The notes under the pieces: model-generated
Seen by the model: only the letters and a program-made list of their open reading frames with translations
What the model was told of the DNA's origin: nothing
The model's database searches: none
Shown here: positions 1 to 34,412 of the stretch, one piece after another
Numbering within the stretch: the first letter of the stretch is position 1
Layout of the letters: each line of letters begins with the position of its first letter
Origin: Candidatus Heimdallarchaeota archaeon
GTDB taxonomy: Archaea; Asgardarchaeota; Heimdallarchaeia; Heimdallarchaeales; Heimdallarchaeaceae
Assembly: GCA_021399345.1 (NCBI GenBank)
Contig: JAAFKI010000123.1
Location: forward strand, 1 to 34,412
Length of the DNA stretch: 34,412 nucleotides
Direction of reading: 5' to 3'
Translations under genes and position numbers: made by a program

Positions 1-338
1 AACGTTGTTTCACTGTTCATAAACCCTAAGACTAAAGTTGCTGAAGTAAAAATTATTGTTCCAATAATGTAGATTTTTTTCCTTCCATAATTATCGGAAA
101 TTTTTCCAAAAGGAATCTGAAGCATAGCGGTAGCTAAAATGTATATTGTAATAATCCACCCCATTCCTGCTTCATCAAGACCTGGGACATGTTGAGGATT
201 GAGAGGATTAGTCATTACTGGAGCTGCAACTGAAAACGCTGAACCACTAAAAGCACTGACAAATGATGATAGAGAAATAATCGAAAGAGCTGTGATTCTT
301 TGTTTTCTAAGATCTACTTGGGGATTATTTTTTAACAT
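1..338 (-). CDS. MFS transporter (DHA2/EmrB-like), 5' part only; runs off the window edge
   Basis: Not in the ORF track. Manual translation from ATG at 338 gives MLKNNPQVDLRKQRITALSIISLSSFVSAFSGSAFSVAAP...GMGWIITIYILATAMLQIPFGKISDNYGRKKIYIIG, with hydrophobic helices and MFS motif A (G-x-x-x-D-x-x-G-R-K). Confidence 0.9.
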   Translation of the reverse strand, partial: MLKNNPQVDLRKQRITALSIISLSSFVSAFSGSAFSVAAPVMTNPLNPQHVPGLDEAGMGWIITIYILATAMLQIPFGKISDNYGRKKIYIIGTIIFTSATLVLGFMNSETT

Positions 339-478
339 CTAAGCACTGTGTTATAGTTATATTTTGAACTCTTTTCTAGCAAGTATATAACTCTTCGTTA
401 CTCCCAACTTCAGTATTTATCAAAACAATAATCGGAATGGTTCGTAGAAATCTATAAAAGTGTCAAAGTTAATTGATA

Positions 479-1216
479 ATGATGATCAAAGGAAAGCTCA
501 TTGCCATCATTATAGCAAGTGTTATAGGGATAGCAGGAATTTCAATAGGGATATACTTTGGAGTCAACTATGGAACTACTCCACCATCTAATGCGAGAAA
601 ACCAGCTATCTACTTGTACAATTTGCAAAATGAAGTTTTTACTGAAACACTTTCTGTCTATATGCCATTTGGATACGCTACGATAACCATTCCAGAAGTT
701 GAATTATCTGATACTATCGTATGGAATTCTTTTGAAGTATTTCCAGAATCAAGAATTCTTTATGAGAATGTCTTTTATCCTTATCTGTTCTATGAAGCAA
801 ATATCTATAGTGATTTTGGTAAGCTTGAATACGGATGGATAATAGAGAAAATTGCTGATATCTACATCATAAATGATAAATCCTTTACGAAAAACCAATT
901 ACTAAATTATCTAAGCTATGCTTTACAAGATTTAGGTTTATTTGAAAATGAAATTGATGAGTTCATTAATTATTGGTTCTTCGAACAAGAGCTGTTAAAA
1001 GAAGATGGAACGCATATACTCCAACAAATGTCTTCAGAATGGGTAAACAATAATTTTCAATTATCAACAATACAAACCTATTCACAGCTTCGATTATTCT
1101 TTAAGTACTTTTATTCTGAAGGAACTAATTTGAATCTAAAAATACAAAACCCAATAAGTAATGTAATGGTTTCAAATACAGACTATATCCTTCATGAATG
1201 GGGTGTGATTATTTAG
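479..1216 (+). CDS. Membrane-anchored conserved hypothetical protein (KPxIYLY...YLFYE...EFIxYW...EWG type)
   Basis: ORF track 473..1216 (TTG); ATG at 479/482 fits TATAAAA at 453-459. N-terminal TM helix; motifs ARKPAIYLY, YPYLFYEA, LGLFENEIDEFINYW and HEWG resemble a widespread uncharacterised family. Confidence 0.75.
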   Translation: MMIKGKLIAIIIASVIGIAGISIGIYFGVNYGTTPPSNARKPAIYLYNLQNEVFTETLSVYMPFGYATITIPEVELSDTIVWNSFEVFPESRILYENVFYPYLFYEANIYSDFGKLEYGWIIEKIADIYIINDKSFTKNQLLNYLSYALQDLGLFENEIDEFINYWFFEQELLKEDGTHILQQMSSEWVNNNFQLSTIQTYSQLRLFFKYFYSEGTNLNLKIQNPISNVMVSNTDYILHEWGVII

Positions 1217-1225
1217 AAAAGGAAA

Positions 1226-3013
1226 CTACAATCCCAACTTCTTCAATTTTGTTTCAGTAGGGATTCCGTTATTATTCCATTCTCTAAGTTGATAATATTC
1301 AAGCTTAGCTGCTTCGAACTGCTCTTTGCTTACAACCAGTCCTTTTGCATCTCCTTCAGGCATTATATCCTTGAAAAATCTTTTAGGAAGAGTATCATCA
1401 TTAGCTGTAATTCCTTCACGTACATTGAACATTCTTGTTAAATTCCATATCCTTTCTCCTACTTCCAAATAACTTTCAGGTGTGTAAGAAAATCCTGTAG
1501 CAGAATTCAACATTTCAACCATTTCAGGGACATTAAAGGGTAAGAAATCACAAACTACTAAGGAAAAACAAGCAGCTCTTTCATCTTGAGATTCCTTGAC
1601 AAACTTGGGAACACCTTCAAATGAAAATCTTGGTAAATCACCACTTAATTCTGCACTTGGAGTCCATGTTCTTTGGTGACAAGCACCTCTATCTGAAGTA
1701 GAATAAGCTAATGCCATCCCCCAAGACCCTCTTGGTTCAACACCTGCTAGTTCATTTCCCTTTACTTGAATAGCAAAATCCATTGAATCATGACCAATTT
1801 TCACAGCAGCAGCTTTTGACCCTTGGGCAAATAAATTACCTATTCTTTCTCTATGTGAAATAAGTTTTATCATCTCAAGTACTGCATCATCATTTCCAAA
1901 AGCTAGATTATCAACATCTGATTGTTGTAAATATCCTTTTTCCACACATTCCATTGCAAAACTTATAGTCGCACCTGCTGTAATCGTATCGATTCCTAAA
2001 TCATCACACATTTCACTTGCTTTTGCTACAGCTGCAAGATCATTAATCCCACAATTTGAACCAAGTAATGCTGTAGTTTCATATTCTGGTCCATCTACAT
2101 CTAAACCAGCATATTTGCCTGTTTCAAATTTGTTAGCTTTACCACAAGCAATTAAACACCCATAACAAGCCCTGTTAGCATAAGTATACTTTTCTAACAT
2201 TGTTTCTCCTGAGATAGAATCAGCCTCTTCAAAGACTCCACTCTGATAATTTTTTGTGGGTAAGAATCCCCCTTGGTTGGACATATTTACCCACATCATT
2301 GTTCCAATTCTATTCCTGTTCTTTACTCCATCATCATTTTGAACCTTAGTGCGAAAAGTTCTTGTAAGTTCTCTAAAATTTTTATGAGCAGCATCAATTT
2401 TTTCAGTTCCACTCACTACGACTGCTTTTAGATTTTTTGACCCCATAACAGCTCCTGAACCACCTCTTCCTGCCATATGAGATCTGCCTGTCATTACATT
2501 TGCATAAGAAACTAGTTTTTCTCCAGCTATACCAATTGATGCCACTTCAGATTTTGGATGTTTTCCTTGAAGTATCTCTTCTGTTGCAAAAGTTCCCCTT
2601 CCCCAAACTTCTTTTGCTGAGATGATTGTAGATCCCTCTGAAGTAACTAACAAATAGCATAGATTTGCTGCTTTTCCTCTAACTAGGATGAAATCATAAC
2701 CAGCTTTTTTCAAACGATGACCAAAGTTTCCACCGATTTGGCTATCAAGATAAATTCCAGTATGGGGAGATTTAGTGACTATACACCATCGACCAGAAGT
2801 TACAACAGAAGTACCTGTTAATGGTCCTGTCATAAAGAGAATGATATTTTCTGGACTTAAAGGATCAACTCCAGCTTCTAATTCATCGTAGAGAATTTTT
2901 GCTCCTAATCCTTTACCTCCAATGAATTTTTCTGCTAATTCCTTATCTAATTTCTTCTCTTGAATTCTTTCAGATGTTAGATCGACATCAAGATACTTGT
3001 GCATATAGCCCAT
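1226..3013 (-). CDS. aor: Tungsten-containing aldehyde:ferredoxin oxidoreductase (AOR family)
   Basis: IGGKGLG, KSPHTG, AGRGGSGAVMGSKNLKA, CxxCxxxC (CYGCLIAC), GPEYET, DDLGID, RGACH and C-terminal GIPTETKLKKLGL. Track start 3022 (TTG); ATG 3013 (MGYMHKYLDVDL) is more likely. Confidence 0.95.
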   Translation of the reverse strand: MGYMHKYLDVDLTSERIQEKKLDKELAEKFIGGKGLGAKILYDELEAGVDPLSPENIILFMTGPLTGTSVVTSGRWCIVTKSPHTGIYLDSQIGGNFGHRLKKAGYDFILVRGKAANLCYLLVTSEGSTIISAKEVWGRGTFATEEILQGKHPKSEVASIGIAGEKLVSYANVMTGRSHMAGRGGSGAVMGSKNLKAVVVSGTEKIDAAHKNFRELTRTFRTKVQNDDGVKNRNRIGTMMWVNMSNQGGFLPTKNYQSGVFEEADSISGETMLEKYTYANRACYGCLIACGKANKFETGKYAGLDVDGPEYETTALLGSNCGINDLAAVAKASEMCDDLGIDTITAGATISFAMECVEKGYLQQSDVDNLAFGNDDAVLEMIKLISHRERIGNLFAQGSKAAAVKIGHDSMDFAIQVKGNELAGVEPRGSWGMALAYSTSDRGACHQRTWTPSAELSGDLPRFSFEGVPKFVKESQDERAACFSLVVCDFLPFNVPEMVEMLNSATGFSYTPESYLEVGERIWNLTRMFNVREGITANDDTLPKRFFKDIMPEGDAKGLVVSKEQFEAAKLEYYQLREWNNNGIPTETKLKKLGL

Positions 3014-3018
3014 TAAAA

Positions 3019-4062
3019 TCAACCCTTAGAAAGTAGTCGATTAATATCAAGAATATCAGTGAGTAAAGCAAAACCTGTTGGAGTTTTTCCTGCACCAGGT
3101 CCCACAATAGTCACGTCATCAACATACTTGGTCGAATAAGTCAAAGCATTAGTTGGCCCCATTATATTGGCTAATGGATGAGTTAAGGGGATTTTTTCAG
3201 GTCTAACATATGCTTCAACAGAACCATCACTCTTAATCTCTGCACCAGCAATCAGTTTCCATCTATATCCTTCTTCCTTAGCCTTAACTATGTCTTCAGC
3301 TGTTATTTTTGTTATGCCTTCACATGGTGGTTCATCTTTGCTCAAATTAGCTCCCATGACAGTATTTGCTAAAATAACGATTTTTCCTAATGCATCATAA
3401 CCTTCAACATCAGCTGTAGGATCTGCTTCTGCATATCCCAGTTCTTGAGCTTGTTCTAGCGCATTCTCATAACTAAGTCCTTTCTCCATCTCTGTTAGAA
3501 TGTAGTTAGTAGTACCATTTACTATGCCCATCGCCTTAGTTATTCCTGCCCCAGCTAGATTGTATAATCCAAGATTCAATGCTGGAGTTCCACTCAACAC
3601 AGTCCCTTCATATCTCATTTCAACACCATTCTCTTTAGCTAAATCTAGTAGCTCTCTGACAGCTAAAGCAATAGGTCCTTTATTTGTTAAAACTACATGT
3701 TTCTTATTTTTCAGAGCAGTTTTGACATGAGTAATTGCCGGTTCTCCAGTCTTGAGATCAGTCCAAGCAACTTCTAGAATAAGATTAGCGTTGGTTTCCT
3801 CAATTGTCTTAATCGAATCCCAACCTTCAATACCATCTCCATAACCCTTTAAATTGCCGTTTTCATTTACTAAATCGAGTAATTTTCGCAAATCTAAACC
3901 AGTTCGTTTATACCAAGACCCTTTCATCGTATCTGATATTGCAACCACTTTGAAGTGGAAATCATAATTCTTCTTGAGATACTCTTCTTGTTCGAGCAAA
4001 ATTTCTGCTAAACCTTGACCAACAACTCCAAATCCAATAAAAGCTATATTAAATTCCATCAT
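3019..4062 (-). CDS. hom: Homoserine dehydrogenase, short form without ACT domain
   Basis: GFGVVG Rossmann motif, HVVLTNKGP, YEGTV, GIVNGTTNYIL, AQELGYAEADPTADVEGYD, GPGAG; ends without a regulatory ACT domain. Confidence 0.95.
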   Translation of the reverse strand: MMEFNIAFIGFGVVGQGLAEILLEQEEYLKKNYDFHFKVVAISDTMKGSWYKRTGLDLRKLLDLVNENGNLKGYGDGIEGWDSIKTIEETNANLILEVAWTDLKTGEPAITHVKTALKNKKHVVLTNKGPIALAVRELLDLAKENGVEMRYEGTVLSGTPALNLGLYNLAGAGITKAMGIVNGTTNYILTEMEKGLSYENALEQAQELGYAEADPTADVEGYDALGKIVILANTVMGANLSKDEPPCEGITKITAEDIVKAKEEGYRWKLIAGAEIKSDGSVEAYVRPEKIPLTHPLANIMGPTNALTYSTKYVDDVTIVGPGAGKTPTGFALLTDILDINRLLSKG

Positions 4063-4185
4063 AAGCCCTCAATAATCTTTCACGCATACTTTAAAGTGGA
4101 ATTGCTTATAAATTTGCTGTCAAGGAGTCTCTTTGTTAGTACAAAAGGTATAAAAGAACAATCAACTAAATAGGAATTGAAATCT

Positions 4186-4773
4186 ATGTCACGATTCTTC
4201 GGTTCAAAAAAACCACCCAAGAGAAACATAACGTCAGCTGAGCAGTATTATAAAGAGAAATATGGAGAAGAAAAAGATGATTCTCCAAGTGATCGAGATA
4301 CAGCAATAATGCAAAAGCTAATTGAAATTGGTGCGTATAATATTAAGAAATCCTCAGGATACTTGACAAAATACTCATTTGATTTACCTATTGAACACGA
4401 AGATGATGTAACTCAAAGAATTACATTAGTAGAAGAAAGCGACAAAGATGTTCATATAGATGCTGAATTAATCCATGAGTTCCCACTGTTTCTGCATGTT
4501 ACAGTTAAGGAAGATTCAAGAAACAGAGAATTTGAGTCATTTACTGGAATGAGTGTCATCAACTTTGTAAACATAAGAACTAACAATGATAAACTTGCAA
4601 CAAAAATTTTAGATGATTCATATGTTAGTGAATACTTCTTCCAACTTATGAAGGATGTTGTTCTAATATCTGCAAATAAAAGCACCCTATCTGCAAAGTT
4701 AACCTCTATTGACAAATTAAAGTACTTCTTCAAATTAATAGCCAGAATGGTTAATATCGCTGAAAAACGATAA
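4186..4773 (+). CDS. Hypothetical protein
   Basis: Track 4177..4773 (TTG); ATG 4186 lies ~30 nt after TATAAAA (4149-4155). Protein-like composition, no recognisable motif. Confidence 0.7.
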   Translation: MSRFFGSKKPPKRNITSAEQYYKEKYGEEKDDSPSDRDTAIMQKLIEIGAYNIKKSSGYLTKYSFDLPIEHEDDVTQRITLVEESDKDVHIDAELIHEFPLFLHVTVKEDSRNREFESFTGMSVINFVNIRTNNDKLATKILDDSYVSEYFFQLMKDVVLISANKSTLSAKLTSIDKLKYFFKLIARMVNIAEKR

Positions 4774-4790
4774 TTTCGGAAGTCGTAAGA

Positions 4791-5606
4791 TTGATAATAG
4801 ATGGTCATGCTCATGCTTTTGGAGAATTTGCTTATTCAGAGAAACTAATTCCACTTATGGATAATTTAGGAGTCGATAAAGTGGTTCTATGTCCAGGTGG
4901 TACTGATCCAGATTATGAATTCAAAATTCCTAAAATAGCTTATAGAAAATCTTCATATAACCACTATTTTCATATCTTAGGAAACGTATTCTTCTTACGT
5001 CTTTTTCATAAAAAAATGAACAATATAGACAATGAATATGTCTTTTCACTCGTGAAAGATTATCCTGACAGATTGATTCAATATTTCTGGATCAATCCTA
5101 ATGATCCTGAGCTAATTTCTACTTTAGAGCAGAACTTTGAGAAAATGTCTTTTGCTGGAATTAAGCTTCATCAATGCTTGAACAAGTTCTCAAATGAAGA
5201 TGAGGGGATGAAAATTATTCCCCAATTCGCAGTTGAAAAGAGCACACCAATTTTTATCCATCTTTATAACTTCAAAGAAGCAAGAAAATTTGTAAAATTA
5301 GCTTATGAATTTCCAAAAGCAAATTATATCATAGCTCATTCTATGGGATTAGAAACTATTGCCAGGAAAGGAGAGAGTCTGAAAAACGTCTATTTTGATA
5401 TTTCAACATATTTCATCATTTCTGAGAAGAGAATACGTTTTGCTATGGACAAGTTTGGGGAAGATAAAGTTTTACTTGGTTCAGATTCACCACTAGGAGA
5501 TAGGAATCTTGAACTAAACATAGAAAAAATTAGAAAAATGGACTTAACAGAAAAACAGAAAAATAAGATTCTTGGAGAGAATATAGCCAAATTGCTACAT
5601 TTGTAA
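4791..5606 (+). CDS. Amidohydrolase family protein (Amidohydro_2, TIM-barrel metallohydrolase)
   Basis: MIIDGHAH (HxH), GIKLH, IFIH, IAHSMG, LGSD metal-binding pattern; TTG start. Confidence 0.9.
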   Translation: MIIDGHAHAFGEFAYSEKLIPLMDNLGVDKVVLCPGGTDPDYEFKIPKIAYRKSSYNHYFHILGNVFFLRLFHKKMNNIDNEYVFSLVKDYPDRLIQYFWINPNDPELISTLEQNFEKMSFAGIKLHQCLNKFSNEDEGMKIIPQFAVEKSTPIFIHLYNFKEARKFVKLAYEFPKANYIIAHSMGLETIARKGESLKNVYFDISTYFIISEKRIRFAMDKFGEDKVLLGSDSPLGDRNLELNIEKIRKMDLTEKQKNKILGENIAKLLHL

Positions 5607-5611
5607 CAATC

Positions 5612-6772
5612 TTACTCGAAAGAATCCTTGATTTGTTGAACAGCTTTTTGAATTGTTTCTATGGATGTAGCATAACTAAATCTAAGATACCCTTCTCCAC
5701 CATCTCCAAAAGCTGATCCGGGTAAACAACATACACCAGCTTTATACAAAATATGATCTGCTATCTCTCGAGAATTCATCCCTGTATCTTTGATATTGGG
5801 AAAGACATAGAAAGCACCTTGAGGGTGTAAACATGTGAAGTTTGGTATGCTATTTAGTCCTTCAACTATCGCATTTCTTCTTTCAAGAAAGGCTTTCATC
5901 ATTTCTTTCAAAGGTTCTTGAGTTCCTTTTAGAGCTGCTATACCAGCTTTTTGAACGAACGATGTTGTACAAGATAAAGCATTAATCATTAAAGTACCCA
6001 TTCTTTCTATTACTTCTTCAGGACCTACTACATAGCCTAAACGCCATCCAGTCATAGCATATGATTTTGAGAACCCATCTAGAATTATCGTTCTTTCTTT
6101 TGATTCATCTCGAATTGCAGGTGAATGGAAAGAAGCTTCATATAGCATCTTGGAGTAAATCTCATCTGATAAGAGGAAAATATTGTTTTTTTCTGCTATT
6201 TCTGCAACTTTGTCTATTTCTTCTTTCGTCATTACAGAACCTGTTGGGTTCTGTGGACTATTCAGGATGATTAGCTTTGTTTTATCAGTGATTCTTTCTT
6301 CAATATCATTGGGATTTAAACGAAATTCGTTTTCTTCTTTCAATTGAATTGGGACATCTCCAGCATTAAGATACTTAGCAACGGAGCCATAAGTAGGAAA
6401 ACCTGGATCAGGATATATTACCTCATCACCAGGATTAACTAAACCAAGCATTGAAAAGAAAATTCCTGGCTTAGCACCAGGTAAAATCAAAATTTGTTCT
6501 ATTGAAGGTCTAAATCCTCTAGTTTGCTCAATTTCATCTTGGATTGCTTGCTTTAGTTCCAAAATTCCAGTAGCTGATACATAGCCAGTGAAATTGTTCT
6601 CAATTGATACATAAGCTGCATCCTTGATATTTTGAGGAGTGGGAAAATCGGGTTGTCCTATTTCGAAATGAAGTATTTCTTTTCCTTCTCTTTCCTGAGC
6701 TTGAGCTTTTGCAAGATATTCAAAAGCTCCCTCTCCTTGAATCCGGTACATTCCGTTTACCATTTTCTTCAT
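5612..6772 (-). CDS. PLP-dependent class I/II aminotransferase (aspartate aminotransferase-like)
   Basis: IGQPDF, NSPQNPTG, SDEIY, GFSKSYAMTGWRLG (PLP lysine), GAFYVF, YLRFSYA. Track start GTG 6781; ATG 6772 follows a GAGTGA SD-like motif. Confidence 0.93.
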   Translation of the reverse strand: MKKMVNGMYRIQGEGAFEYLAKAQAQEREGKEILHFEIGQPDFPTPQNIKDAAYVSIENNFTGYVSATGILELKQAIQDEIEQTRGFRPSIEQILILPGAKPGIFFSMLGLVNPGDEVIYPDPGFPTYGSVAKYLNAGDVPIQLKEENEFRLNPNDIEERITDKTKLIILNSPQNPTGSVMTKEEIDKVAEIAEKNNIFLLSDEIYSKMLYEASFHSPAIRDESKERTIILDGFSKSYAMTGWRLGYVVGPEEVIERMGTLMINALSCTTSFVQKAGIAALKGTQEPLKEMMKAFLERRNAIVEGLNSIPNFTCLHPQGAFYVFPNIKDTGMNSREIADHILYKAGVCCLPGSAFGDGGEGYLRFSYATSIETIQKAVQQIKDSFE

Positions 6773-6788
6773 TACTATCACTCAAAGC

Positions 6789-8072
6789 TTATTTATAATG
6801 GAGTTTTCTAGCTGCAATAAAACTCAAACCTTTTTCTGTAAGAGCTTTAGCTGTATTGTTCACAGATGTATGGCGATCCATATGATTTTGTTCAAGATGG
6901 GGCCATAAACTTTGTTCATCAATTTGTTCCTTTGTAAGGAAATAATCTAGTATATCAGAAGGATGTTCTCTTGTTGGGTCAATTTCCACAGGTCCACCTT
7001 CATGTTTAGCACTAATATTCCTGACTTTTGGAGCAATTTCAAGCAATTCTTGAGTTCTATCATATGGTTGTCTTACAATTGATTTCCATGTTTCAATTAT
7101 GTGATGTTCTAGTCTAACAACGTTTTCAAAACCAAAATTGTTTCTAATTTGAGAACTCATTTCAATTGTCCAGTTGTTAACAGCATTTGAAAGATTGAAT
7201 CCAATCAATGGTGAAGTACCATCTTCTCGAGCAAAGAGTTTTGCAGTCATCAATGTCCAAAGAACAGAATAAGGATTGTCATTACCCATGTACACTGAAA
7301 TCTTAAACTCATTATTTACTCCAAGTTTGTAGAGCATATATCCCAAGATAACAGTTCCAGGATTGATATTCAAAACTTGTTTTACACCATAATTAGTATA
7401 GTAATATAGTAGCTCATCTATCCATTTCAATGCAAATTCATTAGGTTGTCCAACACCTCCAAAGTATCCTGTAATTGTATCAGGACCACCTAGATGAATA
7501 TTAACAGGCATACCATCAGGACCAGGAGCTGTTCCTTTTGTATCTAAGGTTTCTACAATAGAAGCCCCTATTATGTCAACAGCTGCCTGCATTGCCAGAA
7601 GATCCCCATCTTTTTCTTGTTCTTTCATATATCTAACACGGATTATTCTGCCTGGCATAAGATCTTGATTAGAAATGGCTTTTTTTGCACCTTTAATTAA
7701 AAATGGAAAGTATTGACATGCAGAAAATTCTAGAGTTACAGCAAACGAATCGTCAAATTTAATTCTGTCAACTGCATTTCCTAAAATCTTTCTTCTGTAG
7801 TTATCAACGCTAATGAATGCATCATTTTCTCTCTGCTTTATTAACCACTCAAGTTCGTCTATATAATCAGGATTAACTGTTTCGAGCTTTTTATAGATGG
7901 TTTCAATTTTTCTTGCTTCTTTGAATTTCTTATTTATTTCATCAACTCCTCCGTATTTATCTACTAACTGTAGAAGGTCATTAACAAAGGGGTTGTTTTC
8001 ATCAATTAAGAATTTTTGAATCTCATCTATGTTCTCTTTAGAAATGCTCAGTTTATTTCTTATATTTTCCAT
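6789..8072 (-). CDS. Hypothetical protein, predicted (beta/alpha)8 barrel enzyme
   Basis: 427-aa ORF with GGAGG SD (8080-8084); glycine-rich enzyme-like motifs (ETLDTKG, HLGGPDTITGYFGGVGQPN, KISVYMGNDNP, EHH, SAKHEGG); only 16 nt from the aminotransferase start. Confidence 0.85.
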   Translation of the reverse strand: MENIRNKLSISKENIDEIQKFLIDENNPFVNDLLQLVDKYGGVDEINKKFKEARKIETIYKKLETVNPDYIDELEWLIKQRENDAFISVDNYRRKILGNAVDRIKFDDSFAVTLEFSACQYFPFLIKGAKKAISNQDLMPGRIIRVRYMKEQEKDGDLLAMQAAVDIIGASIVETLDTKGTAPGPDGMPVNIHLGGPDTITGYFGGVGQPNEFALKWIDELLYYYTNYGVKQVLNINPGTVILGYMLYKLGVNNEFKISVYMGNDNPYSVLWTLMTAKLFAREDGTSPLIGFNLSNAVNNWTIEMSSQIRNNFGFENVVRLEHHIIETWKSIVRQPYDRTQELLEIAPKVRNISAKHEGGPVEIDPTREHPSDILDYFLTKEQIDEQSLWPHLEQNHMDRHTSVNNTAKALTEKGLSFIAARKLHYK

Positions 8073-8157
8073 ACATATTCCTCCATGAGGGTTCGGGAAT
8101 TTTCACTCATGTTTGGCTATTCTAGAGAAAATGTAATCAATCTTAAATATATCTCTA

Positions 8158-9012
8158 TCAAGATTTGATATTATGTTTGGATTTTATTCTTTCTAGAGCT
8201 TCCTTAGCACTCTCACTAATGAATCTATTATCGTCTTCCAATAAATTCTCTAAAATATCTACAACAAGTATATCCCTAGAATATCCTAAGGCAGATGTAG
8301 CACATTTTCTTATAAACCAATTTTCACTCTCTAAAGCTTGTTTAAGAAGTGATAATCCTTCGTCACCTCCAATCTTTCCAATAGCTGAAGCAGCTTGTTC
8401 TTTTACATCTTGAAAATTGTCATTCATTAAGAGGTTAAAGAGATGCTTAATAGAATTATTACTTCGAATTTCACCCAGAATCCAAGCGATTTTAGATCTA
8501 ACATCCTTGTCAGGATCATCTATGAAGTATTCTAGAAGTTGTTCATCAAGATTTTCTTGCTCCAGCAGCTTTTTCCACCTTTCCTTGGCTATAAGAGATA
8601 AAGCTTCTTCTTTATCACTAGAAGGAACCCAACCCAAATGTTCCAACACTACAACTGATTCAGCCCTTACTTCCCAGCTAGTATCTTCCAATTTGTTCAC
8701 TAGGGAAGGAATAGCATCAAAAACCATCATATCTCCTAATGATCTGGTAGCATTTTTCCTTACCTCTGGTTCTTCATCATTTAAAGCAAGAATTAAAGGA
8801 TTGATTGTTCTTTCATCCGCTATTTTGCCTAGAGCCCAAGCTATGCGGCTCCTTACTAGTGCAACATCTTCCTTGAGCATTTTTATAAGAACAGAAACTG
8901 TTTGTTTTTTGCCAGGGTTATCAACAATGGAGTTAATTGTAAAAATTCGAACATGAAGGTCTTCGTCCTTTAAACTTTCAAGTAAAGCTTCTACTTCATC
9001 ATCTTCAATCAT
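8158..9012 (-). CDS. HEAT-repeat (PBS-lyase HEAT-like) protein
   Basis: Repeated L..D....VR..[AI]A..LG.I units (VRSRIAWALGKI, VRKNATRSLGDM, VRSKIAWILGEI, VKEQAASAIGKI, IRKCATSALG). Confidence 0.9.
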   Translation of the reverse strand: MIEDDEVEALLESLKDEDLHVRIFTINSIVDNPGKKQTVSVLIKMLKEDVALVRSRIAWALGKIADERTINPLILALNDEEPEVRKNATRSLGDMMVFDAIPSLVNKLEDTSWEVRAESVVVLEHLGWVPSSDKEEALSLIAKERWKKLLEQENLDEQLLEYFIDDPDKDVRSKIAWILGEIRSNNSIKHLFNLLMNDNFQDVKEQAASAIGKIGGDEGLSLLKQALESENWFIRKCATSALGYSRDILVVDILENLLEDDNRFISESAKEALERIKSKHNIKS

Positions 9013-9035
9013 TTATTTTCCACTCTCTAAAGATG

Positions 9036-9341
9036 TTAATTACTTAGACACTCCCACGAATCTACCAGAAGCTGATATTCTTGATATGTATCATCCTTAA
9101 TTTTTTGTGGTCTCTTGGAGCTTCCTTTAGTAAGAATTATTTCTCCATTGATTTTCATTTTTCCTCTGCATGTAATTGGTTCTCGAGAATAAATTACGAT
9201 TTGTTCTCCGTTATCTAAATCAAAATAATTTATATGATTCCTATCACTAATGAATTTAATTAGATGCTGCCACGGGATTTTTGATATATTCCCCGTTAGA
9301 GTTATTTTTTCTCCAACAGATTCAGTAAAATTATATCTCAA
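9036..9341 (-). CDS. Small hypothetical protein, beta-rich (OB-fold-like)
   Basis: 101 aa, TTG start; pattern GEKITLTG...YFD...QIVIY...KINGEI...YQLLVDSW suggests a five-strand barrel; 23 nt upstream of the HEAT gene. Confidence 0.65.
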   Translation of the reverse strand: MRYNFTESVGEKITLTGNISKIPWQHLIKFISDRNHINYFDLDNGEQIVIYSREPITCRGKMKINGEIILTKGSSKRPQKIKDDTYQEYQLLVDSWECLSN

Positions 9342-9447
9342 TGAGTATCAACTTCTGTGTTTAGGTTAATAATTGGAAGTATTTTTATTTTTCCTTAAGA
9401 AAAAACAATTATAGCTCTTTGAACATATGTAATAGGAGGTTGTTCGA

Positions 9448-12400
9448 ATGGTGAAATCCAATAAAGCTGAAAAAAGTGAATTTTCACCTGATGTAATCAG
9501 AGTATTGCATATTGATGACGAAGAAGATTTTCTCTTCTTAACAAAGGAATTTGTTGAAAAAATGAGTGAAGGAGAGATACAAGTAGAATCTTTAAGGAAT
9601 CCCATGGAGGTTTTTGAGAGAATAAAAGATAATAATATTGACATTATAGTATGCGATTATCTGATGGAGGATCTGAATGGACTAGATCTGTTGAAACAGA
9701 TAAAACAAAGAGAGGTTCAAATACCTTTCATAATCTTTACAGGTAGAGGAAGAGAAGAAGTTGTAATTGATGCCCTTAACCTCGGAGCAGATTATTACAT
9801 TAGAAAAGGTTTAGATGCAAGAAGTCAATATACTGAACTTGTACATCAAATTCGTACAGTTTTTAGACATAAGAAAGCCGAACAAGCTCTAACTGAAAGT
9901 GAAAAAACTATAACAAGAGAAAGGGACCTTACTCAACATTATCTGAATGAAACAAATGTTATGTTTGTTATCGTAAATGAGAATGAGATTGTTGAATTAA
10001 TGAACAAAGAAGTAACCTATGTATTAGGCTATACTGAGAAGGATTTAATAGGTAAAAACTGGTTTACAACAGCTTATTCTTCAGAATACGTAGATGAATT
10101 AAGGTTCAGTTTTCAACAAGTTATTGTGGGTATGCAAAAACCAACGCCATATTTTGAGATTGAAATGGAAACAAAAAATGGAGATAAAAGAATAATTGCT
10201 TGGCGTAATACAACCATAAGAGATGAAAATGATAAAGTAATCAAAATGCTGGGAGTAGGAGATGATATTACTCAAAGGAAGGAAATAGAAGCAGCTTTGC
10301 AACAAAGTGAAGAGAAGTATCGAAAGTTAGTGGATACATCCCCTGATTCTATTGTTCTTGCAGATTTAAAAGGTATTATTACATTAGCTAATCAACAAGC
10401 TGCAATCATGCACGGAGTAGACAAACCTGAAGAATTAATTGGATGCTCAATGCTGGATTTTACTTCTCCTGAAGATCATGACAAAGTAATGAAGGGAATA
10501 AGAAAACAAACGTTTTCAACCCAAAAGGGATCTGTTGAATATAAAATGCTAAAAAAGAATGGTGAAAGTTTTCCAGTTGAACTTAATGCTGTAGTCATTA
10601 CTGACAAATCAAATAAACCAATAGCAATGATGGCCATAGGCAGGGATTTAACTCAAAGGATAAAAGCTGAAGAAGCCCTAAAAGAAAGCGAAGAAAAATA
10701 TCGAGGTTTTGTTCAGAACTTTGATGGGATAGCTTTTAGAGGTTCAATTAATTTCAAACCATTCTTTTTCCATGGAGCAGTCGAAAAAATAACTGGTTAT
10801 ATTGAAGAGGATTTTGTTTCAGGAGGACTAAGTTGGGACAAGCTAGTACTAGAAGAAGATATGGAACTATTACTAGCAATTAATGAAGATTTAGAAAATA
10901 TTCCAGGATTTAGTAATGTTATGGAGTACAGGATACGAAACAAAAATGGTGAAATCAGATGGATAAGACAACATCTCCAAAACATAGCTTCGAAGGAAGG
11001 AGACCCATTTATTGTTCAAGGTAGCTTGTATGATATAACAGAAAGAAAACTGATAGAAGAAAAACATAAAAAATCTGAAAAACTTTATAAAATTACTTTT
11101 GAAAGCACTGGAACGGCAAATTTGATTGCTAAAAGTGATAAAACTATAAGTCTAGTTAATTCGAGATTTGAAGAATTGACTGGTCTAAAGAAAACTGAAA
11201 TAGAAAACAAAATGAAATGGTCAGATTTTCTTTCAGAAGAAGAAACGACAAGATTTGAAAAACTTCAAGAATTACACTATCAAGACCCTACTCTAGCTCA
11301 AGATCATTTTGAAACTAACATAATTCTAAGAGATGGAACTAGCTTAAATGTATATCTAACAATAAAAACTATTCCAGAGAGTACGGATTTCATTGTAACT
11401 CTTATTGATATTTCACAAATGAAACTAGCGGAAGAACAACTCAAAGAATCTGAATCTCTTTACAGAACACTTTTCGAAGCTACAGGTGCAGCAAATGCTA
11501 TCGCTAGAGCAGACTCTATAGTAGAAAAAATGAATGATCGTTTAGAGGAAATGTCTGGTTATTCTAAAGAGGAAGTTGAAGGAAAACTTCCATGGCACAC
11601 TTTTGTTGATGAATCAGAATTAGAGAGGTTGATGGAATATAATAGAAGAAGAATGATAGACCCTACTAGTGTTCCAACAAGTTATGAAGCTAGGCTTAAG
11701 GATAAAAAAGGAAATATCGTTCCTTGTTTGATTCATGTTGGAGTAATTCCTAGTACTGAGAAATTTATAATTTCATTGATTGACATTTCAGAGACTAAAG
11801 AAGCAGAAAACGAATTATTGAAATCTGCTGAATTATACAAAACCATATTCGAAGCTACTGGAACTGCAAATATGATTGTAGGATCCGGTAGAGTCATAAA
11901 ACAAGTTAACTCTAAACTTGAAGAAGTTTCAGGATATATGAGGGATGATTTAATTGGTAGGAATTGGAGTGAGTTTGCACCAGAGACTGAAATGGATAAT
12001 TTGCTCGAATTTAGTAGAACTAGAAAAACAGACACTAGTAAAATACCCGCATTTTATGAAACAAAATTTGTTAACCGAAAAGGTGATGTTAGAAACGCCA
12101 TTGTTACCTTAACGTCCATTCCACTTTCAGAGGATTACATAGTATCTTTGTTTGATGTTACTGATATGAAACTGGCTGAGGAAGAATTAAAGAGGTCGGA
12201 AATTTTGTACAAAAATTTGTTTGAAAGCACTGGTATGGCTAATATCATTTATGACTTGGAAGCAAATATTGTTCTAGTTAATTCAAGAATGGAAAATCTA
12301 TCAGGTTATTCAAGCAAAGAATTAGAAGGACGAAAATGGATAGATTTTATTCCACAACCTGAGCTTAATCTAATGTTAGAGTATAACAGAAAGAGGATGC

Positions 12401-13209
12401 TACAACCTGAAAGTGTACCAAATCAATATGAAACACGCATGATAACAAAGGAAGGAACGCCAAAAAACATAATAATCACTGTTAACCCATTGCCTAATTC
12501 AACAAATTCTCTAGCCTCAGTTGTGGATATTTCTGAAAGAAGAAAAGTTGTAGATACTCTTACTAGACAGAAGAAAGAGCTTAGTAATTTTGTTCACTTG
12601 ATGGGTCACGATATAAGGAACTGCCTTTCATCAATTGAGGGATATGCAGATTTACTTGAAGAAAATGAGCAAGAAAAAGAATTTGTGTTAAAAAAGATAA
12701 ATAATCAAACTGAGTACCTCCGAAAACTCTTAAACAGGTCTATTGAACTTGCAGATGCAGGACAAACTGTAGAGAAATCTGAAAAAGTAAATCTGAATAA
12801 ACTTGTAGATACCATAGGAGCAATAACAATTCCGCAAAACATTAAACTCAACCATGATCCGCTTGTAGCTGTCAAAGCAGATAAAGAGAAACTATCACAG
12901 ATTTTCAAAAACCTATTCGAAAATGCTGTTATTCATGGAAAACCAAGTCAAATATCTGTGACAAGTAGATTGTTAGATAATGAAATAGTTTTAACTATAG
13001 AGAATGATGGTTTACAAATAGAAACTAAAACTGTGGAAGAAGCTTTTGAATCAATATTCACAACAAAAGAAAAAGAGTCGATTCATGGTTTAACAATTGT
13101 CAAGAAGCTAGTAGATGCTCACGGATGGAAAATAGGATTATCTGATAAGAAAGAAAGAGCATGTTTTGAAATACTAATTCCAAAAGAAGATATTACAGAA
13201 ATCTTCTGA
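9448..13209 (+). CDS. REC - 7x PAS - histidine kinase-like sensor
   Basis: AGGAGG SD; receiver domain (HIDDE, VCDY, FTGRG, IRKG); seven PAS/PAC units each ending D[IVL][TS]; H-box MGHDIRN; N-box LFENAVIHG. Confidence 0.93.
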   Translation: MVKSNKAEKSEFSPDVIRVLHIDDEEDFLFLTKEFVEKMSEGEIQVESLRNPMEVFERIKDNNIDIIVCDYLMEDLNGLDLLKQIKQREVQIPFIIFTGRGREEVVIDALNLGADYYIRKGLDARSQYTELVHQIRTVFRHKKAEQALTESEKTITRERDLTQHYLNETNVMFVIVNENEIVELMNKEVTYVLGYTEKDLIGKNWFTTAYSSEYVDELRFSFQQVIVGMQKPTPYFEIEMETKNGDKRIIAWRNTTIRDENDKVIKMLGVGDDITQRKEIEAALQQSEEKYRKLVDTSPDSIVLADLKGIITLANQQAAIMHGVDKPEELIGCSMLDFTSPEDHDKVMKGIRKQTFSTQKGSVEYKMLKKNGESFPVELNAVVITDKSNKPIAMMAIGRDLTQRIKAEEALKESEEKYRGFVQNFDGIAFRGSINFKPFFFHGAVEKITGYIEEDFVSGGLSWDKLVLEEDMELLLAINEDLENIPGFSNVMEYRIRNKNGEIRWIRQHLQNIASKEGDPFIVQGSLYDITERKLIEEKHKKSEKLYKITFESTGTANLIAKSDKTISLVNSRFEELTGLKKTEIENKMKWSDFLSEEETTRFEKLQELHYQDPTLAQDHFETNIILRDGTSLNVYLTIKTIPESTDFIVTLIDISQMKLAEEQLKESESLYRTLFEATGAANAIARADSIVEKMNDRLEEMSGYSKEEVEGKLPWHTFVDESELERLMEYNRRRMIDPTSVPTSYEARLKDKKGNIVPCLIHVGVIPSTEKFIISLIDISETKEAENELLKSAELYKTIFEATGTANMIVGSGRVIKQVNSKLEEVSGYMRDDLIGRNWSEFAPETEMDNLLEFSRTRKTDTSKIPAFYETKFVNRKGDVRNAIVTLTSIPLSEDYIVSLFDVTDMKLAEEELKRSEILYKNLFESTGMANIIYDLEANIVLVNSRMENLSGYSSKELEGRKWIDFIPQPELNLMLEYNRKRMLQPESVPNQYETRMITKEGTPKNIIITVNPLPNSTNSLASVVDISERRKVVDTLTRQKKELSNFVHLMGHDIRNCLSSIEGYADLLEENEQEKEFVLKKINNQTEYLRKLLNRSIELADAGQTVEKSEKVNLNKLVDTIGAITIPQNIKLNHDPLVAVKADKEKLSQIFKNLFENAVIHGKPSQISVTSRLLDNEIVLTIENDGLQIETKTVEEAFESIFTTKEKESIHGLTIVKKLVDAHGWKIGLSDKKERACFEILIPKEDITEIF
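11074..12545 (+). repeat. Four tandem paralogous PAS modules (spacing 375/375/372 nt)
   Basis: Units start at 11074, 11449, 11824 and 12196 with S-x-x-LY-x-x-x-FE-[SA]-TG-x-AN. Confidence 0.85.
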
Positions 13210-13297
13210 TTTTCTTCAATCTCAGTTTCCTTTTAAAACCTCGCATGAAAATTCTATAGCTAGGTATCCTTTTAAGCTAGGATTTCTGTAGTAAGCT

Positions 13298-14221
13298 ATG
13301 ACCATACGAATTGTTACTGATAGCGCTTCAGACCTTTCATGGGATTTTGCAAGAGAAAATAATATCAAAATTGTGCCACTTTATATGATGGTACATGACG
13401 AAGTGCTCAAAGAAGATGAGAATTTCGATAGGGATAGTTACTACCAACTTTTCGAAGATGAAAAGGCTTTTCTTCACATACCTAAATTAAATTTGCATTC
13501 CTTTGTTCCTAGTACTTCTCAACCTAATCCTCAAGATTTTGAGATGGCATATCAAGAGCAGATTGACGAAGGTGCCAAAGAAATACTAGTAATTAATGTT
13601 ACAGCTGGATTATCAGGAACTACCAACAGTTCAAATTTAGCAGCTAAAAAGGTTATGAGAAAACAATCCGATGTCAAAATATACATTATTGATGCAAAGT
13701 CGGCATCTTATCCTGAAGTTATTTTAATAAGAATGGCACTAAATTTAATTAAACAGAAAAAATATACAGGAGAGCAAATTGCAGAGATTCTCAGAGAACA
13801 AGCAATAAAGATTCGTACAATTATTCTACTTCCAACAATAAGATATCTCTGGAAAGGTGGAAGACTAGGAAGATTTGGAACAGCTAAATTTGCACTAGGG
13901 TCTTTATTGAAAAAGAAACCCATAGTAACCATGAATGAAGAAGGATTCGTTGAAACTGCAGGATCTGCTACTGAAGTTGAAGATGGACTGATAGAGTCAT
14001 TAAGACTTAGTCTTGAGAACGCACCAAAAGAACCTAAAGCTTTTACTATCGTTTATGGTAGTAGGAAGGACTATGCTGAGAATCTTGCTGATCTAATAAA
14101 AGAGAAGTATCCTAAGATTGAAATTGAGATTGGTCAGAGTGGAGGTTCAGTTCTTTCGCATTTAGGACCTGAATCTATTGGATTGATAACTGATTACACA
14201 GATGATGATCACTGGAAATGA
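13298..14221 (+). CDS. DegV/FakB family fatty-acid-binding protein
   Basis: IVTDSASDL, PSTSQP, LSGT, LWKGGRLG, KPI, SHLGP; TTTAAG TATA box ~27 nt upstream. Confidence 0.93.
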   Translation: MTIRIVTDSASDLSWDFARENNIKIVPLYMMVHDEVLKEDENFDRDSYYQLFEDEKAFLHIPKLNLHSFVPSTSQPNPQDFEMAYQEQIDEGAKEILVINVTAGLSGTTNSSNLAAKKVMRKQSDVKIYIIDAKSASYPEVILIRMALNLIKQKKYTGEQIAEILREQAIKIRTIILLPTIRYLWKGGRLGRFGTAKFALGSLLKKKPIVTMNEEGFVETAGSATEVEDGLIESLRLSLENAPKEPKAFTIVYGSRKDYAENLADLIKEKYPKIEIEIGQSGGSVLSHLGPESIGLITDYTDDDHWK

Positions 14222-14322
14222 GTGAAAAACCATTCCACACGAAGTATAGGTAGGTCTTCTTGGAAAGGGTTCATTCCGAAAAGGAATCATCTAATAAGGT
14301 AGGATGGGGTTAAACATTTACT

Positions 14323-14841
14323 CTACCTTCTAACAAGGTCTAAATTCTCTTCTGCTTTCTTTTTCTTTGCATATTTCAAATAGTATCTTATTCCTAAAAT
14401 TAGAAAGCCAACTATGAACATGATTCCTAGTATTAGATAATCAGTTCTTGAAGACATAATATTGTACAATATCCCGTTTATCTGCGAAAATGGATAAAAG
14501 AACATTATCTCAGGATAAAGGATTGCATCAAAAAAAACATGAGAAAACAAACCTATAATGCCTGATATAAGAGACAGATAAATATTATATTTGTGGAGAT
14601 ATTTATCTAGTTTCAAAAATCTGTAGCATAACCAACTTATGACTGATGCAGGTATAAAGAAAACAATTACACCAAGAGTACTATGCATAATTCCATGCAT
14701 GCGCCCTATACCAGTAATAAGATAAAAAATCGGTTCAAGATCAATAATAACAGTTCCAATCAATAGTGCAATTGGATCCAAAAATGGCAATATACTAAAT
14801 AAAAAGATTCCAAAACCTAAATGCATTGGAGTAAAAGGCAT
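14323..14841 (-). CDS. Membrane-bound metal-dependent hydrolase-like protein (DUF4184/YdjM-like)
   Basis: MPFTPMH, DLEP, HGIMHS and SHVFFD motifs within several TM helices. Confidence 0.75.
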   Translation of the reverse strand: MPFTPMHLGFGIFLFSILPFLDPIALLIGTVIIDLEPIFYLITGIGRMHGIMHSTLGVIVFFIPASVISWLCYRFLKLDKYLHKYNIYLSLISGIIGLFSHVFFDAILYPEIMFFYPFSQINGILYNIMSSRTDYLILGIMFIVGFLILGIRYYLKYAKKKKAEENLDLVRR

Positions 14842-14876
14842 CTTGGTTTAATAGCTATAATCAACTTATATATCTT

Positions 14877-16190
14877 TTATCTAATCAAGCCGTTATATTT
14901 TCTTTTTCTGATTATAAAAACCACCACACAGCAATTTATTAATCCAGTAAAGATCAAAATACTGAAGCTTGTTTTCTCTGTAGGGATCTCAAGTAATGAA
15001 GTAAAATCATATTCAACATCATCTAAGCTAACACTTGTTCGGTTCAAGACAGTAATTACAGAAGATTCATTGTTGAACATTGGAGCTTCACAATGATAGA
15101 GAGTTGAAGCTGAAACATATTTTGCTTCATGATGATCATGACCATAAAGCATAACTTCAATTTTGTAACTAGCTCTTAGATTTGAAGCATGATTCTTGTA
15201 ATTCGAATGATAGAACAGTAGATTTGGTTTATCCTTTTCAACAGAAAGTATCTCATCAACACTAGCAAAATCAGTTGTACTTAGTCCTTCATTAGTACAA
15301 GTGAAACCAACGAATGACCAGTCTAGAAAATTAAAGTGCATATAATTCTCACCAAAGTAATTCCTCCAAACAACAATTGGATTATCAGGAAGAAGAGTTG
15401 ATTCATCCAAATCGTGATTTCCTCCAATAATGTAAATAGGTAAATCAAGTAAATCAAAAACCCATAAACTCAATTTCACCTGTACTTCAGCAGCTAAAGG
15501 TTTTCCAGTAATAGGATTAACATATTCTAAAGCTGGTGCTCCTTCTATTAAATCTCCAGTGAAGATTGCAAAATCTACATCAAGACTCTTTATTGAATCT
15601 ATATAGTTTAAGACTATATCAGTTGTATTCATTCCTGCATACGAAGGAATATGTGAATCAGAAATATGAAGAATTTTAAACGGATATGACTTCTCTGCTA
15701 CTATTTTAACTGAATTTGTTTGATAATCATCACCAATACTGCAATTCAATTGTAGATCGTATAATCCAGCAATATTCTCTGAAGGACTAACCTCAAAATA
15801 CCAAAGAGCATCAATCTCATTATATGTTGATTCTAAGATATCAAGAGTAATATTTGTTCCAGTTGAAACTAATGAAAACTCCCAATTAGTTGCATCTGAA
15901 GCAGCTTGAGCTATGATTGATATGTTTTGACTATAATCGATAATTGCAGGAAAACCTTTGTGGGGAGATTGAATTATTGAAAGAGGTCTAGCTACAAGGT
16001 GATATCGAGGAAAACTGGTTTCATTGAAATATTCTGTTGGAGAGGTAGCATTTATACTTGTTAGAACGGGATTATTGGTTGGGTTGTCTAGAAATATTAA
16101 ACCATCTATAGTTTGAGATTGAGACACAAATAAGCTTGAAAATACAATAATAAATGTTACTAAAAACCAAAGTCTAGATTTTGCTTGCAT
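14877..16190 (-). CDS. Secreted, C-terminally anchored calcineurin-like metallophosphoesterase
   Basis: N-terminal signal peptide; DSH, GDL, GNHD, H and GHDH motifs; C-terminal TM helix followed by RKRK. Confidence 0.88.
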   Translation of the reverse strand: MQAKSRLWFLVTFIIVFSSLFVSQSQTIDGLIFLDNPTNNPVLTSINATSPTEYFNETSFPRYHLVARPLSIIQSPHKGFPAIIDYSQNISIIAQAASDATNWEFSLVSTGTNITLDILESTYNEIDALWYFEVSPSENIAGLYDLQLNCSIGDDYQTNSVKIVAEKSYPFKILHISDSHIPSYAGMNTTDIVLNYIDSIKSLDVDFAIFTGDLIEGAPALEYVNPITGKPLAAEVQVKLSLWVFDLLDLPIYIIGGNHDLDESTLLPDNPIVVWRNYFGENYMHFNFLDWSFVGFTCTNEGLSTTDFASVDEILSVEKDKPNLLFYHSNYKNHASNLRASYKIEVMLYGHDHHEAKYVSASTLYHCEAPMFNNESSVITVLNRTSVSLDDVEYDFTSLLEIPTEKTSFSILIFTGLINCCVVVFIIRKRKYNGLIR

Positions 16191-16309
16191 TATTATTTCA
16201 TTATTCTAGATAGAAATAAACCTTACTGTGATTTGACAGGTTTATTGATAAAACACAAGATTTACAAATGAACCTAATAAAAAATTGATAAGATTAGGAA
16301 GAATATCTA

Positions 16310-17254
16310 ATGAGCAAAAAGAAAAAAGAGAAATGGACTAAAGAAAATATTCCAGACCTAAAGGGTAAAACAATTATTATTACAGGGGCCAACAGTGGCT
16401 TAGGCTTAGAAATCACTAGAGTTCTTTCATATAAGAACCCAACAATAATCATGGCGTGTCGTAATCTAGAAAAAGCTGAAAATGCAAAAAAGAGTATTTT
16501 GGAAAAAAATCCAAAGGCACAGCTCGATATCATACAGATTAATTTATCAAAATTATCATCAGTTAAGAATTTTGCCAAAAAATTTACTGAAAAATACAGT
16601 AAGTTAGATATTCTCTTCAATAATGCAGGAGTAATGTTTGCTTCAAAAAAGATTACAGAAGATGGTTTGGAACTACATATGGCAGCCAACCATTATGGTC
16701 ATTTTGTTTTAACAGGTCTATTACTAAATCAACTTTCTGAATCTGAAAATGCAAGAATTGTTTCTATAAGCAGTATGGGTCACAGGTTCGGTAAAATCAA
16801 TTTTAAAGATTTGAATTACGATAAGAGGTACAACAAAACTGTAGCATACAGTAATAGTAAAATTGCTAATTTGTATTTCGCTTATGAACTCAATAGAAAA
16901 TTGAAAGAAACAAATAGTTCAGTAATCAGTATTGCAGCTCATCCAGGTTGGACAAGGACAAATTTACAAACAGCAGGAGGGCAAATTGATGATTCCAAAG
17001 GTCAAATAAGATTTTGGAATTTCATGAATAAGTTTATGTCTCAGAATGTTGAAATGGGTGTTTTACCTCAATTACGTGCAGCTTTTGACCCCGATGCAAA
17101 AGGTGGAGAATATTTCAGTCCAGAAAAATTTCTACACTTACGAGGTTATCCAATTATCAAACCATCAAATAAAAGATCAAGAAACACTAAAATAGCAAAA
17201 CAATTCTGGGAAATATCTGAAAAATTAACAGGATATTCTTATGAAATATCCTAA
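16310..17254 (+). CDS. Short-chain dehydrogenase/reductase (retinol-dehydrogenase/WWOX-like subgroup)
   Basis: TGANSGLG, ACRN, NNAG, NHYGHF, YSNSK (YxxxK), AHPG. Confidence 0.93.
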   Translation: MSKKKKEKWTKENIPDLKGKTIIITGANSGLGLEITRVLSYKNPTIIMACRNLEKAENAKKSILEKNPKAQLDIIQINLSKLSSVKNFAKKFTEKYSKLDILFNNAGVMFASKKITEDGLELHMAANHYGHFVLTGLLLNQLSESENARIVSISSMGHRFGKINFKDLNYDKRYNKTVAYSNSKIANLYFAYELNRKLKETNSSVISIAAHPGWTRTNLQTAGGQIDDSKGQIRFWNFMNKFMSQNVEMGVLPQLRAAFDPDAKGGEYFSPEKFLHLRGYPIIKPSNKRSRNTKIAKQFWEISEKLTGYSYEIS

Positions 17255-17314
17255 TTGTTTTATTATAACGGATCTTCAGGAAGCTTTCCAAAACTTGCAC
17301 ACAGGTCCAAGAGC

Positions 17315-17332
17315 AAGAAAAAAAGAAAAAAA
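17315..17332 (-). terminator. T-tract terminator for the GNAT-like gene
   Basis: Minus strand reads TTTTTTTCTTTTTTTCTT about 20 nt after the stop at 17352. Confidence 0.55.
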
Positions 17333-17351
17333 GTAATAACCAATCTTTGAG

Positions 17352-18245
17352 TTATAATTTCTTTGTAAGTATATCGTAAGAAGCTGATTTCTCAAATCCA
17401 GCGGCCATGAAATCTTCTGCTTCTTCTTTCTCAACAGGTGTTTCAGGATTAAGATAAACAGCTACTTGTTTGAATCCTGCTTCATTAATTTTAGTTAAAA
17501 GATCAGAGATAATGTGTTTTTTGAGTTCAGAGCTTTTACCAATTAGGAGTGAAATTGTTGCAATTCCCTCATTTTGAGTTGAAGTTGCTGCTCCATATGC
17601 TAAAATCTCACTATCTTTCTTAATTACTCTATAACCAAGTAGATTTTCATTTTCTGCTATTCTATTGACATAGTTTTCTAAATTATCTCCAGTGAGATTT
17701 GGATAAGTTTCACCAAGCTGTTTTTTCACTTGTTCTACATCAGTCTCATAGTTATAATCAGCAATAGAATTATCTGTTTCAAAGTTTTTAACATTAGATG
17801 GGTCACAAAGGTAAATTTCAGTAACTGTTCTAGTTTTGGAAAATCCTAGTTTTTCTGCTATTTCATAGTAATTATCATTAAGTATAGTTTGGGGAGTTTC
17901 TATTTCTGCAACTTCCTTTTGTTTAAGAACCTCAACTAGTTGGTCAAACAACAAGTTAAATGCTCCCTCATGTCCTGGAAGAACAAAAGCTAAACGAGTC
18001 TGAGCTCTTTTGATTTTTTCTTCCTCAACATCAACAATATTTGCCCCAATGTAACCAACCATTTCGTCTCCTTTGAAACAATATAATCTTGTTTCAGGAT
18101 CGAATGTTTCTCTAGAATAAACTTCCTTTACTTGTTCAACTGAAGATTGGCCATAAGCAATCCATTTTTGAGCAAAGTGATTACCGATTTCTACTTGCTT
18201 TTCTATGAATGATTCATTATAAGGTTTAATTGTATAATCTGTCAT
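17352..18245 (-). CDS. Hypothetical protein, probable tandem GNAT fold
   Basis: Two similar halves (YTIKPY..RLYCFKGDEMVGY..LGF; SIADY..RVIKKDSEILAY..AGF); the acetyl-CoA motif looks degenerate (VLPGHEG). Confidence 0.65.
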   Translation of the reverse strand: MTDYTIKPYNESFIEKQVEIGNHFAQKWIAYGQSSVEQVKEVYSRETFDPETRLYCFKGDEMVGYIGANIVDVEEEKIKRAQTRLAFVLPGHEGAFNLLFDQLVEVLKQKEVAEIETPQTILNDNYYEIAEKLGFSKTRTVTEIYLCDPSNVKNFETDNSIADYNYETDVEQVKKQLGETYPNLTGDNLENYVNRIAENENLLGYRVIKKDSEILAYGAATSTQNEGIATISLLIGKSSELKKHIISDLLTKINEAGFKQVAVYLNPETPVEKEEAEDFMAAGFEKSASYDILTKKL

Positions 18246-18322
18246 AGCAAGCGATTCAGTTAAGACACTTATAATAGTTACCAGTTATTATAAAAAAAGC
18301 AAATTAGAATAACACTCACTTT

Positions 18323-20293
18323 CTAGATTTGTATTGATAGAAGCTTCTTAGATACTTCTTCTCTTGAGACAGTTTTCGATAGACTAGTTTTCTTAATGTT
18401 ACCAACTGTGTCTTCAAGTTTAACGACAGACATTCTAGAGGAAATAGTAGATTTAGCATGTTCAAGTTTTTTGAGCTCTATTGATTGTTTAGTAAGTGTT
18501 TCTTGCTGTTTTAGTAAATCCAAAACCGATTTATCTAAACCATTTTCTTGAGCTATTGTCTGAGCTTTAAGTAGTAGATTTTTTGCTGTTTCAATGTCTA
18601 GTTCAACTAGAGCTAATTGTGCCTTTAGACCTAATGTTTCAACTAATAAGAAATGTGATTTATTTTTTGTTGAAATTTCTTGCAGTTTGTTTACATATGT
18701 ATTGATTTTCACCAAACTATCAGGATTACTGGTTTCTTTCAAATCTATGAGAAGTAATTCACATAGGTTAAGTAAAACTTCAACAAGTACTGGATAAATA
18801 GCCTCTTCCTCAATCAGTTGTTCAAAAAGTAGTTCAGCTTTAATCCTATCCCGAGAATTACTACTTTCTTTGAGTATCAAAGCTTCAGAGAATTTGTGGT
18901 TTTGTTTAACATGTTCGTTATCAATTTCGTTGTTTATCAAATTGAGCGATTCAAAATAATCTTTTGCTTTAGTAACATTTCCTAATTCTACATTAAATTT
19001 AATGAGATATGACAAACTAGCAGCTTCACGTAGTTTATCACCAATTTTGCTTCTAATTTCTAAGCTCTTTTCAATTAATTCCAATCCTTTTTCTTTCATT
19101 CCCTTTTGCCAATAAATTATACCTTGATCGGAGAGTACCATTGATATTCCATGTTGATCACTTAACCCCATATGAATATGCATCAACTGTTCTAGATATT
19201 CTAGAGCTTTATCAAAATCACCTATTTGTATAAGAACAGCAGCAAGATCGGAAAGAATAAAATGCCAATTCTGAGGTCTTGCTTCATTTAATACCGAAAA
19301 TGCTTTGTCATAATACCCTAATGCTTTTTCAAAATTACCCATTAAGAAGTAAGCATATCCAATATTTTTTTGAACAAATGCAACACTTATTTTCCACCCT
19401 TCATTTTTGTAGATTTCTAGACTCTTATTATATCTGACTAAAGCTTCTTCATAATCTCCAGTTACCAAATGGTACAATCCAATTCTATTGTAGGTTCTAG
19501 CTGTCATGGATTTACTATCTAATTCTTCAACTATGAACAGGATTTCTTTGTTTATATCATAGTATTTCTTGTAATCGTTTAAAGTATAGTAAACGTCTGC
19601 TAATACTGATAAGGTATAAGCATAATAGGGTTTGTTTTCTGTACTTCTAGCGACTTCAACCATTTTTAATCTTGCTTCGAGTGATGCCTTAAGATCTCCC
19701 ATCCAATATTGAAATGCAGCTATATTATTCAAACTTCCTACTTGATACGTCTTTAAGTTGTTTTCTTCACAGAATCTTTCACATTTTATAATTAATTGCA
19801 AAGCTTTAGCTTTTTCTTCATCAGTTGAAATCTCACCAATGTAAGCTTTAAGGAATGGAACACTGCTTTCAAAAATATAATCAAGTGCCTTTAGTCTTAA
19901 ATAGAAAATTCCACTTATAGGTTTTAATTTCCTAAACTTAGGTCTTATATATTCAGATGTTTTGATATATTTTTCATAATTATTACTAGCTAAATAATTC
20001 ATTGCTAGAATCATATGTGCTCCAATTCTAAGATATTCATCATCTATCCCACCTACCTGTTGAACAACTTCCTCTGCTAGTTTCATTCCTTCCTCGAAAG
20101 TGTAGTAGTCAAGACCTATTTGGCTTAAACCAATTGTTGCTTCACTTTTGAATAACTTAAGGTATAGTTTGTCTTCTAAAGATAGATCTTTTCGTTCCAA
20201 CAGTTTATCTAATTCTGTTATTGTAGTAAAAAAGTCACCTAAAACTGCAGATTGTTGTAGTTTTTCAAATTCTTCTTTGATAGAGGTCGGCAT
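18323..20293 (-). CDS. Large tetratricopeptide-repeat protein
   Basis: Serial TPR helices (SLNNIA..Y..GD...L, TYNRIG..Y...GDYEEAL..Y.KSL, NIGYAYFLMGNFEKAL) and a helical C-terminal region. Confidence 0.9.
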   Translation of the reverse strand: MPTSIKEEFEKLQQSAVLGDFFTTITELDKLLERKDLSLEDKLYLKLFKSEATIGLSQIGLDYYTFEEGMKLAEEVVQQVGGIDDEYLRIGAHMILAMNYLASNNYEKYIKTSEYIRPKFRKLKPISGIFYLRLKALDYIFESSVPFLKAYIGEISTDEEKAKALQLIIKCERFCEENNLKTYQVGSLNNIAAFQYWMGDLKASLEARLKMVEVARSTENKPYYAYTLSVLADVYYTLNDYKKYYDINKEILFIVEELDSKSMTARTYNRIGLYHLVTGDYEEALVRYNKSLEIYKNEGWKISVAFVQKNIGYAYFLMGNFEKALGYYDKAFSVLNEARPQNWHFILSDLAAVLIQIGDFDKALEYLEQLMHIHMGLSDQHGISMVLSDQGIIYWQKGMKEKGLELIEKSLEIRSKIGDKLREAASLSYLIKFNVELGNVTKAKDYFESLNLINNEIDNEHVKQNHKFSEALILKESSNSRDRIKAELLFEQLIEEEAIYPVLVEVLLNLCELLLIDLKETSNPDSLVKINTYVNKLQEISTKNKSHFLLVETLGLKAQLALVELDIETAKNLLLKAQTIAQENGLDKSVLDLLKQQETLTKQSIELKKLEHAKSTISSRMSVVKLEDTVGNIKKTSLSKTVSREEVSKKLLSIQI

Positions 20294-20456
20294 TGTACAC
20301 CAATAACTTACTAAACAGAACTAGAATAAAACTTTTGCTTCTAAGAAAATTAAAATAAATACTAAGAATACGAATAATACTGAACTTATTTGTTAGGTTG
20401 CAAGTAACATTATAAAAAGAACTTAAACATTACATAATAGGGAATAAGAGGTTAAA

Positions 20457-21794
20457 ATGAGCGATGTAATAGTTGATAAAAATGCAACCTCAAAGATTTC
20501 TCTTGGTATTATAGCAAATAAGAGAAAGTATAAGCTAGATAACGCCGCAGAAGGCTTTAGTTTAATGTCTAGTAAAAAGATTTCATGTGTTTTTAGGATA
20601 TCTTGTACCTTAAAAGAAAGGGTAGATGTAAAGAAACTCCATGAAGCTCTAGCTAACATTCTTCCTCGTTTTCCCTATTTTAGAGTTAGCATAAAGAAAG
20701 GATTCATATGGGGAAAATGGATCACTAATCTATCAATTCCTGAAATTATGCCTGAAGGACAATATACTAACCAATATATTCCAATTGGACGAAAGAAACT
20801 CCTCTATAGAATATTAGTCAACCAAAATAGTATCGCTATAGAGTGTCATCACAGTTTAACAGATGGTTACGGAGGTTTAATTTTTCTTAATTCACTAATA
20901 GCTGAATATTTCAATATAAAGAAATTAGAAATCGATAATTGGGAGAATATCTTCAATTCCAAAAATGAACCAGGTTTTCAAGAATTTGAAAATGCTTTCG
21001 ATCAACATTATAAAAGAAAAGTGAAGAGAAAATCAACAAGATTTGGAAAAAGAAGCTTCAATTTACCATTTAAGACAGAACCTCCAGGAGTAATTCATAC
21101 CTCTAAAGTAACTGTTTCTGTGAAAGATGTCAAACAAAAAATCAAAGAGTTTAATGTTTCAATTACTGGATTTCTATCTGCTCTTTATATGGATTCTTTG
21201 CAATCAATACAAGAAGATATCTGCAAAAATAAAACTCGAAGAATGAAACCTATCCGTCTGAATGTTCCTGTGAACTTAAGAAGAGTTTTACCTTCAATAA
21301 CAATGAGAAATTTCTCTTTATGTGTAACACCAAATATTGATCCAAAAAAGGAACAACTTACTTTTAAAGAAATTGTTTTACAAGTCAATGATTGTTTAAA
21401 GAATAAGATTATTCCAGAAACATTTTATCAAATGATTGCACGAAATACCAAAAACTTGAGTTCACCAATTATGCAAATTGCACCTTTTCAAGTAAAGAGA
21501 TTCTTCGCAAGAAAAGGATATTATGTCTTCAGAACACCATATTATAGTGGCATTCTTACAAATCTTGGTCAAATTACTCTGCCAAAGAGCTTAACTGAAC
21601 GAATAGATAGTTATGATATTGTAATAGGTCCAGGTCCTGTAAACAAAGTAAGAGTTGGAGTAGCAAGTTTTGAGGACAATCTTGTTCTTACATTCAGCAG
21701 GGTAATAAAGGAACCGATTTTAGCTGAGGTTTTCTGCAAGAAACTAGGAGAACAAAATGTAGATTTCAATTTTGAACCATACAAGATTTCTTGA
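20457..21794 (+). CDS. Alcohol-acetyltransferase / condensation-domain-like CoA-dependent acyltransferase
   Basis: Catalytic HHxxxDG (CHHSLTDG), N-terminal KLDNAA..VFR, VPVNLR..S.TMRNF, LTNLG. Confidence 0.85.
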   Translation: MSDVIVDKNATSKISLGIIANKRKYKLDNAAEGFSLMSSKKISCVFRISCTLKERVDVKKLHEALANILPRFPYFRVSIKKGFIWGKWITNLSIPEIMPEGQYTNQYIPIGRKKLLYRILVNQNSIAIECHHSLTDGYGGLIFLNSLIAEYFNIKKLEIDNWENIFNSKNEPGFQEFENAFDQHYKRKVKRKSTRFGKRSFNLPFKTEPPGVIHTSKVTVSVKDVKQKIKEFNVSITGFLSALYMDSLQSIQEDICKNKTRRMKPIRLNVPVNLRRVLPSITMRNFSLCVTPNIDPKKEQLTFKEIVLQVNDCLKNKIIPETFYQMIARNTKNLSSPIMQIAPFQVKRFFARKGYYVFRTPYYSGILTNLGQITLPKSLTERIDSYDIVIGPGPVNKVRVGVASFEDNLVLTFSRVIKEPILAEVFCKKLGEQNVDFNFEPYKIS

Positions 21795-21969
21795 ACGCTG
21801 CATACAGCTGTTAATATTAAAAAAAAATAGAAAAACAAACCCTTGAAGAGAAACTCAATCAAGAATATGTTACACAATTTGGTTTAACTACAAAATTGTC
21901 ATAGATAAACCTTTAATATTACGGACAATTGACGGTTTTTTAGAATCCTATCTTTGTTAGGTGAAAATT

Positions 21970-23340
21970 ATGAGTGAAAAACAACTTACAAAAGAAGAAT
22001 TATTAGCAAAAGCTGAAAAACCTGCAAAAGACGCTTTGAAACTTCATCCTTTCTACCAAGGGAAGATTCAAGTTGTACCTAAATGCAGTATTTGGGATTT
22101 TTCGGCCTTTGGAGTTTGGTATACTCCTGGAGTAGCAGCAAGCTGTAGAGCTATAGCAGATGATCCAGCTGAATCATTCAAACAAACTAATCGTGCTAAT
22201 ACAATCGCAGTAGTAAGCGATGGTACTCGTGTTCTCGGACTTGGTGACATCGGTCCAGCGGCTGGGCAACCTGTCATGGAAGGAAAAGCATTGCTCTTCA
22301 AATACCTTGGAGGTGTTGATGCAGTCCCATTAAGCATAGGAATGACCAATGAAAGACCAAGTGCAGAAGAAATAATTAATTTTGTAAAATTAATTCAACC
22401 TTCATTTGGAGGTATTAATCTAGAAGATATTTCTAAACCAAAATGCTACAAAGTTCTTGAGACTTTAAGAAATGATCCAGAAATAACAATACCTGTTTGG
22501 CATGATGATGCGCAAGGTACCGCCTCTGTTGTCACAGCTGGTGTTATTGGAGCATCTAAACACGTTGGTAAGGAGCTTGATCAAATTAAAGTTGCTATGT
22601 TGGGTGTTGGTTCCGCTAACACTCGAACTGCTTACGTTCTAGAATCTGCTGGTGTTCCTCTAAAAAACATAATCATGGCTGATTCTAAAGGTATTATCAC
22701 TAAAGATCGTCCTGACATTATTAAGGGTAAAGACTATGATACTTTCAAGTATGACTTAGCTCAAAAAACCAATGCTGAAGGTTTAGCTGGAGGTTTTGGT
22801 GAGGCTATGAAAGGTGCTGATGTTATGATTTCAGCTTCCAAATCTGAACCAGGAACTGTTAAGTCTGAATGGATTTCTACTATGGCATCTGACAGTATCG
22901 TATTTGCTTGCGCTAATCCACTTCCAGAAATTTATCCCTGGGATGCAAAGGAAGCTGGTGCTAGAGTTATGGGTACAGGTCGCAGTGATTTTGATAACCA
23001 GATCAATAACAGTCTTGGTTTTCCAGGTATTTTTAGAGGTACTCTTGATGTTAACGCTTCTACCATCACCGACGAGATGTGTGTAGCAGCTGCTCAAGCT
23101 ATTGCTGATATTGCCATTAAGAAAGGTCTCAGAGACGATTATGTCATTCCAACCATGGACGACTGGGAGATTTTCCCCTACGTAGCATCTAAAGTAGGTA
23201 TGAAAGCTATTGAACTAGGTGTTGCTCGTAAAGTTTATGAGGAAGACGAACTTTACAAAATGGCTCAAGAGAGAATCAAGTATGCTCGAGATCTTACCAA
23301 GAGTATGATGGATACTGGTTTCATTAAACCAAAAATCTAA
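21970..23340 (+). CDS. mae: NAD(P)-dependent malic enzyme
   Basis: [74 protein letters not shown] at 21959-21964 favours ATG 21970 over GTG 21961. Confidence 0.95.
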
Positions 23341-23390
23341 AACTCTTTTTTCTTTTCTCTCTTTTTATTTCCTTTCCTTTAGCCTTTTTC
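23341..23390 (+). terminator. Pyrimidine/T-rich archaeal terminator after malic enzyme
   Basis: CTCTTTTTTCTTTTCTCTCTTTTTATTTCCTTTCCTTT begins a few nt after the stop codon. Confidence 0.7.
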
Positions 23391-23429
23391 AAAGAACTTA
23401 TATTGGAATTTTGGTATATTTTTACTAGA

Positions 23430-25316
23430 ATGTCTGATAAGCATACAATTACCGATTTCGAGGAATTCTTCGATATCACCCCTATGTCTATTATTATAAT
23501 TCAGGACATTCACAAAATTGTTTATGCTAATCGTACTTTCTTTGATTCTACTGGTTATACTTTCGAAGATCTAGATGATACTACCCTTACCGATCTTATT
23601 CATGAAGATGATCGTTCTATTATTCAAGAACGGATAAAGATTCTTGAATCAGGTGGGAAGCCTGAGGAAACCATGCAGCTACGTATTGTTTCTAAGGATG
23701 GTACCGTTGCTCTTTCCAGGATTTCTGCTAACGATATTACATTCAACGATAAGTCTTCTAGAATCTTAACAGGAATAAATATCAGTGCTCAACCACTTAT
23801 TGAGCAGTCGCCTGAGCTTGTTTCTTCATTACTCCAAACTCTTACTACCCACAGCAAACTTGGATTCTGGGTTGATGATATTAATGATCACACCGTTTTC
23901 ATAAATGATAGAATGTGTGAGTATCTAGGTTATCCACTTGAGGAAATAAGAACTCGTTCTGTAACAGACTTCTTCCATCCTGATTCGCAAGAGCTTTATT
24001 ATCAGGTTTTAAAGGAAAGAACTGAAGGAAAGTTAACATCCAGCTCCTATGAGCTCGTTTTAATCAACAAAGAGGGACGTCCTAATACTTACCGAGTCGT
24101 TGGTTCTTTGTTATATGATAGATATGGAACACCTATTGGTTCTGTTGGTTTTTTCACTAATATTGAAGCAACAAAGAAGCTATCTCTAACTGTTTCTGTT
24201 CTTAACAAATATGCGCTTTTCTCTAGATTTAAAGACTTATCTTCTTTCTGGGAAAACGTTTTGATTGACTTATCAGCTATTTATCATGCAGACGGAGGAA
24301 TGATCTTTCTAGATGGAGAAGTACTAGCGAAACAAGGAAACTTTGCTAAAAACTTTAATCCTCAAGATATCTTGGAAGATATAGCCAAGAAAGGAGAAAA
24401 CATCACCCATTGTCAGGGATCTTGTAAGCACACTTCTGAAGAAACTAATTCAGCAGTTATCTCAGTTTTACATTTAAATCAACTTCCTGCAGGATTTATA
24501 ATGTTAACTTCTAAAATAGAAAATCTATTCTACCCAGAAGATCTTGATCTAATTTTAGCTTTTTCCAGTCAAATTTCTCTTAATTATGAGCATCACTTTT
24601 TATATCTTCAAAGTGAGGAAGAAAGAGATTTTGTATCTATCCTTTTGGACATACTCTCACATGATTTTCTCAATGCAAATACTTCTGTTCATGGTTATCT
24701 TGAATTATTGAATCAATATGTTGATACAAAAGATACTGAGAAATTCAAAAGCTACATTAAAAGGAGCATGAGCGTTGTTGAAAGAAGTGAAAGAATTCTT
24801 CAAACTGTTCAGCAGTTAACAAAAATACAAAAAGAAAGAAAAATTAGAAAGACAGTAACTATTAGACCAATTTTAGACAATGCTATTGATGTTCAAAAAT
24901 CAATGTTTTACGACAAAGAAGTAGATGTTAAAGTTACTTGTAGTAAGAATCTCAAAATAATTGCAGGAGATTTACTACAGAATGTATTTGAAAACATAAT
25001 AAGTAATGGAATTAAGTACACTTATGATAAAGAAGTAAAACTAGAAATTGAGTGTATAGAAATACAAGAAGAAGATGAACAATTAGTTGAAATAAAATTC
25101 ATTGACTATGGGATGGGGATTCCTGATAAAGACAAACCGTTGTTCTTTAAAAGACTATCACGAGGAGATAACCGTTTTCAATCAGGTTCCGGTCTAGGTT
25201 TATACATGGCAAGAGTTCTCATTAATTCCTATAATGGTATCATTCGTTTTGAAAACAGGATACAAGATGATTATACCAAGGGCTCAGCAGTAATAATAAC
25301 ACTTCCAAGAGGTTAA
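23430..25316 (+). CDS. PAS-PAS-(GAF-like) sensor histidine kinase
   Basis: Two PAS domains, H-box ILSHDFLN, N-box ENIISNGIKY, G1 DYGMGI, G2 GSGLGL. AAAGAAC-TTATAT promoter at ~23391-23403 favours ATG 23430 over TTG 23403. Confidence 0.92.
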   Translation: MSDKHTITDFEEFFDITPMSIIIIQDIHKIVYANRTFFDSTGYTFEDLDDTTLTDLIHEDDRSIIQERIKILESGGKPEETMQLRIVSKDGTVALSRISANDITFNDKSSRILTGINISAQPLIEQSPELVSSLLQTLTTHSKLGFWVDDINDHTVFINDRMCEYLGYPLEEIRTRSVTDFFHPDSQELYYQVLKERTEGKLTSSSYELVLINKEGRPNTYRVVGSLLYDRYGTPIGSVGFFTNIEATKKLSLTVSVLNKYALFSRFKDLSSFWENVLIDLSAIYHADGGMIFLDGEVLAKQGNFAKNFNPQDILEDIAKKGENITHCQGSCKHTSEETNSAVISVLHLNQLPAGFIMLTSKIENLFYPEDLDLILAFSSQISLNYEHHFLYLQSEEERDFVSILLDILSHDFLNANTSVHGYLELLNQYVDTKDTEKFKSYIKRSMSVVERSERILQTVQQLTKIQKERKIRKTVTIRPILDNAIDVQKSMFYDKEVDVKVTCSKNLKIIAGDLLQNVFENIISNGIKYTYDKEVKLEIECIEIQEEDEQLVEIKFIDYGMGIPDKDKPLFFKRLSRGDNRFQSGSGLGLYMARVLINSYNGIIRFENRIQDDYTKGSAVIITLPRG

Positions 25317-25320
25317 AGAA

Positions 25321-25686
25321 ATGGCAACAATATTCATAATAGACGATGAAGAAACTATTCAATTCCTCTATAAGGAAGGATTATCTCTTGAAGGTCATAA
25401 GATTATAGGAACTGCACATGATGGCTCAAAAGCTATTGAATTTATTACTAAATTGAAAAAGTATCCTGATGTTATTATCCTTGATCACAGAATGCCAATT
25501 AAAAATGGTTTAGATACTTTAAAAGAGATGAGACAGTACAAGATTATAGCAAAAACTAAAATTCTTTTTATTACAGCAGATCCTACTGTCAGAGAGGAAG
25601 CTAGTAAGCTCGGAGTGACTTCCTTCATCCAAAAACCATTCAGCATTATAAAATTAGGTAAGATGATTAGTGAAATTGTTCAATAA
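25321..25686 (+). CDS. Stand-alone CheY-like response regulator
   Basis: IIDDE, ILDHRMP, FITA, QKPF; 4 nt after the kinase stop. Confidence 0.93.
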   Translation: MATIFIIDDEETIQFLYKEGLSLEGHKIIGTAHDGSKAIEFITKLKKYPDVIILDHRMPIKNGLDTLKEMRQYKIIAKTKILFITADPTVREEASKLGVTSFIQKPFSIIKLGKMISEIVQ

Positions 25687-25773
25687 CTTATCTAAGAATT
25701 TTAACTGTTATTACTACTTTTGATAAAAGAACAATATTTTTATTTCATGACTATTTGTAATAGGTGAGGAAAG

Positions 25774-26760
25774 ATGTTACTATTAGGTCCAACAGAAGAT
25801 TTAGAAGAAGAGGAAGAAAAGAGAGAGGGTCCTGTTGAAAAAGATTTAGGTATAATTGGACTTGGTCCTGCAGGTTTTACTGCTGCACTCTATGCATCTA
25901 GAGCTGGTTTATCAGTAGTTGAAGTAGGTCTAGATTATGGAGGACAAATGGGTTTAGCTATGGAAATAGAAAACTATCCTGGTTTCGAAATGATTACAGG
26001 GCTTGAACTTGCAGATAAGATGAAGGCTCAAGCTGAAAAATTTGGTACAAAAATAGTCTATGGAGAAGTTTCTGCTACAGAAAAACTAGAGGACGGCAAA
26101 TTCTTTATTAAGAGTGATATGGGAGATTTTATCGTTAAAGCCCTGGTTCTTGCAACAGGCGGTAGGCACAGAGAACTAGGAGTACCTGGAGAGAAGGAGT
26201 TTATCGGTAAAGGTGTTTCTTACTGTGCTACATGTGATGCAGCTTTCTTTAAAGAAAAAACTGTCATAGTAGTTGGATCAGGAGACGCTGCAGCAACAGG
26301 AACATTAGCTCTAAGTGATGTTGGAGCTAAGATGACTTATTGGGTTTCAAGATCAGATTATCTCAAATGTGAAAAAATCTACATTGACAGAGCAAAAGAA
26401 CGCAGTAATATAGCTATTCTTTACAAAAAGCAAGTCACTGAAATTAAAGGTACTAACACAGTAGAAGAGGTTCTCTTTAGTGATGGAACTTCTCTGAAAG
26501 TTGATGGCATTTTCGCTGAAATTGGAGCCATCCCAAACATCGAACTAGCAGAATCTCTAGGATGTGAAATCGATGAGGGTTTAATCAAGATTGATGATGG
26601 TTGTCGCACGAACATTGCAGGGGTGTTTTCTGCTGGTGATGTGACAAGTAAAATAGTTAATCCACTTATGAGGCAGATTACTACATCAACAGGTTTAGGT
26701 ACAATTGCAGCTCTTAGTGCTGCAGAATATCTACAAGGATTAAAAACAAAACAATATTAG
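25774..26760 (+). CDS. trxB: Thioredoxin reductase-like flavoprotein
   Basis: GLGPAG, ENYPG, ATG, GVSYCATCD (CxxC), FSAGD; AGGTGAGG SD. Confidence 0.88.
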   Translation: MLLLGPTEDLEEEEEKREGPVEKDLGIIGLGPAGFTAALYASRAGLSVVEVGLDYGGQMGLAMEIENYPGFEMITGLELADKMKAQAEKFGTKIVYGEVSATEKLEDGKFFIKSDMGDFIVKALVLATGGRHRELGVPGEKEFIGKGVSYCATCDAAFFKEKTVIVVGSGDAAATGTLALSDVGAKMTYWVSRSDYLKCEKIYIDRAKERSNIAILYKKQVTEIKGTNTVEEVLFSDGTSLKVDGIFAEIGAIPNIELAESLGCEIDEGLIKIDDGCRTNIAGVFSAGDVTSKIVNPLMRQITTSTGLGTIAALSAAEYLQGLKTKQY

Positions 26761-26812
26761 TTCAAAAAAAGATAAGAAAAGGAAATTTTCCTTACTTTTT
26801 TCTCTCTTTGGA
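26761..26812. terminator. Bidirectional terminator-like element between convergent genes
   Basis: A-tract, AAGGAAA-T-TTTCCTT inverted repeat, then T-tract. Confidence 0.5.
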
Positions 26813-26840
26813 ACTACTATTTTAAAAAATGAAGAAAGGA

Positions 26841-27662
26841 TTATAACTCCTTCAAAGTCATGCCTTGCTTTTCAAGCACTTCTAGAAGCCCGTCAAATAA
26901 TTGTACTTGAAAATGTAATGCTACTGGATGTTTAATATTTATCAAAACACTACTAAAATCATCTATTGGTGGAAGCAACATATTCATAGAGGAACAGGAT
27001 TTCTTCCCAAAATCAACATCTGTATAAAACATTGTTGGCCTTTTTGCTAATAACCCACTGAAACCCTCTGTACTCATCAACTTCTTGATTGGAGGGATTC
27101 TGAGAATTTTCTCATTTGTTGTAAGTTGCAAAATTTCAATTCTAGAATTTTCTTTTTGTCGATCATTAAACAAGCGAAAAATAAGCTCTTCATCAATTCC
27201 GTTTACTGTTACAATTATGATATTCTTCTGTACTTTATCCACGACTGTTTTTAATCCAGCAAAAACAGTTTTCTTACCTTCATAATAAGAGAATAAATCC
27301 TCAACTTGTCTTTCTTTTTCCTTTTCCTTAACAACTTTAAAGTAGTTATTAGCTGCTTTGATTTTTGCTAAAATTTCATTTTCAAGTGTTTCCATCACAA
27401 TTTCATATGGTACAGCTGTAAAAGTATCGGGTATTCCTTCTTTCTCTTGTCTAGTTACAAAAGTACGTTTGATTAAGTCTTTCAAATAACCATATACTTT
27501 TGGTTGTAGAACACCTGCTTCACTCGCTATCGTAGAAGCATGTGTAGGACCTTCACCAACCAACCAAGTGTAAATCTTAGCTTCTCCTAAGGACAATTCT
27601 AAACTCGTTAAAGCTTTAATTGCTTTTTCTCTGGAGAATGAAGAGGAGGTATTTTTATTCAT
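26841..27662 (-). CDS. TrmB family transcriptional regulator
   Basis: N-terminal wHTH (LSLGEAKIYTWL..GP..ASTIA..AGV.QPKVY..L..L); GAGGTGG SD; last gene of the ABC operon. Confidence 0.88.
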   Translation of the reverse strand: MNKNTSSSFSREKAIKALTSLELSLGEAKIYTWLVGEGPTHASTIASEAGVLQPKVYGYLKDLIKRTFVTRQEKEGIPDTFTAVPYEIVMETLENEILAKIKAANNYFKVVKEKEKERQVEDLFSYYEGKKTVFAGLKTVVDKVQKNIIIVTVNGIDEELIFRLFNDRQKENSRIEILQLTTNEKILRIPPIKKLMSTEGFSGLLAKRPTMFYTDVDFGKKSCSSMNMLLPPIDDFSSVLINIKHPVALHFQVQLFDGLLEVLEKQGMTLKEL

Positions 27663-27671
27663 AAATCCACC

Positions 27672-28829
27672 TCAATCTCTCATTCTATTTCTAACAGAAA
27701 GTACTGCTAGAACAAAGAATATTAAACACATGCCAGCAACCACTAGAAAATCTACCCATAGTTCCTTGAAACCCCATCCTTTTAACATAATTCCTTCAAA
27801 TAGATTAATTCCATATGTCAAAGGTACTATATATGAAACAGGTTGGAGCCAAACAGGAAGACCAACGACAGGGATTAACAGGCCACCTAAAGCCATACTA
27901 GGAATAGCTGTTAATGGTGCAAATTGTATTGCTTGTAATTCATTTTGAGCAAAGTTTGCTAGAAAAACAGACATGAATACATGGGCTAATCCAAAGAGCA
28001 AAGCTGCAAAAATTAATAGGAACGCATTTCCTCTTACTTTAGCTCCGAATACAAAGATTCCAAATATCAAAATAAGCGCTACCATAATCGTAGCTATTAG
28101 AAGTAATCCTATTACATATCCTAGCAATCTTTCTGATGATTTCAATGGAGTTGCAAACAGACGATCTTGTGTTCCTTGAATCTTCTCACGAGTTACTGTA
28201 ATGACTCCTACTATAACTAGCAAAAAAATGAGTTCGAATGCTATTATCGCAGGAATACCTACATCTAATCCAGTAAATTCAGCACCATCATGAGCTAATG
28301 TTTGAACAAGATTAATTCCTTTATCTCCTATCGATTCCTCTAGAGCTTCTCGAACAGCACCTAAAACACTAGCTCTAACTGTTGGGTTCGTTGCATCAAT
28401 ATAGATATAGAAACTAGGAGTGACATTCCCGAATGCTAACATATAAGCTATGGATTGAGAAAAATTAGCAGGTATAAGAATAGACGCATAAGATTTTCCT
28501 TTCTCAACTAAATCAATCCCGTTGACATATGTATCATAGGTAATTGTGACACTGTTATCTCCTTCAAGCACATCTGTAATATTGGAACCTAAGTTGATTC
28601 CCAAATAGAGTTCATCATTGTTTTCAATGATTATTGGAACGTTATTCACTTCTCCACTTAGAGCTAAACCAAATACTAACATTGTAATAATAGGAACAAT
28701 TGTCAGTAGAGCTAAAGTTCTACGGTCTCTTCTAAATTGATTAATTGTCTTAAAAGCAATTGCTAGTGTTCTCTGCAGGGAGAATGTAGAATTCTTGGGT
28801 TTGAATTCCATTTCCTTTTTCTTATTCAT
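27672..28829 (-). CDS. ABC-2 type exporter permease
   Basis: QFRRDRRTL, extracellular loop, TREKIQGTQDRLFATP, six-TM pattern, PLTY. GGAGTGA SD before ATG 28829; overlaps the ATPase stop. Confidence 0.92.
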   Translation of the reverse strand: MNKKKEMEFKPKNSTFSLQRTLAIAFKTINQFRRDRRTLALLTIVPIITMLVFGLALSGEVNNVPIIIENNDELYLGINLGSNITDVLEGDNSVTITYDTYVNGIDLVEKGKSYASILIPANFSQSIAYMLAFGNVTPSFYIYIDATNPTVRASVLGAVREALEESIGDKGINLVQTLAHDGAEFTGLDVGIPAIIAFELIFLLVIVGVITVTREKIQGTQDRLFATPLKSSERLLGYVIGLLLIATIMVALILIFGIFVFGAKVRGNAFLLIFAALLFGLAHVFMSVFLANFAQNELQAIQFAPLTAIPSMALGGLLIPVVGLPVWLQPVSYIVPLTYGINLFEGIMLKGWGFKELWVDFLVVAGMCLIFFVLAVLSVRNRMRD

Positions 28830-29577
28830 CAACAATCACTCCTTCACTTAATTTAATGAAAATCTCTTCTATTGTGTTTGAATTGTGCTCTTTCTTTAAC
28901 TGGTCTGGTGTTCCTTCAGCAATTAATTTTCCAGCTCTCATCAACCCAATTCGGTCAGCTTTCTCTGCTTCATCCATCACATGAGAAGTTAAAACTAGTG
29001 TAACTCCATTCTCCTTTAGAGATCTAAAATATTCCCAGAAAAACGTTCGAAGAACAGGATCAACTCCGACAGTTGCTTCATCGAAGAATACTATCTTTGG
29101 GGAATGGATTAAAGCACAGGCTATACTAGCTCTTCTCTTCATTCCACCAGAAAGATTCTTCGCTAGAGCCTTTCTTTTTTCTTCTAGACGTAAAATTTGC
29201 AAGAGCTCATTATATTTTAGTGCAAATTCTGCTTTCTTCATGCCATATAATCTTGCAAAGAAGCGTACATTTTCTTCTAAACTTAGATCATAGTAGATAG
29301 AGTAGTCTTGAGGAGCGACTCCAATATAATTTGTAATCAATCGTCTATTCTTAGGTATTTCCTGACCTAAAACTTTGATTGATCCAGATGTTGGAAAAAG
29401 AGCTCCAGTAATCATGTTTAAAGAAGTTGTCTTACCACTTCCGTTTGCCCCTATTAGAGCATAAATCTCTCCTTTTTTTATTCTCAAATTTAAGCCATTT
29501 ACAGCTTTTACTTTTCCTGTCTTATAGATTTTTACAAGATCTTGGGTTTCAATTACATATTCATTATTTACAGCCAA
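28822..29577 (-). CDS. ABC exporter ATP-binding protein
   Basis: Walker A GANGSGKT, LSGGM signature, Walker B VFFDE, TSH switch. AGGTGA SD favours TTG 29577 over the track start 29622. Confidence 0.95.
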   Translation of the reverse strand: MAVNNEYVIETQDLVKIYKTGKVKAVNGLNLRIKKGEIYALIGANGSGKTTSLNMITGALFPTSGSIKVLGQEIPKNRRLITNYIGVAPQDYSIYYDLSLEENVRFFARLYGMKKAEFALKYNELLQILRLEEKRKALAKNLSGGMKRRASIACALIHSPKIVFFDEATVGVDPVLRTFFWEYFRSLKENGVTLVLTSHVMDEAEKADRIGLMRAGKLIAEGTPDQLKKEHNSNTIEEIFIKLSEGVIVDE

Positions 29578-29662
29578 TTTATCACCTAAACAATAATTAC
29601 TACTCAAAGTTAGGTGATTCAAATTAATAAATATTTCTAGTGCTACTTCCGATGGTAGTAGT
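29576..29662. promoter_or_regulatory. Candidate operator region of the ABC/TrmB operon
   Basis: Perfect 9-bp inverted repeat ATCACCTAA (29581-29589) / TTAGGTGAT (29610-29618); CTACT-N9-AGTAG (29643-29661); TATA-like TTTATTAA on the minus strand at ~29623-29631. Confidence 0.45.
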
Positions 29663-29775
29663 GGAAAAAAATTAAACTTTTAACCTTTTATTTGATGAAA
29701 TCTAAGAATTATCTCAGCAAATGTTTCGTTTCACACGACTTTTCATAATATATTAATTTCAAATATTCATCTGTA

Positions 29776-30873
29776 TTGGAGGTTATTCAAATCTTTGTAG
29801 TCGGGGCTAACTTATTTATCTGGTTGAAAATGTTGTTTGAGAACAAACTAGATATTTCTTGGAAAAAAATTCCTCATGTTTTTGTAATAACATTTATAAT
29901 CATAATTTTTACACCTCTAGCAATAATTGAAAGATTGCTGGCATGGATAAAATTACGTGAAGTTGAACCGAAACATCAACCAATATTCATACTGGGACAT
30001 TGGCGTCAAGGAACAACATTTCTACATGAACTCTTTAGTAGTAATCCTGATTATGAAGTCATGACACTTTATGAGAGTGTGTTTCCTAATCACTTTCTCT
30101 ATTCGTCTCCGTTTTTTAGATGGGTGCTTAATCTTTTTCTTCCTGAAACAAGACCTCAAGATGACTTGAAAATTACCTCTGATTTACCTAGTGAACATGA
30201 TTTTGCAATCGCTAACCTAAGTTCAATGTCACCATATTCAGGAGCATATTTCCCAGACAACCAAGATGCTTACACCAAGTATGTAACTCTTGAGGGATTA
30301 TCAGAAAAGCAAATTGATAAAATCAAAAAATGTTATAAGTATATGATGAAAAAATTGATAGTTAAGAAGAAATTCAAAAGATTAGTTCTAAAGAGTCCTG
30401 TTGATACTGCTCGAGTGAGATTCCTAATGGAAATGTATCCAGATGCAAAATATATCCATATTGCTCGCAATCCTTACGAGGTCTATTATTCGACAAAGAG
30501 AATGCATGAGAAGCTGATATCCATTTTTCAATTGCAAAAAGGATATCAAAATTTGGATGAATTTGTTCTAGAGACATATGAAGGCATGTATACTAAATTC
30601 TACAACGAAGTAGATCTAATACCCAAAGAAAATTTCATTGAAATCAGATATGAAGAGTTGATAGCAAATCCAATAGATGAAATGGCTAGAATTTATGATA
30701 CTTTATCACTATCAGGATTTAATGAAGCTAAACCATATATTGAGAAATATATTGAAAGTAATAAATATTACACGCCTACTAAATACAACATTCCTCCTGA
30801 AGAAAGGGAACGAATTTTCAATCAATTGCATAGTATTTTCGAAAAGATGAACTATGATAAAACGATTAGTTAA
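29776..30873 (+). CDS. PAPS-dependent sulfotransferase (Sulfotransfer_3, Stf-like)
   Basis: 5'-PSB PIFILGHWRQGTTFLH, RPQD, PSEHD, VLKSP, 3'-PB HIARNPYEVYYS, IRYEEL; start codon uncertain. Confidence 0.9.
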   Translation: MEVIQIFVVGANLFIWLKMLFENKLDISWKKIPHVFVITFIIIIFTPLAIIERLLAWIKLREVEPKHQPIFILGHWRQGTTFLHELFSSNPDYEVMTLYESVFPNHFLYSSPFFRWVLNLFLPETRPQDDLKITSDLPSEHDFAIANLSSMSPYSGAYFPDNQDAYTKYVTLEGLSEKQIDKIKKCYKYMMKKLIVKKKFKRLVLKSPVDTARVRFLMEMYPDAKYIHIARNPYEVYYSTKRMHEKLISIFQLQKGYQNLDEFVLETYEGMYTKFYNEVDLIPKENFIEIRYEELIANPIDEMARIYDTLSLSGFNEAKPYIEKYIESNKYYTPTKYNIPPEERERIFNQLHSIFEKMNYDKTIS

Positions 30874-30899
30874 ACATAAATGCGATTATTCTCTTATAT

Positions 30900-31406
30900 T
30901 CACTTTTCAGTAGGGATGGTGACAAAATATCCACCTTCAGTATGAGAACCTCGTAGCTTCAAGATATTAAAGCCAACTCCATAACATAGAATCTTTTGAT
31001 CTGGTTCGATTTTAATGAAAACATACTCTTCATCTTTCTCAAGATCTATATCAGCAATTATCATTTTCAGAATTCTCTTCTCTGAAAAGATTTCAATTAT
31101 ATTCTCTGTATTAACAGGGACTAATTTAGCAACACCATTCAACGTAATAGTACCTGATGGGACAAAACGAAAGTGATGATGTGGAAAAGGAATAATGAAA
31201 GATATTTTGGGATTATCCTGGATGTTTCTTATTTTCTTATATTTCTTTGAAGTTAAAAGATATAAAGCAAATTCAGCATCAGGTTTTGAAACGCCATATA
31301 GAATCCCTGTTGTATGAGGAGATTCATCTGAATTCAAAGTAGTGAGTATTCCAAATGTTTTTTTTCGTATTTTTCTCTCAACAAAAGAAAAGTTGAACTT
31401 AGTCAT
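30900..31406 (-). CDS. Pyridoxamine 5'-phosphate oxidase-like split-barrel protein
   Basis: GILTTLN..SPHTT, KKIRNIQDNPKISF, ITLNGVA. AGGTGA SD favours ATG 31406 over GTG 31421. Confidence 0.8.
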   Translation of the reverse strand: MTKFNFSFVERKIRKKTFGILTTLNSDESPHTTGILYGVSKPDAEFALYLLTSKKYKKIRNIQDNPKISFIIPFPHHHFRFVPSGTITLNGVAKLVPVNTENIIEIFSEKRILKMIIADIDLEKDEEYVFIKIEPDQKILCYGVGFNILKLRGSHTEGGYFVTIPTEK

Positions 31407-31521
31407 ATGCAAACATTTCACCTACAACTAGAGACATTTCAAAGGATATAAGCTTATTTCATCTTCCTTCTGCTTAAATGACTTTTTAAAGTGAAAACTA
31501 CTTACTAATAAGCTGAACAAA

Positions 31522-31986
31522 ATGAAAGAAGAAACTAAAAAATTACTGGATGAATTGATGGAAAAGCCTTACTCAGCATATCTAGCAACGATTGATGAAA
31601 ATGGTTTTCCTTTCATAAGAGCTGTTTTTAATTTGCAATGTAAAGAGAAATTTGCTCATCCTGCTAAAGTTATTGAAGAATATGATAATAATCCTTATAC
31701 TGTCTATATATCTACTAACACTTCTTCTGTCAAGATGAAACACATCTTATATAACAAAAGAATTGCTTTGTATTTCAGTATTCCAGATGAAGTTAAAGGT
31801 ATCATGTTACAAGGGGAAGCTGAAGTATTAGAAGACAAGGAATTTAAAAAGAAAATCTGGATGGATAATTGGAAGATTTATTATCCATTAGGTGTAGAAG
31901 ATTCTGATTTTACAATTCTCAAACTAAAACCTAAGATTCTGAGAGGTTGGTTCAGAGGACCCCATGAACACAAATTTACTGATTGA
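31522..31986 (+). CDS. Pyridoxamine 5'-phosphate oxidase / general stress protein 26-like protein
   Basis: AYLATIDENGFP.IR, STNTSSVK, ALYF, GIMLQGEAE, W..YYP.G..D.D. Confidence 0.85.
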   Translation: MKEETKKLLDELMEKPYSAYLATIDENGFPFIRAVFNLQCKEKFAHPAKVIEEYDNNPYTVYISTNTSSVKMKHILYNKRIALYFSIPDEVKGIMLQGEAEVLEDKEFKKKIWMDNWKIYYPLGVEDSDFTILKLKPKILRGWFRGPHEHKFTD

Positions 31987-32144
31987 TTTTTTGTTCAATA
32001 TACTAGAAAAAAAATTAGAAAAGAATGGTTAGAATGGTGGATTGAAAACAAAGAAAACTTCTCTTAATCTTAATCTTACAATAATTTGAGTATTTCTATT
32101 CCAAAGTAAAGACTTTAAAATATCTTTTTTTGCATTCTCTTGAT

Positions 32145-33008
32145 ATGTCTCAACAAGAGCAAGTATTCAATGATATACTCATATCACAGTTTGAAGAAAT
32201 TGCAGAAGAACAATATGTAAAAGTTTCAGATGGTTCTGAAATTAAAATCTTAACAACCAAAGCTCCTAAAGATGAAGCAAATGGATATACTTTTCTAATC
32301 ATTCCTGGTTGGGGGACAGTTGTTCCTGGTTGGGAGGAAGTTCTTATGGAAGCTATCAAGGATTTTGATATTTTATATATAGAAACAAGGGAAAAACTTT
32401 CTTTTCGTCCTGGTGAAGGGAAGATTAAGAGTGATTTAGAAAGACTTGCTCTAGATGTTCAAGAGATTGTAGAATATCTTAAAATTGACCAGAATAAACT
32501 GGTAACTCTTACTTCTTCTTACAGCACTTTAATAATTGCAAATCTTTTGGGTTCTAAGAAGATTAAGCCAGCTTTATCTGTTCTCATTGGACCTAATAGT
32601 CAACTTAACATGCCTCCTACAACTAGATATTTACATTATATTCTTCCCACTATTATTTTTGATTTTACCAAACCGGTCTGGAGATGGTGGATCAAGAAAT
32701 TCAAAAGCGAGGATCCAGTTCAAGCAGCAAAATATACTCGCACAATAAATGAGGCAGATCGCAAGAAATGGAAAGCAGTGGCAAAAAGAATAAGTACAAT
32801 TAAAGTATGGAAACTCTACCGTCAAATTGAAGATAATTATGTTGTAATTATAGGAATGGAGACTGACAAAATGCATACTACTAAACTATCAAAGGACATA
32901 ACAGCAGCGATCCCTAATGCTGAATACTTAGATATGGGTACCAATCGAGCTACACATTCTGCAGAAATGATAAAAGTTATTAGAAAATTAATGAAAAAAA
33001 TATCTTAA
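32145..33008 (+). CDS. Alpha/beta hydrolase fold protein
   Basis: IIPGWG oxyanion loop, ETRE, elbow TSSYS, acid D in ETDKMH, His in ATHS. TTTAAAA at 32114-32120 favours ATG 32145 over TTG 32130. Confidence 0.78.
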   Translation: MSQQEQVFNDILISQFEEIAEEQYVKVSDGSEIKILTTKAPKDEANGYTFLIIPGWGTVVPGWEEVLMEAIKDFDILYIETREKLSFRPGEGKIKSDLERLALDVQEIVEYLKIDQNKLVTLTSSYSTLIIANLLGSKKIKPALSVLIGPNSQLNMPPTTRYLHYILPTIIFDFTKPVWRWWIKKFKSEDPVQAAKYTRTINEADRKKWKAVAKRISTIKVWKLYRQIEDNYVVIIGMETDKMHTTKLSKDITAAIPNAEYLDMGTNRATHSAEMIKVIRKLMKKIS

Positions 33009-33035
33009 TTTCCCTGAACTGAAATTCTAGAATGT

Positions 33036-34352
33036 TTATTTTAATTCAAGAAACTTACTAACAGACATATAAACTTCTTTTTCAAGTAATTTGAGTGTTT
33101 TACTCTTCTTTTCTTGAAGATATTCATCTATATAAGGTGTGACAACTTTATCTAAATCCAGTTTTCTTCTTTCTTCCTCACTCATCAGGGAAATATCTTT
33201 TGAAAAGGTATTAAGGAAATTTGCAGCTAAATTGAGTTGTTTAGTTTCGTACTTGGAGCTTTTAATAAAAAAACTCTTCAGATAAGCTAAACGATGAAGA
33301 ACCTCTGCAATCATTAGATTAGTCTCAATTCCCCCCTCAGGAACGTATCTCTTTGAAGTATAATCTATTTTCAATTCATACCCAAGTTTATATCCTCTAA
33401 TCTCGGGCCATATAAACCCTAGTTCTTTGATCTTTGTTGAATCAAGATTACCATATTTATCTTCATTTCCATAAAGTTCCTTATATTTAGGGTAGTATTC
33501 TGGAAAATAATCTTGGAGAGATTTCATGAATTGGTTTTTGTTTCTTCCAGGTTTAAGAGTTAAACCCCAACAGTATATGAACTCTGCTCCCACATCCTTA
33601 CCTGTTTCATAGATTGAATTCATGTTCTCAACAGTATCGCCTATAAAAGGAAGCGTTGGATAAAAATAAATCCCTGAATGTATTTCTTCATCTCTTAGTT
33701 TTTCGATAGCTTCGAATCGCTCTAGAGATGAGCTAGCTTTAGGTTCAAATATTTTCTGTTTTTTCTCATCAGCTAAAGTTATCGTGAAGCTTGCACAAGC
33801 ATAGCTTTCTTCATTGATTTTTTTTAATAGATCCAAATCTCGAAGGATTAGCGTATTTTTGGTGAGGAAGAAAACAGGAATCTTGTAATCATAAGCTATT
33901 TGCAGAAGCTTTCTAGTCATTTTCACTTCTTTTTCAACTGGTTGGTATACGTCACATACTCCACCACCGATGAATAGAATAAACTTCTTTTTTCTGGAAG
34001 AATCTGCAGATTCTCTTAGATTTGGGAAGTAATCTACGAGTGTGGATGTTTTTTCTCGGTTTACTGGAAAAAAGCCTTGTTTCTTAAAATAGAGTTCTAA
34101 TAACTCTGGAGCATTTCTCTTTACTCTGATTCTTTGACCAAAATCGTCGTGCATGTAATAACTTTCAGCTTTACCATCACAATAAACGCAATCATGCTCA
34201 CAGCCCTGATAAGGATTAAGATAGACTTCAGCCCATGAAAACAGTGATGTTCTTGAAGTTCGAACTAAAGATTTCGCATCATATTCTTCGATTATCATAG
34301 CACGACCATTTTTAGTCAAGTAAGATTTCATTATAACCTGTTTTTTGTACAT
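33036..34352 (-). CDS. Radical SAM protein, spore-photoproduct-lyase-like family, with C-terminal helical extension
   Basis: NPYQGCEHDCVYC (CxxxCxxC), DVYQPVE, LTKN.LILRDLD, FEP.A....RF, LPFIGD. The start may be ATG 34298 (MIIEEYDAKS). Confidence 0.9.
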   Translation of the reverse strand: MYKKQVIMKSYLTKNGRAMIIEEYDAKSLVRTSRTSLFSWAEVYLNPYQGCEHDCVYCDGKAESYYMHDDFGQRIRVKRNAPELLELYFKKQGFFPVNREKTSTLVDYFPNLRESADSSRKKKFILFIGGGVCDVYQPVEKEVKMTRKLLQIAYDYKIPVFFLTKNTLILRDLDLLKKINEESYACASFTITLADEKKQKIFEPKASSSLERFEAIEKLRDEEIHSGIYFYPTLPFIGDTVENMNSIYETGKDVGAEFIYCWGLTLKPGRNKNQFMKSLQDYFPEYYPKYKELYGNEDKYGNLDSTKIKELGFIWPEIRGYKLGYELKIDYTSKRYVPEGGIETNLMIAEVLHRLAYLKSFFIKSSKYETKQLNLAANFLNTFSKDISLMSEEERRKLDLDKVVTPYIDEYLQEKKSKTLKLLEKEVYMSVSKFLELK

Positions 34353-34412
34353 TTTTTGGTATTTAAATAGGGTGGTGTAGATTATAAGTTGAAGGATTAT
34401 AGCTATGCACCA

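Follow-up and report, generated by a model that had tools for sequence, protein, structure and literature searches.

Aspartate is canonically converted into aspartate semialdehyde by aspartate kinase (AK; LysC/Ask) and Asd, at the expense of ATP and NADPH and through an acyl-phosphate. These steps are regarded as near-universal, and bacterial dependence on the Asd product for cell-wall diaminopimelate makes the enzyme a target for antibacterials. Within the aldehyde:ferredoxin oxidoreductase (AOR) family of tungsten or molybdenum bis-pyranopterin enzymes, GAPOR, a dedicated enzyme of archaeal glycolysis, connects an aldehyde/acid pair to ferredoxin and bypasses the acyl-phosphate route of GAPDH and PGK, and the tungsten enzyme FOR of Pyrococcus furiosus, for which we know of no hom linkage, reportedly favors C4-C6 aldehydes with an acid substituent, succinic semialdehyde among them. 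Ferredoxin-driven acid reduction is uphill, with an acid/aldehyde couple at ca. -580 mV, and needs a low-potential ferredoxin as well as product pull. AORs have been shown to reduce acids (PMC12096430), and AOR together with an NAD(P)H dehydrogenase turns organic acids into alcohols in vivo (PMC10816221, PMC8466923). According to references given in PMC9012536, aspartate semialdehyde is used by Hom and DapA, and some archaea also draw on it for aromatic as well as homocysteine synthesis. A 2026 classification of AOR/WOR enzymes counts only 5 of 92 clades with a defined role (PMC13328260). Outside subscription journals, we found no published link of aspartate semialdehyde or homoserine dehydrogenase to AOR, tungsten or Asgard archaea.

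The window analyzed here is a stretch of 34,412 nucleotides from a Candidatus Heimdallarchaeota archaeon (contig JAAFKI010000123.1), in which a homoserine dehydrogenase gene is followed by an AOR gene. The features considered are the following:

1226 to 3013, minus strand: aor, tungsten/molybdopterin aldehyde:ferredoxin oxidoreductase of 595 aa, member of the hom-linked clade, proposed aspartate-semialdehyde:ferredoxin oxidoreductase
3014 to 3018, minus strand: hom-aor spacer of 5 nt, TTTTA, read from the sequence
3019 to 4062, minus strand: hom, ACT-less homoserine dehydrogenase of 347 aa, the sole Hom of the genome
4106 to 4112, minus strand: TTTATAA, candidate archaeal TATA box for a hom-aor transcript, read from the sequence
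4177 to 5606, plus strand: two genes, for a 198-aa protein and an Amidohydro_2 protein, which in this genus separate the 427-aa protein/aminotransferase pair from hom-aor
5612 to 6781, minus strand: class I (AspAT-like) aminotransferase, Aminotran_1_2, ancestral hom-aor neighbor
6789 to 8072, minus strand: 427-aa protein, predicted U32-like TIM barrel with an N-terminal helical domain, very conserved ancestral neighbor

The original prediction had placed both genes on the same strand, 5 nt apart and behind a TATA element, and the sequence reading agrees. The hom stop codon (TGA, 3021-3019) and the aor ATG (3013-3011) flank the spacer, and TTTATAA lies at 4112-4106; between it and the hom ATG, ca. 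45 nt downstream, there is a GAGGG motif at 4070-4066. A T-rich stretch is found 3′ of the aor stop (TAG, 1228-1226). The 5-nt spacer implies a two-gene operon, with putative cotranscription and translational coupling; spacers elsewhere measure 5 to 35 nt in most other lineages. In the metatranscriptome X20, two contigs at least 99% identical cover only positions 3282-3556 of hom, and the only contig from public RNA runs that spans the hom/aor junction derives from a run that was probably DNA.

Hom consists of an NAD_binding_3 (PF03447) and a Homoserine_dh (PF00742) domain, the latter with a single match in the genome and hence only one Hom, and with 424 bits it exceeds the 373-bit cut-off of the NCBIfam equivalog NF004912. 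Lys128, Asp223 and Lys227, the catalytic residues, which we take to be the equivalents of yeast K117, D219 and K223, were invariant in an alignment of 12 AOR-linked Homs, and in 10 of 12 carriers Hom is single copy and AOR linked. The Pfam search found no C-terminal ACT regulatory domain in the 347 residues, in line with the earlier claim. Many bacterial Homs have such a domain, which is not a defining feature, and its absence is usual in archaeal Homs such as 3do5, the closest solved structure.

The product of aor comprises full-length AFOR_N (PF02730, 2e-73) and AFOR_C (PF01314, 3.8e-135, domains 2 and 3), in a genome with eight AFOR_N matches in total. Its top PDB match is P. furiosus AOR (1aor, 445 bits), which we group with the solved AORs sensu stricto 9mqx, 9g7j and 8c0z as the closest known systems; P. 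furiosus FOR (1b25, 337 bits) is more distant, and the NCBIfam GAPOR model, which represents another subfamily and has a cut-off of 1300, scores the protein at only 54 bits. The two-domain architecture and the 4Fe-4S ligands are shared with 1aor, CxxCxxxC and Cys488 being aligned and invariant (P. furiosus C288, C291, C295 and C494), and equivalents of its Glu313, His448, Thr243 and Tyr312 are present. The first three of these are second-shell catalytic residues (PMC12096430), and their counterparts E312 and H446 were conserved in 17/17 members of the clade described below and T238 in 16/17. Tyr427, called universally conserved in known AORs (PMC12096430), is replaced by Val425 here (Val in 12 and Tyr in 5 of the 17 members), which argues for a remodeled substrate site and not against membership of the family. 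The Pyrococcus-type enzyme is a broad-specificity homodimer, and its bridging-Fe ligands, Glu332 and His383 (PMC12096430), are not retained here, the aligned residues being Lys331 and Leu379. Moreover, Tyr452 of the P. furiosus enzyme becomes Trp and its pterin-contacting Asp489 becomes Phe or Tyr in hom-linked AORs. Signature residues of the clade are R233, D441, Q447, W450, E478, R479, D489 and P492. Six of these (R233, D441, Q447, E478, R479 and D489) are charged or polar in place of hydrophobic or neutral residues and lie at most 10 residues from Thr238, His446 or Cys488. Compared with P. furiosus AOR, there are five charged substitutions around the active-site motifs. We infer that the clade-specific charged residues would bind the alpha-amino-acid end of the substrate.

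In a tree of 92 AOR sequences, including six other paralogs from this genome, all 14 hom-linked AORs fell inside one 17-member clade (SH-aLRT, 99), while hom linkage was found in none of the 75 sequences outside it, these six paralogs among them. The P. furiosus AOR ortholog (L092, 1039 bits to 1aor), ca. 42% identical to the hom-linked AOR, belongs to the other major clade. The expectation that hom-linked enzymes would form a clade of their own, apart from the characterized broad-specificity AORs, was thus borne out, and by their sequences they are a distinct, uncharacterized clade of the tungsten AOR family. Three of the 17 members are not hom linked; one of them, from Clostridia, lies behind a sigma-54 activator and beside a GABA-aminotransferase-like gene. 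Since this member adjoins such a gene without hom, the clade may accept a wider range of substrates, namely, C4 semialdehydes in general.

The synteny had been proposed for checking across Asgard and other anaerobes, and it proved to be conserved across Asgard classes and in other phyla. The pair was adjacent in 21/21 same-genus genomes with hom and also in a sister family. The wider comparison of loci covered 80, a sample from at least 599 stretches. Archaea with the adjacency include closed Heimdall/Hod-type genomes, a Thor MAG, a Thermococci MAG, Thermoplasmatota and Thermoprotei; the bacteria are Synergistota, Stahlbacteria, Bacteroidales (12/12 testable genomes with the AOR ortholog) and one bacterium with sigma-70 neighbors. 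The gene order varies across lineages, both hom-aor and aor-hom being found.

No AK, asd or thrC had been seen next to the pair, and the whole-assembly search (3.27 Mb, 88.6% complete) extended this observation. Neither aspartate kinase (TIGR00657) nor Asd (PF02774) was detected in it, each matching 14/14 control genomes, and tblastn with two queries per enzyme found nothing. The true ThrC is located on another contig (G000:C192:31828-33051; NF006050, 570 bits against a cut-off of 303). Among relatives, no AK or Asd was found in 28 genomes of families f1, f2 and f4; both are present in the sister family f3, where AK is often fused to Hom. As for the lysC/asd check suggested for pair-carrying genomes, the two genes were not found in most of them, including two closed Asgard genomes, the Thor MAG and the Thermoplasmatota, Thermoprotei, Synergistota and Bacteroidales carriers reached through the loci, for which no completeness figure is given; most genomes compared are MAGs. 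Of 250 Asgard genomes sampled, 31 had the AOR ortholog, and any PF02774 match appeared in only one of these 31. Within the Bacteroidales, Asd was present in 13/13 controls and 5/13 carriers and AK in 13/13 and 4/13, respectively, and the eight of 13 carriers without Asd were also without AK (Fisher P = 0.0016, with relatives that are not independent).

The correspondence has exceptions on both sides. Five of the 13 Bacteroidales together with the MAGs from Stahlbacteria and Thermococci, seven carriers in all, retain AK and/or Asd, so the AOR is not always a replacement, and many Asgard families have neither Asd nor an AOR of the hom-linked clade, so that Asd absence alone fails to predict the module. 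With regard to the downstream genes, a true ThrC is also present in the closed Asgard genomes, and DapA was found in the Thermoprotei carrier and not in this genome. DHQS-II (PF01959), which belongs to the aromatic route that uses aspartate semialdehyde, was found in the closed genome G041 only and not in this genus; the argument from that route is therefore inapplicable to the window. Homoserine kinase models (GHMP-type TIGR00191 and the proposed PGM-like TIGR02535) gave only subthreshold matches in this genome, leaving a gap between homoserine and ThrC as far as these two types are concerned. The lack of any PF02774 protein also means no ArgC/LysY. This organism is probably auxotrophic for several amino acids, and such auxotrophy (no ArgC/LysY, no DapA) weakens the case for obligatory threonine synthesis of its own.

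The aminotransferase at 5612-6781 has aspartate aminotransferases as its top NCBIfam matches (all below cut-off). AspAT-like counterparts immediately precede hom in L064, L070 and L072, an ortholog flanks aor in L077, and the gene for the 427-aa protein precedes aminotransferase-hom-aor in all four loci. The plus-strand genes at 4177-5606 are absent between the aminotransferase and hom in L064 and L070. With more than 8,000 homologs and at least 69% identity across Asgard, the 427-aa protein had no Pfam or NCBIfam match. Its AF2 model (pLDDT, 91; the single-sequence run gave 36) resembles Peptidase-U32-type barrels most closely (TM, 0.74/0.56). Comparison of the model with the PDB retrieved only generic TIM barrels, with class II aldolases at E ca. 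3e-4 and TM of 0.3 to 0.4, and VIA gave Z ca. 12 to many unrelated barrels; no function was assigned. Elsewhere in Asgard the context is AspAT-like–hom–aor–PatB C-S lyase, and no ortholog of this PatB was found in the present genome. Class III, diaminobutyrate-aminotransferase-like genes occur near the pair in Thermoprotei. In the Bacteroidales operon metY-like–hom–aor–dapA, the AOR occupies the position expected for asd; this arrangement and the Asgard one with PatB speak for biosynthesis.

Putting these data together, hom and aor would encode two coupled redox enzymes that interconvert acid, aldehyde and alcohol at the side chain of aspartate. The AOR would reduce aspartate to aspartate semialdehyde with reduced ferredoxin, and Hom would carry the semialdehyde on to homoserine with NAD(P)H, pulling the AOR step; DapA, where present, would provide a second pull. 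AK and Asd would thus be replaced without ATP or an acyl-phosphate, in the reductive direction in this organism and most carriers. We consider it somewhat probable that the AOR is such an aspartate-semialdehyde:ferredoxin oxidoreductase working on aspartate in place of AK and Asd. Between the two directions originally put forward, the evidence favors the reductive LysC/Asd bypass over the catabolic one because ThrC is retained, Hom is single copy and the Bacteroidales have the metY-hom-aor-dapA operon. The pair is probably the signature of a previously undescribed way into threonine, methionine and lysine/cell-wall synthesis that requires no ATP. For the broader proposal the balance is about even, namely, that this dedicated clade is the physiological aspartate reductase replacing AK/Asd in Heimdall-/Hod-type Asgard, some Thorarchaeia, Thermoplasmatota, Thermoprotei, Synergistota and some Bacteroidales; threonine, methionine and bacterial diaminopimelate/peptidoglycan would then depend on ferredoxin and W/Mo, not on ATP.

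Run in the opposite direction, Hom would oxidize homoserine to aspartate semialdehyde and the AOR would oxidize this further to aspartate. NAD(P)H and reduced ferredoxin would be produced, and the neighboring aminotransferase would then pass oxaloacetate to central metabolism. Aldehyde oxidation is the thermodynamically favored and commonly assayed AOR direction (PMC12096430), and the genome, with its eight AOR paralogs and without ArgC/LysY or DapA, looks like that of an auxotrophic peptide fermenter. The sigma-54 activator and GABA-aminotransferase-like gene around the Clostridia AOR are a typical catabolic layout, the aminotransferase-like genes near the Thermoprotei pair point the same way, and the carriers retaining AK/Asd fit a nonredundant catabolic role. 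We nevertheless judge catabolism unlikely: an abundant source of homoserine is not evident, the AOR-linked Hom is the sole Hom in genomes that keep ThrC, and the strong association with AK and Asd loss is unexplained by a purely catabolic role. Furthermore, the Bacteroidales pair is flanked by a MetY-like enzyme and by DapA, which consumes aspartate semialdehyde strictly for biosynthesis.

The AOR might also act on another aldehyde, such as succinic semialdehyde, an aldehyde from an aminotransferase-derived 2-oxo acid, or 4-hydroxy-2-oxobutanoate chemistry together with the barrel enzyme, with Hom a coregulated neighbor or itself acting on a noncanonical substrate. Aminotransferases flank the pair in many lineages, the 427-aa barrel protein travels with the cluster, one AOR of the clade pairs with a GABA-aminotransferase-like gene in the absence of hom, and in Pyrococcus-type metabolism AORs oxidize aldehydes from transaminated amino acids. 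Against this, Hom passes its equivalog model and keeps its catalytic residues, the recurring partner is Hom (14/17 in the clade and 12/12 testable Bacteroidales) and not the aminotransferase or the barrel protein, and the link to AK/Asd loss points specifically to aspartate semialdehyde, which makes a different substrate improbable. Finally, mere chance adjacency, conceivable where eight AFOR_N matches would let any gene adjoin some AOR, was rejected as extremely improbable, given a pair conserved across domains in both gene orders and in 12/12 testable Bacteroidales, and restricted to a single AOR clade (14/17 linked inside versus 0/75 outside).

If the reductive route is correct, a gap would be filled in the reconstructed metabolism of Asgard archaea and other seemingly auxotrophic anaerobes, and one of the many uncharacterized AOR/WOR clades would gain a physiological role. 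It would also put biological carboxylate reduction to anabolic use, in what would be the first acid-reducing anabolic role assigned to an AOR in core amino acid metabolism, and would tie amino acid and cell-wall synthesis to the supply of tungsten or molybdenum.

Compared with known systems, the proposed net conversion is identical to that of canonical AK plus Asd, with reduced ferredoxin and a W/Mo-pterin enzyme in place of ATP, acyl-phosphate and NADPH, and in the genomes searched the presence of one solution largely excludes the other. In the AOR plus alcohol dehydrogenase systems of Thermoanaerobacter X514, engineered P. furiosus and acetogens, broad-specificity AORs dispose of electrons by reducing fatty and aromatic acids; here Hom would act as the alcohol dehydrogenase, but a dedicated AOR clade is genetically coupled to an amino acid dehydrogenase, putatively for biosynthesis. 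P. furiosus AOR itself, unlike the enzyme described here, has no hom linkage. GAPOR follows the same logic, its bypass of GAPDH/PGK paralleling the proposed bypass of Asd/AK, although GAPOR runs oxidatively on another substrate and the hom-linked AOR would run reductively, as its biosynthetic counterpart.

On the minus strand of the window, the gene for a homoserine dehydrogenase (Hom) is followed by one for a tungsten-type enzyme of the AOR family, and two further genes on the same strand lie nearby:

8072..6789, minus strand: gene for a 427-aa protein
6781..5612, minus strand: AspAT-like class I aminotransferase
4112-4106, minus strand: TTTATAA, about 45 nt before the start of hom
4062..3019, minus strand: hom, 347 aa, with its TGA stop at 3021-3019
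3013..1226, minus strand: aor, 595 aa, with its ATG at 3013

Five bases separate the hom stop from the aor ATG, GAGGG lies close to the hom ATG, and a T-rich run follows the aor stop. Hom consists of NAD_binding_3 and Homoserine_dh domains and passed the NCBIfam equivalog NF004912, with no ACT domain in a domain search of the protein, while the AOR has AFOR_N and AFOR_C domains. According to the original prediction, the pair could form a ferredoxin-linked route between homoserine and aspartate, in either direction; the gene spacing, the ACT-less Hom, and the TTTATAA on which it drew were confirmed on the sequence, with positions right within one base. Profile searches of the genome, which comes from a member of Candidatus Heimdallarchaeaceae (GC content of 33.5%), gave eight AFOR_N matches versus a single Hom. 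Two of the eight AOR-family matches stand in tandem on contig C195.

The pair proved to be conserved across Asgard groups, other archaea, and bacteria when its synteny was checked in other genomes. Each of the 21 genomes of the same genus that yielded a hom gene has the orthologous AOR gene directly after it (83 to 99% identity for Hom and 70 to 97% for the AOR), and a sister family shows the same arrangement. Distant AOR orthologs are also paired with hom in two closed Asgard genomes (3.16 and 4.94 Mb), on contigs of a Hod/Hermod-labelled MAG and a Thorarchaeota MAG, and on a bacterial metagenome contig with sigma-70 neighbors. In a survey using one genome per species and covering at least 80 AOR loci, hom adjoined the AOR gene in an Asgard genome (82% AOR identity), a Promethearchaeota MAG, a Thermococci MAG, Thermoplasmatota, and Thermoprotei, as well as in the bacterial Stahlbacteria, Thermovirgaceae (Synergistota), and Bacteroidales. 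Gene order varies among lineages, hom-aor and aor-hom both being found, and the AOR-linked Hom is the sole Hom copy in 10 of 12 carriers, i.e., genomes with an ortholog of the hom-linked AOR. The adjacency is not due to chance.

An AOR tree was built with 92 sequences (the survey's 80 loci, separately extracted loci, and the paralogs of the window's genome). All 14 hom-linked AORs fell within one 17-member clade (SH-aLRT 99), and hom was nearby in none of the 75 AORs outside it; the six other AOR paralogs of the window's genome were all placed outside. The locus that clearly encodes the ortholog of P. furiosus AOR, scoring 1039 bits against 1aor, belongs to the other major clade, and the hom-linked AORs form a single clade apart from the P. 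furiosus type, a result in favor of the original prediction. Other solved AORs match this ortholog far better than they do the window's AOR, so that the hom-linked clade has no solved member; a search for a characterized one found none.

The clade retains the cluster cysteines together with Glu313, His448, Thr243, and Tyr312 (P. furiosus numbering). It differs from known AORs at three positions described as conserved in them (PMC12096430): of the 17 members, 12 have Val in place of Tyr427, all 17 have Trp in place of Tyr452, and 15 have Phe or Tyr in place of Asp489 (P. furiosus numbering). R233, D441, Q447, E478, R479, D489, and P492 (window AOR numbering) are invariant or nearly so within the clade; at these positions most other AORs carry Leu, Asn, Val/Leu, Leu, Thr, Leu/Lys, and Ser/Thr, respectively. 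The clade-specific substitutions all lie 10 residues or less from Thr238, His446, or Cys488 and may adapt the pocket to an amino-acid substrate in zwitterionic form. One AOR of the clade, in a Clostridia MAG (L080:1947-7485), has no hom; its neighbors are a sigma-54 activator on one side and, on the other, a gene resembling GABA aminotransferase (487 bits on TIGR00700, with a cut-off of 507). This context suggests a succinic-semialdehyde-oxidizing relative within the clade and a broader clade specificity, for C4 semialdehydes.

Aspartate kinase (AK, LysC) and aspartate-semialdehyde dehydrogenase (Asd), which the original prediction had singled out for checking, were both not found in most pair-bearing genomes. 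Profile searches, which matched in 14 of 14 control genomes, found neither an Asd-family protein nor AK in the window's genome (3.27 Mb in 199 contigs, 88.6% complete) or in 28 relatives of the families f1, f2, and f4, and tblastn of the genome, queried with Asd and AK of relatives (two sequences each), gave no match. The sister family f3, of the same order, has both, AK often being an AK-Hom fusion, so that this order solves the same pathway step in two alternative ways, depending on the family. Such fusions (829 to 868 aa), plus Asd, were seen in G036:C257, G028:C212, G030:C2, and G038:C488. Neither Asd nor AK was found in the two closed Asgard genomes or in a Thor MAG, all of which carry hom-aor and have kept threonine synthase (ThrC).

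A sample of 250 Asgard genomes contained the AOR ortholog in two genera of Heimdallarchaeaceae, in one genus from another family of this class (12 of its 17 genomes), and in a single genome whose family lies outside the class. A PF02774 match of any kind was found in 1 of the 31 genomes of this sample with the ortholog, compared with 50 of 54 in the largest other Asgard family. The relation between AOR and Asd loss is one-directional, since many Asgard families lack both Asd and the hom-linked AOR. Neither AK nor Asd was present in the examined Thermoplasmatota, Thermoprotei, Synergistota, and Bacteroidales carriers. In Stahlbacteria and Thermococci, the carriers possess adjoining genes for Asd and for an aspartate-kinase-like protein, the Thermococci kinase match scoring below the family cut-off.

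The Bacteroidales serve as an independent replicate: 13 of 151 sampled genomes have the AOR ortholog, and hom directly adjoins it in the 12 carriers that can be judged; a MetY-like gene (O-acetylhomoserine sulfhydrylase family) precedes hom in six and dapA follows aor in three. Asd was found in 5 of 13 carriers versus 13 of 13 non-carrier controls, and AK in 4 of 13 versus 13 of 13, the eight Asd-less carriers all being without AK as well. Fisher's exact test for Asd gave p = 0.0016 with genomes of unreported completeness, a value that is too favorable given the non-independence of related genomes. The arrangement metY–hom–aor–dapA places the AOR between two consumers of aspartate semialdehyde in genomes without another known source of it.

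Other Asgard genomes and Thermoplasmatota have a longer operon with, in this order, the genes for the 427-aa protein, the aminotransferase, Hom, the AOR, and, frequently, a C-S lyase of the PatB/MalY type (scoring above the TIGR04350 cut-off). In the window, two plus-strand genes stand between the first two of these and hom. Homologs of the 427-aa protein located with the aminotransferase, hom, and aor include L064:1460-2743, L070:1421-2704, and L077:1654-2925 (loci from other genomes). This protein has >8000 homologs, with identity of ≥69% across Asgard classes, and gave no match in Pfam or NCBIfam. Its confident model (pLDDT 91) combines a helical domain at the N-terminus with a TIM barrel and has conserved His, Asp, and Arg residues, the barrel being nearest to Peptidase-U32-type barrels in the ESM atlas, while the PDB gives only generic ones. 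In a Thor MAG (G043:C53), a homolog at L068:3-485 (minus strand), 52% identical over the part covered, is divergently oriented beside a threonine-synthase gene, which is a second link of this family to homoserine/threonine metabolism. Convergent to hom-aor at L065:6902-8892, also from a Thor MAG, is a FixAB-like pair, Etf alpha and beta, which includes a fusion to a ferredoxin domain. The pair may serve in electron transfer as a partner or may be there by coincidence, and none was seen beside hom-aor in the other lineages.

As for other pathway genes in the window's genome, no homoserine kinase was identified with TIGR00191 or TIGR02535, which gave sub-threshold matches, and DapA, ArgC/LysY, and PatB were not found. 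There is no PF02774 protein of any kind, a result that covers ArgC/LysY as well as Asd, and auxotrophy for arginine and lysine is probable. Besides true ThrC, this genome has a ThrC-like PALP enzyme (G000:C19:39956-48358, L160) in a cluster with a xanthine-dehydrogenase-type Mo enzyme, a dihydroorotate/dihydropyrimidine-dehydrogenase-like Fe-S protein, and an amidohydrolase. The PALP enzyme scores just above the TIGR00260 cut-off but has only 197 bits on the threonine-synthase model NF006050, which true ThrC passes; the cluster seems to serve nucleobase catabolism and not the synthesis of threonine.

The simplest account is that AORs of the hom-linked clade use ferredoxin to convert aspartate and aspartate semialdehyde into each other. 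A catabolic run, from homoserine to aspartate, is possible, especially in carriers that also keep AK and Asd. We favor the reductive, biosynthetic direction, because the consumers have been kept (Hom, ThrC, DapA, and, in the closed Asgard genome G041, DHQS-II) and the producers AK and Asd are missing, because the AOR-linked Hom is the only Hom copy, and because the bacterial operon context is biosynthetic. Aspartate would then be reduced to aspartate semialdehyde, to be consumed by Hom or DapA. Ferredoxin-driven acid reduction is uphill and would require product pull by one of these two enzymes. There is precedent for such reduction coupled to an NAD(P)H dehydrogenase (PMC10816221, PMC8466923, PMC12096430).

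Searches of the accessible literature retrieved no paper tying homoserine dehydrogenase or aspartate semialdehyde to an AOR. The 2026 classification of tungsten oxidoreductases gives a defined physiological role for only 5 of 92 clades, with homoserine, aspartate, and semialdehyde all unmentioned (PMC13328260). The enzyme families described here are known ones, and their conserved pairing implies that both the substrate specificity and the entry into the aspartate family pathway are new.

Follow-up and report, generated by a model that had tools for sequence, protein, structure and literature searches.

Methanethiol is released from methionine or its keto acid by methionine gamma-lyase and by the fungal STR3, a pyridoxal phosphate (PLP) enzyme that demethiolates KMBA/KMTB (PMC4763297). 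The barrel enzyme described here, X, is proposed to do likewise; however, both known enzymes use PLP and have another fold, and methionine gamma-lyase yields 2-oxobutanoate, not the 4-hydroxy-2-oxobutanoate (HOB) that we propose for X. The canavanine pathway resembles the proposed route in a different respect: canavanine gamma-lyase carries out a C4 elimination plus water addition, after which Hom and an aldehyde dehydrogenase lead from homoserine via aspartate semialdehyde to aspartate, as has been tested (PMC9533460). Canavanine gamma-lyase, however, depends on PLP and takes the amino acid as its substrate, whereas the proposed substrate of X, a barrel that works without PLP, is a 2-oxo acid, and the NAD-linked dehydrogenase of that pathway would be replaced by an aldehyde:ferredoxin oxidoreductase (AOR). 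In engineered strains, HOB is handled by PanB, pyruvate aldolases and transaminases, which in a homoserine cycle interconvert pyruvate plus formaldehyde, HOB and homoserine (10.1101/2025.02.17.638773). This cycle is non-native, assimilatory and without a counterpart of X, whereas the X gene sets are natural, dedicated and probably serve breakdown. The 2-oxopent-4-enoate hydratase that works with DmpG/DmpF also makes a 4-hydroxy-2-oxo acid, which the aldolase splits into pyruvate and a channelled aldehyde; there the aldehyde is acetaldehyde, while in the X route it would be formaldehyde, and the hydratase presumably has the FAH-superfamily fold, unlike X. In its barrel fold X resembles the U32 proteins (PF01136: UbiU/UbiV, RlhA, TrhP, Mk0906) and a cysteine-poor group of 315 aa, here called Y, whose function is likewise putative; it differs from the U32 barrels in lacking their Cys motif and in adding a helical domain of 105 residues as well as a long loop that is conserved. 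That X works like a gamma-lyase/hydratase, feeding either a 4-hydroxy-2-oxo acid aldolase or homoserine oxidation, is to us an even bet.

The window analysed here is a contig of 34,412 nucleotides from a Candidatus Heimdallarchaeota archaeon, and X is encoded at 6789..8072 on the minus strand as a 427-aa orphan. Its Shine-Dalgarno sequence GGAGG (8080..8084, minus strand) lies 7 nt upstream of the ATG; the same motif precedes 50 of 1271 long open reading frames in the host genome against 3 at a control position, and therefore exceeds chance. Downstream follows a class I/II (aspartate-type) PLP aminotransferase (5612..6772, minus strand; PF00155, E 4e-67) that scores under all NCBIfam equivalog cut-offs and that we propose as a transaminase for Met/KMTB and HOB/homoserine, where KMTB is 2-oxo-4-methylthiobutanoate, the keto acid of methionine. 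The two genes are separated by 16 nt if the aminotransferase starts at its ATG (6772), and by 7 nt if it starts at an in-frame GTG (6781); the ribosome-binding site, the spacing and the aminotransferase pointed out in a preliminary description of this DNA are all present. From this spacing and its conservation we infer that X and the aminotransferase are co-transcribed, and short RNA contigs spanning the junction, from one RNA sample with low cover, weakly hint at the same. The homoserine dehydrogenase gene hom (3019..4062, minus strand; NF004912, 424 bits against a cut-off of 373), a single copy in the host genome and proposed to run in the oxidative direction, ends 1.55 kb from the aminotransferase and is followed by a tungsten-type aor (1226..3022, minus strand; PF02730 and PF01314), whose proposed reaction is aspartate semialdehyde to aspartate. 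In the host, this four-gene operon is interrupted by two genes on the plus strand (4177..5606), encoding a 198-aa unknown protein and an amidohydrolase-2, which are not part of the proposed pathway; the pair is missing between aminotransferase and hom in nine other loci (L006, L008, L013, L015, L017, L020, L023, L025 and L027). The order X, aminotransferase, hom, aor is contiguous in 9 of 80 archaeal loci, all from relatives of the host, which makes the suggested link to hom-aor within an undescribed C4 route a real one, while the suggested link to malic enzyme is not supported: that gene is 14 kb distant, and among the other loci fetched a single one has it close to X.

The TIM barrel that the preliminary description had read into X is confirmed by an AlphaFold model (pLDDT 91, pTM 0.90), which features a helical N-domain (residues 1-105) and an eight-stranded (beta/alpha)8 barrel in which all eight strands named earlier are real (112-117, 142-145, 171-175, 232-234, 255-258, 289-293, 320-326 and 353-357). 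A second model reached a pLDDT of 90.5, and all top structural matches to X are barrels. The model is poor in the conserved loop 193-208, a possible lid. Among 216 non-redundant homologues, E115, S117, R142, R147, D177, N191, H193, N235, K257, S259, D265, N266, R320 and H324 are invariant, N293 is invariant or nearly so, and E322, K356, H357 and E358 are 99% conserved. These polar residues are located on the strands or just past them, and the conserved acidic and basic residues expected at the barrel mouth are indeed found there, with E115, K257, H324, K356, H357 and E358 at or after strands. The lone Cys, C119, is kept in 49% of the homologues and no alignment column is higher in Cys, so the earlier argument that X cannot hold a 4Fe-4S cluster stands. 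Solved structures match X only as generic barrels (Z at most 13, identity at most 13%), with either the whole protein or the barrel alone as query, a level that excludes no family; BKACE/DUF849, mannonate dehydratase and the DRE-TIM metallolyases reach Z 11-12.5, level with glycosidases and designed barrels. Foldseek ranks class II fructose-bisphosphate aldolases first (TM by query 0.33-0.45, rmsd 6-12 Å), an identity that we rejected as these TM values do not exceed 0.45 and neither Pfam nor PDB sequences gave a match. A PLP gamma-lyase of fold-type I was likewise dismissed, given the barrel fold and the lack of a PF01053 or PF00155 match; X could nonetheless work in a similar way.

X is a real, very conserved and uncharacterised family outside all named families tested. 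With X itself or its alignments as query, no match was found in Pfam, NCBIfam or PDB sequences, in agreement with the preliminary description's reading of an uncharacterised enzyme; Atlas feature searches with X returned no usable match, and the literature searched describes neither X nor Y nor the aldolase-Fae fusion introduced below. At least 8,000 homologues exist (8,000 of 8,000 scored candidates were homologous), nearly all full-length members fall within one 50% cluster, and a sequence of 26% identity (P0262) proved to be a frameshifted ordinary member and no bridge. The window belongs to a Heimdallarchaeia genome, and its nearest loci are 96-97% identical. Beyond 60 of 131 Asgard genomes, each with a single copy, X occurs in Bathyarchaeia, Anaerolineae, cyanobacteria and on one Polaromonas plasmid, the taxonomy of metagenome loci being taken from named homologues. 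As related genomes are not independent, the co-occurrence counts given for X are overstated by kinship.

What takes the place of X in Asgard archaea that lack it? In genomes without X, a gene of 312-322 aa, Y, flanks aldolase-Fae in the same operon slot and carries the RefSeq label 'U32 family peptidase'. Across the 131 Asgard genomes, 60 have X, 21 have Y and none has both, and the exclusion is seen even within a single family (f19), where one genome has X (G020) and another Y (G031). A profile alignment of X and Y covers the whole barrel (225 columns, probability 88%, E 3e-6) and places the barrel-mouth residues E115/S117, R142, K257/S259, H324, K356 and E358 in register. Since the two never co-occur and these residues align, X and Y probably do similar jobs. 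Y in turn aligns with true U32 proteins (probability 83%, E 8e-6), and U32-like Atlas clusters of 309-316 aa match X at a TM of 0.73-0.75 by target. The direct comparison of X with the true U32 profile gave 0.2%, and PF01136 matched neither X nor any of 85 aligned members. The U32 resemblance proposed in the preliminary description thus holds at the level of the superfamily, by way of Y, but not as a direct family match. X falls within the wide U32-fold superfamily through transitive profile and structure similarity, a kinship of moderate strength because the alignments are thin; by these alignments and models, X would be an Fe-S-free family of that superfamily. At one locus, on a Mycobacterium plasmid, a 5'-truncated Y lies 8 nt before dmpF-dmpG, a position normally held by the hydratase that makes the 4-hydroxy-2-oxo acid.

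The genes that accompany X fall into three downstream modules. In the taxonomic class of the host the module begins with the aminotransferase, which directly follows X in 20 of 80 archaeal loci. In 55 of the 80, belonging to other Asgards and Bathyarchaeia, X adjoins aldolase-Fae, a DHDPS-family aldolase fused to Fae, in which the Schiff-base motifs are kept and the Arg of DapA is missing (53 of 53 copies); in the Asgard family f13, this fusion is found in 14 of 15 genomes with X and 1 of 9 without. In 45 of about 90 loci, mostly bacterial, the gene before X is a PanB paralogue with pocket motifs of its own, and genes for Fhs, FolD or CODH/ACS are often close by. That these interchangeable modules converge points to a shared metabolite, HOB, as no other could both yield homoserine by the action of an aminotransferase and be split by an aldolase or PanB into pyruvate and a one-carbon unit; the partners of X very probably meet there. 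Within the host family, genomes with X have hom, and those lacking X, two closed genomes among them, lack hom too; in the profiling against hom, aor and aminotransferases proposed in the preliminary description, hom thus disappears along with X. Ask, Asd, ThrB, MetX, HcyBio, DapA and AroB-prime were undetected in the host (88.6% complete) and in the relatives searched, which leaves homoserine without an ordinary source or sink in the host; ThrC-like genes exist, in unrelated clusters. A supply of aspartate semialdehyde for aromatic amino acids was rejected, as AroB-prime was not found in the five genomes searched.

Upstream of HOB, several signs point towards methionine. In 31 loci, X stands beside a dehydrogenase of the Glu/Leu/Phe/Val family that carries a CBS pair. 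Compared with glutamate dehydrogenase, its pocket has M at K89 in 24 of 30 copies (I, L or V in the rest), G at A163 in 27 of 27, and A or G at S380 in 20 of 20, positions that we take to follow Clostridium symbiosum numbering; Phe and Trp dehydrogenases presumably share some of these changes. In the host and in Bathyarchaeia, ordinary glutamate dehydrogenases retain K, A and S. Changes at three sites, written K89L, A163L and S367A, made a halophilic glutamate dehydrogenase accept methionine, norleucine and norvaline (PMC5708825). The residues of the X-linked enzyme thus show a predicted fit for a long neutral side chain, not uniquely that of methionine. The best PDB match of the CBS pair is MJ0100, a binder of SAM/MTA, by a small margin (50.8 against 49 bits for the next). 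In f13, the X operon has no aminotransferase, so the dehydrogenase is expected there, and all 15 genomes with X have it; it occurs in 19 of the 24 f13 genomes and in no other Asgard family searched. A PatB C-S lyase follows aor in three Hodarchaeales loci, and in bacteria Cys/Met lyases and Lrp regulators are repeatedly encoded close to X; neither a SAM riboswitch nor a T-box was found in 24 bacterial X loci. Against the methionine reading, most genomes of another Asgard family (f10) link X to neither the aminotransferase nor the dehydrogenase; its neighbours there are an ECF S-component and a ThrC-like gene in divergent orientation. A further point against it is that the host family already has a Cys/Met gamma-lyase-like gene (382 bits, under the methionine gamma-lyase cut-off); the idea that X replaces methionine gamma-lyase was set aside, as there is no clean pattern and no match attains the family cut-off.

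On this evidence, X is most likely a PLP-free and Fe-S-free lyase/hydratase acting at C3-C4 of a 4-substituted 2-oxobutanoate, with KMTB as its most likely substrate. Our main reading, to which we assign a probability of about 0.5, is that X would remove methanethiol from KMTB and add water to give HOB, which the host would convert via homoserine and aspartate semialdehyde to aspartate. We infer the substrate, metal and direction of X along with each of its reactions, and picture them as follows. Methionine would be deaminated or transaminated to KMTB, which would be bound by a metal held by Glu and His residues of strands 1, 7 and 8 (E115, E322/H324, H357/E358), together with an Arg. A base, K257 or K356, would take the C3 proton, and methanethiol would depart, as the thioether of KMTB is beta to the ketone and enolisation at C3 lets it leave; water would then join the enzyme-bound 2-oxo-3-butenoate to form HOB. 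The Glu/His set, the Arg and the two Lys would suit a metal-assisted enolate enzyme, in which we place the metal site from the positions of the strands. In the host, a single aminotransferase could move the amino group from methionine to HOB, making KMTB and homoserine at once. Hom would then oxidise homoserine to aspartate semialdehyde and AOR the semialdehyde to aspartate, both pulling the sequence forward, for a net conversion of methionine to aspartate, CH3SH, NAD(P)H and reduced ferredoxin. Exchanging the thioether for water is probably not a downhill step, so that a pull from further along the pathway is needed. Elsewhere, HOB would be split, by aldolase-Fae into pyruvate and methylene-H4MPT or by the PanB paralogue into pyruvate and methylene-THF.

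How do other readings of the same genes fare? X might run in reverse and add methanethiol or sulfide to HOB, giving the keto acid of methionine or homocysteine in an ATP-free biosynthesis from pyruvate and a one-carbon unit, or from aspartate via AOR, Hom and the aminotransferase. In its favour, the reaction should run more readily towards the thioether, MJ0100, a biosynthetic enzyme, is known to have a SAM-sensing CBS pair, Asd, HcyBio and MetX are missing in the host family and most f10 genomes, and the ThrC-like gene divergent from X in f10 would also fit. Yet X, Asd and HcyBio co-exist in f13, which speaks against X as a replacement for homocysteine synthesis and favours the breakdown direction; the closed host-family genomes lacking X lack Hom as well, the neighbours are catabolic (peptide transporters, tyrosine phenol-lyase, tdh-kbl, Fhs/FolD), and Fae favours the capture of formaldehyde. 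We therefore regard synthesis as unlikely. Just as unlikely, in our estimate, is that X is a hydratase only, receiving 2-oxo-3-butenoate from another enzyme or from spontaneous elimination, or that it takes another 4-substituted 2-oxobutanoate (derived from homocysteine, S-methylmethionine, O-acylhomoserine, 2,4-diaminobutyrate or a canavanine-like compound). All evidence for the HOB node fits this equally well, Y precedes dmpF-dmpG as a plain hydratase would, and PatB and the Cys/Met lyases beside X could supply the unsaturated acid; however, the commonest operons, X with aldolase-Fae and PanB, X and dehydrogenase, contain no second lyase, so that the step from the oxo acid to HOB must fall to X itself, or else to an unlinked gene.

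Some X loci are sugar or sugar-acid clusters, which points against the methionine reading. PTS genes, PfkB/FGGY kinases, GarD/UxaA and IlvD occur there, Y is found in a sugar ABC operon, and mannonate dehydratase is among the fold matches of X (Z 11.3); X could then be a threonate/erythronate dehydratase making HOB, or a C4 dehydratase or epimerase of 2-keto-3-deoxy acids. These loci are a minority, though, and often have their own IlvD or GarD dehydratase able to feed a shared HOB step, the IlvD-linked copies of X form a divergent subfamily changed at E174, H323, E327 and D373, and the methionine-type dehydrogenase would be left unexplained, all of which makes a sugar-acid enzyme quite improbable. 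We give the same low standing to any other role at the HOB node, be it aldolase, isomerase, a pantoate-related step or a U32-type hydroxylation factor, despite the aldolases that head the Foldseek matches, the U32 kinship, and neighbours (PanB, ApbA, IlvD) that are pantoate genes too. A separate aldolase or PanB-type gene usually partners X, which renders an aldolase unlikely; of the lyase, aldolase or isomerase of an oxo acid foreseen in the preliminary description, it is the lyase that stands. A pantothenate role was rejected, as the host's ordinary PanB lies within a complete PanB-PanE-PoK-PPS-CoaBC cluster elsewhere, and a hydroxylation factor would lack a conserved Cys for its Fe-S cluster.

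Finally, we would like to place X in the context of methionine breakdown by sediment microbes. Three Asgard OTUs showed no uptake of free 13C-methionine in one qSIP study (PMC11905757), which counts against the methionine reading, though cultured Asgards feed on peptides. Methylsulfides made from methionine are suspected to pass from one cultured strain of Hodarchaeales to a methylotrophic methanogen (10.1101/2025.02.26.640444). At slightly less than even odds, the U32 fold has given rise, in X, to PLP-free C-S lyase/hydratases of a new class, and X supplies the step so far missing from a natural pathway that leads from methionine to methanethiol and HOB, and on to pyruvate and a pterin-bound one-carbon unit or to aspartate. 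This pathway would be widespread among Asgard archaea of sediments, Bathyarchaeia and Chloroflexota, and would start with a natural methionine dehydrogenase under SAM regulation. If this is true, the dapA, panB, gdh and hom annotations in X-bearing genomes would need correction, and the aldol chemistry of HOB would prove to exist in nature as well as in engineered one-carbon pathways. It would also give a function to an unnamed, very conserved family, which counts more than 8,000 sequence clusters, and to Y, the cousin labelled a 'U32 peptidase', and would add a third route of methionine breakdown, a source of methanethiol in abundant peptide-fermenting microbes of the sediment.

Within the window, a HEAT-repeat gene and a 101-aa gene without known function (8158-9341) lie upstream of the orphan barrel enzyme X; their synteny is limited to the genus, and we saw no pathway connection for them. 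The preliminary description had tentatively linked the malic enzyme (21961-23340) to the pathway of X; this connection is not supported, as the gene lies 14 kb away and its proximity to X is not conserved.

In Asgard family f10 (loci L174-L189), a gene for an ECF-type S-component precedes X, and a ThrC-like gene is often divergent from it. These genomes also encode, away from the X locus, two adjacent and divergent Fae-domain proteins. Genome G000 carries two ThrC-like genes (contigs C19 and C192), one within a xanthine-dehydrogenase/pyrimidine cluster and the other adjoining luciferase-like oxidoreductases; ThrB was not detectable in this genome, and phosphohomoserine is probably not the substrate of either protein. 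In cyanobacteria and one Asgard family, the gene for a divergent 350-aa DHDPS-like protein stands ahead of X (L089:452-7310 and L190:6085-8417). In Calothrix it is accompanied by genes for a TPP decarboxylase, a reductase resembling ApbA and a dehydrogenase of the methionine type. A divergent X subfamily (P0128, P0276 and P0277; loci L082, L083 and L173), with 37% identity and changed barrel-mouth residues, is encoded in an operon that also specifies IlvD and an ABC transporter of the branched-chain type; this subfamily may have a different substrate.

Y, a 315-aa, cysteine-poor 'U32 family peptidase' (L209:6813-7760; also L208, L210, L211 and L212), is a distant homologue of X; the two are mutually exclusive, and Y adjoins an aldolase-Fae fusion. 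On an Enterobacter plasmid, a gene resembling Y belongs to an operon (L215:6910-15873) that also encodes a phosphotransferase, an aminotransferase, a heme-oxygenase-like oxidase and a peptidase, and that looks like a small-molecule biosynthetic cluster.

Among the dehydrogenases, Bathyarchaeia glutamate dehydrogenases bear an N-terminal extension of ~170 residues (L203:850-2619, L204:862-2649). A further amino-acid dehydrogenase, usually annotated as glutamate dehydrogenase, combines a methionine-type pocket with an MJ0100-like CBS pair (L153:5049-6914; also L205-L207). Its bacterial and Asgard (family f13) copies share 62-67% identity. The protein is a candidate for a natural SAM-regulated methionine dehydrogenase.
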